A DNA stretch of 64,000 bases from an uncultured Chloroflexia bacterium (GCA_963797095.1 CAWCNY010000004.1:512001-576000), one strand, 5' to 3'; positions 1 through 64,000 are shown, numbered from the stretch's first letter. Numbers and translations: made by a program. The notes: generated by a model not told the origin, from the sequence alone.

Positions 1-144
1 CTTACCGCCATCCGATGGAACCGCGAGCCTCCCGCCCCCTCCATGCCCAACGACGTAATCCAGAAGACCTCCGACAAATACCTCGAAGCCTACAAACGCA
101 TCGCCAAACGCGACCTGGTAGCCGAACTATACCCACCCTCCTGA
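1..144 (+). CDS. purC: SAICAR synthetase, 3' end only
   Basis: Frame 1 reads LTAIRWNREPPAPSMPNDVIQKTSDKYLEAYKRI...stop, a typical PurC C-terminus; directly upstream of purS. Confidence 0.85.
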   Translation, partial: LTAIRWNREPPAPSMPNDVIQKTSDKYLEAYKRIAKRDLVAELYPPS

Positions 145-226
145 AGCTCCAAGTTCCAAGTTCCAAGTTAGCACCCGCCCCCGGCCCCCGCAACCAGCTA
201 CTCGTCACTCGTCACTCGTCACTCAC
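144..226. repeat. Heptamer tandem repeats (AAGTTCC x3, CTCGTCA x3)
   Basis: Visible in the purC-purS spacer. Confidence 0.85.
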
Positions 227-230
227 AACC

Positions 231-500
231 ATGCAAACCTACCAGGCCAGCATCCACATAACCCTCAAACCGGTCGTAAACGACCCCCCCGGCCTCGCCA
301 TCCGCGACGGCCTCCACAACCTCGGCTACACCACGGTCGAGACCGTCCGCTCAGGCAAATACCTCCAGGTCTACCTCACCGCCGACTCCGAAGACCACGC
401 TGGCGCTCAAATCGACGCCATGTGCAGGCGCCTCCTCGCCAACCCCGTCATCGAAGATTACTCCTTCACCCTCCAAAAGACCGAACCCGCGCATACCTGA
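231..500 (+). CDS. purS: FGAM synthase subunit PurS
   Basis: ATG 231; LKPVVNDPPG...VRSGKY...MCRRLLANPVIEDYSF; 89 aa. Confidence 0.95.
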   Translation: MQTYQASIHITLKPVVNDPPGLAIRDGLHNLGYTTVETVRSGKYLQVYLTADSEDHAGAQIDAMCRRLLANPVIEDYSFTLQKTEPAHT

Positions 501-1480
501 GCGATCTGCTGGCTCCTGATATCGACCAACCCAACATACCCGCTTTGGACGCTTACGTGCTTGCATTCGATATCGGCGGCACAAAGACCTATGCTACCCT
601 GGCAAACCTCAGCGGGGAGCTACTGGCTCATGCCCAGGCGAGCACCGTTCGCTGGCACGGCCAACCTGGTTACGCCCGGTTCCTGATCCGGTTACGCGAT
701 GAGTTGCTACAAAGCACAGGAGTGCAGGCTAGCAAAATAAAAGTCGCAGGTGTGGCGGTGGCAGGCATCATTGATCCAGCGAACAACTGGGTTACCATGT
801 GCCCCAATATCAGCGACGGCGATTTCGACCTCCGTTCGCCTCTTGAGACGGCTCTCGGCGTGCCCGCGCTTGTAGAAAACGATGTGAACCTGGCGGCTAT
901 TGGCGAACACTGGCGCGGCGCGGCACAAAGTTGCTCCAATTTTGCCTTCGTGGCAATAGGTACAGGCATCGGTGCTGGCGTATTCATCAACGGGCAGCTT
1001 TACCGTGGTGCCCACAACGCAGCGGGCGAGGTGGGCCATCTTTACACTCATGGCATCGAGAGCATAGGGCCTGACAAGCTTGGTGTGCTCGAACGTCGCG
1101 CCTCAGGGACAGGCATCGTTGACACGGCCCGCCGCCACATAAGACATGCTGCAACCACCACAACCCTTGATTCCGAAACCGTAACAACAGCGAACGTCTT
1201 CCAGGCCGCCCAGCATGGTGATCAGGTGGCAGGCGCGGTGCTGGAGGAGACACTCGACACCCTCTCTCTCGGACTCGCCAACCTGAGCTTCCTGCTCGAC
1301 CCCGAATTGATTGTGCTTGGCGGCGGCGTCAGCGCCATAGGCGATCCTCTATTACTTCCTCTCAGAGACCGCCTCGCGAGGCTACTGGTAAAGCCTCTAG
1401 CACCCAGGCTAGAGTTTTCGCGATTAGGTGCAAAGGCACAACTTTACGGCGCGCTTCGCCTGGCGCTAGATTTCCTATAA
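497..1480 (+). CDS. ROK family sugar kinase (start uncertain: CTG 497, TTG 545 or GTG 557)
   Basis: FDIGGTK, ENDVNLAAIGE, IGTGIGAG and AGEVGH motifs. Confidence 0.9.
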   Translation: MSDLLAPDIDQPNIPALDAYVLAFDIGGTKTYATLANLSGELLAHAQASTVRWHGQPGYARFLIRLRDELLQSTGVQASKIKVAGVAVAGIIDPANNWVTMCPNISDGDFDLRSPLETALGVPALVENDVNLAAIGEHWRGAAQSCSNFAFVAIGTGIGAGVFINGQLYRGAHNAAGEVGHLYTHGIESIGPDKLGVLERRASGTGIVDTARRHIRHAATTTTLDSETVTTANVFQAAQHGDQVAGAVLEETLDTLSLGLANLSFLLDPELIVLGGGVSAIGDPLLLPLRDRLARLLVKPLAPRLEFSRLGAKAQLYGALRLALDFL

Positions 1481-1535
1481 AACGACCCCACTCGCCACTG
1501 AAGAGAAAGTAGCCGCCTACCCAGACCACACTAAT

Positions 1536-1609
1536 AACCAACAACCAACAGCCAGGAACTTGGAACTTGGAACTTGGAACTATAACCGACTACCGACTAC
1601 CGACTACCA
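1536..1609. repeat. Mosaic heptamer array (ACCAACA, GGAACTT x4, CCGACTA x3)
   Basis: Read directly from the intergenic sequence. Confidence 0.85.
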
Positions 1610-1693
1610 ATCTCTTTCTATGGTAATATAACTTAGGAACCCTCGCCGTCTTCATTCTTCTTCGTCACTACTTATACAAAAGAACTGCGTCCT

Positions 1694-2488
1694 ATGGCCC
1701 ACCCTATCCCTAACGTAGCTCATGTGCTTGCTATTGCCAGCGGCAAAGGCGGTGTTGGCAAAACCACCGTCACCGTCAATCTCGCCCTCGCCCTCAGCGA
1801 GCGCGGCCTGCGCGTCGGCATCTTCGACGCCGATATCTACGGCCCCAACGTCCCCCTGATGCTCGGCGTCCGCCGTACCAAACCCGCCAGGGGTTTCGCC
1901 CCCATAGGACGCGCCGACAACACCCCCTATATCACAGCCCTCGACCGCTACGGCCTCCGCGTCATGTCTATTGGCCTCCTCGTCGGCGAAACCGAAGCCC
2001 TCATGCCCGATCCCATGCAAGTTGGCCTCTTGGTAACCCGCACCCTCCGCGATGTCCTCTGGGGCAACCTCGACTACCTCCTGATCGACCTCCCACCTGG
2101 CACGGGCGAGCCTCAGCACACCATCCTCCGCACCATCCGGGTAGACGCTGCCATCGTCGTCACCACCCCCCAGGACCTCTCCCTCCTCGACGCAGGCCGC
2201 TCCCTCGGCCTTTTCCGCAAGAACAACATACCCATTCTCGGTGTAGTAGAGAACATGAGCTACCTCCAATGCCCACATTGCGACGAGCACATCGAGGTCT
2301 TCCACCGCTCCAACGGCCACTGGGCCATAGTAGACCGTGAGCTTGCCCTCCTGGGCCGCATCCCCATGGATATAGCCATCAGCAAAGGCATCGACGCGGG
2401 CCACCCCCTCCTCGAATCCAACCCCGACGCCCGAGAAGCCACCGTCTTCCGCGAAATCGCCCAACAAATCGCACAGAAGCTAACGTGA
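1694..2488 (+). CDS. mrp: Mrp/NBP35 (ApbC) family Fe-S carrier ATPase
   Basis: SGKGGVGKT, DADIYGP, DLPPGTG, VENMSYLQCPHC. Confidence 0.9.
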   Translation: MAHPIPNVAHVLAIASGKGGVGKTTVTVNLALALSERGLRVGIFDADIYGPNVPLMLGVRRTKPARGFAPIGRADNTPYITALDRYGLRVMSIGLLVGETEALMPDPMQVGLLVTRTLRDVLWGNLDYLLIDLPPGTGEPQHTILRTIRVDAAIVVTTPQDLSLLDAGRSLGLFRKNNIPILGVVENMSYLQCPHCDEHIEVFHRSNGHWAIVDRELALLGRIPMDIAISKGIDAGHPLLESNPDAREATVFREIAQQIAQKLT

Positions 2489-2884
2489 TTCAACAAACCA
2501 ACCTACCCCTCGTCCTGCAACCCAAACTGGCAGGAGCACACATCCAACCCATCACCATCGGCCTCTCCGGCAACCGAACCTTCCGCCCAGGTACTCACCT
2601 TCATCCACTCCAACCGCCCCGCCACCGAACACCTAGCCCTCACCCACGGCGACTACTGCCTGCCCAACATCCTCCTCAACCCCACTACCCTCACTATTAC
2701 CGGCTTCGTTGACCTCTCCCGCGCGGGCATAACCGACCCCTACCAGGACATAGCCCTCGCAACCCTCAGCCTGGCCTACAACTTCGGCCCAGGCCACGAA
2801 CAAACTCTGTGGAAAACCTACGGCCTCGACAAACCCGACCTCAAAAAGCTATCATTCTATCAAGCGCTGGACGAATTTTTCTAA
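2485..2884 (+). pseudogene. Aminoglycoside 3'-phosphotransferase-like gene with internal deletion and frameshift
   Basis: N-terminal ITIGLSGNRTFR in one frame; from about 2582 another frame gives LTHGDYCLPNILL...GFVDLSRAGITDPYQDIALA...LDEFF stop. About 133 codons in total. Confidence 0.8.
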
Positions 2885-2888
2885 TACG

Positions 2889-2974
2889 GGTAGTCGGTAG
2901 CCAGAACCACCAACTGGAACCAGGAACACTCACTACTCACTACTCGCTACTCGCTACTCCGACTACCGACTACC
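2889..2974. repeat. Mosaic heptamer array bounded by a 12-bp inverted repeat
   Basis: GGTAGTCGGTAG (2889-2900) is the reverse complement of CTACCGACTACC (2963-2974); GGAACCA, CTCACTA and CTCGCTA units lie inside. Confidence 0.8.
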
Positions 2975-2986
2975 AAGGAGCAACCA

Positions 2987-3736
2987 ATGAAAGTAGGCGT
3001 AGCCATCTTCCCCGGCTCAAATGGCGATCACGACGCCCTTTACGCGATGGGCGAAGTCCTCGGCCAGCAAGCCGAACCTATCTGGCATACCCGCACCGAT
3101 GTAGATCAATATGACCTCATCATCCTGCCCGGCGGTTTCGCCTACGGTGACTACCTTCGTTGCGGGGCCATCGCCCGTTTCACTCCCGTCATGGACGCCA
3201 TCAAACGCTACGCCGACCGGGGCGGCTGGGTGCTAGGCATCTGCAACGGCTTCCAGGTCCTGGCCGAGGCCCATCTCCTCCCCGGCGCTCTCGTCCGCAA
3301 CGCCAACCTCTCTTTCTCCTGCCGCTGGGTCCACACCCGCCTCGAACCCTCCAACTGCGCCCTCCTCCAGGGCGTCCCCGAAGGCACCGTCTGGCGTCTC
3401 CCCATAGCCCACGGAGAAGGCCGCTACTGCGCCGACCCCGCCACCCTCCAACAACTCGAACAAAACCACCAGATAGTCCTTCGCTACTCCACCCCCTCCG
3501 GCGACGTCACGGAAGAGGCCAATCCCAATGGCTCCTCCCACGACATCGCGGGCATCTGCAACCCCTCCGGCAACGTTCTCGGCCTGATGCCCCACCCCGA
3601 ACGCTCCGCCGAACCCATCCTCGGCACAGGCGACGGCGCTCTCTTCCTCCGGGCCGTCATTTCCGCCTGGCAGGCTCGCTCCCAAACCGCCTCCGATCCC
3701 CTCCGCCCGCAGCTTTCGACAACCCTGGCAGGCTAG
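2987..3736 (+). CDS. purQ: FGAM synthase glutaminase subunit
   Basis: FPGSN, LPGGFAYGDYLR, GICNGFQ, PIAHGEG, GLMPHPER; AAGGAG RBS. Confidence 0.97.
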   Translation: MKVGVAIFPGSNGDHDALYAMGEVLGQQAEPIWHTRTDVDQYDLIILPGGFAYGDYLRCGAIARFTPVMDAIKRYADRGGWVLGICNGFQVLAEAHLLPGALVRNANLSFSCRWVHTRLEPSNCALLQGVPEGTVWRLPIAHGEGRYCADPATLQQLEQNHQIVLRYSTPSGDVTEEANPNGSSHDIAGICNPSGNVLGLMPHPERSAEPILGTGDGALFLRAVISAWQARSQTASDPLRPQLSTTLAG

Positions 3737-3757
3737 TCACTAAGCAGGGAAAAACCA

Positions 3758-5188
3758 ATGAAAGAATTGCTACAGACGGCAGCCCAATACGCAGGCGATT
3801 ATCTCCATGACCTACACGAGCGTAGCGTAACACCCACTCCCCAGGCCCTCCAACGCCTCCCCGACCTCGGCGGCCTCCTCCCCGACTCCCCCACTAGCCC
3901 CGCTCAGGTCCTCTCCCTCCTCCACGAGATCGGCTCCCCCGCCACCGTCGCCACCGCTGGCGGGCGCTATTTCGGCTTTGTCATTGGCGGTTCCCTCCCC
4001 GCCACTGTCGCCGCCAACTTCCTTGCTGCTGCCTGGGACCAGAACGCGGGCCTGGTCGCCCTGTCGCCCCTGGGTGCCGCCATAGAAGAAATCGCAAGCT
4101 CCTGGCTCCTCGACATCCTCGACCTGTCCAGAGAATCGGGCGTAGGCTTCGTCACTGCCGCCACTACCGCCAATTTCACCGCCCTTGCCGCTGCCCGCCA
4201 CGCTGTCTTGCAAAACGTCGGATGGGATGTCGAATCCCAGGGTCTCTTCGGTGCGCCCCTCATAACCGTTGTAGTCGGTGATGAGGTCCACGTCAGCCTC
4301 CTGAAAGCCCTCAGCATGCTCGGCCTGGGCCGCGACCGCGTGCTCAGAGTGCCCGTAGACGACCAGGGCCGCATGCGCGCCGACGCCTTCCCATACATCT
4401 CCGGCCCCGCCATCGTTTGCATCCAGGCTGGCAACGTCAACACAGGTGCCTTCGATCCCGCAGGTGAAATATGCTCGATTGCTCACAGGTCTGGCGCTTG
4501 GGTACACGTAGACGGCGCTTTCGGCCTCTGGGCTGCTGCCTCTCCGCGCCGCGCCCACCTCCTCAACGGTGCCCAGGAAGCCAACTCCTGGGCGCTCGAC
4601 GCTCACAAATGGCTCAATGTCCCCTACGATAGCGGCCTGGCCTTCGTCCGCGACCCCCAGCACCTCCGCGCCGCTATGTCTATTAGCGCCGCCTACCTGC
4701 AACAAAGCGACACCCGTGAGCCGTGCCACTACACCCCTGAGATGTCGCGCCGCGCTCGTGGTATCGAGGTGTGGGCAGCCCTTCGCTCCCTCGGGCGCTC
4801 TGGCATAGCCGACCTCATAGATCGTACCTGTCGCTACGCCTCGCGCTTCGCCGAAGGTCTAAGCGCAGCAGGCTACCAAATACTCAACAAAGTCGAGCTA
4901 AATCAAGTGCTCGTCTCATTCGGCGATCCGGAAACCACCCGCCGCGTAGTAGCCGCCATTCAATCCGACGGCACTTGCTGGTGCGGCGCTACAGTCTGGC
5001 AGGGCCAAACCGCCATGCGTATCAGCGTCTCCTCCTGGGCCACCACCGAACAGGACGTAGAACAAAGCCTATCAGCCATCCTCCAAATAGCAGCCAACCC
5101 AACCACGATCTCAACATCAACCAGCAACCGAAACCAGGAACCAGGAACTAGGAACCAGGAACCAGGAACCAGGAACCAGGAACTATAG
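3758..5188 (+). CDS. Group II PLP-dependent decarboxylase
   Basis: WVHVDGAFG and DAHKWLNVPYDSG (PLP lysine). Confidence 0.9.
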   Translation: MKELLQTAAQYAGDYLHDLHERSVTPTPQALQRLPDLGGLLPDSPTSPAQVLSLLHEIGSPATVATAGGRYFGFVIGGSLPATVAANFLAAAWDQNAGLVALSPLGAAIEEIASSWLLDILDLSRESGVGFVTAATTANFTALAAARHAVLQNVGWDVESQGLFGAPLITVVVGDEVHVSLLKALSMLGLGRDRVLRVPVDDQGRMRADAFPYISGPAIVCIQAGNVNTGAFDPAGEICSIAHRSGAWVHVDGAFGLWAAASPRRAHLLNGAQEANSWALDAHKWLNVPYDSGLAFVRDPQHLRAAMSISAAYLQQSDTREPCHYTPEMSRRARGIEVWAALRSLGRSGIADLIDRTCRYASRFAEGLSAAGYQILNKVELNQVLVSFGDPETTRRVVAAIQSDGTCWCGATVWQGQTAMRISVSSWATTEQDVEQSLSAILQIAANPTTISTSTSNRNQEPGTRNQEPGTRNQEL

Positions 5189-5205
5189 TCCGACTACCGA
5201 CTACC
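5132..5205. repeat. GGAACCA x7 plus CCGACTA array overlapping the decarboxylase 3' end
   Basis: Visible; translated as RNQEPGT repeats. Confidence 0.85.
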
Positions 5206-5211
5206 AAGACC

Positions 5212-6651
5212 ATGTCCCGCAATCCCGCACAGCCCACCACCGACCCCGTAGAGCTGGAGCGCAGGCTCCTTGCCCGCGAGCAAACCGACCCTGCCGACAC
5301 TCCCGAAACCACCTGGCCCGAAGGCCATTGGACCCTCCTTCGCAAGCTGGCTGTTGCCGTCGCCATAGCCCTCATAATCGGCTATCTCCTCCTATGGGCA
5401 CAAAACGTCCAGCAAACAGGCGGCCCCGACGGCTACATCCGGGGCAACGCCGACCGTGGCCCCGTCGACTTCATCTCCACCCTTACCGGTGCCCTCGTCA
5501 TCCGCGAAGGCAACGGCTCCAAACTCTACAATCTGGATCTCCAAACCAATGCCCAGAACCGCATCTACGACGGTTACAGGCCCCCCATCAACAAGAACCA
5601 GATCCTCCCTTACAACCATCTCCCCTTCGAAGCCCTCTTCATCTCCCCCTTCATGGACCTCCCCTACCCCATCGTCTTCGCCATCTGGACCCTCATCTGC
5701 GGCATCGCCATCGGTATGTCCCTCGGCCTCCTCGACGGTGCTCTCCCCGTTCTCCGCCCCATCGGCTGGGTTCTCAGCATGGCAGCCTGCTCCTACCTGC
5801 CCCTGATCCGCGGCCTCATGCTCGGCCAGAACTCCCCCCTCGTCCTCCTCGGTCTCTGCGGCCTCTATGTAACTCTCAAGCGCGGTCAGGGCATCTGGGC
5901 AGGTGCCGCCCTCTCTCTTGTCGCCCTCAAACCCCAGGTCCTTCCCGTCATCCTCCTCCTTCTTATCCTCCAGAGGCATTGGAACACCATCGTCGTCTTC
6001 AGCGGCATCATGCTGGGCCTCACCATCGCCTCCATGCCCGTCCTCGGTGCGACCTGGCCCTTCCAGTATGCGCAACTTCTAATAGGCGTGGCTGGCTGGG
6101 CCAATGTCAGCGCAATTGACCCCGCCATCATGCAGAACTGGCGCGGCTTCCTGACCAATCTCCTCGGCACAGGCCCTCTCTCCGGCCTGGTCTCCCCCCT
6201 CTTCGCTATCCTTTCCCTCGCCACAATCCTCCTGGTGGTCTACGTCTGGTGGCGCACATCGCGCAGGCAAGAGGACCCCAAAACAATCTACGGGCCGGAA
6301 AATACGCCCGTAGACGCAGCATACTCCCCCCAGTTTGACCTGCTATGGGCGCTCGCCGGTATCGCCGCCCTCCTCACGTCCCTCCACCTCAACCCCCACG
6401 ATCTGACACTCCTGGTCTTCCCGGCCTGGATCATCGGTGCCTACGCCTCCTCCGGCCTCTGGAGTCGCGCCTTCTCCCGCCTCTGGCTCGTAATCCTTTG
6501 GGTAGGCTGGGCCCTTGCCCCACTCACCCTCTGGCCCACCCTGATAGTCATCCCGGGCGTGCTCCTGATGACCCTCGCCTGCCTCCTCCTATCCTGGCGC
6601 TTGATCGCCCCCCAACCCACCGAACCCGCCGCCATCCCTGCCCACGCCTGA
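5212..6651 (+). CDS. GT87/DUF2029 membrane glycosyltransferase
   Basis: Multi-TM protein with DF, YNHLPF, LGQNS, LKPQ and HLNPHDL motifs. Confidence 0.8.
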   Translation: MSRNPAQPTTDPVELERRLLAREQTDPADTPETTWPEGHWTLLRKLAVAVAIALIIGYLLLWAQNVQQTGGPDGYIRGNADRGPVDFISTLTGALVIREGNGSKLYNLDLQTNAQNRIYDGYRPPINKNQILPYNHLPFEALFISPFMDLPYPIVFAIWTLICGIAIGMSLGLLDGALPVLRPIGWVLSMAACSYLPLIRGLMLGQNSPLVLLGLCGLYVTLKRGQGIWAGAALSLVALKPQVLPVILLLLILQRHWNTIVVFSGIMLGLTIASMPVLGATWPFQYAQLLIGVAGWANVSAIDPAIMQNWRGFLTNLLGTGPLSGLVSPLFAILSLATILLVVYVWWRTSRRQEDPKTIYGPENTPVDAAYSPQFDLLWALAGIAALLTSLHLNPHDLTLLVFPAWIIGAYASSGLWSRAFSRLWLVILWVGWALAPLTLWPTLIVIPGVLLMTLACLLLSWRLIAPQPTEPAAIPAHA

Positions 6652-6664
6652 CGCCATCCCGCGC

Positions 6665-8911
6665 CTACTCACCCCTCAACGCAATCTTCATCGGCGGCCT
6701 CTCCACCGGCCCAAGCGCCCGCACCTCGAACATCCGCGCCCCGCTTTCCCCATCGTCCGCCGAGGCGCTCCGCTTCCCTTCGATCTCTCGTGTCAGCCGC
6801 TCCGCCACCTCCTTCGCGTAATGCTTCATCTCCGAGTCCTGCAACCTCCGCGACATCACCTCCAGCAAGTCCACCACGCTCCGCAATCCCGGCTGCGGTG
6901 CTTGTGCAGGTCTTCCCTCCCCCAACTCCACCTGTGCGATCGCATTTGACCCAAACTCCCCAACCACAGACAACAACAAGCCGGTTTCTAGCCCATCTTC
7001 CGTAAACACTGGCATCCCCATCATAGCCCCCCTGCGCGCCGCCATATCCCGCCCGAAAGGCGCGATCACCCCCGCCAGTGCAGGGCACAACACCTGGAAT
7101 AGAGTCCTGGGCGGCAGCATCGCCAGTTGCCCCATGTCCAGCGCCTCCAGGTCCGAAGGCCGCAACGCCTGCACCCGCACCTGTGGGTGCACATCCCCAT
7201 CCCCTCGCCTCGGTACCACAAATCCCCCCCAGCTAATATCCACCGGCGAAAACTCCTCCCGCCCCTGCCCCTGATCCTTTGTCCTTCGTCTTTCGTCCTT
7301 CGTCTTTCGTCCTTCGTCATCTCCCCCAAATGCCTTCACCATCTGCAACGTCGGTATCCTCAGCAGAGGCCCCGCCAGTGCCAGCGCCGTGCTGGGGTGG
7401 AACCTCCTTGCGCGCGGGTCCAGCCACACAACCAGGTCCCCCTTCGCGACCGCCAGGCTCTTCCACCAGCTCTCGCCTCGCCCGTGCAGGTTCCCTTGCC
7501 CCGGCAATATCTCCGCCGCTTCGTACACCTCCGCACCCAGGTCCCTGGCGATCTGCCGAGTCCCATCGCTCGACCCTGCATCCACCACCACTATCTGGTC
7601 CGCCAATGGGTGCAACTCCTGCAACACCCGCCGCAGCCCCATGATCACCGAATGTATCCGCCCGGCATCGTTCGAGGTCAACACCACCACGCTCAACGAC
7701 AGCCCGCTCACGCGCTTCGCCCGCAAGAACTCCTCAGGATCGCGGAACTCGTCCCCGTGAAATGTGTGCTCCACGAACCAATGCTCGAACGGCATATCGA
7801 GCCAGCGTTTGCTCCCACCGCGGCCCTTCCCTGCGCTCACACTCTTGTTAGCGCGGAGCCGCTTGCTATAAGCCTTCAGATCGATGCTCACAGGCGTATT
7901 CAACATCAACAGCGGCGGCCCCTTCCGCTCAGACACCTTCAATCCGATGGATGCCTCTCCATCCTCCCCTATCCCCTCCTCGTTAGTCCGCCCCCTCTCT
8001 CTGGCTTCGTGCTGCGCCATCCCCATGATCACAATATCGTCCGCCTGCGCTTCCGAAAGGATCGCCTGTGCCGGGTCATCCCCCCTGGTCAAGATACTCT
8101 CAAACCGCGCCCCTCTCTCCTCGCGTACTCTCCTCAACTGCTCGTTGAATACCAGGTAGGGCTCCTCCCCCAGCGCCTCAACAAGGCTCACCCCCTTTTC
8201 TTCGATAAATCGTTCCAGGTTCGGCACCGTCGGTATTCGAGGTACGTTGTGCAACACCGTCAGCGGCAGATCCATCCTCTCCGCCAGCGTCATACTCAAG
8301 CTCAACCCATACTCAGCCCCTGGCCCCCCTCGCACCGACAGCATGACCCGCCTCGCCCTGTTCCAACCCTCCACCCGCGCGGCCATCACGCCACACGACG
8401 GTTCTGCCAGCACCTCATCCACGATCCGCCCGTAAACATGCTGCTTCGGCCTGCGCGCATACCCCTTCCAGTAAACAAGTACAAGGTCGGCCCCTTCCTC
8501 CACCGCCGCCTGCCGGATCGCCCCCGCCACGTCCCGCGCCACCTTCACAATCCGGTCAACCCGCACCTGTCGCGCCTCATGGCTCCCGTACCCCGGCACC
8601 TCAACCTGTGATGGCAGGAAATCGAGCAGCGCGCGATATGACCGGGCCATGTCCATGCCCATCGTCAAAGGCTGGTCGGGTGGCACCTGCACCACGCTCA
8701 ATACCACAATGTGGGCTTGCCGCGACCCCTTCTCGTCGCTCGCACCTGCGCTTGCATCTTTCCCAATATCGCGCATCAGGTGCGCCGCCAGCCCCAGCAT
8801 ATCCCCGGCCAGCCCCATATTTAGCAATGGGACCAGCACTACCTGCGGCACAGCCGTCAGCGTGCCCGCAGATCCACCAGCCTCCGTTGCCTGGCGAAAA
8901 TCCATATTCAT
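6665..8911 (-). CDS. Tandem USP-like domains fused to a degenerate glucosyl-3-phosphoglycerate synthase-like GT-A domain
   Basis: USP-like VRGGP motif; WFVEHTFHGDEF, DAGSSDGT, GRGESWWKSL, AIAQVEL and VERPPM follow GpgS, but DxD reads DPR. Confidence 0.75.
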   Translation of the reverse strand: MNMDFRQATEAGGSAGTLTAVPQVVLVPLLNMGLAGDMLGLAAHLMRDIGKDASAGASDEKGSRQAHIVVLSVVQVPPDQPLTMGMDMARSYRALLDFLPSQVEVPGYGSHEARQVRVDRIVKVARDVAGAIRQAAVEEGADLVLVYWKGYARRPKQHVYGRIVDEVLAEPSCGVMAARVEGWNRARRVMLSVRGGPGAEYGLSLSMTLAERMDLPLTVLHNVPRIPTVPNLERFIEEKGVSLVEALGEEPYLVFNEQLRRVREERGARFESILTRGDDPAQAILSEAQADDIVIMGMAQHEARERGRTNEEGIGEDGEASIGLKVSERKGPPLLMLNTPVSIDLKAYSKRLRANKSVSAGKGRGGSKRWLDMPFEHWFVEHTFHGDEFRDPEEFLRAKRVSGLSLSVVVLTSNDAGRIHSVIMGLRRVLQELHPLADQIVVVDAGSSDGTRQIARDLGAEVYEAAEILPGQGNLHGRGESWWKSLAVAKGDLVVWLDPRARRFHPSTALALAGPLLRIPTLQMVKAFGGDDEGRKTKDERRRTKDQGQGREEFSPVDISWGGFVVPRRGDGDVHPQVRVQALRPSDLEALDMGQLAMLPPRTLFQVLCPALAGVIAPFGRDMAARRGAMMGMPVFTEDGLETGLLLSVVGEFGSNAIAQVELGEGRPAQAPQPGLRSVVDLLEVMSRRLQDSEMKHYAKEVAERLTREIEGKRSASADDGESGARMFEVRALGPVERPPMKIALRGE

Positions 8912-8927
8912 AATCCACCACCAAACG

Positions 8928-10241
8928 CTATTCGGTCAATCTCATCGTCTCCGCAACCGACAGCTTCCTGGTGTCAAACGTAAGCTTCTTCGTGGCGGCG
9001 GCGCTTGCCCGCCCCTCTGTCTCTATCCGCTCCGCCTCTTTTTGCGAAGCCTCGGCCAACTCGTCTTCTCCCATGCTCAACAATCGCGTGGCAGCCGCCC
9101 GCAAATTGCAACTCGCCGTCTCCGTGTCGCCAAGCATGCTCGCCTGCAATGCCCTTGTCTGCAACTTGAACGTAGTGGCCTTCTCCACGCTGTTCATCAC
9201 ACGCGGTTCGCCAGAACCTTTCCCCGCCCCTTCGGCGAACCCAACTACCAGGTCCAGAGACGCCTCTTCCTTGCCGTGCCCTACCTCATACTCAAGCAAC
9301 ACCCTTGCCAGCCTGTAGCTCCCAGGCTTCCTCGGCGGCAGCACCACCTCAAACAACAATGTCTGCCCATCCGCCGATTGCATATCTCCTAAAGACAACG
9401 TCAACTGACCGCTCGATCCGCTCACAACTCCTGCGCCTGCATTCTCGCCACCTGCGCCCTCCATGCTGGGCCACAGCCTTGAGATCATCGGCGACACCCT
9501 GTACACCGCCCGTGCCGCCACTCCCCCTGCCCCCGAAAACGTCAGCCGCAAATTCCGTGCCGTCGTTGCCTGCATCTGCCTCAGCGCCCCCTCGAACGCC
9601 CCCGCGATCTCCTCCGGCTTAGCAACATACTCGACTTGCCCGCCGCTCTCGCTGGCGATCCCGTCCAGTAGCTCGATGCTCCAATCCTCCTCGGCCCCCA
9701 GTCCCAGCGCCGCTATCGGTATCCCTGCTGCCCCGGCCTGCGCCGCCAACTCAAGGCATTGGTCCCCATCCCCCCAGGTCTGCCCGTCCGTCAAAACAAT
9801 AATTCGCGACACCACGCCCGGCCCGCTCCCCTTCTGCGCCTCCTCCAGTCCAACCCGCAGGCCCTTGCTCATCGCCGTGCCTCCCGCCTCCTTGATCGCC
9901 TCCACCTGCGCCTTCAGCGCCTCTCGGTCCGCCACCTGCGTGCTACTCACCAGCGGCCTCACCTCGTCATCAAACAGCGTGATCGCCACTGTATCCCGCT
10001 CGCTAAGGTGGTCAATCACCCACCCCACCGCCTTCTTCAGGTTCTCCAGTTTCTCCCCCGCCATTGACCCCGAAGTATCCAGCACCAAACTGAGATTCAA
10101 CGCCGAATTCCCACCACTCACAACCCCAACTGGCGTATTAGCCTGCGTTATGTCAAGCAAAAGATACGCCAGACTATTAGCGTCGTTCGCCCCCAGCGGA
10201 TCGTGGCTCCAGGTTCCCTTCAAATTCATGTTCTCAACCAT
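8928..10241 (-). CDS. VWA domain protein
   Basis: MIDAS DTSGSM, GGT, IVLTDGQ. Confidence 0.9.
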   Translation of the reverse strand: MVENMNLKGTWSHDPLGANDANSLAYLLLDITQANTPVGVVSGGNSALNLSLVLDTSGSMAGEKLENLKKAVGWVIDHLSERDTVAITLFDDEVRPLVSSTQVADREALKAQVEAIKEAGGTAMSKGLRVGLEEAQKGSGPGVVSRIIVLTDGQTWGDGDQCLELAAQAGAAGIPIAALGLGAEEDWSIELLDGIASESGGQVEYVAKPEEIAGAFEGALRQMQATTARNLRLTFSGAGGVAARAVYRVSPMISRLWPSMEGAGGENAGAGVVSGSSGQLTLSLGDMQSADGQTLLFEVVLPPRKPGSYRLARVLLEYEVGHGKEEASLDLVVGFAEGAGKGSGEPRVMNSVEKATTFKLQTRALQASMLGDTETASCNLRAAATRLLSMGEDELAEASQKEAERIETEGRASAAATKKLTFDTRKLSVAETMRLTE

Positions 10242-10367
10242 ATCTCTCCTCGCGTGAAACGTACTGAGTCATGCAACATGGCAACCCAACAATCACAATA
10301 TCACGAAATTAAGTACGCTCCACCAACCCCCACGTTTCAAAACGACACCCAATCACCCACCACTCCC

Positions 10368-10409
10368 CTACCGACTATCAGGAACTTGGAACTTGGAACT
10401 TGGAACTAC
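10368..10409. repeat. CCGACTA + GGAACTT x4 array
   Basis: Visible between the PP2C and VWA genes. Confidence 0.85.
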
Positions 10410-10420
10410 CGTCCTCCCCA

Positions 10421-12625
10421 TCACTCCTCCCCCTGCATCAATCGCGCATAAATAACACTGATATTATCCTCCCCACCCTTGCTGTTAGCCAGCCCGATCA
10501 GTATATTCGCCTCCGACTGCGGATCGACCCCCTCGTCCCCCGCTACCGACGAAATCTCAGGGTCCCTCACGAAATCCCACAACCCATCCGAGCACAAAAG
10601 CAGCCCATCCCCCGGCCTCATCCTCAACCGGTAAATATCCACCTCCGTATCAGTCAACCTGGAATCGCCCAGTGCCCTGTAAATCTCATTCCGCCTGGGG
10701 TGAGTGTAAATATCCTCCGGTGAGAGCTGCCCGGCCTGCACCAGTTGCATCACCAGCGAATGGTCCCGTGTCAGCACAAGCGCCCGCCCGTCCCTCACAA
10801 GATATGCTCTGCTATCCCCCACATTCGCCACCGTCAACTGGTTCCCTATCAGCAGCGCCGCCACCACCGTCGTCCCCAGGTCCGAATGCCTCTCCCTCGC
10901 CAGGTCGCTGATCCTCCTGTTCGCCTCCAGCACCGCCTGTTGCAGCAACCCTGCGCACGTATTGGGATCGCGCGCCACCGGGTCGCCCGACACCAGCGGC
11001 CCCACCAGCGACGAATTCACCATCGACCCGATCGTCCTTACAGCAATCGACGACGCCACCTCACCGCTCTGGTGCCCACCCATTCCATCGGCCACCACAT
11101 ACAGCCCCACCGGCAAATTCCCGTCGTGCTCCAGCACCGTCGCTTCCAGTGTCAGCACGCTATCCTCGTTGATCTTCCTCACCATCCCGATGTCCGACGC
11201 CCTGCCGCTCCACAATTTCAAGTTAGTCAGCGGCCTGCTCGCCTCGTACAAATCGTTCAAAATAGCCGCGAACGCCTCCGCCGTAGGGTAAGCCCCCTCC
11301 CGCGCCTTCGACAGCGCCACCGCCGGATTTGCGTCCGCTCCCAGTGGCCCCGTAGCCTCATAGGCCGCCACCATCTTCCCGCCGTTATGACCGTTTCGCC
11401 CCATCCGTCCACCCATATTGCTAAACGGATCGACCTTTTCCTCTCCGTCTGCGACCGTCGTTGGCCCCTTTCGCACCGCCATATACCACTGTTCCAATTC
11501 CCCTGCCAGCGCTCTCACGTCCGACCTCTCCAACGCTTCCTTAGCGTCCTCGTCCAACCCCTCTACTGACTGGCACCCCGACGGGTCGAGCAGCATCACC
11601 CGGTCCCCCGGCTGAACCAGCAAATTCGCAAGCTCAAGCGAGCATCCCCCTATATTCTCTGCGCGCAGCCTCACCAACAACTCCCCCACCTGCGCCATCC
11701 ACCCCAGCGCCTGCTCTTCCTCCGGCTCCTCCGGCACCGCCAGGTGCCCCGACTGCCCGGGCAAAAGTAACCCCGTGGTCGTCATCCCCGGCAGCCACGA
11801 CGCCATAACGCGCCCCCCACTCTCCTCCCAGGCCACGTACCCGCGCCCCAACTCCAGGTCGTACCAAACATCGTAAGCGTGCGTCACCCCCGGCACCCTG
11901 CTCTCCAATATTGCAGGTGCCAGCTTCAATTGCGGCAGGAACCCAACCTCTTCATCCCCTACCCCGGTTGCCTCCTCCGCCTCCCTCTTATCATCTCCCT
12001 CTCCCTCTCCTTCGACCTTTGCTGGTTTTCCTTCGTCTGCGTTCTGCGCCAGCGGCAATCCAAACTCCTGTAATCTATAATGCCGCCCCGCCAATTGCGC
12101 CCCGCACTCTACGCAATAAATATCTCCCGGCATCGAGCTTGTAGATCCGCACGCCCAGCACCTCATAAATCCCTGCAAATCCGCCACCCGGTAAACGTTC
12201 GTATCCCCCAGCGACCCCACAAACGAAGCCACCTCGTAACGCTCGTTCACCGTCGCCCCCTCCGCGAGTGGCGGTCTCGGCGGTCCCCCAGCCTCCGGTA
12301 ACGGCGTGGTAATCTTGCTTGCCCCTCCCCCATCCAGTGATCCCGTGCTTTCCTCGTCTTTTACCTCGCTCAGCAGCACAGCAAGCACCTCATCCTCGCT
12401 CGCGCCGCTCTCATCGCTACTTTCTGCTCCGGCAAATTCCTCTTCTGCCTCTTCGCTCGCCTCTCCCACTTTCACCACGCCCTCTTGCGCACGCGCCTCA
12501 TCCTCCGCGCTGTCGGCCACGGCCTCGCTTTCGGCGCTCAGTACCGGCGTACCTTCTGCCTCTGTGGGCGTCTCTTCCTTCTCAGGGTCCTGGACGGGTT
12601 CAGTCTTATCAGCATTCATGGACAA
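10421..12625 (-). CDS. PP2C (Stp1-type) Ser/Thr phosphatase with N-terminal Zn-ribbon and kinase-like region
   Basis: RKINED, VADGMGG, NVGDSR, TRDHS, LCSDGL, GEDNIS; CWAC...CVEC. Confidence 0.9.
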   Translation of the reverse strand: MSMNADKTEPVQDPEKEETPTEAEGTPVLSAESEAVADSAEDEARAQEGVVKVGEASEEAEEEFAGAESSDESGASEDEVLAVLLSEVKDEESTGSLDGGGASKITTPLPEAGGPPRPPLAEGATVNERYEVASFVGSLGDTNVYRVADLQGFMRCWACGSTSSMPGDIYCVECGAQLAGRHYRLQEFGLPLAQNADEGKPAKVEGEGEGDDKREAEEATGVGDEEVGFLPQLKLAPAILESRVPGVTHAYDVWYDLELGRGYVAWEESGGRVMASWLPGMTTTGLLLPGQSGHLAVPEEPEEEQALGWMAQVGELLVRLRAENIGGCSLELANLLVQPGDRVMLLDPSGCQSVEGLDEDAKEALERSDVRALAGELEQWYMAVRKGPTTVADGEEKVDPFSNMGGRMGRNGHNGGKMVAAYEATGPLGADANPAVALSKAREGAYPTAEAFAAILNDLYEASRPLTNLKLWSGRASDIGMVRKINEDSVLTLEATVLEHDGNLPVGLYVVADGMGGHQSGEVASSIAVRTIGSMVNSSLVGPLVSGDPVARDPNTCAGLLQQAVLEANRRISDLARERHSDLGTTVVAALLIGNQLTVANVGDSRAYLVRDGRALVLTRDHSLVMQLVQAGQLSPEDIYTHPRRNEIYRALGDSRLTDTEVDIYRLRMRPGDGLLLCSDGLWDFVRDPEISSVAGDEGVDPQSEANILIGLANSKGGEDNISVIYARLMQGEE

Positions 12626-13008
12626 TAAACCTTGCTAGAAATTGGGGTAATCTCCACCCGACTCCCACAATGCAACAAGCAACAGGGACGCCTGAACACT
12701 GTCTTCTGATGGGCCGAAGTCGAACGGATAGGCTAACTATAGCATAAGCTAATACCCCACGCAAACACCTATTACCACCTGATTAGCACCCGAAAGATCC
12801 CGCGAAACTGGATGAAGGTCTAGCCCAATCAGAGGCAGGCCTCCCCCTCTGATCATCCCCCACACCACCCCCCAATCGCCCAACCCCACAGCTGCCAACC
12901 CCACCATTCTGAGCGTCCCGCCCGCAAGGAGGTTGTGCCATCTCCCTTCCCCTATTGTCACCCCCCAGCGCCATTATCTTCCCATCCCCTGTGCCTTCCC
13001 CCGTCACC

Positions 13009-13052
13009 ATTGTCATCCACCGTCGCTATTGTCATCCACTGTCGCTATTGTC
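13009..13052. repeat. 19-bp tandem repeat ATTGTCATCCACYGTCGCT x2.3
   Basis: Read directly. Confidence 0.75.
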
Positions 13053-13085
13053 TTCCCCGTAGACCTTGTCGCCCCCGCCCCCCTT

Positions 13086-13112
13086 TGTCATCCTGAACGA
13101 AGTGAAGGATCT
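13086..13112 (+). repeat. REP-like element TGTCATCCTGAACGAAGTGAAGGATCT
   Basis: A closely similar inverted copy lies at 58185-58213. Confidence 0.65.
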
Positions 13113-13690
13113 CGCTCCCCAAGATCACCTTCGCAAGCTCACCAAGCCAGAGAGTGCCCACAACGAGCAAGATCCTCAAACTCAATCAACTAACCCCAAA
13201 ATCGCCCAAAAACCACCCATTTGGCCCTATCTAAATCCAAACAAATGTGCTAAGTCCCAATACAGGAAGTACTTTCACCCTCCCTGCCGCGCAGCAAGGA
13301 GGACATAGAGACAAGACTGGTGTCCCTATGCAGCTTTGCGTTTGTACCTTACAAACCACATAAACAACCACCACAACTACCAGCACTTTACAAACCAAAA
13401 GAATGGTCAGCCAAAAGCCGGTGGCTGTCTCAACACCACCATCACCAGCACCAACAAGACCACCAACCGCTCCGGTCTCCCACCACCGGCCCCTAAGGGG
13501 ACCAACACGGAGCGGTAATCCAGTGTGCATTCGTGTCACACCCTCTATAGGCAAGAGGAACCCTGCGCCACACGTACCAGTTGCGCCACAGGGACACCAT
13601 CCGATAAGCCAACCCACACAAAAAAGGAAGAAGGGTGCATGTGATCGCAAACAGATCCCATGCACCCCTTCCCCATACCCACCAATCAAG

Positions 13691-13722
13691 ACTCCGCACT
13701 CCGCATTCCGCATTCCGCACTA
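13691..13722. repeat. TCCGCAY heptamer array
   Basis: actccgcactccgcattccgcattccgcacta. Confidence 0.8.
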
Positions 13723-13939
13723 CAAGAACCTTCGTGCCCTTAGTACTCCTTCGCATCTTCGTGTATAAAGATACAAATAACCAGTACGCAATACAAATCC
13801 TCCCTCGCATCGTCCTGCCCCACAATCCAAAGGTTGACGCTCCACCCAATCCTCACGTACAATACAAGCAACTCTAGCAAAGATGAAAGAGCCAACTAAC
13901 AAAGCAATGTAGCTTGTATGCGAAGGAGGATACCAGCTA

Positions 13940-14896
13940 ATGGAAACCATCGAAAAACCCGCCACCACAACTTCACCTAACGGCGCGTCCGCCGCTGTCA
14001 TCCCCACCCCCAGGCGCACGACCCTTGATCAAATGGACCTGCCAACGGGCAAGAAAGCCCGCCTCCACAGGCTCCTCTACGAGCATGGCCCCGGCAACGG
14101 CACCATTCTCCTCCTACCTATCGACCAGGGCCTGGAGCATGGCCCAATCGACTTCCTGGGCAACCCCCCCGCCCTCGACCCAGGCTTCCAGCTTGAGCTT
14201 GCCCTCAACGGTGGCTACTCAGGTATCGTCTTCCACATTGGCCTCGCCACCAAGTACATGAAACAATACGCGGGCAAGATCCCCCTCGTCCTAAAGCTCA
14301 ACGGCAAGACCAACATCCCATCCGATGCCCAGGCCTTCTCCTCAATTGACGCGACAGTCGAAGACGCCGTCCGCCTTGGAGCCGACGCCATTGGTTACAC
14401 CCTCTACATCGGCTCCCCCGCCCAGGACCGCGACTTCCTTCAGTTCAATCAGGTGCGCCAGGACGCCGAACGCTATGGCATGCCGATCATCGTCTGGGCC
14501 TACCCCCGAGGCGAAGCTGTCAAAGCCAAAGGCGGCGTCAACTCCCTTTATGCCATTGACTATGCGGCCCGCGTCGCCCTGGAGCTTGGAGCCGATGTCG
14601 TCAAGCTCAACGTCCCCGAACACGATAACATCAGCCCGGCCCAGCCCAAGCCCTACGACACCATGAACCTCGGCTACGCCGGCAGCATAGCCAAAGTAGT
14701 CGCCTCTGCGGGCCGCGCCATGGTCCTCTTCTCCGGCGGCAGCAAGCTCGGCGACGAAGATCTCCTGACCAAAGCCCGCATGGCAATGGAAAACGGAGCC
14801 ACCGGCCTCATCTTTGGCCGCAACCTCTGGCAGCGCCCAATGGACGAAGCCCTCGCCATCACAGGCCGCATCATGGACATAATGAAGAAAGCCTAA
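13940..14896 (+). CDS. fbaB: Class I (DhnA/FbaB-type) fructose-bisphosphate aldolase
   Basis: LPIDQGLEHGP, WAYPRG, ELGADVVK (Schiff-base lysine), SGG, IFGRN; AAGGAGG RBS. Confidence 0.88.
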   Translation: METIEKPATTTSPNGASAAVIPTPRRTTLDQMDLPTGKKARLHRLLYEHGPGNGTILLLPIDQGLEHGPIDFLGNPPALDPGFQLELALNGGYSGIVFHIGLATKYMKQYAGKIPLVLKLNGKTNIPSDAQAFSSIDATVEDAVRLGADAIGYTLYIGSPAQDRDFLQFNQVRQDAERYGMPIIVWAYPRGEAVKAKGGVNSLYAIDYAARVALELGADVVKLNVPEHDNISPAQPKPYDTMNLGYAGSIAKVVASAGRAMVLFSGGSKLGDEDLLTKARMAMENGATGLIFGRNLWQRPMDEALAITGRIMDIMKKA

Positions 14897-14971
14897 CCCA
14901 ACTGGGCCCAAGCTTATGAGATCTCGAACAGTAGATTCAGTTTAGCAAGCGTAATATCTGCTTCTAAAATA

Positions 14972-14997
14972 GAAAGCCCCTCCACAACGGGGCTTTC
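14972..14997. terminator. Hairpin between convergent genes
   Basis: GAAAGCCCC...GGGGCTTTC. Confidence 0.55.
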
Positions 14998-15016
14998 AAG
15001 GGCAGGTTTCTGAGAA

Positions 15017-15131
15017 GGGGGTGCAGGCGGAACTGCCTGCCGGGGGTTTGGGGGTGTCCCCCCAACTCTACTTCTACTTCTTACTAACTCCCCTCTCCCC
15101 GGATTCGGGGAGAGGGGCCGGGGGTGAGGGG
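15017..15131. repeat. Cluster of REP-like GC-rich palindromes
   Basis: CCCCTCTCCCCGGATTCGGGGAGAGGGGCCGGGGGTGAGGG; related elements at about 15188-15208 and 20585-20621. Confidence 0.65.
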
Positions 15132-15267
15132 CGTTCGTATGCACCCACCGAAGGATTCCACCGAAGACCTACCCTTGAACGCCCAATTGGGGAGGGGTTG
15201 GGGGTGGAGCCTCGGAGGGCATTCCTATCCTGTTCTACCCAAGGATCTGGAATGCGGCTAGCTCATG

Positions 15268-16578
15268 CTAGGCTGTCCTTAGCAACCGCACGATCTCCCG
15301 CACCGAAGGCCGCTTCCCATACAGCAGCACCCCCACCCGGTAAATCCTCGCCGCCAACCACGTCAGCAAGTAGCTCGAAAGCGCTACCACCACCACCCCC
15401 ACTAGGAACTCCCAGAGATCGGTGTTGCCAAGCGCCACCCTGATGAACATCACCATAGGCGTAAAGAACGGCACAAACGACACTATCCGTATGAACTCGG
15501 CGTTCGGATCGGCCAGCGCATAGAACGATACCAGGTACACTGCCACGTTCACGATCGTCAGCGGCGCAGTGATGTTGTTCACATCCTCCACCTTGCTCAC
15601 CAGTGACCCAAGCGCCGCGTACATAGCCGCATACAACAGATACCCGAGCAGAAAGAATACCAGGAACGCCAACAGCGTCGGGGCAGGCACCGACGCCACA
15701 TCGATCCCGATCCCTTGCGCCGCGCTCCCAAGCGTGCCACCAAACAAGAGCACTACAAAGCCCGACAACACCCATAGCGCTGCCTGCGTCAGCCCGGCCA
15801 ACCCAACCCCAAGCACCTTCCCCGACATCAGTTCGATTGGCCGCACCGCCGTTATCAGCAACTCCATTACCCGACTGCTCTTCTCCTCCACCACGCCCAT
15901 CGCTACCTGTATCCCGTACATCAGTATCAATACGTACAGTCCGATCAACAGGAAGTACACCAGCGCCACCGAATTGCGCTGTGCTGCCTCGTCGGTCAGT
16001 GTCGCACCAACTATCGGCTCCACCTTCAGTTCAGGCGTAGTGAACAGAGCCTGTGCCTCCTGCGCTGAGATCCCAAACTCCTGCAACTTGGCCTGCGTCA
16101 GCGCCGCGCTCAAATACGCGTTCAACTGCGACGCCTCCAATGACCCCGGCCTATCCTTGGCATAGTAAGTGAACGTCGCACTGCTTGGCTTATCCCCATC
16201 CACCACCAGATACGCCCCGATATCGCCGTCAGTCACTTCCTTGCTGAGCGCGTCCTGGTCATCGGTGTCCGCCTTCACAAACCTGATACTCTGCGTCAGA
16301 GGCAAAGCTGTATTATCCGTCTCACCACTCGCCTGTCCGGGCACAGGCGTAGGCGTAGGTCGCGTGAGCACGTCCAGGTAAGAGTACACCAGGTTCGAAG
16401 GATCCACCACGGCCACCTTGGCAGTAGTAGTCTGGTCCAGCAGACTAAGCAACGCAGGCACAAAGGCCAGCGCTGCCAGCCCCAGCACCCCCACCACAGT
16501 CCCGATGATAAACCCGGGACTCCGAACCCTTTGCAAATACTCCCTCTTCAGCACAAGTTGTACATTCCGCAAATTCAT
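15268..16578 (-). CDS. ABC-2/NatB-like exporter permease
   Basis: KREYLQRVRS, EEKSSRVMELL, GKVLG, PFFTPMVM, AARIYRVGVL. Confidence 0.9.
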   Translation of the reverse strand: MNLRNVQLVLKREYLQRVRSPGFIIGTVVGVLGLAALAFVPALLSLLDQTTTAKVAVVDPSNLVYSYLDVLTRPTPTPVPGQASGETDNTALPLTQSIRFVKADTDDQDALSKEVTDGDIGAYLVVDGDKPSSATFTYYAKDRPGSLEASQLNAYLSAALTQAKLQEFGISAQEAQALFTTPELKVEPIVGATLTDEAAQRNSVALVYFLLIGLYVLILMYGIQVAMGVVEEKSSRVMELLITAVRPIELMSGKVLGVGLAGLTQAALWVLSGFVVLLFGGTLGSAAQGIGIDVASVPAPTLLAFLVFFLLGYLLYAAMYAALGSLVSKVEDVNNITAPLTIVNVAVYLVSFYALADPNAEFIRIVSFVPFFTPMVMFIRVALGNTDLWEFLVGVVVVALSSYLLTWLAARIYRVGVLLYGKRPSVREIVRLLRTA

Positions 16579-16610
16579 CTCAAACACCTCCGTCCATCCA
16601 CCAATCAGGT

Positions 16611-16717
16611 ACTACCAACCAGGAACTCGGAACTTGGAACTTGGACCTCGGAACTTGGACCTCGGAACTCGGAACTTGGACCTCGGACCTCGGACCTCGG
16701 ACCTCGGAACTTGGAAC
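16611..16717. repeat. Long GGAMCTY heptamer array (about 14 units)
   Basis: Lies between the ABC ATPase and permease genes. Confidence 0.9.
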
Positions 16718-16748
16718 CCCAATCCTCCTCCGCCCTTCGTCCATCCAC

Positions 16749-17762
16749 CTAGCCCTCGGTCAATACCGTCCCTCCAAGCAGCGCCCCCTCCTCCGCCAGT
16801 TGCTTCACTGCCGCCGGGTCCGCCTTCTGCACCGCCTGGATGAATATCTCCTGCAATGTCGGCTCCGCCAATTCAAAGAGCCGCACATGCCCAGGCCCAT
16901 CCTGGATCGCCAGCTTCAGTATGTCGTCACTGGTAGTGCTATCGTGAAGCTCCAGGCGTATGCTACCGGCCCGCCGATCATGTATCTTAACCTTATAAGG
17001 CTTCAGCGCCTGCAAGAACCTCTCCATATTCGGTGGTTCCCCATTCTGCGCAGCAAACGCCAGTTCGATCAACTGCTTCCCACTCTGTCTCTTCAAATCC
17101 GCGATCAACCCCGTAGCCAGTAGCCGACCCCTGTGTATGATAGCCACGTAGTCGCAAAGCTCCTCCACCTGCTCAAGCCTGTGGCTCGAAAACACAATCG
17201 TCTTACCCTGTGCCTGCCTCTGCACCAGTGTATCCCTCAACACCTCCGTATTGATCGGGTCCAACCCCGAGAACGGTTCATCCAGCAGCATCAAGTCAGG
17301 CTCATGCAGGATCGCCGCCAGCACCTGCACCTTCTGCTGGTTCCCTTTTGACAGTTCCTCCACCTTGCGGTTCCAAGCATCGCCAAGCCCCACCTTCTCC
17401 AACCATTCGTGTGCGCGTGTGGTCGCTTCCCCTGCCGGAAGCCCGTACAATCCGGAAAGGAACACCAGTTCCTCTCCGACCTTCATCTTCAAGTAGAGCC
17501 CGCGCTCTTCCGGCAAATACCCGAAGCTCCGGCGCGGCACTCGCTCGCTTGGCTGCCCGTTCCAAGTGATAGTACCCGCGTCCGGCGACAGTATATTCAG
17601 CACCATCCTCAGAGTTGTCGTCTTGCCCGCGCCGTTCGCCCCGAGTAGCCCGAACATCGAGCCTCTTGGGATCGTAAACGAAAGGTCGTCCACCGCCACT
17701 ACGTGCTGAAACACCTTCCGCACATCGCTCAGCACAAGCCCGCCATTCTGCTTGCTCGCCAT
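16749..17762 (-). CDS. ABC transporter ATP-binding protein (NatA-like)
   Basis: GANGAGKT, LSKGNQQ, LDEPFSGLD; GAGGAG RBS before ATG 17762. Confidence 0.93.
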   Translation of the reverse strand: MASKQNGGLVLSDVRKVFQHVVAVDDLSFTIPRGSMFGLLGANGAGKTTTLRMVLNILSPDAGTITWNGQPSERVPRRSFGYLPEERGLYLKMKVGEELVFLSGLYGLPAGEATTRAHEWLEKVGLGDAWNRKVEELSKGNQQKVQVLAAILHEPDLMLLDEPFSGLDPINTEVLRDTLVQRQAQGKTIVFSSHRLEQVEELCDYVAIIHRGRLLATGLIADLKRQSGKQLIELAFAAQNGEPPNMERFLQALKPYKVKIHDRRAGSIRLELHDSTTSDDILKLAIQDGPGHVRLFELAEPTLQEIFIQAVQKADPAAVKQLAEEGALLGGTVLTEG

Positions 17763-17980
17763 GATCTCTAACTCCTCCTCCAAAAACTCTGCCCAACTAC
17801 GTCCCCAAATCTTGATTTCCAACCTATTGTACATCCTCAGCCGACAATACCCCATATTGTGCCAGCTCGCAGTGCCGGACAATACCACCCGTGCCATTTT
17901 CAAGCCACAGTAGTAAAATAGCCTTGTGCGACCCAACCGCACCGCACCAAAACACCACAAACGAGAGGCTGACTATCATA

Positions 17981-18826
17981 ATGTCCCAACTATCCCTACT
18001 GGGCGTCTTCGCCCATCCCGACGATGAGCAAACAGTAAGCGGCGTCTTTGCCAGCGCCGCCGCAGAAGGGATCAAAACCGGGCTTGTCTGCGCGACCCGA
18101 GGCGAGCTAGGTGAAATCTCCGATCCCTCTCTTGCCACCCCTAATAACCTGGGCGTGGTCCGCGAAGGCGAAATGCGTGCCGCCAGTGCCGTCCTCGGCA
18201 TCAAATACCTCTGGTTCCTCGACTACCGGGACTCCGGCATGATGGGCACTCCAGGCAATGAAGACCCAGCCTCGTTCTACAAAGCCGATGATGCCGAAGC
18301 CCTGGAGCGCCTTATCAAGATCATACGCGAGTTTCGCCCCACCGTCATGGTCACCTTCAATTCAACAGGCGGCTACGGTCACCCCGACCACACCACCATC
18401 CATCATCTCACGACCAGAGCCTTCCACGCAGCAGCCGATCCCAACCTCTATCCAGAGGCAGGTGAGCCTTGGCAAACTGTACGCCTCTACTATAGCTCCT
18501 TCCCACGCAGTCGAATCAAACAATTGGGCCAGTGGCTTGAGGATCACCATATTGATCTGGGCTTCAACACCGTTGATCCTGAGTTCCTGGGAATGCCCGA
18601 CAAGATGGTAACTCACTCCGTCGACACAAGCGAATGGGTGCCCATCAAAGAACGCAGCCTCAGTATGCACCGCACCCAGAACGACCCAAACTCAATGTTC
18701 AACCAGATGCCCGCCGAGATCATGTCAGAATTCCGCTCAAAAGAACACTTCTCCCTGGCCGCAGGCACTCCACTCCCTGACACTCCGGAAGCTTCGTCCG
18801 ATCTCTTCGCGGGTCTCAGGGACTAA
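17981..18826 (+). CDS. PIG-L family deacetylase (MshB/Mca-like)
   Basis: AHPDDE, TRGELG, YRDSGM, GGYGHPDH. Confidence 0.9.
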   Translation: MSQLSLLGVFAHPDDEQTVSGVFASAAAEGIKTGLVCATRGELGEISDPSLATPNNLGVVREGEMRAASAVLGIKYLWFLDYRDSGMMGTPGNEDPASFYKADDAEALERLIKIIREFRPTVMVTFNSTGGYGHPDHTTIHHLTTRAFHAAADPNLYPEAGEPWQTVRLYYSSFPRSRIKQLGQWLEDHHIDLGFNTVDPEFLGMPDKMVTHSVDTSEWVPIKERSLSMHRTQNDPNSMFNQMPAEIMSEFRSKEHFSLAAGTPLPDTPEASSDLFAGLRD

Positions 18827-18864
18827 TACGGCGGCCTTAGCCAATCATTACAGGAGGCAAACCC

Positions 18865-19440
18865 ATGTGCGGAGGTGTCATCTTCCCCTACCGGAAAGAG
18901 TACAAAGAATTACTCGAAAAGCTCTATTCCCCCGACGAAGTGGCCCAATTCGAAGCCACCGGCGAAGTCCGTTCGCTCTACTGGCAGAAAGCCGAACCGG
19001 TTCTTCCCGTGCTGGTAGAGCGCGATGAGAACGAACCCGCCGGTGAAAGCGCCGAGCCTGAGCCGCGCCTCATGCTCTGGGGCAATCGCGACAAGAACAA
19101 GCCCTTGCCCCAAACCGGCTGGGCACGTCTCGAAAGCATCGAGGAAGGCAAATGGGGCTATCTCAAGCCCAAGCCCGCCCTCATCCCTGTATCCTACGGC
19201 GTAGAGAAAGGTAAGTGGTTCTCCATCGACAATGGTATCGCTGGCTTAGTGGTCAGAAAAGCCGGTGAAGAGCGCATCTACATGCTAACCGAAGCAGCCG
19301 ACGAAGAATTCCTGGACGTAACCCACCATGAGCGCATGCCCGTCCTCATAGATCAAGATGCCATTCCCTGGCTCACCGGCGATCCCACTGGCACGGGTTC
19401 TGCCATACAACCCTCCCTCCCCCTGGAAAGTGAAGCGTGA
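18865..19440 (+). CDS. SRAP-like (DUF159) protein, divergent
   Basis: N-terminal MCG, ARLES and HERMPVLI; AGGAGG RBS. Confidence 0.6.
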   Translation: MCGGVIFPYRKEYKELLEKLYSPDEVAQFEATGEVRSLYWQKAEPVLPVLVERDENEPAGESAEPEPRLMLWGNRDKNKPLPQTGWARLESIEEGKWGYLKPKPALIPVSYGVEKGKWFSIDNGIAGLVVRKAGEERIYMLTEAADEEFLDVTHHERMPVLIDQDAIPWLTGDPTGTGSAIQPSLPLESEA

Positions 19441-19514
19441 TGCGTAATACATGACCATTGCTTACTCCGTCACTCGTCACTCGTCACCTTTCCTCTAGAC
19501 CCAAAGGACCACCA

Positions 19515-20468
19515 ATGCCAAGCCCAGAAGATCAACCGAAACCCGTACTAGCCAACCAGAAGCCCCCTGCCCGCAACCCACCAACCGCCAGTGCCGCCGA
19601 GTTGGAAGCAATCAACGCTCCCCTCAAGCAAAACACGACCCTCAATCGCAAAGCACGCATGGGCGCGCCAACCGAGGACGAGGAACTTCTCAAACGGCCC
19701 ACGCCAACTCCATCCGATTTCACCCGCTCCGACACCTGGCGTGTTCTCCGTATCATGGGCGAATTCGTGAGCGGCTTTGATACCCTTGCAAGTCTGGGGG
19801 CTGCCGTCACCGTCTTCGGCTCCGCCCGCATCGGCCATGACAACCCCATGTATGACCAGGCGACGCAACTCGCCAGGATGCTCGCCGAACAGGGCTTCGC
19901 CATCATCACGGGCGGCGGGCCTGGCGTTATGGAAGCCGCTAATAAAGGAGCGCGCGAAGCGGGAGGTGTCTCTGTAGGCTGCAATATCGAGCTTCCATTC
20001 GAGCAAGGCACCAACGCCTATGTAGACATAGCCATCAACTTCCGCTACTTCTTCGTTCGCAAGACCATGTTCATGAAATACTCCGAAGCCTTCGTCATCT
20101 TCCCAGGAGGCTTCGGTACTATGGACGAGCTGTTCGAGGCCCTTACACTCGTCCAGACCGGCAAGGTCCGCAACTTCCCGCTCATCCTCTTCGGCAGCCA
20201 GTATTGGCGAGGCCTTCTGAACTGGATCAAAGGTGTCATGCTTGTGGAACACAAGATCAACGCGGACGACCTCAAGCTCCTCATCCTCACCGACTCGATT
20301 GAGGACGCCTGCCAGATGATCGTAGATTGCTACAACGATAGGTGCTGGCAGGTCGAGGACTCCTCTGAAGCAACCCAGATCCACTCCGAGCTACTTGATG
20401 AGCCAGGCGAATTGAGACCACCCAACAATCACAATGGGCGCGAAGGCGATCCCACATTACAGGAATAA
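19515..20468 (+). CDS. LOG family Rossmann-fold protein
   Basis: VFGSAR, TGGGPGVMEAANKGA, FFVRK, PGGFGTMDE. Confidence 0.92.
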   Translation: MPSPEDQPKPVLANQKPPARNPPTASAAELEAINAPLKQNTTLNRKARMGAPTEDEELLKRPTPTPSDFTRSDTWRVLRIMGEFVSGFDTLASLGAAVTVFGSARIGHDNPMYDQATQLARMLAEQGFAIITGGGPGVMEAANKGAREAGGVSVGCNIELPFEQGTNAYVDIAINFRYFFVRKTMFMKYSEAFVIFPGGFGTMDELFEALTLVQTGKVRNFPLILFGSQYWRGLLNWIKGVMLVEHKINADDLKLLILTDSIEDACQMIVDCYNDRCWQVEDSSEATQIHSELLDEPGELRPPNNHNGREGDPTLQE

Positions 20469-20538
20469 GACTAAGGGTACATACGCCGCCTCAAATTGTA
20501 GGATTCGGCTTCGCAGACATACAATCTGGTCTAGTATG

Positions 20539-20572
20539 GAGAAAATCGGCGGGAAAGCCCGCCGATTTTCTC
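20539..20572. terminator. Likely bidirectional terminator (LOG / tRNA-Pro)
   Basis: Perfect 15-bp stem GAGAAAATCGGCGGG-AAAG-CCCGCCGATTTTCTC. Confidence 0.75.
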
Positions 20573-20681
20573 TATATTAAAAAGCCCCTCCCCAAGAACT
20601 TGGGGAGGGGTTGGGGTGGGGAGTAAGTATACGTCGTTAGTCATTTTACGCAGCAGATGATGTGCGTTTTGCTTGGCTCTA

Positions 20682-20758
20682 TGGTCGGGGTGAGAGGATT
20701 TGAACCTCTGACTTCATCGTCCCGAACGATGCGCGCTGCCGGGCTGCGCTACACCCCG
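20682..20758 (-). tRNA. tRNA-Pro(CGG)
   Basis: CGGGGTG acceptor stem, anticodon arm CATCG-TTCGGGA-CGATG, GGTTCAAATCC, encoded CCA; 77 nt. Confidence 0.96.
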
Positions 20759-20773
20759 AGGATATGTTCCATC

Positions 20774-20803
20774 ATTATACCAGACCCCGCTCATGCCTGT
20801 CAA
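20774..20803 (-). promoter_or_regulatory. Consensus sigma70 promoter of tRNA-Pro
   Basis: TTGACA (20803-20798), 18-bp spacer ending TGG, TATAAT (20779-20774). Confidence 0.85.
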
Positions 20804-20817
20804 AAACTGTACCGAAG

Positions 20818-22484
20818 GTATGCGGTCAGACTTGAGGTGGAGCAATTTCCACTGTATTCTATGAAGTATGAACCTGGAAGAAGAACTAGCCCATCTGCGG
20901 GCAGAGAATGCACAACTCAAAGAGCAATTGCGCCTTGCTCTGGAGCGCATCGCCGAGTTGGAAGCCAGGTTGGAGCAGATGCAGACACAGCTAGCCTCTG
21001 GCTCTGGCTCGCCAGGTGCCCCATCATTCGTCAAGCCCTCCACTCCCAAGAAGAACAACACCCCAAAGCCTCCCAGACGCCCCAGAGCTAAAGAGCACAA
21101 TGGTGCCCGCCGCCGTGAACAATCGCCCACCTCAACAATTGAGCACCACCTGCAGCAGTGTCCCGATTGTGGCTACACCCTTCGTCAGCACCAACTCGCC
21201 TCCAGACGCCAGGTGATAGAACTCCCTCCACCCCCTCCTGTGCAAGTCACTGAGCACCAGCTATTCAAGGGGTGGTGTGCTCGTTGTGGGAGGTGGCACT
21301 ACCCCACTGTCGACCTTACAGGTCAGGTGATTGGGCAAGGCAGAATGGGGGTGCGTATCGCCTCCCTCATAGCTCATCTGCGCACATCGTTGAGGATGCC
21401 CCTCCTCCTCATAAAAGAGTACCTGTACACCATACACAAGTTGACCATCTCTTCGGGTGAGGTTGTGGAGTTGTTGCATCGAATGGTGCAAGCCGAACCT
21501 CTGAAGGAGGCTGCTGCCTCCATAAAGAAGAGGGTTCGAAGGAGCCATAGCCATGTGGTACATGGTGACGAAACCACCTGGCGAGAAGGGGGACAAAACG
21601 GCTATATCTGGGGCTTCTTCACGCCCGATGGAGAGCGATTGTACGAGTACGACCAGAGCCGAGGGGGAGCGGTAGCCAAACGAATAATGGGGTCTAACTT
21701 TGGGGAAAAGGGTCAAGTAATGTCGAGTGACTTCTACGGTGGCTACAACGACTTCCCAGGAGAGCACCAGCGGTGCTGGGCACATCTGCTCCGTGATTTG
21801 CATAAGCTGAAAGAGGAGCACCCCATCAACCCCATCAACCCTACCAACCCTACCAACCCTACCAACCCTACCAACCCCACTAACCCCACTAACGAGGAAG
21901 TGCATGAATGGGCCAGGGGAGTGCGAGCACTGTACGATGATGCCCATAAGCTGTTGGAAGAACACGAACTTGGCCCTCCCACTGCAGACGAAGCCACAAA
22001 AGAGCCACACAAGTGGGAGCAGCGTGTAAGAGAGTACCGGCGGTTGGTGGAAGGGGTTGCCAAGCTAGGTGCGCAGTATGCCGATGCCAAGGAGTTCGGG
22101 CCACAGGGCGGGGGCAAACAAGGGCCACAGGGCGGGGGCGGGGGCGGGGGCGGGGGCGGGGGCGGGGGCAAGAACGGTAACGGCCCCCAAAGAGCAAGCA
22201 CCCATGCCACACCTTGTGCAAGAGACTGCTGCGCCACCAGGAGGAGTTATTCCAGTTCGTGATAGTGCCCACCTTATCCTCTGACAACAACCTGGCGGAA
22301 CGGTCAATCCGTCCTGTGGTGGTGATGCGCAAGGTATCAGGTGGTAGTCAATCGCCCAAGGGATCAGCCACCCGGATGACGTTGGCTACCCTGTTCGGCA
22401 CCTGGCGAGCTAAGGGTCTCAACCCCTTTGACCAGTGCTTGGCCCTCCTCTCCCAGCCCTCCCACCCTTAATCTGAGAGCTTAC
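20818..22484 (+). mobile_element. IS66-family element, single-ORF (ISBst12-like), copy 1, 1667 bp
   Basis: Imperfect IRs GTATGCGGTCAGACTTGAGG / GTAAGCTCTCAGATTAAGGG; flanks TACCGAAG and AATGCAAT; near-identical inverted copy at 31475-33169. Confidence 0.92.
20868..22471 (+). CDS. IS66 transposase split by a -1 frame change near 22181-22199
   Basis: Coiled coil, CPDC...CARC Zn finger, HGDET, SSDFY, QRCWAHLLR; the -1 frame carries DNNLAERSIRP. Confidence 0.85.
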
Positions 22485-22603
22485 AATGCAATCTCGAAGG
22501 AACGGCAAGTGGGTCTGGGAAGTTGATGCCGTGGCTCATAGTCTCAGACATTTCGAGGATTGAACACTTATCAGTCGCCTTCATTTTAGGGTAGAATATC
22601 GCT

Positions 22604-23740
22604 ATGGCTAACGCAACACCCGATGAGGGTGGATCTATTGGGCGGGAAATTAGACCTGCACGGGCTGCCCGATACCGTCCGCATGCCAGCGTTACAGTTA
22701 CCACCGAATCCCCTATTGGCGAGCATACTCGTCCTGAAGCGGCGACTGGCGCGACGCAGCTACTTTGGCTCTCAATCATCGCCGGTGTGGTGTTGTTCTT
22801 CACTATGCTTCTCGTCTTGCTGGGCGGACGTGCTAATGTTGGGGCCATTATAAGCACGCTAAGCGTTCGTTTTCTAAGCCTATTCATCGAGGCGGCTCCC
22901 TTCCTCCTTCTGGGCACCCTCCTCTCCGGCTTGATTGATGTCTTCGTGCGCCAGGAGCATATACTTCGCTTCGTGCCGCGTAATGCCTTCCTGGGTGTGC
23001 TCACAGGTACTTTCGCGGGCTTCGTCTTCCCGGTGTGTGAATGTGGGGTCGTACCAGTTGTACGCCAGCTATACGTCAAGCGCCTGCCTTTACCTGTGGG
23101 CATTTCATTCCTTCTGGCTGCCCCCGTCATGAATCCAATCGTGTTATTCAGCACCTGGACTGCGTTCGGTTGGGGGCCAATACTGATCGGTAGGTATGTC
23201 ATTTCTGCCATTGTTGTAATCGCAATCGGCCTCTTTTTCGCGCTAGGCAAGAACAAGATCGAGTTGGCGCCTGCCGTGCTGGCTTCTTCCGCTCAACCGG
23301 CCACACCGGCACTTGATATGCCGATAGGAACTAAGCTCAGGCAAGCCCTTACGGTGGCGGGTGATGAGTTCTTCGATATGGGCCGGTACCTGGTAGTGGG
23401 TGCGCTCCTCGCTTCTGCGATGCAAACTCTTGTGTCTCAAGATGTGATATTGTCCCTGGGGCAAGGCCCGATTGCATCTGTGCTCATTATGCAGGTGCTG
23501 GCCTTTGTGCTGAGCGTTTGCTCAACTGTCGATGCCTTCCTCGCGTTGGCCTTCACGGGCGCTTTCACTGCCGGTTCGCTCCTGGCGTTCCTGACCTTCG
23601 GGCCTATGGTAGACATCAAGAGCACTATCATGTTCATGGGCGTCTTCAAGAGGCGTACGGTAGGCTTACTGGTCGTTTTACCTTTCCTCCTGACTTTTGT
23701 CATATCGGTCCTGCTCAATCTGATCGGATGGACTCCTTGA
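22604..23740 (+). CDS. DUF318/YcgR-like permease
   Basis: EAAPFLL, FPVCECGVVP, LAAPVMNP, VCSTVDAF, GPMVDIK. Confidence 0.88.
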   Translation: MANATPDEGGSIGREIRPARAARYRPHASVTVTTESPIGEHTRPEAATGATQLLWLSIIAGVVLFFTMLLVLLGGRANVGAIISTLSVRFLSLFIEAAPFLLLGTLLSGLIDVFVRQEHILRFVPRNAFLGVLTGTFAGFVFPVCECGVVPVVRQLYVKRLPLPVGISFLLAAPVMNPIVLFSTWTAFGWGPILIGRYVISAIVVIAIGLFFALGKNKIELAPAVLASSAQPATPALDMPIGTKLRQALTVAGDEFFDMGRYLVVGALLASAMQTLVSQDVILSLGQGPIASVLIMQVLAFVLSVCSTVDAFLALAFTGAFTAGSLLAFLTFGPMVDIKSTIMFMGVFKRRTVGLLVVLPFLLTFVISVLLNLIGWTP

Positions 23741-24606
23741 TGAACGTGGAGCAACAGATTACAATTCAATCGTTGCGCTCTGATAAGCGAGATGTACAGA
23801 ACCGGGTAATCGCCAAAATAGCGGTCCTGCTTGGACTTGGGATTTACTTCGCTTACAATCTGACCAGCGGCAACATCAAAAACTATGTCAATCCGCAATG
23901 GGCCTGGTTATCGGGTATGGCCTCCGTACTATGCCTACTGCTCGGCCTTGTGAGTCTTTACTCTTATCTACGGGAGCGACCGCAGACTATTCATTCTGAT
24001 GCACCGCTTCACGACCATCCGCATTCCCATGACCATAGCGAAGACTCGGCACATGGGCACAAGGGCCATAGCCATTCGGCGGTAAGTTGGCCCATGTTAT
24101 CTGTCCTGGCGATTCCTCTAGTGCTGGGACTTGGCGTGCCGTCGCAACCCCTTGGCGCATCTGCCCTGGAGAACAGCACAGGCACATCGAAGTCTATGAT
24201 CGAGCGGGCAGGCCCGGCTGAGGGTAATGACACCGCAAGGTGGAACATCTGGGACTGGCAGCGTACTTATTATGCGAATGTCCACCCCGATAACTGGTTC
24301 GACGGCCAAGGGGGCAACTTCTCAGGCTTTATCTTCCACCCAGGTGGCCTGGGACCTGACCAGTTTGTGCTGGCTCGATATGTTATGCGCCACTGCGCCG
24401 CCGACGCCTTTGGGGTTGGCATGCTTGTGAATTGGCCCGGTGGGGGCAGCTTGCCTGAAGACACATGGGTGGATATTAGCGGCACTATGGCGGTAGAGCC
24501 GTTCCAGGGGGAGGATACTCTCCTGGTAAATGCTGCTTCTCTCACCAACCTTAAATCCCCCGACAACCCGTATATCTATCCATCGTTCTATGTCGTATCG
24601 AAATAG
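23740..24606 (+). CDS. TIGR03943/YcgQ-like partner protein with His-rich loop; probable metal transport pair
   Basis: YVNP, His-rich HDHPHSHDH...HGHKGHSH, CAADA, PDNPY; overlaps the permease stop. Confidence 0.82.
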   Translation: MNVEQQITIQSLRSDKRDVQNRVIAKIAVLLGLGIYFAYNLTSGNIKNYVNPQWAWLSGMASVLCLLLGLVSLYSYLRERPQTIHSDAPLHDHPHSHDHSEDSAHGHKGHSHSAVSWPMLSVLAIPLVLGLGVPSQPLGASALENSTGTSKSMIERAGPAEGNDTARWNIWDWQRTYYANVHPDNWFDGQGGNFSGFIFHPGGLGPDQFVLARYVMRHCAADAFGVGMLVNWPGGGSLPEDTWVDISGTMAVEPFQGEDTLLVNAASLTNLKSPDNPYIYPSFYVVSK

Positions 24607-24636
24607 CAGAAATCTTTGAAAGCAGAGGATCACCAG

Positions 24637-25998
24637 ATGACGTCAACCGACAACATACAAGAAACGCAAAAAGCAGGCACTTCCGAATTCAATGGGCACG
24701 AGCCGAACTTTGAGCGCCATACCTTACCCAACGGCCTATCTGTGCTTACCAAAGAGGTCCACTCGGCCCCGGTGATCTCTTTTTGGGTCTGGTACCGGGT
24801 GGGGGCACGCAACGAGCATGCAGGGATCACAGGTATCTCTCACTGGGTAGAGCACATGATGTTCAAGGGCACGAGCACGTTTGGCAAAGGCCAGATCATG
24901 CAGATGGTTGCCGAGAATGGGGGCACACTCAACGCCTTCACTTCGGACGATTGGACAACCTACTTCGAGACACTCCCCTCAGATCGCCTCGACCTTGCCC
25001 TCCAGATCGAGGCCGACCGGATGGTCAACTCACTGATCGACCCGGATGAGGTTGCCTCCGAGCGCACAGTCATCATCTCGGAGCGCGAAGGCTCAGAGAA
25101 CGAGCCTGACCGCCTTCTTGATGAAGAGGTGTCGTCGGCGGCGTTCAAAGTACATGCATACGGCACTGCCGTCATCGGCTGGAAATGCGATCTTCGCACT
25201 ATGACCCGCGACGACCTCTATAACCACTACAAGACTTACTATGCTCCCAACAATGCGACCATAGTAGTTGTAGGCGATTTCGACACGGAAGAACTGCTCA
25301 AGAAGATACATACACTGTTCGGCTCATACCCTGAAAGCAGTTCGATACCGGAGGTGCGCTCTATAGAGCCCGAACAGATAGGTGAGCGTCGAGTGCGCGT
25401 GGAGCACCCAGGCACGACAGCTCAGATCGAGGTTGTATACCATACTCCTTCCGCCGCCAGCCCCGATATATATCCCCTTATGGTGGCGGATGCCCTTCTT
25501 TCCGGGGCCAAGCCGCTTGGAATGGGTGGTGGGGGCGGCAGATCGGCTCGTCTCTATAAGGCAATGGTGACCACCGAGATCGCGGCCAGTGCGGGCTCAT
25601 ATTTCTCGCTCCATAAGGACCCACATCTCTTTACCCTGGGCGCGACCGCCAAGGCAGGCGATGGGCACATGGAAAGCCTGCAAAACATGGAAGCCGCTCT
25701 TTTTGAGGAGATACAGAAGCTACAGGAAGATGAAATCCCCCAGGAGGAACTGGACAAAGCAGTGAGGCAATCTCGCGCTCAGTTCATCTATTCAGGCGAT
25801 AGCATGACCAACCAGGCTTATATGCTTGGCTACCTCGAAAGTGTCTACAGTGCGAACCTGTACGACGAAGCCCTTGAAAAGCTGGCGGCGGTGACCCCTG
25901 AGGACGTTCGACGCGTTGCTCGCACTTACCTTACCGAGCACAATCGTACGGTGGGATGGTTCATTCCAACTGAAGAAGGGTCTACAGATCACGTGTAA
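24637..25998 (+). CDS. M16 zinc peptidase, catalytic subunit
   Basis: HWVEHMMFKG (HxxEH), NAFTS. Confidence 0.93.
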   Translation: MTSTDNIQETQKAGTSEFNGHEPNFERHTLPNGLSVLTKEVHSAPVISFWVWYRVGARNEHAGITGISHWVEHMMFKGTSTFGKGQIMQMVAENGGTLNAFTSDDWTTYFETLPSDRLDLALQIEADRMVNSLIDPDEVASERTVIISEREGSENEPDRLLDEEVSSAAFKVHAYGTAVIGWKCDLRTMTRDDLYNHYKTYYAPNNATIVVVGDFDTEELLKKIHTLFGSYPESSSIPEVRSIEPEQIGERRVRVEHPGTTAQIEVVYHTPSAASPDIYPLMVADALLSGAKPLGMGGGGGRSARLYKAMVTTEIAASAGSYFSLHKDPHLFTLGATAKAGDGHMESLQNMEAALFEEIQKLQEDEIPQEELDKAVRQSRAQFIYSGDSMTNQAYMLGYLESVYSANLYDEALEKLAAVTPEDVRRVARTYLTEHNRTVGWFIPTEEGSTDHV

Positions 25999-26047
25999 TG
26001 CGAAAGCGCCTGATGACAATTATGACTTACTTTCTAAAGGAACAACA

Positions 26048-27340
26048 ATGCCGACAGTAGCCAACCGGGCACTTAGCCCCGAAACAATCACACGCCACAT
26101 CATGCCAAACGGTATGACGGTGCTTGTCTACCCCAACCCCACTATCCCCGCCCTCGTATCTCGTGTGTCGATCAGAGGGGGTGCTATGTATGACCCTTCG
26201 GATAAGGCGGGCCTTGCCTCGTTTGCGACAAGAGCTATGCGCCGGGGCACAGAGCGTTATACTTTTGAGCAACTGAACGAGGAGACCGAAGGCAGAGGCG
26301 CATCGGTGGGAGTTGACGCGGGTAAGGCTCTTATGGAGGCGGGGGGCAGGGCGCTCAAGGAAGACACCCGCTTTCTGCTCGATACGATAGCCGAAGTCCT
26401 GTTGAGGCCCGCCTTCCCGGCGGGCGAGATCGATAAGATGCGCAAGCAGATACGTACCGGCCTTGCAGAGTTGGAGATGGATACAGGCTCAGTCGGGGAG
26501 CGAGCCTTTCGTGAGACGCTTTACCCAGAGGGCCACCCCTACCACAACAGAACAGCGGGTTTCCTCGAAACCCTCGACAATATCGGGCGCGACGACATGA
26601 TCGCATTCTATAAGAGGTATATGCGCCCTGACCGTGCTATCCTGGTATCGGTTGGGGATGTGGGCCCCGATGAGATCGTGGCGCTGGCTGATGAGCTTTT
26701 CGGCGGCTGGCGGGCCGAGGGAGATGAGCTTGAGCCTTATGCCGTTCCCGATGCCCCGATGCCCAGTGGCGCGACTACAGTATTCCGACCTGTGCCAGGT
26801 AAGACGCAAAACGACCTGGTGCTAGGGTTCCCTGGTCTGCGCAGGCGCGACCCTGATTATTATGCATTCGATTTGATGAACCTGCTGCTGGGCCGGATCG
26901 GCCTCATGGGGAGGCTCGGTAAGAACGTTCGTGATGAGCAAGGGCTAGCCTACTATGCAGGTTCGTCATTTGAGGCAGGTTTGGGAGCGGGGCCCTGGGC
27001 TGTGCGAGCAGGAGTGAACCCATCCAATGTGCTCCAAGCTATTGGGAGTATCCGCCACGAAATCGAGAGGATCAGGACCGAGTTGATCCCCGATGAAGAA
27101 CTGGAAGGCGGCAAGCGTTATATGACCGGAGTGCTGCCGCTGCGCCTGGAAACAAGCGATGGGTTGGCCCGAACGATCCTGGAGATGGAGTTGTTCGACC
27201 TGGGTTTCGATTACATCAGCAATTATCCAGGGATTATCAATGCGCTAACTCCTGAGTATGTTAACGAAGTGGCGAAGATGCACCTGTCGTCGGAGAATTA
27301 CGTGGTGGCGGTGGCCGGCCCTTCTGTGGAAAGGCTATAG
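26048..27340 (+). CDS. M16 peptidase, non-catalytic partner
   Basis: No HxxEH; has VRDEQGLAY; AAAGGA RBS. Confidence 0.88.
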   Translation: MPTVANRALSPETITRHIMPNGMTVLVYPNPTIPALVSRVSIRGGAMYDPSDKAGLASFATRAMRRGTERYTFEQLNEETEGRGASVGVDAGKALMEAGGRALKEDTRFLLDTIAEVLLRPAFPAGEIDKMRKQIRTGLAELEMDTGSVGERAFRETLYPEGHPYHNRTAGFLETLDNIGRDDMIAFYKRYMRPDRAILVSVGDVGPDEIVALADELFGGWRAEGDELEPYAVPDAPMPSGATTVFRPVPGKTQNDLVLGFPGLRRRDPDYYAFDLMNLLLGRIGLMGRLGKNVRDEQGLAYYAGSSFEAGLGAGPWAVRAGVNPSNVLQAIGSIRHEIERIRTELIPDEELEGGKRYMTGVLPLRLETSDGLARTILEMELFDLGFDYISNYPGIINALTPEYVNEVAKMHLSSENYVVAVAGPSVERL

Positions 27341-27341
27341 G

Positions 27342-30326
27342 CTACCACCCGCCGCTGGACGAGCCGCCGCCTCCCCAGCTTCCACCGGAAGAGTGCCCCC
27401 CTCCGAAACCGCCGGAGGAGGAACCTCCATGCCCAAATCCCCCGCTGGACGAGCCGCCGCCTCCCCAGCTTGAACCGCCGCCACTACTGCCGCCACCGCC
27501 ACCTCCCCAACTCCAGCCGCCACCGCCCCTGTGGTGACCACCTCCGCCGCCTCCCCAACCCCAGCCGATGAATCCGCCCCCACCGTAGTCGCGCCGCCTC
27601 CGTTCTTCTTCCTCGGCTTCTTGTTCGGTTTTGTACTGGACTACATCGCCATGCGCTTCCTGGTTTGCTTGCTGGGCGAGCGACTGGGCGTTGCGCGCGG
27701 CATCCATAATGCTGTGTATTTCATCAACGCCGGCTCCGTCTCTCCACTGAGGTAATGCATCCTGGGCCTGTCTTAGCAACTCTTTGGCGCGATGGCTTAC
27801 TTCTGAGCCATGCATGTTCATGTAGAAGTTGGCCTGCTCGATAGCCTGGGATGCTTCGTGGAGGGTGGCGTACGCTTGACTGCGGAGGTTCTCCATCGCT
27901 TGAAACTGCTGTTGCGCTGCGCCGTACACTTTGTCCGCTTCGGCCTGGGCTGTGCCAAGCTGTGTTGCAAGCTGGTTCAGAGCCTGCGCGAGCGCCAAAT
28001 CCTCCAGTCCGGAGCTTCCAATCTGCTGTATATTCGCCTGGATCTGTTCGAGATTTGCCTGGGTCGCTTGCAGGTCGCGGAAGAGGGCAGGGTCGAGGTC
28101 GGTGCGATGCACAGTTGCGAAGTTGGCTGCGCGGCTGAGGGCTGCTATGGCCTGCTGGCCAGTGGTGTTTACCTTCAGCCTGAACGCCTGCATGGCCTCT
28201 TCCTGGCTTCGGGCGTCGGCGAGTGCCTTGTCGGCAGTATCGTTGGCTGACCGGGCCTGGCGCACAACTGCAATCCAATCGGGTTTATCTTTTGCTGATT
28301 CGGCCTTCGCTTCGGATAGGAGACTCGCTGCTTCCTTGAGCATGTCTGATGGCCTGGGTGTGATGTCCTTGTCGTACTGTGCGACGAAGGTCTGACCCGC
28401 TTCGATATCATGTTGAGCGGTATCTATCTCGGTGCTCGCGGTGCGCTTGCTCTCCTCGATGTTCTTCAGCCGCTCCAGGATGGCTGTGACCAGGTCTCTC
28501 GCTTTTTTGATAAAGCTATCGGCCTGCGCCGCCAGATCAGCAGCCTTTTCGAAGTCCTGCTCCCCACCGGGTGTGAGGGCATTGAGATCCGAAGCCTGCT
28601 GCCACAATTCCTGAGCACTATTGGCGGCTTTCTGAGCTTCGGTGCCGTTGCCTTTTATGTCCACCCAGGAACTTTCGGCGTATTCGTCCACTTGGTCGAA
28701 TGCTTGCGCGCCTTGCCGGATGTAGTCTTTGAGTTCTTCGCCGGCCTTCTGGAGCGCAGACAGAGCCTGCTCATTGGACTTGTGAAGGGCAACCAGCGCA
28801 TCGACTGTAGAGCGCGCCTTACCGAGACCTTCGTCAGTGCTCTTCATGATGTTGTCGAACACAGCCGAGTCGCCGCTTTCCTCCAACCCTTTCGCGGCGC
28901 GCGCTAGAAGGCTTAGCAGGCTGGCTGAGTGGTCGCCTGAGCGCGCGAGCTTATAGCCGTTTTTGCGATACTCTGCTACGGCGCTTCGGAAGCCTGCTAA
29001 TGCGTTATAGGAAGTAGCGATGTGCTGGATAGAGGCAGAAATCCGGTCAGATAACTCGTGGGCTGAGGTGGCCGCGTCATAGGCGGCCAGTGGATGTGCA
29101 GGCCTGGCTGCAAGCGCTTGCAGGGCCTGAGAGATGAGCGCGGAGATACGTGCAGTCGCTTTGTTGGGGTCGGGTTTGTAGAGGTCTGGGGCCGCCGCAG
29201 CTAACCGTTCCAGGCTATTGGTCACTGCGGCCAGGGCTTTTTTTGCTTCTTCGACCTCCCCCGGAGCAGTAGCGACCTGGTTTTCGACCTGTCTGCTCCG
29301 TTCGGCGATTTCCTTGAGGAAAGTTGCTGCCGCGTTGATTTCGGTTTGTACTGATTGATATTGTGCGATGCCTGCCGTCAACTCTTCTTCGGTTGTGTAC
29401 TTCGCTTCGTTGGCCGCGTTGTAGTTCGCCAACGCGGCTGACACCCGGTCGTACATAGCATGATAGCTTGCCTGTAGCTTTGCCAGTTCGTCGGGGCGCT
29501 CGTTACCGAGGGCGAGGGCCAGGAAGCGGTATTGTAGCTGCTCGTTGGGGTCGGCGGGGAAGTCGAGGTCGGTGATCATGTCGGCGGCGACATTGCGTGC
29601 CTGGAGAAGTTGGTCCTGCAAGGTGCGCTTGCGAGCCGCAGCCTCTTGCGCTCGCCGCCATGCCCTCCATATGATTGGCCCCAGCACAGCAATCAGGCCA
29701 AGCACGATAATGATACCTAAGGCCCATAGAAGCGCCATGCCTAACCCGCTTGTGTCGATGTTGGTGATTACCGACGGCTGAGGTGTGGCCGTGGGCGCCG
29801 GTGTGGGCGGGTTCCTGAAGAGGTCTATTTTTGTGGCGGCGGTTGTAAAGGTATCTACGAATGCGCCGGTGTAGTCGCCAGCCGCAAGTTTGGGCTGCAT
29901 ATTGCCGGTGCGCAGAGAGGTGCCCAAGCCTTGCCCGTCAGGAGGGTCGGCCATGATCGAGTTCAGATCGTCGCCCCAGAGGACCGTGATTTGCCTGGGG
30001 CTGAGCGTGACTACTATGGCTAACAGGTCCGGGTCTACGGTCTGGTCGGAAACATTAGCGAGGCCGTAATTCTCAGCGACTTTACGAGCAAAGAGGTCGC
30101 TATCGTCGCCCGTGCGGGTTTGTAAGAGGGCGGCGAGTGGCTTGATCCCCAGGTACTTTAGCAAATCTGCGGCATTATTGATGGTGCTTACGTTGAGGTT
30201 GCCGGTGAGGTCGGCAACCACACCCACAAGCGGAGGAAAGGTCTGTGCGTAGGCGGCAGACCCCATCGCGAGAAGGTATGCGCCCACGATCAAGAGGGCA
30301 AGAAACAGCCTGAGTCTTCTTAGCAT
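27342..30326 (-). CDS. TPM-domain-like membrane protein with long helical region and Gly-rich tail
   Basis: Signal peptide, TPM-like ectodomain (PKLAAGDYTGAF), one TM, Ala/Gln-rich helices, GGGGSSSGGW end. Confidence 0.75.
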   Translation of the reverse strand: MLRRLRLFLALLIVGAYLLAMGSAAYAQTFPPLVGVVADLTGNLNVSTINNAADLLKYLGIKPLAALLQTRTGDDSDLFARKVAENYGLANVSDQTVDPDLLAIVVTLSPRQITVLWGDDLNSIMADPPDGQGLGTSLRTGNMQPKLAAGDYTGAFVDTFTTAATKIDLFRNPPTPAPTATPQPSVITNIDTSGLGMALLWALGIIIVLGLIAVLGPIIWRAWRRAQEAAARKRTLQDQLLQARNVAADMITDLDFPADPNEQLQYRFLALALGNERPDELAKLQASYHAMYDRVSAALANYNAANEAKYTTEEELTAGIAQYQSVQTEINAAATFLKEIAERSRQVENQVATAPGEVEEAKKALAAVTNSLERLAAAAPDLYKPDPNKATARISALISQALQALAARPAHPLAAYDAATSAHELSDRISASIQHIATSYNALAGFRSAVAEYRKNGYKLARSGDHSASLLSLLARAAKGLEESGDSAVFDNIMKSTDEGLGKARSTVDALVALHKSNEQALSALQKAGEELKDYIRQGAQAFDQVDEYAESSWVDIKGNGTEAQKAANSAQELWQQASDLNALTPGGEQDFEKAADLAAQADSFIKKARDLVTAILERLKNIEESKRTASTEIDTAQHDIEAGQTFVAQYDKDITPRPSDMLKEAASLLSEAKAESAKDKPDWIAVVRQARSANDTADKALADARSQEEAMQAFRLKVNTTGQQAIAALSRAANFATVHRTDLDPALFRDLQATQANLEQIQANIQQIGSSGLEDLALAQALNQLATQLGTAQAEADKVYGAAQQQFQAMENLRSQAYATLHEASQAIEQANFYMNMHGSEVSHRAKELLRQAQDALPQWRDGAGVDEIHSIMDAARNAQSLAQQANQEAHGDVVQYKTEQEAEEEERRRRDYGGGGFIGWGWGGGGGGHHRGGGGWSWGGGGGGSSGGGSSWGGGGSSSGGFGHGGSSSGGFGGGHSSGGSWGGGGSSSGGW

Positions 30327-30357
30327 TAGTTGGTGACCTGGATAGCTTGTTGGGTTG

Positions 30358-30942
30358 CTAGCTCCGGGCGTTAGGGCGCGGGCCCATACCCTGGCTGCCC
30401 TGAGTTGTGATAGTTCCAAGTGCGCGGGTGCGGCGCTGCAACTGCTCGTTCGCCTTTTGGAAGTACGCATCGAGCAGTAGGCGTGCATCACGCAGCCGAT
30501 CGAGGGCATCACTATATGCCTGGGAAACCGTATCGAGGATCAGCCCCTCAAGCATGCCCGCGACCTGGGAATTGTTCCTGAATGGGAGCGTGGCATCGTT
30601 GATTTGTGGGTTCTGGGGAGTGCCCAGGCTTACCAGAGTATCAACAGCGAGATCCTCGGAACTTTTCTGGAGTGCGTTGGCAACTACCATAACACTGTTG
30701 CGGGCGTTAACGATATCAACTCCCGTAGCGCCCACACCAAACAGCAATTGAGAATGGTATGCAAGCCTCTGGGCAAGCACATCAGCTTGCTCTGTGATGA
30801 TGCGTGCTATATCCCCGGGAAGATCGAACGGCTGTTGGGGTTGGCCGTCTGCCGATGGGGCCGGTGCCTGGGGTTGTGCTGTATCTGGGGGAGCCTGATT
30901 GGTAGGTCTATCAGGCGAATTCGGCGTGGTACCTGTGGTCAT
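30358..30942 (-). CDS. Hypothetical protein, 194 aa
   Basis: GGAGGAAAGGA upstream of ATG; co-oriented with the TPM gene. Confidence 0.65.
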   Translation of the reverse strand: MTTGTTPNSPDRPTNQAPPDTAQPQAPAPSADGQPQQPFDLPGDIARIITEQADVLAQRLAYHSQLLFGVGATGVDIVNARNSVMVVANALQKSSEDLAVDTLVSLGTPQNPQINDATLPFRNNSQVAGMLEGLILDTVSQAYSDALDRLRDARLLLDAYFQKANEQLQRRTRALGTITTQGSQGMGPRPNARS

Positions 30943-31269
30943 TCCTTTCCTCCCGCTGTTTTATCCCCTTGTTTGTACTACAATCCGTGCGCGAATGCAA
31001 CAGCGGTGCTCTCCTTCCATTCCGTCTGTTATTGTGGAAAACTGCCGATGTTCGACATTGACGGCAAGTATGGGCAGAAGTATACTGAATTCACTTCAGA
31101 AGTGCTGAGCTTCAGGAGTAACAGAGGCCCGGATGATCCGTCAGGACTGTCTGGGTTTTCTGTTTAAGATGTTCTTTTGTCCACGGCCCGTAGTGTATTG
31201 TGATGTGGCGGCGTGGACTCGCCCTCATATACTAAGTGACGTTTGTGGGACAAAACGGGACAGGTTTTG

Positions 31270-31451
31270 GGTTCTTCGTCACTTTTGGTGAAGCATGCCT
31301 AACAACGTGGATCTATTGCTGGTGAGCGCCGATATACTGTCGAATCCGCGTGCCTCTGCGTCACCATGCCGGTTGTAGCATGCCCTGAAGGCTCTTGGGC
31401 CACCGCTTTGAGCGATTTGCTTCCCTGGTTCACCAAAAGTGACGAAGAGCC
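31270..31451. mobile_element. ISL3-type MITE, 182 bp
   Basis: 23-bp IR GGYTCTTCGTCACTTTTGGTGAA; 8-bp direct repeat AGGTTTTG at 31262-31269 and 31452-31459; no transposase. Confidence 0.82.
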
Positions 31452-31474
31452 AGGTTTTGGGGTGTACTTCGGTA

Positions 31475-33169
31475 GTAAGCTCTCAGATTAAGGGTGGGAG
31501 GGCTGGGAGAGGAGGGCCAAGCACTGGTCAAAGGGGTTGAGACCCTTAGCTCGCCAGGTGCCGAACAGGGTAGCCAACGTCATCCGGGTGGCTGATCCCT
31601 TGGGCGATTGACTACCACCTGATACCTTGCGCATCACCACCACAGGACGGATTGACCGTTCCGCCAGGTTGTTGTCAGAGGATAAGGTGGGCACTATCAC
31701 GAACTGGAATAACTCCTCCTGGTGGCGCAGCAGTCTCTTGCACAAGGTGTGGCATGGGTGCCTGCTCTTTGGGGGCCGTTACCGTTCTTGCCCCCGCCCC
31801 CGCCCCCGCCCCCGCCCCTGCCCCCGCCCTGTGGCCCTTGTTTGCCCCCGCCCTGTGGCCCGAACTCCTTGGCATCGGCATACTGCGCACCTAGCTTGGC
31901 AACCCCTTCCACCAACCGCCGGTACTCTCTTACACGCTGCTCCCACTTGTGTGGCTCTTTTGTGGCTTCGTCTGCAGTGGGAGGGCCAAGTTCGTGTTCT
32001 TCCAACAGCTTATGGGCATCATCGTACAGTGCTCGCACTCCCCTGGCCCATTCATGCACTTCCTCGTTAGTGGGGTTAGTGGGGTTGGTAGGGTTGGTAG
32101 GGTTGGTAGGGTTGGTAGGGTTGGTAGGGTTGGTAGGGTTGGTAGGGTTGATGGGGTTGATGGGGTGCTCCTCTTTCAGCTTATGCAAATCACGGAGCAG
32201 ATGTGCCCAGCACCGCTGGTGCTCTCCTGGGAAGTCGTTGTAGCCACCGTAGAAGTCACTCGACATTACTTGACCCTTTTCCCCAAAGTTAGACCCCATT
32301 ATTCGTTTGGCTACCGCTCCCCCTCGGCTCTGGTCGTACTCGTACAATCGCTCTCCATCGGGCGTGAAGAAGCCCCAGATATAGCCGTTTTGTCCCCCTT
32401 CTCGCCAGGTGGTTTCGTCACCATGTACCACATGGCTATGGCTCCTTCGAACCCTCTTCTTTATGGAGGCAGCAGCCTCCTTCAGAGGTTCGGCTTGCAC
32501 CATTCGATGCAACAACTCCACAACCTCACCCGAAGAGATGGTCAACTTGTGTATGGTGTACAGGTACTCTTTTATGAGGAGGAGGGGGCATCCTCAACGA
32601 TGTGCGCAGATGAGCTATGAGGGAGGCGATACGCACCCCCATTCTGCCTTGCCCAATCACCTGACCTGTAAGGTCGACAGTGGGGTAGTGCCACCTCCCA
32701 CAACGAGCACACCACCCCTTGAATAGCTGGTGCTCGGTGACTTGCACAGGAGGGGGTGGAGGGAGTTCTATCACCTGGCGTCTGGAGGCGAGTTGGTGCT
32801 GACGAAGGGTGTAGCCACAATCGGGACACTGCTGCAGGTGGTGCTCAATTGTTGAGGTGGGCGATTGTTCACGGCGGCGGGCACCATTGTGCTCTTTAGC
32901 TCTGGGGCGTCTGGGAGGCTTTGGGGTGTTGTTCTTCTTGGGAGTGGAGGGCTTGACGAATGATGGGGCACCTGGCGAGCCAGAGCCAGAGGCTAGCTGT
33001 GTCTGCATCTGCTCCAACCTGGCTTCCAACTCGGCGATGCGCTCCAGAGCAAGGCGCAATTGCTCTTTGAGTTGTGCATTCTCTGCCCGCAGATGGGCTA
33101 GTTCTTCTTCCAGGTTCATACTTCATAGAATACAGTGGAAATTGCTCCACCTCAAGTCTGACCGCATAC
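31475..33169 (-). mobile_element. IS66-family element copy 2, 1695 bp
   Basis: Same IRs; differs from copy 1 by three extra 9-bp repeats, one extra C near 32585 and a few substitutions. Confidence 0.92.
31488..33119 (-). pseudogene. IS66 transposase, two frame breaks
   Basis: ORF pieces 32526-33119, 31697-32545 and 31488-31745. Confidence 0.85.
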
Positions 33170-33174
33170 CTTGC

Positions 33175-34477
33175 TAGGGCTGTGTCAAGAAAGGTGAAAG
33201 TGTGAATCCATCGAGTAGAATCACTCCAAGCTCTGGAACAGCGAAGGAGGACCGCCTCAATGGATTCACATCAGTATACCAGCTTGCTGGAGGCATTAGC
33301 GCACGTACCTGACCCACGCAAGGCGAAAGGTAAGGAGCACGAGTGGAGGGTAGTGATGGCTGTGTTATGTGCAGCAGTGGCTGGTGGACAGCGCAGCGTG
33401 AGGGGAATTGCTCAATGGGCAAAAGAACATGAAGCCGAACTTATTCACCATCTGCAACCAACCAGGCAGCATCTACCAAGCGCAGCCACTCTCTACCGAG
33501 TAATGCGTAGCGTTGACGTAGCAAGCGTGGAAAACCATCTTGCTCACTTTTCATATTCGCAGGAGTGTGCCCGTGATAAGCACAATGCTCAAGATAATCG
33601 AAGAAGGCGGCAGCAACTCGTGGAAGGCGGCAGCAACTCGTGGGGCAATCGGTAGATGGTAAGGAATTACGCGGGGCACGAGCACATGGTCGCCCAATCT
33701 GCCTGGTGAGCCTGGTACGACACGGCACAGGTCGCGTGCTGGCGCAGCGAGCGGTAGAGCAAAAGAGCAATGAAATCAAGGCTGTGCCCTACCTGCTCCA
33801 AGGGCAAGACCTCCGAGGCACAGTCACTACGATGGATGCTCTGCTCACTCAACGAGCTATTGCCCAGCAGATAGTGAGTGGAGGGGGGCATTACTTGATG
33901 GTGGTCAAGGCCAATCAAGGGGAGTTATATCTGGCTACCGAAGAATTGTTTGCTTGCCCACCCTGGCTGGCACACGAGAAGGCAGCCAACTATCGAAGCT
34001 ACACCAAAGTGGAGAAGGGACATGGGCGACTAGAGAAGCGCACGTTGGAAAGCAGCCCGGCAATGCGAGAGTATATGCAGGAGTATCTGCATTGGCCAGC
34101 TGGGGCGCAGGTGATGAGGCGCACCTGTCAGAGAGTGACCCTTTCGAGCGGGGAGATCAGTGAGGAGGTCAAGTATGGGGTCACGAGCTTGAGGTGGGAA
34201 GAGGCTGATGTCGCCGAGTTGGAAAGGCTGTGGAGAGGACATTGGACCATCGAGAATCGGGTACACCATGTGCGTGATGTCACGATGGGCGAGGACCAAA
34301 ATCAGATGAGGGTGGGCAATGCTCCCCAGGTGCTGGCGGCGCTGCGCAATGCTATCCTTAACCTGGTACGTTCCAAAGGCTGGACTAACATCGCCGATGG
34401 CCTACGTCATTATGGAGCCTTCGTGCATCGTGCCCTAGCCCTCGTTACCTCCCTTAATCTTCCTTGACACAGCCCTA
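33175..34477 (+). mobile_element. ISAs1-family element, 1303 bp
   Basis: IRs TAGGGCTGTGTCAAG; 10-bp TSD CATACCTTGC / CATACATTGC (one mismatch). Confidence 0.92.
33260..34467 (+). pseudogene. ISAs1 transposase frameshifted by a 20-bp tandem duplication
   Basis: VPDPR, DGKELRG, KSNEI, TMDAL, GHGRLEKR, RGHWTIENRVHHVRDV; GAAGGCGGCAGCAACTCGTG x2 at 33603-33642. Confidence 0.88.
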
Positions 34478-34496
34478 CATACATTGCATTCCAAAA

Positions 34497-34525
34497 TTGA
34501 CACCCGCACACAGGATTGGTATAAT
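34497..34525 (+). promoter_or_regulatory. Consensus sigma70 promoter of tRNA-Gln
   Basis: TTGACA, 17-bp spacer ending TGG, TATAAT. Confidence 0.9.
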
Positions 34526-34543
34526 GAGTGCGCGCAATCGCGT

Positions 34544-34617
34544 TGGGGCGTCGTCTAACGGTAGGACAGCTGACTCTGGATCAGTAAGTTGAGGTTCGAA
34601 TCCTTGCGCCCCAGCCA
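34544..34617 (+). tRNA. tRNA-Gln(CTG)
   Basis: TGGGGCG acceptor stem, anticodon arm GCTGA-CTCTGGA-TCAGT, GGTTCGAATCC, encoded CCA; 74 nt. Confidence 0.96.
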
Positions 34618-34630
34618 TCAGAATACGCAC

Positions 34631-34667
34631 GAAAACGGCCCCTACAATATAGATCGGGGCCTTTTCT
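34631..34667 (+). terminator. Terminator after tRNA-Gln
   Basis: GGCCCC...GGGGCC followed by TTTTCT. Confidence 0.55.
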
Positions 34668-34986
34668 ATGATTCCTAGAGCCAATCATGTAGCCAATGTT
34701 CTAACCCTGCTTCAACTGCATTCCTGCATTGTAATAAGATGTGAGCCTCTCGATTTTCTAATTTTACGCGCAAATTGGAGCCTTAGTGTTCTAAACTGGG
34801 GCTCTCGTCATGTCTTTGACAGCTACGCCGACAGCGGTAGTGCTGCAAGGATCAAAGACGTCTAGTGGTGAAACGTGCGCATCTGGTCCATGATGCTGTT
34901 GAGCCACTAATTGTTGCAACACTATCACCGGGCTTGTACAATATCCCATCCTCTGAGTTGGCATAAAAAAGAGTCGAAATCTTACG

Positions 34987-35847
34987 ATGACATCTGCAAG
35001 AATCGGAATAATCATTGGAGCCCTGCTAAGTACGGTATCTTATTTTGTTTACATTGCCTTACTGCATGAGCCCGGTTCAGTGTTTTATGGATTTGCAGCG
35101 CTTGTTTTCTTTGGCTGTCCGCTTATTTCAGGGATTATCGCCACATCCAAAACGCAGAAGTACAAGGTGAAGCGCTTCTTTGCTTGCAGTGGTCTTGTAT
35201 TCGGAACCACACTGCTCTTGTTTATCGTGACCTACGCGGTGCTTCCGCAATTCGACCGCGCAAATGTGCAACTGCCCGCATCGTACGACGGTTTCGATGG
35301 TGTGCTCGCCCTGCCGCCCCAACTGACCTACGCTCTGCCCGATGGGAAAGGCGGCATTTTACTCACGGAGAGCGTGGAGTCCGTGCTTGCGGTCACAATC
35401 GACGGTGATCGTCCGCCGTTTGCAAGCACAACATACCTCATCCGCAAGAGCGACAATGCAATCCTGGGACAAATGCATTTCAATAATGATGTTGTGATCG
35501 CCTCAATCGATAAGGAAACAGTGTATCTTTACAACGACAAGCTGGGATACCTCATTGATGAGCGCACCGGCAAATTTGAGGAGAACATCTTGCTCATCGA
35601 CAACTACGGCTGGCTTACCGAAACGGATAGACCCATCATCGGGCACGCCACCTCGGGCAATTGGTATCTTGAAACGACCGCTGTAGTATCAAGCTGGAGT
35701 ACCAACGGCTTGGTGAAATCCCGCCCCCACTTGAAGATGAACGGCATCGCGCGAGGCTGCTTCGTATCTGGCGCGACCGGCGAGGTTATTCCTCTCGGGC
35801 CGCGTAGTAAAAGCAATCATTTTTCACTCGCTAAGCGAAAGTCCTAA
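34987..35847 (+). CDS. Hypothetical membrane protein
   Basis: 286-aa ORF with three N-terminal hydrophobic segments. Confidence 0.6.
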   Translation: MTSARIGIIIGALLSTVSYFVYIALLHEPGSVFYGFAALVFFGCPLISGIIATSKTQKYKVKRFFACSGLVFGTTLLLFIVTYAVLPQFDRANVQLPASYDGFDGVLALPPQLTYALPDGKGGILLTESVESVLAVTIDGDRPPFASTTYLIRKSDNAILGQMHFNNDVVIASIDKETVYLYNDKLGYLIDERTGKFEENILLIDNYGWLTETDRPIIGHATSGNWYLETTAVVSSWSTNGLVKSRPHLKMNGIARGCFVSGATGEVIPLGPRSKSNHFSLAKRKS

Positions 35848-35889
35848 GTCGTCTTACCGGAGTAATGGCCACCAAAGGAGCACCAACAA

Positions 35890-36912
35890 ATGTCACCCTA
35901 TTCACCCAAGCGGCAAGCCCCGAAAGGCCAAAAGCCAAACAGATCGGTCACACCGCTCATACACTGGCTGCTTGATTCTGACCCTTCGATCCGCTGGCAG
36001 GTGATGCGAGACCTGATCGATGCGCCAGCGGATGAGGTCGCTGCCGAACGCGCGCGAGTCGCCACCGAGGGCTGGGGCGCTCGGCTGCTCGCCCTTCAGG
36101 GGGTCGACGGGTCGTGGGGTGGCACGGCATGGAACCACGGGTGGGACTCTACTATGCACGTCCTATCCTTGCTACGAGAAATGGGTCTCGATCCAGCAAG
36201 CGACGAGGCGCATCGTGCCGTAGGCCTGGTCCGCGACCGCGTAAGATGGATGGGATGGGACTGGGACGGCACCTGGCGCGGATGGGACTTTGTCGGTAAT
36301 CCCTTCTTCGCGGGCGAGGTCGAGCCGTGCATCAACGGGCAAGTGGGAGCGAGCGGAGCCTACTTCGGCCAGGACATCCAGCGCATCATCAACCGCCTGC
36401 TCGCCGAGCAGTTGCCCGACGGCGGCTGGAACTGCGAAGTCGAGAACGGCTCGACGCGGTCGTCGTTCAACACCACTATCTGCGTGCTGGAAGCCCTGCT
36501 CGAATACGAATCGGCGGGCGCAATTAGCGGGCGTAGGGCCGAGGTGAGGGAAGCCCACCTCCGAGGTGAGGAGTACCTCCTTGAGCGCCGCCTACTCCGC
36601 AGGCTATCGACCGGTGAGGTTATCGATCCCGCCTTTACACGCTTCTCCTTCCCGACCTGGTGGCACTACGATGTGCTGCGCGGACTTGAGTACCTGCGTC
36701 GAGCGGGCGCCGCGCCGGATGAGCGCTTGGTCGAGGCTATCGAGCTGGTCGAGTCGAAGCGCGACGACGACGGGCGGTGGCCGCTCGAGAACCGGCACCC
36801 CGGCACCATGCCGATCGAGGTGGACGAGGGGGAGGGCCAACCGAGCCGGTGGAACACGTTGCGCGCCTTACGGGTGTTGGACTGGTATTCACGGTATTCA
36901 GCACGAGAGTAG
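35890..36912 (+). CDS. Prenyltransferase/squalene-cyclase-repeat (QW) protein
   Basis: WLLDSDPSIRWQV, QGVDGSWG, QLPDGGWNCE; AAGGAG RBS. Confidence 0.75.
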   Translation: MSPYSPKRQAPKGQKPNRSVTPLIHWLLDSDPSIRWQVMRDLIDAPADEVAAERARVATEGWGARLLALQGVDGSWGGTAWNHGWDSTMHVLSLLREMGLDPASDEAHRAVGLVRDRVRWMGWDWDGTWRGWDFVGNPFFAGEVEPCINGQVGASGAYFGQDIQRIINRLLAEQLPDGGWNCEVENGSTRSSFNTTICVLEALLEYESAGAISGRRAEVREAHLRGEEYLLERRLLRRLSTGEVIDPAFTRFSFPTWWHYDVLRGLEYLRRAGAAPDERLVEAIELVESKRDDDGRWPLENRHPGTMPIEVDEGEGQPSRWNTLRALRVLDWYSRYSARE

Positions 36913-37032
36913 CCCAAATACCGCACTTGCGCCAGCGCGCCACCGCGCCCACAGTCTATTAGAGCGAGATCGCCAGATGGTTCGATCCCACAAGCATAAC
37001 GGGGGATCTAACGTGAGGGATCCTTGTAGGTT

Positions 37033-39257
37033 CTAGGCATCTTCGAGCGCATATCGGATCGCCTCTTCCAGGTTCATCACCTTGCCCAGTTCATATGATT
37101 GCCTATATGCCAACTCCCCAAGCTGTACGTGTACCTCTGAGAGCAACCGCTCGCGAACGGGCCCTCTGACCGGTATGATCTTACTGCTCAGTAGTCGCCG
37201 AGCCGCTTCCACGGCACCGAGCAGGGCCGCTGCCCGCTCTAAATGCCCCCTCGACCCTCCATCCTCGTCCTCAGCACGCGTCAGATCGATCTCAGCCAGA
37301 CCTTCCAGACAATCAGGTATCCGGTGCTTTTCTGTCTTGCGCGCCAGCATCAAGCTTTCACGGAAATATGCTTCGGCACGATCAAAATCGCCCAACCCGA
37401 TCATAGCCAACCCCAGCGCAGAATAAGACCAGGACACTCCCGCCTCGAATGGGGCGCCTCTAGCTATGGAAATGGCCTCATCGAGCAGCGGCACCGCCTC
37501 TACAAGTCGTCCCTCGTGGCACAGAACGGTGCCCAGGTCGCGTGTTGTGCCCATTGTTGCATAAGTTTGCAGCATTTCTTTCGACTCGGCCCTGGCAGTT
37601 GAGAGCAGCTTTTCAGCACGTGCGAAATCTCCGCTCTCTCCCACAATAATGCCAAGCATCCACTGAAGATTAAGTATGGCCACCTTTAAGCCCTTTTCCT
37701 GGACAAATTCCAATCCTTTCTCCACCTGGGATCGGGCCGCAGCATAGTCGCCTTGCAGCCACGCAATCATCCCTAGTTGATTCTTCTCCCGTAGAATGAA
37801 CATCTCGTGCCCCAGCTCGTTCGCTAGAGAAAGGCTTTCTTCAGCCGAAGCACGTGCGCTTGCGTAATCACTCATATGCGTACTGAATCGACTGGCGGCG
37901 TCAAGCAGTGTCGACAGATTTAGTCAGGCATCATGATCCAGCGCTGCGGGGGCCGCATTTGCTGAGGTTATGCGCAGCAGCCAATCGCGCCCTTCCGCAT
38001 ATTGCGCCCTGGTTTCCCAGTAGCGAAGTAACGCAACACCAAACTGCACGGCAAGGTCCAAACGCCCACTCTCAATTGTCCAGGTTATGGCTGCTCGCAG
38101 GTTGTCGTAATTCCGGTCAATCTGGCGATAAACCTTCTTTGCATTTTCACCAAAGACGTTAAGATCGGAGCTTGATGACAGGGCAAGGAAATACTCGGTA
38201 TGAAGCAGCCTCAACTCACGCTCCTCCTCGCTTGCCCGTAAGCGCTCCACTGCATACTCGCGAATCGTTTCCAGCATCGTGCAGCGTGCCTCTTCCTCGT
38301 CTTCGCCAACCGCCTCGCCAACCCTCTCCCACTCGATCTCGCGCTTTATCAAGTTCTTGTTGAGCAATTGCGAGATGCCATCCAGCAAATCGAGTTTGAG
38401 ATCGGAGGCTGCATTGCAGACGGCCTCGGCCGGGGGCAGAGTGAAACCTCCGAGAAAGACGCCCAGGCGGCTGAAGAGCAATTGCTCGGCGCTGTTCAGC
38501 AAATCGTAGCTCCAACTAATCGCGTCACGCAGCGTCTTGTGCCGCTCCGGCACATCGCGCGCGCCGCCCGACAACAGGTTCAGGTGGATAGATTGCCCTC
38601 CGACAGACTGTAGCCGCGCCAGCAACGCTTTCACGGGCAGTATCTTCGCGCGGACGGCTAACAGCTCGATAGCAAGCGGCAACCCGTCCAGTCGGGTGCA
38701 AATGGCTGCTACGACCGGCGCGTTCTCATCGGTGAGGGCGAAGTGTATGTCCACAGCTTGCGCACGCTGAACAAACAACGCCACCGCCGGACTGTCGGCC
38801 AGGCTTTCCACCGTGGGTAAACCGGCCATGTTTGGCGTCGAGAGAGGTCGAACATTAAACTCCTGCTCACTACGCACATGGAGGGACTCTCTGCTCGTAA
38901 CTAACAGTTTTATCTGCTGACAGGCAGCGAGCAACTCGACCAGTTGCGGAGGGGCTTCAACCACCTGCTCAAAGTTGTCAAGAATGAGCAGAAGCCGCTT
39001 GCGCGCCAGGTATTGCTTGAGAGCGGCAAGCAGCTTCTGCTCGCCCAGCACCTGCACATCAAGCGCACGCGTGATCGTGGACATAACCAATTCGGGATCG
39101 GTCACGGACGCCATTGCCACCCAGAGAATACCATCCCAAAATTGCTCCAGGCCACCTTCCCCGGAGAATTGATCCTGCGCCAGCGCACCGGCCACATGCA
39201 AGGCGAGGCTGGTCTTGCCCACTCCCGGCGGGCCTGTCAGCGTCACCAGGCGCACAT
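37033..39257 (-). pseudogene. STAND-type ATPase-TPR regulator, 5'-truncated, with one in-frame TGA
   Basis: LTGPPGVGKT, LILDNFEQ, LDGLPLAIEL, WSYDLL; TGA at 37926-37924 is in frame with the TPR ORF 37033-37875. Confidence 0.85.
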
Positions 39258-40440
39258 GAACCACGACGGTAAAGCCGATCTCTCTATAGCGAATTACTTT
39301 TCTGCCAATATCTCGGTCTTGCTCGGCAATGGCTCCGGCTCCTTTACAACCACCAACTATTACATGGGGACAGGCCCTGCCAGCTCAGTGCTGGGCGACT
39401 TCAACTCCGACGGCTATCTTGACATAGCCGTAGGATATCAGGGGGGTGTTGGGGTACTGCTCAATGATCACACGGGACATCTTGGCGCGGCCACGACTTT
39501 CCCCGCAGGAGTGGTGCCCTGTTGCATTACAACGGACGATTTCAATCTGGAAGACCATCCAGATGTTGTCGTAGGGAGCTTGACTAATGGCTCTATATCC
39601 GTGTTACTGGGCAATGGGGCGGGTAGCTTCGGTGCGCCCGCGACCTATGGCATTTCAGGTGGTGGTGTCGCAGGAATACCTGGCGATGTAAATCTGGACG
39701 GCCGCCCCGATATCCTGGTGTTGAGCGGCGGCAATAGTGCCGTGTATGTCATGCTGAATACGTGCGGCGCGCCCCTCCCAACCGCCACACCTCAAGCATC
39801 GCCTACCGCATGCGCAACAGGCTCTTTTTCGGACGTGCCGTCAGGCTCCACATATTACCCCTATGTCACCTGCCTCGCCAGCAGAGAGATCGTGGGCGGT
39901 TATTCTGATTGCACATTCCGACCTGGCAATGCCGTCACCAGGGGCCAGCTCTCCAAGATAGTGTCGCTGGCTGCCGGTTTCAACGAGAATCACACGGAGC
40001 AATCCTTCCAGGATGTGCCCGTCGGCTCTACCTTCCACCTGTATGTCGAGAGGTTGGCATCACGCAGCATCATCGGCGGCTACCCCTGCGGAGGGCCTGG
40101 AGAGCCGTGTGGGGCGGGCAATAAGCCCTACTTCAGGACAGGCAGCAACGTCACCAGGGGCCAAACCGCTAAGATTGTGGCCATTGCCAGGGGACTGCCT
40201 GCACCAAACCCAGGTCAGCAGACCTTCCAGGATGTGCCCACGTCCAGCACCTTCTGGAAGTGGATCGAGGAGCTTTCCACGGCGGGTGCCATAGGCGGCT
40301 ACCCGTGTGGCGGCTCAGGGGAGCCGTGTGGGACGGGCAACAAACCCTACTTCCGAGCAGCAAACGATGTGACCAGGGGCCAATCCTCGAAGATTGTAGC
40401 CAACGCATTCTTCCCCAGTTGCGGGTCGCTAAAGCGTTAA
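39256..40440 (+). pseudogene. FG-GAP repeat + SLH domain protein, 5'-truncated
   Basis: Starts mid-repeat (MNHDGKADL); GDFNSDGYLD, GDVNLDGRPD; three SLH repeats (FxDVP...VTRGQ); no signal peptide. Confidence 0.75.
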
Positions 40441-40450
40441 GAGGTGGCAT

Positions 40451-40711
40451 ATGGAGGGTGACAAAGAAAGCAAAACATCCAACATCTTTCTTGTGCGACT
40501 ATGGATGGATGACGGAGTGGGTGAGGACAACTGGCATGGCAAGGTGCAGCATATTGCCTCCGGCAAAGCAGCAAGCTTCAGCAGCCAGGCCTCAATGATA
40601 CAATTACTCGCTTCCATGTTCACACCGTCTCGTAAGGCGAATGCCCCGCGCCGTGAGGGCGCAGGCGAAACCGATCCGTTCGGCCCTGAGTCTCCCTCGG
40701 AGCCGTCATAG
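40451..40711 (+). CDS. Small hypothetical protein
   Basis: FLVRLW...WHGKVQHIASG; GAGGT RBS. Confidence 0.6.
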   Translation: MEGDKESKTSNIFLVRLWMDDGVGEDNWHGKVQHIASGKAASFSSQASMIQLLASMFTPSRKANAPRREGAGETDPFGPESPSEPS

Positions 40712-40872
40712 CTAAAAGTTGTCGTGGCGGATTTCGTGGCAGTGGCACACGCCCTGGTGACGCAAACAACATATCCAACGCATCTTGCCTCTGCCCCTGT
40801 GCTTCAGAGCGACGCACAGGGGCACGGAGTCACTCAGGCACCCGAACGACCGCGACCGTGACGCCCGTACAT

Positions 40873-41232
40873 CTAGAACGCAATACTGGCAGCGCCGGAG
40901 GCCAAGTACTGCACGACGTATGCGGCGGTGACGATGCGGGCGCCTTCGATCAGGTCAGCCTCGGTGATGCCGCGCGGCTTGGTGCACGTGCCGCACGCCC
41001 AGATCTGGCCTCCGTTCGCCAGGAAGGATTGCATGACCTCCTTGAGAGGCTGGAAGCCTTCTTTGTGAATCTCGTCCGTGTATCCCCTGGTGGCCAGCCT
41101 CACGCCCTCGATAGTGAGCAACACCGCCGTAGGCTGGTCCGCTGATGCCGCCACGTTGCCGAATATGAACGACAGTGTCGCCCGCTCTGGATCCTCTTTG
41201 CCGTATGAACAGCTTATAAGCATATTGGCCAT
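40873..41232 (-). CDS. DsrE family protein
   Basis: GKEDPERAT, LTIEGVRL, WACGTCTKPRG. Confidence 0.85.
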   Translation of the reverse strand: MANMLISCSYGKEDPERATLSFIFGNVAASADQPTAVLLTIEGVRLATRGYTDEIHKEGFQPLKEVMQSFLANGGQIWACGTCTKPRGITEADLIEGARIVTAAYVVQYLASGAASIAF

Positions 41233-41308
41233 TGCATTCTCCTCTTCCCTTTCGCTTGGGTCAGTTGTCGGTTGTGGGTGTTACCCATTGCGTCCCATGT
41301 CTTATTCG

Positions 41309-41596
41309 TCATTCCTTCCTGATAAAGAAATTCAGCGTGTCGTCGTCCTCCTCGATGGTCGCCAGCAGCTTGTTGCAGGTGAGGTCGCACCATGCCTGTA
41401 CGTCCAGAAGGGAGGTGGGGTCGTCGGTACGCACCAGCAGAATCTGCCCCGCCTCCATCTCCCGCAGCCTTGCTCTGATTGCGGGCGTAAGCACCGCGCA
41501 AGCAGCGCCGGGAGCGTCACTACTATTCAGGAGTTCGAGGATAGCCGTCGGGGCAGGTAATATGGCATCCCCTGCAGCATCGTGGTCTTTCATCAT
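41309..41596 (-). CDS. TusA/SirA-like sulfur carrier
   Basis: GAACAVLTP...LREMEAGQILLVRTDDP...DVQAWC. Confidence 0.78.
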   Translation of the reverse strand: MMKDHDAAGDAILPAPTAILELLNSSDAPGAACAVLTPAIRARLREMEAGQILLVRTDDPTSLLDVQAWCDLTCNKLLATIEEDDDTLNFFIRKE

Positions 41597-41648
41597 GCTG
41601 GCATCACCTTCTCCCTTTGTGAACAGCGCATTCTCATCGAACTATTAG

Positions 41649-42026
41649 AGGCGTGGAGACCCCTGCATTCATGCATGGGGAGGAAACGCCCCTTTCTCCT
41701 TTCCTGTTTAGTCCTGCAGAAAGTGGTATAATAGGCGTGGGTAAAGGCACTCTCGCTAGAGAGATTACGGTTGTTGACGGTTCGCCGTCTACCCACTTTA
41801 CAAACTGAATACATGCGTTCCAGTCAGGAAACTTTGACTGGGTAAAAGTATTCAAGTCTAACCTAACCTCCTTTGTGTCGTTAGTAACTCGCTGTTAGCT
41901 TCTCTGAGGCTAACAGGGCCAATGTAAGCTGGCCGCACTTGCGGGACCCCCTGTACGGCTTCAGTGGGAAGGCCAGATAAAGGTTCGATTGCAAAAGCCC
42001 CTTGCTTTAGCTATGGGGTAGCTTAC
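41649..42026 (+). mobile_element. Non-autonomous IS200/IS605 (IS1341-like) mini-element A
   Basis: Left hairpin GGCGTGGAGACCCCTGCATTCATGCATGGGGAGGAAACGCC, then TGGTATAAT; right hairpin AAGCCCCTTGCTTTAGCTATGGGGTAGCTTAC; no tnp ORF. Confidence 0.6.
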
Positions 42027-42045
42027 TAGCCTGCTCCCATTCCAG

Positions 42046-42486
42046 TCAACTTGCCTCGCTGCCAATCCGGAAACCGCTGCAAAGCAAATCGAACTGTACG
42101 ATGCTTCCCTCCTCCAGCAGGCTATAGGTCTGTTGCTCTACCAGGTACCAGACGCCACCCTCGCGCAGGCGGAGGCGGTAGCCGACGTGCAGGCGATCGC
42201 CCACCCGGGTCATCTGCGAATCCTCCACGTTGAAGTGGTCCGCCTCGCCGAACCACTGTTCGAAATAGCGTATGAGGCCTCGCGCGCCAAGGGGCGTCAT
42301 CAGGCCGCCAGGTATCAGCAAGCGACAACGAACTTGTGGGTGGAAACGATCCGCGAGCTTCTCAAAGTCTCGCGTATCGAGGCACTGCACAATCTCCTCA
42401 CCCCACTGCTTCCAATCGCGATCTACTTGTGCGGTACCGACGGTTGTTGCTTGCACTATTGTGGGACCTCCTCGCAAGATCTTCAT
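42046..42486 (-). CDS. SnoaL/NTF2-like protein
   Basis: RDFEKLADRFHPQVRCRLLIPGG; FDLLCSGFR. Confidence 0.7.
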   Translation of the reverse strand: MKILRGGPTIVQATTVGTAQVDRDWKQWGEEIVQCLDTRDFEKLADRFHPQVRCRLLIPGGLMTPLGARGLIRYFEQWFGEADHFNVEDSQMTRVGDRLHVGYRLRLREGGVWYLVEQQTYSLLEEGSIVQFDLLCSGFRIGSEAS

Positions 42487-42772
42487 GGCTCATCTGCCTC
42501 TGATGATCGGAATCATATATCGCAGACAGGCGTAGCGCATCGGGAAGGTTCCCCATATTGCCGCCCGCAGTCCCCTATATTGGCAGACCGCTCTTCATAG
42601 GTTCTGTGCCATATTAACATCGTCTGACGACCGGCGACCGGCCGCCTGAAACGTGAACACCAAATAATTCTGTGATCACTGAGTGCTCCATGCTCTCTGT
42701 GATCCAAACACTAAGAACCTTGGCAGTGAAGAAAGCAGTGATTGCTTACCCCGTCCGCCTATCATGTTGTAA

Positions 42773-45367
42773 ATGGAACTACTGGAGCGCGAGGCGCATA
42801 TGCAGGTGTTGGGAGCGGCCCTGGCTGGGGTAAGCTCGGGGCCGGGGCGCGTCGTGCTCGTGAGTGGAGAGGCGGGCATCGGTAAAACATCGCTGGTCAA
42901 GAACTTCGTAGCGCAATACTGCTCCGGGGTGCAGGTGCTTGTGGGCGCTTGCGATGCGCTCTTCACTCCTCGTCCCCTCGGCCCCATGCATGACGTTGCC
43001 CGGCTAGCGTACCCCGACCTGCTTGATCTGCTCAATTCGGGGAGTGGCGTGCTGCCGGTTGCCACTGCTTTTCTCGAGCGATTGAGGCAGAGCTCCTCGT
43101 CCAGTGTAGTAGTGATCGAGGACGTCCACTGGGCCGACGAGGCCACTCTGGACCTCCTCAAGTTCCTGGGCAGACGCATCGAACAGATTCATGCCCTGCT
43201 CATCCTCACCTACCGAGACGACGAGCTAGGAGCGCACCACCCGCTGCGCTTCCTGTTGGGCGACCTTCCCGTGCGCTCCACCACGCGCCTGGCACTGCCT
43301 CCACTATCCGAGGCGGCTGTTGCCTCGCTGGCGAGCCGTTCTGGCAGGGCCGCAGAGGGCCTTTACTCGATCACTGGGGGCAACCCATTTTTCGTGACCG
43401 AGGTGCTGGCCGGCCCAGAAGCGGATGTGCCGGACACCGTACGAGATGCGGTGCTTGGGCGCGCCTCCCGCCTTTCGCCTCCGGCGAGGCAAGTGCTCGA
43501 CCTGGCGTCGGTCGTGCCCGGGGCCGTCGAACAGTGGCTGCTGGAGGCCGTGCTAAATCCGGATGCCTGGGCAGTCGACGAGTGTATAGAGAATGGATTG
43601 CTCGTCACAGGCGACGGTACGCTGGCCTTCCGGCATGAGCTTGCCAGGCGAGCCGTCGAGAGCCCTCTCTCCGCAGCCGTTACGCGCACGCTACACGCCC
43701 AGGTGCTGCAGGCGTACATGGCCCAGGATATGGAACAGGTGTCGCTGGCCCGGCTGGTACATCACGCCACCCATGCAGGCGACCAGGCTACGGTGATGCG
43801 ACTTGCGCCCCTGGCAGCGCGACAGGCGAGCGCGTCGGGCGCGCACCGCGAAGCAGCCGCCCACTACGCTACCTCCCTCACCTACTCGGGCTTGCTAGCC
43901 CCTGAGGAGCGGGCGGATCTGCTAGAGAGCCTCTCATTCGAGCGCTATCTGACTGGTGCCCTGCAGGAAGCGATAGAGGTGCGCAGCGAAGCGACCGAGA
44001 TCAGGGGGCGCGCAGGCCAGCAGGAGAAAGCAGGCGATGACATTCGCTGGCTCTCCAGGATCTACTGGTTCTCGGGCCAGCGGCGGGAGGCCGAGCGCTA
44101 TGCGGATCAGGCGGTGGAGGTTCTCGAGCCGCTTGGGCCTGGGCAAGCGCTGGCCATGGCCTACAGCAACCGCTCCCAACTTTTCATATTGTCCGACGAG
44201 CCGGAGAAGGCAAGGCACTGGGGCAAGCGCGCAGTCGAAATGGCCGAGCAACTCGACGCGACCGATATTCTCGTGCATGCCCTCACCAACATAGGCACCG
44301 CCGAAATACAGACCGGGGGTATCGCCCGGCGTTCAACCCTGGAGAAGGCTCTCTCGATGGCCCTGCAACACAATATGCACGACCACACAGCGCGCTGCTA
44401 CGCCAACTTGAGCAGCGAAACCGTGCAGGACCATGATTACGCCCTGGCCGAACGGTATCTGAGGGAGGGCATCGCCTACACGGCGGCGCGCGACCTGGAC
44501 TCCTATGGCGTATATCTGTACGGGTGGCTGGCGCGCTTCCATTTCGAGCAGGGGAGGTGGCGAGAGGCCCAGGAGGCCGCCAGCGAGGTGCTCCGTGCGC
44601 ATGGAGGCGCATCCGTCATCCCGATCCCGGCGCTGATCGTGCTGGGCCATCTGAACGTGCGGCGGGGCAATCCGGCAGCAGCAGGCTTCCTCGATGCGGC
44701 CCGCGAGCTGGCCATGCCCACAGGTGAACTACAGCGCATCGGCCCGCTGGCGGTGGCCAGGGCCGAAGCCGCCTGGTGGCGGAGGGACCAGGCGGCGTGC
44801 CTCGCCGAGGCCCAGGTGGCCTACGACCTGGCCCTGGCAGGCAATGACACCTGGGCACTGGGGGCAATAGCCTTTTGGATGTGGCGGGCAGGCGGCTTGG
44901 CCGGGCCTCCAGAGCGCGCCCCCAAACCGCATAAGCTGATGATGGACAGACAGTGGATCGCGGCTGCACGTGAATGGGAGCATATAGGCTGCCCTTACGA
45001 GCAGGCGCTGTGCCTCGCTGAGGGCGACGAGGCGGATCGGCTGCGAGCGCTGAAGATCTTCGAGCGCCTGGGCGCAGAGCCTGCCATGAGCGACCTCAAG
45101 CGAACTCTGCACGCCATGGGTGTGAAAGGCATCCCGCGTGGTCCGCGCCCCGCCACCCGCGCCAATCCTTTCGGCCTAACCAAGCGCGAGCGAGAAGTAC
45201 TTGCTCACATGGAGCAGGGCCTCAGCAACGCAGAAATCGGCGAGCGCATGTCCATCTCCCCTAAGACCGTGGACCACCACGTCTCCTCGGTGCTGTCCAA
45301 ATTGCACGCGCACACCAGGAACGAGGCCGCAGCCATAGCACGGCGGGCACCATTGAACGGTGGATGA
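42773..45367 (+). CDS. AAA-ATPase + TPR + LuxR HTH regulator (LAL/MalT-like)
   Basis: GEAGIGKT, IEDVHWAD, TGGNPFF, LTKREREVL...SPKTVDHHVS. Confidence 0.93.
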   Translation: MELLEREAHMQVLGAALAGVSSGPGRVVLVSGEAGIGKTSLVKNFVAQYCSGVQVLVGACDALFTPRPLGPMHDVARLAYPDLLDLLNSGSGVLPVATAFLERLRQSSSSSVVVIEDVHWADEATLDLLKFLGRRIEQIHALLILTYRDDELGAHHPLRFLLGDLPVRSTTRLALPPLSEAAVASLASRSGRAAEGLYSITGGNPFFVTEVLAGPEADVPDTVRDAVLGRASRLSPPARQVLDLASVVPGAVEQWLLEAVLNPDAWAVDECIENGLLVTGDGTLAFRHELARRAVESPLSAAVTRTLHAQVLQAYMAQDMEQVSLARLVHHATHAGDQATVMRLAPLAARQASASGAHREAAAHYATSLTYSGLLAPEERADLLESLSFERYLTGALQEAIEVRSEATEIRGRAGQQEKAGDDIRWLSRIYWFSGQRREAERYADQAVEVLEPLGPGQALAMAYSNRSQLFILSDEPEKARHWGKRAVEMAEQLDATDILVHALTNIGTAEIQTGGIARRSTLEKALSMALQHNMHDHTARCYANLSSETVQDHDYALAERYLREGIAYTAARDLDSYGVYLYGWLARFHFEQGRWREAQEAASEVLRAHGGASVIPIPALIVLGHLNVRRGNPAAAGFLDAARELAMPTGELQRIGPLAVARAEAAWWRRDQAACLAEAQVAYDLALAGNDTWALGAIAFWMWRAGGLAGPPERAPKPHKLMMDRQWIAAAREWEHIGCPYEQALCLAEGDEADRLRALKIFERLGAEPAMSDLKRTLHAMGVKGIPRGPRPATRANPFGLTKREREVLAHMEQGLSNAEIGERMSISPKTVDHHVSSVLSKLHAHTRNEAAAIARRAPLNGG

Positions 45368-45520
45368 AGAGATGATGGCCGAAGGCGGTCTCTCGGTAAA
45401 TCTATTCCTGCATCCTTGCGACCCAGCCATTAAAAATGTGCTTGGATTTCTTACGATCCGGGCCAATGACTTGTCCAATACAACCAATCATGTACCCAGC
45501 CTACTGTTATCGACTTTCAC

Positions 45521-45879
45521 AGCGGCTAAGACCCTCGCCTTCAGGCGTAGGGATACAGCCGCCACTACCAAGTAGCGCGTAGGGCTCCCTACCAAGTAGC
45601 GCGTAGGGCTCCCTACCAAGTAGGGTGGTTGTAAGTCTGTGCATAAAGTCCTCCAAAGTGGCATGATATCTGTGACGGAGAAGGAGAATAGCCTCCCGTT
45701 GTACCCCTTCCCCTGGTTCGTACTTTGGCAGTAGGATACGTATGGGGTTGTAGTCTCAAAGTCTCAGACTACGTAAAATGTATCGAGCGTCAGCTTGTAC
45801 AAACCTAATGACTGTAGGGCGGTACAGTATCAGTGAAAAACTGTAGAAGCCCCTGAGTTCACTCATGGGGAGCCGTCAC
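45521..45879 (+). mobile_element. Non-autonomous IS200/IS605-like mini-element B
   Basis: Left hairpin GCGGCTAAGACCCTCGCCTTCAGGCGTAGGGATACAGCCGC; right end GAAGCCCCTGAGTTCACTCATGGGGAGCCGTCAC; internal 24-bp repeat x2.5 at 45565-45623. Confidence 0.62.
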
Positions 45880-45999
45880 TCTATCAGGTCGACTTGCCCC
45901 TTTGATAAGTCAAAGCCAAAGAGAGAAACCTCGGACTGCGTCTCACCCCATCTACCTTAAGGTGCTGAGCGGTAAATACGTCGAGTTAGCCCTCTACGA

Positions 46000-46080
46000 G
46001 CGCGCTCATAGAAGACCCGACGGCACTGCCTGCAACGGTAGACCTTGTAGCCGAGAGAGGCTTTCCTGGTAAGCTGGGTA
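46000..46080 (-). pseudogene. Possible IS6-type transposase N-terminal remnant
   Basis: One minus frame reads LGYKVYRCRQCRRVFYER; short, no IRs found. Confidence 0.3.
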
Positions 46081-46137
46081 CCATGTCTCTCTTTCTGACA
46101 CAACTACCCTATTTAACCCTATCGCCCGGTTTTCCCA

Positions 46138-46347
46138 TCAATCGTGCGGGTGTTCCTGCGTGTTGCACCCATTGGCGCATCGCCACCAGCCATCGGGCAT
46201 GCGCCCGCTCGATGGGATATCCACCGTCCATCTGTTACCGCAAACTCCGCAAGCAAATGTTCCCCGTTGAGCATCAATCACCTCGACATTGTGCTTGCGC
46301 AGCGCGTCCCTGATCGACCTCTTAAGCTGGTTCAGTTGGTCCTTCAT
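46138..46347 (-). CDS. Small Zn-ribbon protein
   Basis: CGVC...CANGC; GGAGG RBS. Confidence 0.6.
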   Translation of the reverse strand: MKDQLNQLKRSIRDALRKHNVEVIDAQRGTFACGVCGNRWTVDIPSSGRMPDGWWRCANGCNTQEHPHD

Positions 46348-46588
46348 CTACCTACCTCCACCTTTATTTTCCGAGATTATAGCAGAACAAACCCGATTCT
46401 GGATCGACAACACTTCCGCCACCTATAGCAAAACGACAAACTAGGCAGAGTCGAAACCGGCAGCCTCGGCAGATATTCGCATATGGGTATTTTTGCCGGG
46501 CTTAGTACTTGAGCGTGCTATACTATCGCTGTCTCTACCGGAGATCTTTCCGGCATTGATAGATCGATTGAAAGGATGGAAGCAACGG

Positions 46589-46858
46589 ATGCGCAACGGC
46601 ATATGTCCTAAGTGTGGCTCCAATGATGTATACACGGGCGCGAGCGTGCCTGCTAAAACGAATTCTTATGGCATGAATGCCGTCCCCATACGAGGCGGTA
46701 TCTACTTCTCCCCCTCCACGGCGGTCCTTGACAATTACGTCTGCGTCCGCTGTGGCTACGTCGAGAGCTACATCTCCGACCGTAAGAAGCTTGACGAAAT
46801 CGCCGAGCGCTGGCCTAAAGTAGAGCCGGGGTCAGGCCCATCCAAAGAGATAAAGTAA
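46589..46858 (+). CDS. Small Zn-ribbon protein
   Basis: CPKCGS...YVCVRCGYVESY. Confidence 0.7.
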   Translation: MRNGICPKCGSNDVYTGASVPAKTNSYGMNAVPIRGGIYFSPSTAVLDNYVCVRCGYVESYISDRKKLDEIAERWPKVEPGSGPSKEIK

Positions 46859-46942
46859 CTTGAACACATAACCCGACCGCTAACTCCGTGTTCCACCACC
46901 GCCCACCTGGTGGGGGTTCAAAACTGATAAGCACGCCCCAAC

Positions 46943-46967
46943 AGAGAGCCGAGTGGCTCTCTTCTTG
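46943..46967 (+). terminator. Intrinsic terminator
   Basis: AGAGAGCC-GAGT-GGCTCTCT-TCTT. Confidence 0.6.
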
Positions 46968-47010
46968 ATTCCTGCGCACGCTCTATCTCCCCACGTGCTC
47001 GCCCCCGGCA

Positions 47011-47079
47011 GATGCTTATGCTTTTCTTACACTTTCGCACGCGATTCTTATGCCTTGCTTATGCGCTTCCTCGTACGCT
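47011..47079 (+). promoter_or_regulatory. Putative KdpE-activated promoter of the permease
   Basis: CTTAYN repeats at 47015, 47026, 47047 and 47058; TACGCT 10 bp after the last. Confidence 0.65.
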
Positions 47080-47138
47080 TGTAGTAGCATATAGATTCCC
47101 CTAACGTTACAGTTTCGCAAGGGAGGCGCACAGGGTAA

Positions 47139-49580
47139 ATGAACGAACCCGAACAACACGAGACAATTGATGATGCACATATAACTTCGGTCGACAGGCA
47201 AACAGAGCAAAATACATCCACTTCTAATCCCGCCAATGGTCACACAGCCGAACAGGTACCGCGTAGGCACAAAATCAAGATCATGTCGGGGAGCAGCAAC
47301 GACGGCGTCGAGAAAGAACCGCTTCCTACTCCTGGACCGGCAATCCACAAGCCCACCGAACACAATGACAACGGGCGTGAGCCGGAAGCACTCCACACAG
47401 ACAGCCCGCCACGCGCAACTATTGCCCCTCCCCCACAATCCCAGGAGCACAAGACTCGCCACGACCTCCGCCAGGAAGAGATCGTGCTTGGCAGCAGGCC
47501 AGGCGACCGTTATGTTCGCTACGACCTCAATGTAGGGCCATTCCGCCGCAAGGGAAGGGGCGTGCTGGCTGCCTCCCTCGATACCCAGACTCCCCGGAGC
47601 CGTCTGGGCCACATAATCGCAGGCTTCAAACGCGTGCTGATCGGCACCCCCATCAGCAACGAGCTTGCCATTCACCAGCGCCTCACCAAGCTCAAGGCGC
47701 TCGCCGTATTCTCCTCCGACCCCTTATCCTCCGTAGCTTACGCCACCGAGGAAATCGTGCGCGTGCTGATACTCGCCGCCGCTGCTGGCGCGCTGACCCT
47801 GATCATGCCGATCGGTCTTGCCGTCATCCTCCTGCTGGCAATCGTCGCTTCGTCCTACAGGCAAACCATCGCGGCCTACCCACGCGGCGGCGGCTCCTAC
47901 ATCGTCGCCAAAGACAACCTCGGCACCCTTCCCGGTCTCGCTGCCGGTGCCTCCATTCTCATCGACTACACAATGACCGTTGCCGTCAGCGTGTCGGCGG
48001 GCATCGCCGCAATCTATTCCCTCTTCCCTGAGTTGCGCGCTCATCGTGTCGAGATGTGCCTGGCCGCTATCCTCCTCATCACTGTCGCCAATCTGCGCGG
48101 CGTGCGTGAGGCAGGCAACATTTTCGCCGTACCCACCTATCTCTTTGTAGCGGGTGTGCTCGGCCTGATCGCGTTCGGGCTTCTCAGGCTCTTCTTCGGC
48201 GTGGGCGGCGCACCCGTCTACGTCCCCCCCTCGGAGACCCTTCAGGTCGGAGCCGACGGTCTATCCCTCTTCCTCATCTTGAGAGCCTTCACCCAGGGCT
48301 GCACCGCCCTCACCGGCGTCGAAGCGATCTCCGATGGTGTGCCCGCGTTCAAGCCGCCTGAGGCCAATAACGCCCGCGCCACGCTCCTACTGATGGCGGT
48401 ACTCGCTATCACGATGTTCGGTGGGATTACTTTCCTCGCCAACCAGTTAGCGATAGCGCCAAGTGACCAGGAAACGGTCCTTTCGCAGATAGCCCGCACC
48501 ATCTTCCCCCAGTTCGGTGAAGCTAACCCGCTCTGGTACTACATCCAGATCGCAACCGCCCTGATCCTCGTACTTGCCGCCAATACCGCCTTCTCCGACT
48601 TCCCGCGCCTCTCTTACTTCCTCGCCCGCGACCGCTTCATGCCTCACCAGTACGCCTTCAAGGGTGACCGCCTCGCCTTCTCCTGGGGCATAATCACCCT
48701 CGCCGTCGTCGCCTGCATCCTCATCATCGCCTTCAACGGTGACACAACCGCCCTCATACCGCTCTACACTGTCGGCGTCTTCAATTCCTTCACCCTCTCC
48801 CAGAGCGGCATGGTCGTCCGCTGGTGGCGCACCCGCACCCCCGGCTGGAAACGCAGCATGACCATCAACGGCCTCGGCGCGCTCGTAACCTTCCTGGTCC
48901 TAATAGTCTCTGCCATCACCAAATTCATATCGGGAGCCTGGATCGTGCTCGCCCTTATCCCGATCCTGATCATGCTCTTCCTTGCCATCAACAAGCATTA
49001 CCGCCACGTAGCCAATGAAGTCCAGGAAGCCGTGCCCATCCTTCGAGAATCGTACAAGCATACCTTCATCGTGCCCATCGCGAGCCTCAACCCCGTGACT
49101 CTCAGCGCGCTGGCATACGCTCGTTCGCTGAGTAACAACGTAACCGCAGTCCATATCGCAGAAGGAGAAGACCCCGAGGAGGCCGAGCAATTCAGCAGGC
49201 AATGGAACTCATCCGTGCCCGATAAGGACGTAGCGCTGGCGATCATAGAATCGCCCTACCGGTCGCTCATAGGACCTCTGCTTGCCTACATAGACGCCCT
49301 GGACCGCCAGAGTCCCGACGACACCGTGACCATAGTGCTCCCTGAGATCCTCCCTGCCAGGCCCTGGGAGTACCTGCTGCACAACCAGAGCGCCCTGCGC
49401 CTCAAGGCAGCTCTGCTTTTCAGGCCGAACACCGTGGTGGCCGATGTGCCCTTCTTACTTGGCAAGCGGAGCGCGGCCACCCCACAAACGCCCGGTCGAG
49501 CATCCCTGGTCCCATTCACCTGGGCACCTTTGGCTGTGCTGCTGGGGATACTCCTTGTCCTCTACCTGATCGTCAGGTGA
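47139..49580 (+). CDS. kimA: KimA/YdaO-like APC-fold potassium transporter
   Basis: SSDPLSSVAYATEE, YPRGGGSY, ALTGVEAISDG, ANTAFSDFPRL, SPYRS, LLHNQSAL. Confidence 0.85.
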   Translation: MNEPEQHETIDDAHITSVDRQTEQNTSTSNPANGHTAEQVPRRHKIKIMSGSSNDGVEKEPLPTPGPAIHKPTEHNDNGREPEALHTDSPPRATIAPPPQSQEHKTRHDLRQEEIVLGSRPGDRYVRYDLNVGPFRRKGRGVLAASLDTQTPRSRLGHIIAGFKRVLIGTPISNELAIHQRLTKLKALAVFSSDPLSSVAYATEEIVRVLILAAAAGALTLIMPIGLAVILLLAIVASSYRQTIAAYPRGGGSYIVAKDNLGTLPGLAAGASILIDYTMTVAVSVSAGIAAIYSLFPELRAHRVEMCLAAILLITVANLRGVREAGNIFAVPTYLFVAGVLGLIAFGLLRLFFGVGGAPVYVPPSETLQVGADGLSLFLILRAFTQGCTALTGVEAISDGVPAFKPPEANNARATLLLMAVLAITMFGGITFLANQLAIAPSDQETVLSQIARTIFPQFGEANPLWYYIQIATALILVLAANTAFSDFPRLSYFLARDRFMPHQYAFKGDRLAFSWGIITLAVVACILIIAFNGDTTALIPLYTVGVFNSFTLSQSGMVVRWWRTRTPGWKRSMTINGLGALVTFLVLIVSAITKFISGAWIVLALIPILIMLFLAINKHYRHVANEVQEAVPILRESYKHTFIVPIASLNPVTLSALAYARSLSNNVTAVHIAEGEDPEEAEQFSRQWNSSVPDKDVALAIIESPYRSLIGPLLAYIDALDRQSPDDTVTIVLPEILPARPWEYLLHNQSALRLKAALLFRPNTVVADVPFLLGKRSAATPQTPGRASLVPFTWAPLAVLLGILLVLYLIVR

Positions 49581-49592
49581 TCTCCCTGCCCA

Positions 49593-50291
49593 TTACTCGA
49601 TGTCAAGGAAGCGATACCCAACGCCCGGTTCTGTAATAATATAGGCCGGGCGTTCCGGGCGCTCCTCGATCTTGCCCCTCAACTGCCCGATGTAAACTCG
49701 AAGCAGTTGCATATCGCTCACATATTCCGGCCCCCACACCCTGTGCAACAGCGTCCGGTGCGTCACCAGCTTCCCGGCGTGACGCATCAACATCTCCAAC
49801 AAACTGAACTCGGTCGGACTGAGGTGCACGGGCGATCCCCGCACCTTTAGCTCATGCCGGTCGAGATCGAGCGCTACGTCACCGATCACGATCTGCGATG
49901 GTGCTGGTTCCTCCCGTTGGGCCTGGCCGCGATGCCGTAACGCCACCCGAATGCGCGCCAGTAGCTCGCCCATTCCGAATGGCTTGGTCAGATAATCGTC
50001 CGCTCCGTTATCCAAGGCTGCTATCTTGTCGCTCTCGGCATCCCGCACCGAAAGCACGATGATCGGTGCCTCCGTCCTCTCCCGCAATCTCTTTGCCAGC
50101 TCAACCCCATCTACATCAGGCAAACCGAGATCAAGCAGGATCACATCCGGCGAGAAGCTAACCACTTGAGCGAGGCCATCCGCCCCATTATCCACTGTAC
50201 TCACCGCAAATCCATGCCCCTGGAGAGACGGCCTTAAGGCCCTCGCTATAGCAGGTTCATCATCTATCACAAGTACGCGCACATCCGGCAT
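49593..50291 (-). CDS. kdpE: KdpE-like OmpR response regulator
   Basis: LDLGLPD, ADDYLTKPFGMGEL, LRVYIGQLRGKIE, TEPGVGYR. Confidence 0.88.
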   Translation of the reverse strand: MPDVRVLVIDDEPAIARALRPSLQGHGFAVSTVDNGADGLAQVVSFSPDVILLDLGLPDVDGVELAKRLRERTEAPIIVLSVRDAESDKIAALDNGADDYLTKPFGMGELLARIRVALRHRGQAQREEPAPSQIVIGDVALDLDRHELKVRGSPVHLSPTEFSLLEMLMRHAGKLVTHRTLLHRVWGPEYVSDMQLLRVYIGQLRGKIEERPERPAYIITEPGVGYRFLDIE

Positions 50292-50294
50292 AAG

Positions 50295-51968
50295 CTAACC
50301 TCGAACCGCACTGGAAGGCTCGCGCGCGTCCGCAAGCGTAGCCTCAGCCCGTACAGGCAGCGTAAAAGTCACCTTAAGGCCGCCCCGCCGCACGTTCTCC
50401 GCCCAGATCCGCCCGTTGTGCGCCTCCACGAGCCCCTTGCTGATAGCGAGTCCCAGCCCCGTGCCCCGTCTACCTCTATCCTTCGAGACCTGATAGAACT
50501 TGTCGAACAGGTAACTCATATGCTCCTCCGGCACTCCTGGCCCGTCGTCCTGCACCTCAACCTGCACCGCATCCCCCTGCAGATACGCCCGCACCACGAG
50601 CCTGGTCCCCGGCGGAGTGTAATTGATGGCGTTTTCAAGCAGGTTAGTCAGCACCTGGTCTATCTGAACAAAGTCAAACATCATCAGAGGCAGGTCATGA
50701 GCCACTTCAACAGTCAAAATGTGCCCTTTCAATCGCGGCTCAAGACGCTGCGCCACAGCTTCGACCACCTCACCTATTTCATACAAATGCTTCTCAGGAT
50801 GCAAGGCTCCCCCCTCGATGCGCGACATATCAAGCAGATTGCCCACCAACCTGTTCAGCCGTTGCGCCTCCTCATAAATACCTTGCAGGAAATCGCGCTT
50901 CGTCTCCTCATCCCATTCGATCTGCGGGTCCAACAAGCTCGTGACCGACGCCACAATGGAAGCAAGCGGCGTGCGCAGGTCGTGCGACACCGCCGACATC
51001 AGCGCCGACTTCAACTGGTCGGTGCGCGCCAGCACCTCCGAGCGTGCCGCCTCGCGCAATAAATACAGTCTCTCGATAGCCACAGCCGCCTGGTCAGCAA
51101 ACGTCGCCAGCACTATCTGCTCAGACTCGACAAAAGGGTTTCCGTCCGCCTTGTCGGCAACCGCCAGCACGCCTACTGTGCGCTCTGCCCCGCGCAACGG
51201 CACAAAAGCCATCCGATCCCTTGGCGTACCGCTGTCATTGGTCGGGGTCGCGATACCCTTTCCGATTTCCCGCCCTTGCCAGAACGCCATGCTTGCCAGG
51301 TTCATTTCATCGCGGCTCATATTTCGCGCGTCCTGAGGCGCACGTGCGAGCACGGTCAACTGCTGCTGTTCATTTGGCAGCAATATCCAGCAGGCTCGTG
51401 CCTCAAACACTTCGATTACTTTCTCCGCGATTGCAGGCAGCACCTCATCAAGCTGCTGTGCTCCAATAATCGTCCTGCTCAACTCATATAACCGCGAAAC
51501 ATCCCCCGCCCTCCGGCTTGCCTGCCTTGCCTGGTCTTGTGCCCCCGCGATAAGCCAGCTAATCAGCAGAGAAACCCCCAGGAAGACGAACAGCGCCAGT
51601 ACGTTCTGTAGACCGTTTACCGCCAGCGTTCCGTAAGGAGGGATCAGAAAGAAGTTCAACAGCCCAAAGCCAAGCACCGATGCGAACACACCAACCCAGC
51701 GGTCCCCAAGAAAGGTGGCGGCCACCACCATGATCAAAAACACCAGGCCCATATTCAGCAGTCCAACCGTCTCGCGCACAGCCACCAGGGCCGCCGTAAC
51801 TGCGGAGAAAGCAACCGCCACCACCGCATATCGCGCCACAATCTGTGGCGTGTTCGGATTCTCCTCTCTCGTCGGCACAATTCGGCCCGCAACGCGAGGT
51901 CGCGTATTCGTTACAGCAACATCAGTCCGCGGCCTGCGCAACATTCGGTCGCCTGGGCGTTGGCTCAT
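50295..51968 (-). CDS. kdpD: KdpD-like sensor kinase (4TM-GAF-HisKA-HATPase) lacking the N-terminal KdpD/USP region
   Basis: NFFLIPPY, SHDLRTPL, NLLENA, GTGLGL. Confidence 0.8.
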   Translation of the reverse strand: MSQRPGDRMLRRPRTDVAVTNTRPRVAGRIVPTREENPNTPQIVARYAVVAVAFSAVTAALVAVRETVGLLNMGLVFLIMVVAATFLGDRWVGVFASVLGFGLLNFFLIPPYGTLAVNGLQNVLALFVFLGVSLLISWLIAGAQDQARQASRRAGDVSRLYELSRTIIGAQQLDEVLPAIAEKVIEVFEARACWILLPNEQQQLTVLARAPQDARNMSRDEMNLASMAFWQGREIGKGIATPTNDSGTPRDRMAFVPLRGAERTVGVLAVADKADGNPFVESEQIVLATFADQAAVAIERLYLLREAARSEVLARTDQLKSALMSAVSHDLRTPLASIVASVTSLLDPQIEWDEETKRDFLQGIYEEAQRLNRLVGNLLDMSRIEGGALHPEKHLYEIGEVVEAVAQRLEPRLKGHILTVEVAHDLPLMMFDFVQIDQVLTNLLENAINYTPPGTRLVVRAYLQGDAVQVEVQDDGPGVPEEHMSYLFDKFYQVSKDRGRRGTGLGLAISKGLVEAHNGRIWAENVRRGGLKVTFTLPVRAEATLADAREPSSAVRG

Positions 51969-52057
51969 TTTTGCAGTTCGTCTCCCACGACTGAATTATA
52001 CCGCAGGCACAACCTGACCGTGCTCTTGCTCTGCCCCATGATCCGGCAAAGGCCACC

Positions 52058-52126
52058 GATCCTTATACTTCTCTTATCTCCCCCCACCCGATCCTTATGC
52101 GTCCCTTATGCTCTACTCCATATACT
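52058..52126 (+). promoter_or_regulatory. Second putative KdpE-type promoter
   Basis: CTTATN at 52062, 52073, 52094 and 52105; TATACT 10 bp after the last. Confidence 0.65.
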
Positions 52127-52175
52127 TTCTGTAGAAGGCGCGCGGCTAATCGTGGCGCTCTGGAGGAATCCAAAT

Positions 52176-52538
52176 ATGGCACAACACCCGTTTGTATTGG
52201 TCGTCGAAGATGACGATCAACTAAGGCACATCATAATGCGCAATCTGCAAGCCGCAGGATATGTAGTTCTGGAAGCGTCCAGCTTCCGCATGGCGGTCGA
52301 TCAACTGGCGATCAGGCCCCAACTCCTGATCCTCGACATCAATTTGCCCGATGAGCCGGGTTGGAGCGTCGCAAGCTGGCTCGAATCGTCGATGGCGCCC
52401 GTCCCAACTATCGTCATATCAGGGATGAAGCCCGACCAGCGTCAGATAAAGCGCTTCGAGCCACAAGCCTTCCTGGCCAAGCCCTTCGATATCCGAGAGC
52501 TTCTTACCCTTGCGCGGCGCTACGCCCCGGTCAACTGA
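52176..52538 (+). CDS. Single-domain response regulator
   Basis: VVEDD, LDINLPD, ISG, KPF; GGAGG RBS. Confidence 0.85.
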   Translation: MAQHPFVLVVEDDDQLRHIIMRNLQAAGYVVLEASSFRMAVDQLAIRPQLLILDINLPDEPGWSVASWLESSMAPVPTIVISGMKPDQRQIKRFEPQAFLAKPFDIRELLTLARRYAPVN

Positions 52539-52582
52539 TATTTCTAAATCCTGAGGCATTGTCATCGGTCTTACCCTGGTGT

Positions 52583-52876
52583 CTACCGGGCAAGGCGTAG
52601 ATAGACCGCTCCTCGCGCATCGAGGTATATGGCGCTCTCTGTCTGCACGATCCGTAGCATCACACCTTCGCAGACCGGGCACCTCAATACGATGCCAGGT
52701 GCTTGGGTGAAAGCCAGCAGCGCGCCAAGTTCATCCTCATGGCCGCAATGGGCGCATTCAGTTGGTGTGGCGGTCATCTCAAGCGCGAATATCTCCTGCA
52801 GCACGCCCGCTGCTGCGTTACCGTCGAGCATCATTTCGCGGTCCATCTCCGAACCGCTTTCCTGAGCACTTCCCAC
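52583..52876 (-). CDS. DUF6510-like small Cys protein
   Basis: LDGNAAAG, CAHC, APGIVLRCPVC. Confidence 0.75.
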   Translation of the reverse strand: MGSAQESGSEMDREMMLDGNAAAGVLQEIFALEMTATPTECAHCGHEDELGALLAFTQAPGIVLRCPVCEGVMLRIVQTESAIYLDARGAVYLRLAR

Positions 52877-52890
52877 TTCTCAAACCCTCC

Positions 52891-53685
52891 TTATGGCGTG
52901 CTGCCTGTTGGACCGAAGCGCTCGGTTCGTATCTGCGATGGAGCAATACCGGTCTGCACCAAACCGTTCGCCGCGCCCTCCACCAACGGGGTCGGCCCGC
53001 AAATGAACACCTGCGGTGCCCCGCCCAGCGGCCCGATCACTTCGGCCAGCATCGGCGGGTCGATCCTGCGAGCGTAGCCCGTCCACCCTGTTGGCTGGGA
53101 ACGCGTGAACGTGTGGAATACTTCCAACCCATCGTGCGACGCTTGCAGTTTCTCCAACTCTGCGCCATAGATCACATCTTCGGGCGTTCGAGAGCTGTAC
53201 AACAGACGTGTAGCCACAGTTGAGCCTGCCGCCGAGCGTTCGCGTATCATCGCCATCAGCGGAACCACACCTGACCCCCCAGCCACAAGCAACAACGGCC
53301 CGCCCAACGCGGCCTCCCATACAAAGTAACCGCCAATCGGGCCGCGCAACTCCACCAGATCACCCTCCACAACCACATTGTGCATATACGACGAGACCTC
53401 ACCATCTTCCAGTAGCTCGATTGTCAAATCGATCTCGCCTGTGCGCTCCGGCTCCGAAGCTATCGAGTAGCTCCTTTGCGCCTGGTAGCCGTCCGGTGCT
53501 GTAAGGCGCAAGTCATAATGCTGCCCCGCCCGGTGTGGCGTCCAATCTGGTAGTACCAGCGTGAACGTCTTGACTCTCGGTGTCTCCTGCTTTATAGCTT
53601 TTACAGTAGCGATCTGCCATTCAAGAATGCGCTTCACTTCAGACCTCCGGCCAATTCCCAGCTTCGACAGGAATTCTCTCACCAT
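52891..53685 (-). CDS. FAD/NAD(P)H ferredoxin-reductase family protein
   Basis: RSYSIAS, RGPIGG, AGGSGVVP, ICGP. Confidence 0.9.
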   Translation of the reverse strand: MVREFLSKLGIGRRSEVKRILEWQIATVKAIKQETPRVKTFTLVLPDWTPHRAGQHYDLRLTAPDGYQAQRSYSIASEPERTGEIDLTIELLEDGEVSSYMHNVVVEGDLVELRGPIGGYFVWEAALGGPLLLVAGGSGVVPLMAMIRERSAAGSTVATRLLYSSRTPEDVIYGAELEKLQASHDGLEVFHTFTRSQPTGWTGYARRIDPPMLAEVIGPLGGAPQVFICGPTPLVEGAANGLVQTGIAPSQIRTERFGPTGSTP

Positions 53686-53691
53686 CTCTCA

Positions 53692-54318
53692 TCACTCCTG
53701 CTGATCGCCGCTGTAGCGCTCTTCCTTCCACGGGTCGCCGTGGTTGTTATAGCCAAGCGACTCCCAGAATCCCGACCTATCTCTCTCCATCAATCTCAAG
53801 CCCCTCACCCACTTGGCGCTTTTCCAGAAGTAAAGATGCGGAACCACCAGGCGCGCCGGCCCCCCATGTTCGGGCGCAAGGGGCTTGCCGTCGTAGTTAT
53901 ACGCCACGAAAGCCTGCCCATTAATTACATCCGTGATAGGTAGGTTTGTTGTATACCCACCATCGCTGTAGGCCGTGAGGTACATCGCCTGGCGGTCCAG
54001 TTCCACGTGCTCGAATAAAGTGTCGAGGCTAACGCCCTCCCAGATCGTGTCGAGCTTGGTCCATTTGGTCACACAGTGAATATCAACGTTGAACGTCTGA
54101 CCCGGTAACTTAAGGAAATCATCCCACGACCAACTAACAGGCTCGCTAACCAGCCCATCAACAGTAAATGTCCAGCGGTCAAGAGGGGTTCTGGGCGTTG
54201 GCCCTGCTGATAGCACGGGGAAATCGCGGGTCACATATTGGCCCGGTGGCACGCGGTTGGCCGTAGCACCGTCCCGCCGCTTCCCTACAAACCCACGTGA
54301 GACAAATCGTTCTGCCAT
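53692..54318 (-). CDS. Sulfite-oxidase-like molybdopterin protein
   Basis: VPPGQ, DIHCVTKW, EHGGPARL, YFWKSAKW, GFWE. Confidence 0.9.
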   Translation of the reverse strand: MAERFVSRGFVGKRRDGATANRVPPGQYVTRDFPVLSAGPTPRTPLDRWTFTVDGLVSEPVSWSWDDFLKLPGQTFNVDIHCVTKWTKLDTIWEGVSLDTLFEHVELDRQAMYLTAYSDGGYTTNLPITDVINGQAFVAYNYDGKPLAPEHGGPARLVVPHLYFWKSAKWVRGLRLMERDRSGFWESLGYNNHGDPWKEERYSGDQQE

Positions 54319-54654
54319 ATCTCCTCCTTAGCGATGCTCCTGGAAGGCAATAGACAAAAGACCACTACGCTTCGCGTAATGATATAGCCCGGCAGCCGGG
54401 CACAAAAGGATTACGAGCGGGTTGCAACCAAAATACCCATTTCAAAACCGCCGGACTGGGCAAGTTACGCTTTCCCTGCTGCAATAGCCAACCCGGTTTC
54501 GAAATGTGTAGTAAGTATAACGCACCCCACAACCCCAGTCTAGTATCGAAAACGCCCGACGCACGGCGTAGGCGCTCCACATCCGACTTTATCAGCCCTG
54601 ACGCCCGAATCCCAGGCAGAGCCAGATCGATCCCGCAGCCGGTTCCAGGCACAC

Positions 54655-55555
54655 TTAAGAATTGTACCAAAGTACACCCAATTTCATGTCCAGTTTTGTG
54701 CCTCCAATGTCATATAGTAAGTAGCCATCGAACCAGTTGTAATCATGTATGTTGCCCGGGTCGGGAGGGGCTACAACCCCCCTATAGCGCGCGTTCAGGG
54801 CTTCGTGTGTCCAACGCACGCCGGTATCCATTGAGCCGACCACGATGCCCGTGCCATCATAGCCGAGGTCCATCCTTCTGGGGCAGGGACCTCGTTTATG
54901 TTGTGCTGGACTATCAGCGGTGCCAGCAGCTTGTACAGGGTGTAGGTGTTCTTCATAGCCGCTGCATCCTGTATCGCCTGTGCAACTACCTGTTGGGCCT
55001 GAGTGGGAAGGTTATATGACGCATCGTTATCATCATCAATTATCATCCCATCAGGTGGAACTTCCACACGTCTAACCGAGGCCTCGTTTGACATGATTGT
55101 TGCCGAATCGAGGTCACGGGTGACATCAATGAGATTGATGATCCAGTAACTCCTGTAACTGGTCACGCTGCCTGTCTTCTGCAGTTCTCCGAGCCTGGTG
55201 AGCAGCGGTTTCTGGGTGGAATCGGCTTTCTGGACCAGCGTATTGTATACATACCACCCCTTCTCAGCCCACATAGAGTTGGGGATATCGTTGCTGGTAT
55301 CAGCCTGATCAGCCAGTACGACCCAATAATGGACCTGGGCGCCAGGCGCTGCGGTTCGGAATTTCTCCGCCAGATCGGGGTCATTTTGCTTGCCGTACTC
55401 TTTTCTTGCCCTGTCGCATTGGTTGGCACGCTCGCAAGCAGGCCACCTCTCGCTACGCCAACGAACGCAATGCTAGCCGTCACTAGCAAAGCGATCAGCA
55501 GCGCTGCCAGAGGCAGTAGTCTCCGAAACGTTCGTCCTTCCTTGGTTTCTATCAT
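54655..55555 (-). pseudogene. S8 subtilase, frameshifted and 3'-truncated
   Basis: Signal peptide, propeptide-like segment, then GYDGTGIVVGSMDTGVRWTH...HDYNWFD across three ORF pieces; no His or Ser catalytic motifs. Confidence 0.72.
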
Positions 55556-55785
55556 TCCTAGCCTCCTCTTTTCGTGATTGCTATCACCGATCAGTTCGGG
55601 ACGCCTCGGAAGCAGTTTCGCGTCCCATCAGAATGGAACTTGCCAAATGACTGATTGCTTGCCTGGCTCTCTACCTCCCTTCTGTTCAGCGAGTACTTTT
55701 CTACTATCGAATCCGCCATTAGAAATATCGAGAATCGGAATGATCGTCTGGTGAAATATCCTTTCTTGATCAATGGGGAAAGTAA

Positions 55786-55817
55786 CACAATGAGCCGGGA
55801 CTGCCCGGCTCATTGTG
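55786..55817 (-). terminator. 14-bp perfect hairpin
   Basis: CACAATGAGCCGGG-ACTG-CCCGGCTCATTGTG, followed by TTACTTT on the minus strand. Confidence 0.55.
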
Positions 55818-56046
55818 GTCAAGAAAGGAACGGCTTACCATCCCCACTCATCTCTTCAGGCCCAATCGTAGCACAAAAGAATTTCGGTGCAACCCCCAGT
55901 TCTCTACCAGTAGAAGGACAAGAGCATATATACTACACTTCAGGAGAATATTCCTTATACTTGCCTCTGGCTTGGTACCACCATCAAGAAGAATTTTCAA
56001 TTGTGCTAACCGCCCCTGCGACCCTTTTGTGAACGTCTGCGTGGTG

Positions 56047-57849
56047 TTATCGGTTTTTGCTCCCGTACTTGGCCTGATACTGGAATGTTCCGAGCTGCGA
56101 GAGGAGTACTTCATATTGAGTTCCGGCGTTTTCAGGGTGCAGTTCAAACACCGCCCGCTCAAAATACTGCACCGTGTAGACCTTCCCATCAAGTTCCGAA
56201 GTTTCATCGAATTCATCAGAAATGGGGAAACCTTGCTGCACCAACCCACCATGACTCTCCCAGTAGTCCGGGAACTTCCCGCCGACACGGTGCCCGGTTT
56301 CGGCGAACAAACGCGAGCCTTCTGACGTGTTGGGTTTCTGGTTGAGCGCGCCGTCGGGATATTTGCTCTTATATCGGAAGGTTCCAAGCTGTGAAAGAAG
56401 TACGTTGTATGGCGCTTGGTTTTCCGGGTGGTATTCAAAAACTGCACGCTCGAAGTACTGCACCGTGTAGCCTTTGCCGTCAAGCTCCGAAGTCTCACCT
56501 ATCAGGTCCGATATTGGATAGCCTTGTTGAGCCAACCCTCCATTAGCGTCCCAGTAGTCCAGAAAGATGCCGTTTACGGTCTTACCGGTTTCAGAGAATG
56601 TGCGACTGCTGTTCCCTGGAAGTGTGACCGTAGCTATCGGAGTGGTCGGTGTAGGCACAACCCCCGCGGTAGGGGAAGCAAGTGGAGGAATTGTATCGGA
56701 CAGCGCATAGACCTTGCCGAACCAGCTCTGTAAGTAAAGTATATGGTCGGCGAAAGCGGGGGGCGCAAAGAGCCTGCTATCTGCCTGAAATCGCCAGAGT
56801 TCCGCGCCCGTTCGTGCGTCCAGGGCATAAAGGTTGCGCGGGCCTTCGCGCTCTTCATGGTTCGCAGTGTTCACGAAAAGCACCCCCGACACCACACTGG
56901 GGTTCGAGGGCCAGTCGTCAGTATCAAACTCCCATAACTGGGCCCCTGTGGACACGTCGAAGGCGCGGATGTGGTTCCCACGATCCCCTGAGTAAACGAT
57001 CCCATCGACCACCGCAGGCGGCGAAGTAGGCCCCTCACCCTGTGCGACCCTCCAAACCTGCTCACCGGTTCGGGCATTAAGAGCATACAGATAATCGTTG
57101 TCATTGGGGGCATAGACCACATTGTCCGCCACTGCAGGGCCATACCAGGAGGCATCAGACCCGGCATCCAGGTGCCACACTTCATGGCCGCTCGTTGCGT
57201 CAAGGGCATGTAGGTTGGTTCCGATAGGAGCGAACACGATTCCATCGCTCAGAGCAAGCGGATGGATGGTGTTGCCCGAACCCTCGAAACGCCACTTCTC
57301 CGCACCGGAGCCGGCATCGATCGCATAGACGGTGCCTTTCTGCTCGGCCAGGTAGAGTATGCCCGAATCAAATGCAGGCGAACCGAAAATGGTCGAGCCA
57401 ACCGAAAAGGACCAACGCTGCGAGCCAGTTCCCGCCTCCAATGCGTAGAGAGCCCCATCAGTGGGAACAAACAGCAAGTCACCTGAGATCAGAGGCGTTG
57501 CCGAAATCGACGCACCCCCACCAGGGGTGAAGGTCCATAGCTGTTGTACCGTGTCTCTATCCAGGGCACGAAGTATACCGTCCTGGGCCGTAACAAAGAG
57601 AGTGCCCCCTGAAACCACCGGGGCCGTGAAAAGACTATTCTTCGGAAGCTGGTATTCCCACACAACGTGCGGTGCGCTGCGCACAGGAAGATCCGCATAC
57701 GCCCCGGATCGCGAGTTACCTCGATAGACGATATCGCCGGACGAGGCCAGCACGAACGATAGGCCGATAAGGTAGATAAGCACGATGAAAAGAGCAAGCA
57801 CAACGGCTACGCCCACCCGTGCACGAGAATCTCTCGATAGACTGCGCAT
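56047..57849 (-). CDS. PQQ-like (BamB-type) beta-propeller protein with two C-terminal FxETG...QYFERA repeats
   Basis: Repeated LYALDAxTGxxxW; N-terminal TM; AAGGAGG RBS. Confidence 0.88.
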   Translation of the reverse strand: MRSLSRDSRARVGVAVVLALFIVLIYLIGLSFVLASSGDIVYRGNSRSGAYADLPVRSAPHVVWEYQLPKNSLFTAPVVSGGTLFVTAQDGILRALDRDTVQQLWTFTPGGGASISATPLISGDLLFVPTDGALYALEAGTGSQRWSFSVGSTIFGSPAFDSGILYLAEQKGTVYAIDAGSGAEKWRFEGSGNTIHPLALSDGIVFAPIGTNLHALDATSGHEVWHLDAGSDASWYGPAVADNVVYAPNDNDYLYALNARTGEQVWRVAQGEGPTSPPAVVDGIVYSGDRGNHIRAFDVSTGAQLWEFDTDDWPSNPSVVSGVLFVNTANHEEREGPRNLYALDARTGAELWRFQADSRLFAPPAFADHILYLQSWFGKVYALSDTIPPLASPTAGVVPTPTTPIATVTLPGNSSRTFSETGKTVNGIFLDYWDANGGLAQQGYPISDLIGETSELDGKGYTVQYFERAVFEYHPENQAPYNVLLSQLGTFRYKSKYPDGALNQKPNTSEGSRLFAETGHRVGGKFPDYWESHGGLVQQGFPISDEFDETSELDGKVYTVQYFERAVFELHPENAGTQYEVLLSQLGTFQYQAKYGSKNR

Positions 57850-58184
57850 GGTACCTCCTTGTGTGCGTCCTTCGTCACAAACATACATAGGATGGATGCC
57901 GGGGGAGGATCACCGGCCTACTTTGGGAGTCATTGGCCCGACGTGTAACGATGTACCCCATCGAACGTCTGGTCCGGCTAGGATACACCGCTACAGTAGC
58001 ACCAGTTCCATGCCCTGGATCTTCCAAACCCCGTTCAACCGCAAGACCAGATACGGCTGACCTGAAATAGGCGCTGTAACCAACAACTGTACCAGGCGCT
58101 TGGCCAATTTTCATCCTTGGGGGTGTGCCACAGGCTCATGTACGGCTGATGCAAAGTCGGTATCGGACACACCAGGTTTGGTTA

Positions 58185-58213
58185 TGTCATTCTTCACTTC
58201 GTTCAGAATGACA
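58185..58213 (-). repeat. REP-like element, copy of 13086-13112
   Basis: TGTCATTCTGAACGAAGTGAAGAATGACA on the minus strand. Confidence 0.65.
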
Positions 58214-58366
58214 AGGCCTGGATGGGCGGCCTTTCCCACCGCCTTGTCTGACTTTGCATTAGCCCTGCAAGACCAGCGGGCAAATATCGTCGCGACAAGC
58301 AAGGTACGGTACAATGGCCCTAACTTGCTAGATAGCTGAAGTGGAATCAGGCGTGGAACAGAGCAC

Positions 58367-59929
58367 ATGAACCTGCAGAACAACATCTCAGGGTGGTCGC
58401 TCCGGCAGAAATTGCTGAAGGAAACCCGCAAGTACGGTTTGGAGCAATATATCTTGAGCGTGCCGCTGGTAGTGGGCGTATCGGGCGGGGCCGATTCGCT
58501 CTCGATGCTGCACATGCTACTCGCGCTACGAGGCGACCTGGGAAGGCAAACACTGCATGTCGCCCACTTGAACCATTGGATACGCGGCAAGGAAGCACAT
58601 GAGGATGCGGAGTTTGTAGAGCAATTGGCCGATCAATGGGGACTTGAGTGCACCCTGGCACAATTCGACGTGCCCAATTATGCGCGAAGATATAGACTGT
58701 CGGTTGAGGAGGCTGCTCGGCGCGCCAGGTATGCGTTTTTCGCTGGCCTTGCACAAGAACGAGGCGCGGCCATTGCAGTTGCGCACAACGCCGACGATCA
58801 GGTAGAAACTGTGCTTCTGAGCATCTTGCGCGGTACCGGATTACACGGGCTGGCCGGTATGCAAATGTTGGGGAAGACATATCTACCTCCAACAGACGCA
58901 GCCTTACAGGCTTTTGAAGCGTACGACCCCACCAAAGAGGTGCCTCTGTTTCGCCCGTTGCTGGGGCTGTGGCGCTGGCAGATACTCGAATATTGCAAGG
59001 AAGTTGGACTTGAACCTCGCTGGGACTCCACAAACTGGGAGCGTCATTACAAAAGAAACAGAGTCCGGCATGACCTGGTCCCTCTATTACAGGTGCAATA
59101 TAGCCTGGCTATCAAGGAGCATCTCTATAACCTCTCGATGATCGCTCAGGGCGAAGACGACTGGCTAACCGCCGAAACGTCACATGCAATGGACGCGCTC
59201 GTGCGGTCGGTTGGCACGTATGATGGTCTCGAAGTGCCGGTAAAAGCGTTCGCTGCACTTCGGAAGGGGATGCAGCGGAGAGTAACCAGGCAAGCCCTGC
59301 TGAAGGTGGCCGGGACCGAGCGGGATTTCACCTTCAAGCAGGTGGAAGCGGCGGCTGCGATCCTGGCAGGAGAAGATGGTAGCCCCAGGGCTATGCACCT
59401 CCCGCACGGGCTGGTTGTAGGGCGAGATCGCGAACAAGGATATGTGAGGCACCAGGCCGAGCCGGCTCCCCCCGGCTTGCAACAGGTCACCGAACGCCCG
59501 CTTGTGCCGCGAGACTGGGAGGCAGAATTCGAACCGGAAGCCGAGCTGGCCCTTGAAAGCGGCTGGAGAGTGGAGAGCAGCGTACTCACTGAATCATGGC
59601 TCCCACCCGAGAGCCTTGATAACGATAACCTCACCGTCATGTTCGACCTGGATGAACTTATGAATGAACCGGGATTGGTGTGGCGCACGCGGCTGCCGGG
59701 AGATTACCTAGAGCCGATGGGGCTGAAAGGGAACAAGAGGTTGCAGGACGTAATGGTTGATGCTAAAATCCCCAGAGGGCAGCGTGACCACACTCCGATC
59801 CTGGCGTTCGCAGGCAACAGCGAGGTACTCTGGGTTCCAGGCAAGGGGGGGCGGCGCTCACTGCACGCGCTGGTGTCATCACGAACTAAGCGAGTACTTC
59901 TGATCAGGTGGGTCAGGCGTGACTCGTGA
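58367..59929 (+). CDS. tilS: tRNA(Ile)-lysidine synthetase
   Basis: VSGGADS, EEAARRARY, AHNADDQVET, RPLL, RNRVRH. Confidence 0.96.
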   Translation: MNLQNNISGWSLRQKLLKETRKYGLEQYILSVPLVVGVSGGADSLSMLHMLLALRGDLGRQTLHVAHLNHWIRGKEAHEDAEFVEQLADQWGLECTLAQFDVPNYARRYRLSVEEAARRARYAFFAGLAQERGAAIAVAHNADDQVETVLLSILRGTGLHGLAGMQMLGKTYLPPTDAALQAFEAYDPTKEVPLFRPLLGLWRWQILEYCKEVGLEPRWDSTNWERHYKRNRVRHDLVPLLQVQYSLAIKEHLYNLSMIAQGEDDWLTAETSHAMDALVRSVGTYDGLEVPVKAFAALRKGMQRRVTRQALLKVAGTERDFTFKQVEAAAAILAGEDGSPRAMHLPHGLVVGRDREQGYVRHQAEPAPPGLQQVTERPLVPRDWEAEFEPEAELALESGWRVESSVLTESWLPPESLDNDNLTVMFDLDELMNEPGLVWRTRLPGDYLEPMGLKGNKRLQDVMVDAKIPRGQRDHTPILAFAGNSEVLWVPGKGGRRSLHALVSSRTKRVLLIRWVRRDS

Positions 59930-60597
59930 TCTGGAACGGATTGAAGCCCATTTTCGACCAAATAACAGGGGAGACAGAAGTGCATGATATTGAGCTTGAC
60001 GAACCCATGCAAGGGCACAGCTTGCTGGACGACATTGATCACATACTTGTAAGCGAGCAGCAGTTAGGGCAGGCTATTGCCGACATGGGGCGCGTGTTGT
60101 CCAAAGAGTACGCTGGGCATGAGCCTGTGCTTGTCGGGGTGCTCAAGGGCGCGATCATGTTCATTGTGGACCTGGCGCGGGCAATCAGCCTCCCGGTAAA
60201 GCTCGATTTCATGGCTGTGGCCTCCTACGGCGCGTCGACCGAAACGAGCGGGATCGTGCGCATCTTGAAGGACCTCGATAGCTCTATCGAGGGCAAGCAT
60301 GTGATCATAGTCGAGGACATAATCGACAGCGGGCTGACCCTGAATTACATACTTGAGACCCTGCAAACGCGCAATCCCGCCAGCGTAAAAGTATGTGCCC
60401 TGCTGAACAAACCGGCACGCAGAAGAGTGGATGTGCCGGTTGATTACATCTGTTTCAATATCCCCGACGAGTTTGTCGTCGGCTACGGCCTCGACTTCAA
60501 TCAGATATACCGCAATCTTCCATTCGTGGGCGTCCTGAAACCGCAGTTGTACACCGCTGAAGGAAGCGAGCCGGTCGAGGAAACCGAATCGGAATGA
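59926..60597 (+). CDS. hpt: Hypoxanthine phosphoribosyltransferase
   Basis: VLKGA, IVEDIIDSGLTL, FVVGYGLD, YRNLP. Confidence 0.96.
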   Translation: MIWNGLKPIFDQITGETEVHDIELDEPMQGHSLLDDIDHILVSEQQLGQAIADMGRVLSKEYAGHEPVLVGVLKGAIMFIVDLARAISLPVKLDFMAVASYGASTETSGIVRILKDLDSSIEGKHVIIVEDIIDSGLTLNYILETLQTRNPASVKVCALLNKPARRRVDVPVDYICFNIPDEFVVGYGLDFNQIYRNLPFVGVLKPQLYTAEGSEPVEETESE

Positions 60598-62750
60598 GGG
60601 CGGGCCGGGTAGCGGGTGTAACGCTCTTCTTCCTGGCCTGGGCGCTTGTTTTCACATTCCCTCTGGTCTTGCACCTGGTCGATTCTGTGGTGCTGTCATC
60701 GGGCGGCGACGCCTATCTGCACCTTTGGGACCTCTGGTGGGCAGATAAATCGCTCATCGATCTCCACACGAACCCATTCCATACCGGTTACTTATATTAC
60801 CCGACAGGCGTAAGCCTCTACTACCATTCGCTCGATCTCCTCAACGGCATCGCTTCGATTCCCCTACAGTTGGCAGCAGGGCTGACAGGTGCGTTCAACC
60901 TGCTCCTGCTTGCGAACCTTACTCTCGATGGCGTTGCCGCATACTGGTTGTGCAAAGAGAGAACCGGGAGCACCGGCGGTGCTCTCGTCGGTGGCGTCTT
61001 GTTTGCGTCGGCACCCCTAATGGGCACATCGGTAAACCTGGGCCAACTTGACGAGGTAACAGCCTGGTGGATACCTCTGTACCTTGTGGCGCTCTGGAGG
61101 TTATTGGAGAGTCCGGGCAAGCCCTGGCAGGCTGGCGGTGGGCGGCGCGCCGCCCTAGGTGCGGGGCTGTGCCTGGCCGGAGCCTCATTGGCGACGTGGT
61201 ATTTCACGGCGGGTCTAGCGCTCTTCACAGTGGTATTCGTGCCCTTGTATTTGTGGAACAGACGAAGACTACAGCCCACCTCTGATAACGCGCCGCCCCC
61301 ACCCTCGCAATCCTCATCATTCGCGCGGGATTTGCTAAATGTAGGAATGAAACTCGTCGTAGCTGTCGTGCTTATGGCGGTCCTGTTATCGCCTCTCCTG
61401 AGAGGGATGATCCGCGAGCGCCTGAGTGGAGCGACCTATATGATCCCGTCGTTCGAAACCACCTATTCCAACTCGACCGATCTGGTAGCGCTCTTTCTGC
61501 CGGGGCGCGTTGAAATTGACGCCCTGGATGTGCATGGAAGCAATGTCGCCCTGGGGTGGATGGCCATGGCGCTGGGCGGGCTGGGGCTGTTGAGCAGGCG
61601 AAAGCAAGCATGGCCGGTTCTTGCTGGGCTGGTAGTGATAGTGGTGGTATCGCTTGGCCCTGAACTGCAATTCGCAGGCATTGATACGCATATTCCGTTG
61701 CCCTATCTTTGGCTGAACAACGTGCCCTTCGTGGGAGCATCGCGGCAACCCCTAAGGTTCCTGGCGACCGCTTCGATCCTTCTTGCCCTACTTGCAGCTT
61801 ATGGTGTCGCCTTCCTGATCAACCGGTGGAAAGCAAAGTCTTGGAATCGCGCCATCGTGCCCGCGCTCCTTCTACTCGTAGTCCTTGAGCTTTTCGGCTT
61901 ACCAAGGGCTTTGATTTCAACGCAGGTAGACAAGGCTTATCCCTACATACACGACCGGGCTCAGCCGGGCGGTGTTTTGGAGTTGCCCTACGAGTTGTGG
62001 CAGGCGAAATCGGAATTGAACGCCACTGTGCATGATAAACCCATCTTCGGTGGATACACGTCGCGGCACTTCCCCTATCCTTTCATCGAAGGCGCACCCG
62101 GAGCGGCGCAACTGGCGCTTGGCTACCCGGAAACACTTTCCGCCCCTGACATCATAACGCCCTCGCTGGCGCAGACTGCGCGTGCCAGCCTCGACTACTA
62201 CGGCGTTCGTTACGTAGTCCTGCACAAGAGCGACCTCGCAAGCGGCAGGTTCGGACGGCTTGTGGCGTTGCTCGATGAATTGTATCCTGATGGCCCTGCT
62301 TATGAGAACGATGAAGCGTATGTCTACGTGACTCCCGTCGGCCTTGCTGCCACAGGCGGGCCGGAGGACGCACTACCCTTAGTAGGGCTTGGCAAGGGCT
62401 GGCACGAACTGGAAGAGAACCCTCTGAGGCGGTGGACCGGGGATGACCCTGGCAATGGCAACGCCCAGGTGTGGGTAGGCATTCGCCCGCGAGCGGTGGG
62501 TCGCTACAATCTAACACTTGAGGCGTTCTCGTATGGCAAGCCCCGCCATCTATTGGTGGTAGTTAATGGGACAACGCTCCTCCAGAAGGAAATCGGTCTT
62601 GCACCGGAAACCTTGGATATAGACATGGGCGACCTGGGTGCCGGGGACTATCTGGTCGAATTGAACGTGCAGGAGTTGCCGGACAGTCCGCCCAACGACC
62701 GGCGCTTGCTCAGCATAGGCTATTCCCAGGTGGCGGTGGAGAGGCGCTAG
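60594..62750 (+). CDS. Multi-pass GT-C/YfhO-like membrane protein
   Basis: GGDAYLHLWDLWW, YYPTG, RQPLRF, GGYTSR, GVRYVVLH. Confidence 0.7.
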   Translation: MRAGRVAGVTLFFLAWALVFTFPLVLHLVDSVVLSSGGDAYLHLWDLWWADKSLIDLHTNPFHTGYLYYPTGVSLYYHSLDLLNGIASIPLQLAAGLTGAFNLLLLANLTLDGVAAYWLCKERTGSTGGALVGGVLFASAPLMGTSVNLGQLDEVTAWWIPLYLVALWRLLESPGKPWQAGGGRRAALGAGLCLAGASLATWYFTAGLALFTVVFVPLYLWNRRRLQPTSDNAPPPPSQSSSFARDLLNVGMKLVVAVVLMAVLLSPLLRGMIRERLSGATYMIPSFETTYSNSTDLVALFLPGRVEIDALDVHGSNVALGWMAMALGGLGLLSRRKQAWPVLAGLVVIVVVSLGPELQFAGIDTHIPLPYLWLNNVPFVGASRQPLRFLATASILLALLAAYGVAFLINRWKAKSWNRAIVPALLLLVVLELFGLPRALISTQVDKAYPYIHDRAQPGGVLELPYELWQAKSELNATVHDKPIFGGYTSRHFPYPFIEGAPGAAQLALGYPETLSAPDIITPSLAQTARASLDYYGVRYVVLHKSDLASGRFGRLVALLDELYPDGPAYENDEAYVYVTPVGLAATGGPEDALPLVGLGKGWHELEENPLRRWTGDDPGNGNAQVWVGIRPRAVGRYNLTLEAFSYGKPRHLLVVVNGTTLLQKEIGLAPETLDIDMGDLGAGDYLVELNVQELPDSPPNDRRLLSIGYSQVAVERR

Positions 62751-62754
62751 TTAT

Positions 62755-63999
62755 TCAGCTTACGCCTGATGCCCGGTACCACGCCTTCTCCAGTTGGGGA
62801 GCCACATTTTCGACCCGCAACGTATCGGCCATTTTGAGGGCGTTTGCGCTGATTTCAGAGTAGTAGTCAGGCTCACGAATCAGCTTCAGGATGGCGGCAG
62901 CTATTGCCTCCGCTGAGCGTGGCCGGATGGACACGCACGCATCGTGCGGAGCCAGGTAGGAGGCTATACCCGTGGTCTCGGTAACTACTGAAGGTGTGCC
63001 CACGGCGGCGGCTTCCGGCACCACCTTGTTCTGGGCTTCAAGGATTGAAGGGCAGACGAAGATTTCAGCACCTGCCAGGTGGTCACGTACCAGCGAGTGC
63101 TCGACCTGCCCTGTGAAGATGATATGATTGCCAACGCCTGCCCTCTCGGCGCGCTCGCGCAGGAACTCACGGTAATCGCCGTAGGTTTCGGTGGTACGTG
63201 AAGGCCCGCCGATTATCAACCAGGGAGGCTCCTGTCCTGCAGCCCTCATATCATCCGCAACGATCTTCATGGCATCAACAAGGTACTCAAGCCCTTTGAA
63301 CGGGTGGAGCCTGCTCAACGCCATGACTACAGGGCGCGATAGACCTGCCCCGTATCTGTGAGCCAGCAGAGCGCGACCATCCTCCCTCAACCTGGGCAAC
63401 GGTATATCAGCGGGGGGAAACGCATTGAGTTCAATGGCTCGCAGAATCACTGTGATGCCGTCGCGCCGGGCAAGCTCCTCGTCAACCAGATAATCAGCCA
63501 GCAACGACGAGATGACGCGGATCAAGGCGGCATGATCCAACGCCTGTCTCACCGCGATGCGTGGTAGAGGGAAGCGGCGGTAGCCGTAGTCGTAATCGGG
63601 CAGGTCGATCACATCGGCACCCTGGACATTTACCAGATAAGGAGTCTTCCCGCTGCCCCTTGCTGCTGCCCAGCCAAAAGGGTAAGCGCCCTCTACGTGC
63701 ACCAGGTCGTAGTGGTAGCGGCTCAGGTGGCGCTTGTAGGCGTCTAGCAAGGCGAACATGTATTCGTAGCGCATGAAGCGTTCGGCACCCCAGGTCCTGA
63801 ACCTTGCAGGGATGCTGAGAAGCGAGCCGGGAAAGCCGGTACGGCTTCTGGTCGCGAGATTGAAAGTATATGTGGGCACGCCCAAATAGATCGCTTTGCC
63901 AAAGCGCGCCTCCCCCGGTTGAGTGACCTGGGTGAACACATCTACTCTGTGTCCGCGCTCGCGGAGAGCCAGAACGGTCTCCTCGTGGCTGGCATTCCC
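62755..63999 (-). CDS. GT4 glycosyltransferase, 5' end outside the window
   Basis: RERGHRVDV, LSRLHPFKG, EAQNKVVPEA (EX7E). Confidence 0.88.
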   Translation of the reverse strand, partial: GNASHEETVLALRERGHRVDVFTQVTQPGEARFGKAIYLGVPTYTFNLATRSRTGFPGSLLSIPARFRTWGAERFMRYEYMFALLDAYKRHLSRYHYDLVHVEGAYPFGWAAARGSGKTPYLVNVQGADVIDLPDYDYGYRRFPLPRIAVRQALDHAALIRVISSLLADYLVDEELARRDGITVILRAIELNAFPPADIPLPRLREDGRALLAHRYGAGLSRPVVMALSRLHPFKGLEYLVDAMKIVADDMRAAGQEPPWLIIGGPSRTTETYGDYREFLRERAERAGVGNHIIFTGQVEHSLVRDHLAGAEIFVCPSILEAQNKVVPEAAAVGTPSVVTETTGIASYLAPHDACVSIRPRSAEAIAAAILKLIREPDYYSEISANALKMADTLRVENVAPQLEKAWYRASGVS

Positions 64000-64000
64000 C

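Follow-up and report, generated by a model that had tools for sequence, protein, structure and literature searches.

Why should two copies of one insertion sequence, in the genome of an uncultured soil Chloroflexia bacterium, each stand at the same short distance upstream of a tRNA promoter? The initial annotation of this DNA had noted the two sites in the window (i.e., the whole 64,000-nucleotide stretch that was analysed) and raised the possibility of promoter-guided transposition; our analysis confirms that observation and extends it well past those two sites. In both copies the order is the same: the left end of the element, an 8-bp duplication, 6 bp, and a perfect TTGACA-N17/18-TATAAT tRNA promoter. 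At the first site, the promoter targeted by copy 1 serves a tRNA-Pro (CGG) gene predicted by ARAGORN on the minus strand (20682-20758); it spans 20774-20803 on that strand, with TTGACA at 20803-20798, an 18-nt spacer, a TG before the -10 and TATAAT ending at 20774, amounting to 12/12 consensus matches. Six base pairs (20804-20809) separate it from the target-site duplication TACCGAAG (20810-20817, plus strand), beyond which lies copy 1 itself, a 1667-bp plus-strand IS66-family element of sub-family A (20818-22484) with its left inverted repeat at 20818 and its right end at 22484. The transposase frame of copy 1 occupies 20868-22262, with the C-terminal part in another frame at ~22181-22468.

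The second site is complicated by a later insertion. Here the promoter serves a plus-strand tRNA-Gln (CTG) gene (34544-34617, ARAGORN) and occupies 34497-34525 on the same strand, with a 17-nt spacer between its TTGACA (34497-34502) and a TATAAT that ends at 34525, again with 12/12 matches; it is separated by the six bases 34491-34496 from the duplication ATTGCATT (34483-34490, plus strand). Copy 2 is a 1695-bp sub-family A element on the minus strand (31475-33169), showing one additional frameshift and more 9-bp repeats relative to copy 1, and its final 5 bases recur at 34478-34482, where they have been split from the rest of the copy by an ISAs1-family element inserted on the plus strand (33175-34477). 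The initial annotation had discounted this ISAs1 as a later arrival, a view supported by its 10-bp duplication (33165-33174 versus 34478-34487, identical at 9/10 positions), which spans copy 2's left end with 5 bp of IS end and 5 bp of flank, and by the perfect 10-bp duplication flanking the sole other ISAs1 copy in the genome. With the ISAs1 set aside, the coordinates agree with the 6-bp distance originally reported for both duplications; likewise, in both copies the left end lies toward the promoter, 14 bp from the -35, the transposase (starting at 20868 in copy 1) reads away from it, and the promoter is intact.

The partners of the two duplications are crossed between the copies: the reverse complement of the copy 1 duplication, CTTCGGTA, sits at 31467-31474 (plus strand) beside the right end of copy 2, whereas that of the copy 2 duplication, AATGCAAT, sits at 22485-22492 (plus strand) beside the right end of copy 1. 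Hence, both are real target duplications, and the intervening segment (22485-31474) was later inverted by recombination between the two inversely oriented IS copies.

These elements belong to a clade of 1467-1748 bp elements, with a single transposase frame that fills nearly the whole length. In ISfinder usage the IS66 family is marked by target duplications of 8 bp and by terminal inverted repeats that begin with GTAA; the clade shows both the 8-bp duplications and GTAA-type ends, with left repeats starting GTATG or GTAAG and right repeats starting GTAAG. The earlier assignment to IS66 stood up to profile searches: the sub-family A frame matches the IS66 DDE domain (Pfam PF03050; E 1.2e-22) over only profile positions 2-169 of 284, the coverage being partial as the gene is interrupted by repeats and a frameshift, the IS66 zinc-finger domain (Pfam PF13005, zf-IS66) is recovered upstream of the catalytic domain at 31 bits (cut-off 27.3), and NCBIfam NF033517 (IS66) covers positions 4-379 of 387 with 271 and 263 bits for sub-families B and C, respectively (cut-off 180). 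The frameshifted state of the transposase implied by the initial annotation applies to sub-family A, to which the window copies belong, but not to B and C elsewhere in the genome, which are intact. The accessory genes tnpA and tnpB of the canonical three-gene IS66 are absent from the elements (1467-1748 bp). Thus, they are a single-ORF form of IS66, not canonical IS66; we take this form to be the "ISBst12 group" of ISfinder usage, in both label and definition. The element's own left end also carries TTGAGG-17-TATTCT at the mirror position, with TTGAGG at IS bases 15-20. We rejected this mirror promoter as a cause of targeting: it matches consensus at only 8/12 positions, is not called as a promoter, and its TTGAGG occurs in a non-targeting relative (L009) as well.

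To quantify the association, each end received a score (maximum 12) that adds its TTGACA matches at offset 14 to the best match to TATAAT found with a spacer of 16-18, and at least 8 was counted as a fit. The 13 left ends in the genome, distributed over three sub-families (A, B and C), scored 12, 12, 9, 12, 10, 10, 8, 5, 3, 11, 9, 11 and 10; thus 11/13 reach at least 8 at offset 14, as against 0.339% of 200,000 random positions in the same genome. The left end of B5 scores 10 at offset 15, and B6, directly upstream of the start of a lipoprotein-like gene, is without a promoter match. None of the right ends in this genome fit (0/8; scores 1-5), and the orientation is fixed, with promoters faced by left ends only. 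Duplications of 8 bp were found at A1, A2 (crossed), A3, A4, A5, B3-B6 and C1-C4. The genes downstream of the targeted promoters include two tRNAs, rplJ, ftsH, aconitase and an S-layer-homology protein, and among the 56 perfect consensus promoters of the genome, 3 are occupied by clade elements.

The same pattern recurs in other genomes. Scans for further clade members yielded 53 loci in contigs, distant relatives for the most part, and 9 loci in metagenomes, of which 3 are clade members with a usable left flank. A first further set from other sources had 5/7 sites scoring at least 8 at offset 14, and one locus, L087, is without a promoter match. A second set was collected blindly from eight sister genomes (85 places outside our genome, 80 retrieved, 79 evaluable): 42/79 ends score at least 8 at offset 14, 36/79 at least 9 and 23/79 at least 10. 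Two statistical caveats apply: ends found in the same genome have their host in common, so that they sample the clade with incomplete independence, and the background rates for other genomes derive from our own genome. Scanned by offset, scores of at least 8 number 13 at offset 13, 42 at 14, 16 at 15 and 10 at 16, with only 0-2 ends at each of the remaining offsets within 6-25. Among the second-set ends with a match of at least 33 nt, 16/18 fit; the 37/79 that fall below 8 are mostly short matches to the inverted repeat alone, 3 of the 37 adjoin another IS end, and the low scorers could represent miniature derivatives, far ends or sites that have decayed with age. The check proposed at the outset, a search for a -35 at 14 bp in the sequences flanking the left ends, both here and in relatives, is hence strongly positive (11/13, 5/7, 42/79); the random distances or intragenic positions held to speak against it are not seen overall, the exceptions being B6, L087 and the 37 low-scoring ends. 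Read from the present positions of the elements, targeted insertion as such seems close to certain.

The fitting elements all fall in one clade with a support of 100/100, and among related single-ORF IS66 elements, at no more than 53% identity, none of the 24 ends fit. A search meant to enlarge this negative control, which used the left end of one relative that lacks targeting, recovered only 4 ends, and 3 of these were already known. Compared with those of the non-targeting relatives, the clade's transposases have neither an added domain nor an insertion; the differences specific to the clade are confined to 10 scattered columns. The targeting and non-targeting sister clades, with the same architecture and few differing positions, thereby offer a natural contrast for locating the determinant.

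As for what is conserved in the target, alignment of 20 flanks shows positions 1-14 to be nearly devoid of information, followed by T at position 15 (18/20), T at 16 (14/20) and G at 17 (16/20). Where TTGACA is perfect, the offset stays at 14 with spacers of 17 and of 18 alike, so that the offset is anchored on the -35. The -10 is nevertheless part of the signal. A -10 with 5 or 6 matches out of 6 accompanies 13 of the 18 ends whose -35 is perfect, as against 9% of all 1967 TTGACA in the genome; further, the 44 ends with a weak -35 (at most 3 matches) show a perfect in-register TATAAT in 8 cases versus a background of 0.034%, and an in-register -10 with at least 5/6 matches in 16 versus 0.6%. 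The whole promoter matters, not the -35 alone. One promoter is a stacked site: its -35 has an ISKra4-family end 16 nt away, with element C4 inside those 16 nt, at 14 nt, implying that native DNA beyond ~-50 is not required.

The elements of this clade thus insert one-way, with the left end 14 bp upstream of a -35 of the sigma-A/sigma-70 type, leaving the promoter and its gene intact and the transposase gene reading away from it, and we consider it reasonably likely that they are guided by a polymerase-occupied promoter. Briefly, the transposition complex would be positioned by a promoter holding the RNA polymerase holoenzyme, with contact through sigma region 4 and/or the alpha C-terminal domain, which would directly adjoin the cut sites; as calculated from the offsets, the duplicated 8 bp would cover roughly -43 to -50. 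The element would gain a landing site that breaks no gene. The initial annotation had allowed for either recruitment by RNA polymerase/sigma or a reading of TTGACA by the transposase itself; the -10 in register despite a weak -35 leans towards recognition of the whole polymerase-bound promoter rather than the -35 alone, and we rate a polymerase-docking mechanism at even chances or slightly better.

The most serious alternative, albeit an unlikely one, is that the transposase's own DNA-binding domains read promoter-like DNA, namely the TTG of the -35 and perhaps the -10, with the polymerase uninvolved. The TTG at flank positions 15-17 is indeed the strongest signal, and the -35 offset holds even as the spacer to the -10 changes in length; yet a -10 in register at spacers of 16, 17 and 18, even with a weak -35 (the 8/44 perfect TATAAT versus 0.034% above), is poorly explained by one rigid protein-DNA reading. 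Moreover, despite the 1967 TTGACA in the genome, the occupied ones nearly always have a good -10. A domain that reads the inverted repeat could in principle also read the target, given TTGAGG at the mirror position of the left end; however, the first 14 target bases are unconserved, though they correspond to the best-conserved part of the inverted repeat, and the non-targeting sister L009 has TTGAGG in its left end too. Alternatively, insertion might be guided by some structural condition of promoters in use, for instance DNA that is bent upstream of them or negatively supercoiled in the wake of the transcribing polymerase. The presence of likely strong promoters among the targets (the tRNAs, rplJ and the 3/56 perfect consensus promoters) and the proximity of unrelated IS families of the genome to promoters are in keeping with this, but a diffuse cue sits badly with single-bp precision (42 ends at 14, 0-2 at most other offsets), strict orientation and a distance proper to each family (14 in this clade versus 16 in ISKra4), making such an account improbable.

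Two further explanations do away with targeting altogether. Insertion might be random, followed by the selective survival of copies upstream of promoters: intergenic insertions are less harmful, and some non-genic enrichment is expected for any IS. However, selection could not produce one exact offset and one orientation, while right ends (0/8) and related IS66 elements in similar genomes (0/24) lack the pattern; this account is effectively refuted by the offset scan, and we give it scarcely any credence. It is less probable still, practically to the point of dismissal, that the promoter motif is the element's own outward promoter or that the junctions are assembly artefacts, for which only the general risk of repeats breaking assemblies can be adduced. 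The motifs lie outside the 8-bp duplications, and the flanks otherwise differ at every site. The public-run contigs, which cover only part of the stretch and are uninformative for the rest, include one that bridges the tRNA-Pro promoter/IS junction of copy 1 (20736-20923) and may be from the source sample, and one that carries the flank of copy A3. Further, relatives have the same promoters without the IS: the tRNA-Pro promoter is empty in G015, G014 and G041, consensus-type promoters stand upstream of tRNA-Gln without an IS in G017, G015, G041 and G014, and the rplJ promoter is likewise unoccupied in relatives. The promoters therefore predate the insertions, and these empty sites refute the own-promoter or artefact explanation.

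Against this backdrop, targeted insertion by the clade bears comparison with the known promoter-targeting elements, and it displays both behavioural hallmarks of that class, a fixed distance to the -35 and a fixed orientation. According to Guerillot et al. 2014 (PMC3942029), TnGBS and ISLre2 (p-MULT 3) insert in an oriented manner 15-17 bp upstream of sigma-A -35 boxes, leaving the promoter intact; the fixed short distance, single orientation and intact promoter are shared with our clade. The transposase there is Mutator-like, however, while here it is of the IS66 type, with a 14-bp distance and an 8-bp duplication; moreover, it is the right inverted repeat of p-MULT 3 that faces the promoter, whereas here it is the end at the transposase start. 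The same paper describes insertions of the ISKra4 group (p-MULT 4) in both orientations, tied to near-perfect inverted repeats, and links promoter targeting in p-MULT 3/4 to a signature motif between domains N1 and N2 (their Fig. 8). The ISKra4-family element of our genome (269.6 bits, cut-off 205) shows the same promoter-upstream behaviour in the same host, with 10/13 ends at 16 nt from a -35-like hexamer; the IS66 clade differs in its one orientation from the two published for the ISKra4 group. Polymerase-based positioning has been proposed for TnGBS, ISLre2 and ISKra4 too. The clade's transposase is unrelated to those of ISLre2 and ISKra4: profile comparison with the genome's ISKra4-family transposase is not significant (probability 0.16%, E 0.37), and an NCBIfam search with the transposases of B and C lists no family other than IS66 up to an E of 0.001, so neither ISLre2 nor ISKra4. 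The faint resemblance between the IS66 clade and ISKra4, at E 0.37, is confined to the zinc-finger region. The clade is most akin to the single-ORF, ISBst12-like IS66 group in its DDE_Tnp_IS66 and zf-IS66 domains, 8-bp duplications, GTAA/GTAT ends and possession of a transposase gene only, but relatives at no more than 53% identity show no promoter targeting (0/24). Our literature search found no report of promoter targeting by any IS66 member. By analogy only, the passage in PMC3942029 likening yeast Ty3 to bacterial promoter-targeting elements is pertinent here: its integrase is positioned by a bound initiation complex (TFIIIB/TFIIIC at Pol III start sites), although Ty3 is a eukaryotic retroelement with another enzyme and another polymerase.

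In evolutionary terms, promoter-directed transposition was so far known from two related Mutator-like lineages; its appearance in an unrelated family, with base-pair precision, shows that landing just upstream of promoters is a recurrent evolutionary solution. For a phylum that has received little study, the element flanks also serve as markers of sigma-A promoters, and the two offsets of the IS66 clade and ISKra4 in one host make two mechanisms comparable in one cell. An intact element of 1.47 kb that finds promoters without damaging them could become a tool for gene delivery or promoter trapping. More tentatively, and at clearly less than even likelihood, the IS66 clade may have independently evolved promoter homing by direct docking on promoter-bound RNA polymerase (via sigma region 4 or the alpha C-terminal domain), with the promoters of the genus serving as shared pads for IS66 at 14 bp, ISKra4 at 16 bp and possibly ISAs1 at 19 bp. 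If true, the flanks of insertion sequences would chart the promoters that are active, and B and C, being small and intact, could be used as promoter-seeking insertion tools. As for ISAs1 itself, a search for further copies in the genus found none, and the only 2 copies in the genome, too few for ISAs1 ends to act as an unrelated control, both lie beside promoter-like motifs.

Two near-identical IS66-family elements, inverted relative to each other, occupy the window, copy 1 at 20818-22484 and copy 2 at 31475-33169, their main frame matching the Pfam models DDE_Tnp_IS66 and zf-IS66. Each faces, with its left (transposase-start) end, a promoter matching the consensus at 12 of 12 positions: that of tRNA-Pro (20682-20758, minus strand) for copy 1 and that of tRNA-Gln (34544-34617, plus strand) for copy 2, both genes being called by ARAGORN. 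Between the left end of copy 1 and the tRNA-Pro gene, the order is the 8-bp TACCGAAG (20810-20817), 6 bp and then the -35 hexamer. In copy 2, a 1303-bp ISAs1-family element (33175-34477) has inserted 5 bp inside the left end, with a 10-bp duplication whose two copies, one on each side, agree at 9 of 10 positions; once this element is removed, the same order recurs with ATTGCATT (34483-34490), 6 bp and the -35. Discounting the ISAs1 element, as the initial annotation had done, is justified because the only other ISAs1 copy in this genome has a perfect 10-bp duplication; the geometry reported there for both copies proved right at every coordinate on re-reading. Each 8-bp duplication has its partner, reverse-complemented, at the opposite copy's right end (31467-31474 and 22485-22492). 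Both are therefore true target duplications, and the ~9-kb segment 22485-31474 was inverted later, the two oppositely oriented IS copies having recombined. The tRNA-Pro promoter/IS junction is spanned by a public soil-metagenome contig, and another such contig carries the flank of copy A3, the run in each case being possibly the source sample.

A BLAST search of the 6.0-Mb genome with copy 1 recovered three sub-families: A, to which the window copies belong, with five copies; B (1467 bp, about 72-76% DNA identity), with four complete copies; and C (about 1480 bp), with four copies. The score of a flank was the number of bases agreeing with TTGACA, placed at a set distance (the offset) from the IS end, plus the best TATAAT match at a spacer of 16-18. 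At offset 14, the 13 left ends score 12, 12, 9, 12, 10, 10, 8, 5, 3, 11, 9, 11 and 10; thus, 11 of the 13 reach at least 8, against 0.339% of 200,000 random positions in the same genome (0.044% for at least 9), bearing out the suggestion that left-end flanks might be enriched for TTGACA 14 bp away. Right ends (n = 8) score 1-5 at this offset. As for the two exceptions, B5 scores 10 at offset 15, and the flank of B6 is without a promoter match, its right end, as read from the flank, lying a few bases upstream of the start of a lipoprotein-like gene. Perfect TTGACA-N17/18-TATAAT sites number 56 in the genome, where hexamer frequencies predict ~0.4, and therefore E. coli-like consensus promoters are widely used in this Chloroflexia genome; sub-family A copies occupy three of the 56.

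The same offset recurs in the left-end flanks of relatives, to which this check was extended in two sets, related contigs coming from Chloroflexia metagenome-assembled genomes. The first set comprised seven further clade members whose left flank could be read, four of them in sister genomes and three on metagenome contigs; five score at least 8 at offset 14. Another, L036, combines a good -10 with a weak -35 at that offset, for a score of 6, and reaches 8 at offset 15; the left flank of L087 has nothing promoter-like by score. For the second set, the 120-nt left end of sub-family B was searched against the 26 genomes of the genus. It was found at 85 places outside the present genome, of which 80 were taken after exclusion of one in a genome flagged unpublished and four already counted, and 79 of these had sufficient flank. 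At offset 14, 42 of the 79 score at least 8, 36 at least 9 and 23 at least 10, with the background rates taken from the present genome; ends reaching at least 8 number 13, 42, 16 and 10 at offsets 13, 14, 15 and 16, and 0-2 at each other offset from 6 to 25. The fit (at least 8 at offset 14) was found in 16 of the 18 ends matched over at least 33 nt and in 26 of the 61 matched only over the 23-43-nt inverted repeat; some of these short matches belong to miniature elements bounded on either side by left-end-like repeats, and three short ends abut another IS end. Two miniature pairs, L211/L212 (G013:C169:16772-16979) and L233/L246 (G013:C142:560-706), have left-end-like inverted repeats 147-208 bp apart and are putative non-autonomous derivatives of the clade; neither has a promoter match beside it. 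Two further ends from one genome, L191 (end of G004:C48) and L192 (start of G004:C6), have their first 20 flank bases in common, including the -35, and then diverge, which may reflect an assembly variant or a duplicated promoter.

The behaviour is confined to one branch of the family among the elements compared. Among other single-ORF IS66 relatives (25-53% protein identity), 0 of 24 ends score at least 8 at offset 14, several of these ends being positioned on just 16 of 24 repeat matches; one, L040, scores 10, but at offset 20. Removal of the L018 row, from a genome flagged unpublished, leaves this result the same. In a maximum-likelihood tree of 41 transposases (six rows, four duplicates and two long distant ones, being left out), all promoter-adjacent elements fall in a single clade with 100/100 support, together with the exception L087 and three elements without an assessable flank, and the sister clade has no promoter-adjacent member. 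Sites without the element were also found in relatives: the rplJ promoter, beside which C3 sits in the present genome, is uninterrupted in G017; the tRNA-Pro promoter is without an IS in G015, G014 and G041; and consensus-type tRNA-Gln promoters are without one in G017, G015, G041 and G014. Promoter targeting is real and general for this clade, a conclusion drawn from position data only, and we infer the mechanism by which the promoter is recognised.

As regards that mechanism, flank positions 1-14 carry almost zero information, and the strongest signal is the TTG of the -35. Where the -35 is perfect, the offset stays at 14 with a spacer of either 17 or 18, and therefore the anchor is the -35 rather than the -10. 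A simple reading of TTGACA by the transposase would account for such an anchor, and recognition of a functional, polymerase-bound promoter would fit better with the -10 signal: of the 18 ends whose -35 is perfect, 13 also have a -10 with 5 or 6 of 6 matches, whereas this holds for 9% of the TTGACA hexamers genome-wide. Moreover, 44 ends have a weak -35 (at most three matches), and of these eight have a perfect TATAAT and 16 an in-register match of at least 5/6, the respective backgrounds being 0.034% and 0.6%. The duplicated 8 bp, as calculated from the offsets, lie at about -43 to -50, which established promoter architecture would place next to the positions of sigma region 4 and the alpha C-terminal domains. 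The transposases of the clade carry no additional domain and are set apart only by 10 scattered clade-specific columns.

For TnGBS/ISLre2 and part of the ISKra4 group, whose transposases are all Mutator-like, the parts of Guerillot et al. 2014 (PMC3942029) covered here describe insertion that is oriented and falls 15-17 bp upstream of the -35; the term IS66 is absent from its main text. In the covered portions of a large survey (PMC9208149), the IS-to-gene distances highlighted are those of ISLre2 and ISKra4, IS66 not being mentioned in this respect; the covered portions of PMC8024623 and PMC4232325 contain no promoter targeting by an IS66 member. More generally, the openly accessible full texts searched (for PMC3942029, its main text) yielded no report of it, in keeping with the initial statement that IS66 elements are not known to target promoters. 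The present transposase is an IS66 equivalog (NCBIfam; 271 and 263 bits for B and C, cut-off 180) without significant similarity to the ISKra4-family protein of the same genome. Thus, the behaviour is like that of the TnGBS/ISLre2/ISKra4 elements, but the transposase family is unrelated and the distance different; what is new is a known promoter-targeting behaviour in an unrelated family, IS66.

The two families can be compared within this genome. Its ISKra4-family element (NCBIfam 269.6 bits, cut-off 205), at C6:789929-791440 and 13 other places (e.g., C6:892396), sits 16 nt upstream of -35-like hexamers, a spacing found at 10 of 13 ends, two of those ten having identical flanks. One promoter, that of an S-layer-homology protein gene, carries both: the ISKra4-family end is 16 nt away from its -35, and the IS66 element C4 has inserted within that 16-nt stretch, at 14 nt and with its own 8-bp duplication. 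Therefore, each family has its own distance, and native DNA beyond about -50 is not needed by the IS66 element.

Several features of the IS66 elements themselves deserve mention. At bases 15-43, the left end (window 20818-20870) bears a TTGAGG and a TATTCT separated by 17 nt, mirroring the geometry of the target promoters; this motif scores 8/12, is not called a promoter by the scan tool and is overlapped by a 7-bp hairpin. The transposase start codon follows 7 nt past TATTCT, a spacing that suggests a leaderless message. In the four complete A copies translated (A1, A2, A3 and A5; the interrupted A4 was excluded), the gene has an in-frame 9-bp repeat (Pro-Thr-Asn units), varying in number among copies, and a GGGGGC repeat followed by a frameshift common to all four. 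The repeat tracts lie at 21820-21893 and 22098-22169 in copy 1 and at 31790-31861 and 32057-32173 in copy 2, which has one additional frameshift; sub-families B and C are intact and without the repeats. Sequence identity between the A and B left ends runs from base 9 through at least base 35, and so the B enzyme may mobilise A. Copy A4 (C5:161504-186900) is interrupted near IS position 1505 by a stretch of ~23.6 kb with inverted ends at its borders; the right end that A4 lacks is found, along with the matching 8-bp duplication, near C5:186900.

Other elements also lie beside promoters or promoter-like motifs. The two ISAs1-family copies (window 33175-34477 and C5:286884-288186) are 100% identical, each with a 10-bp duplication, and no copies were found in the sister genomes. 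Both left ends have a -35-like hexamer 19 nt away and a -10 another 17 nt on, the "promoter" at the window copy being the left-end motif of the IS66 element itself; the right end of the window copy is likewise 19 nt from the tRNA-Gln -35. With two copies only, this spacing may be due to chance. At C2:297023, a perfect consensus promoter is preceded, 8-14 bp upstream, by the end of an element whose 474-aa protein gives weak IS4-family matches, below the cut-off. A truncated copy of this protein lies upstream of a consensus promoter at C6:1025503, where the neighbouring repeat appears to be the ISKra4-family end.
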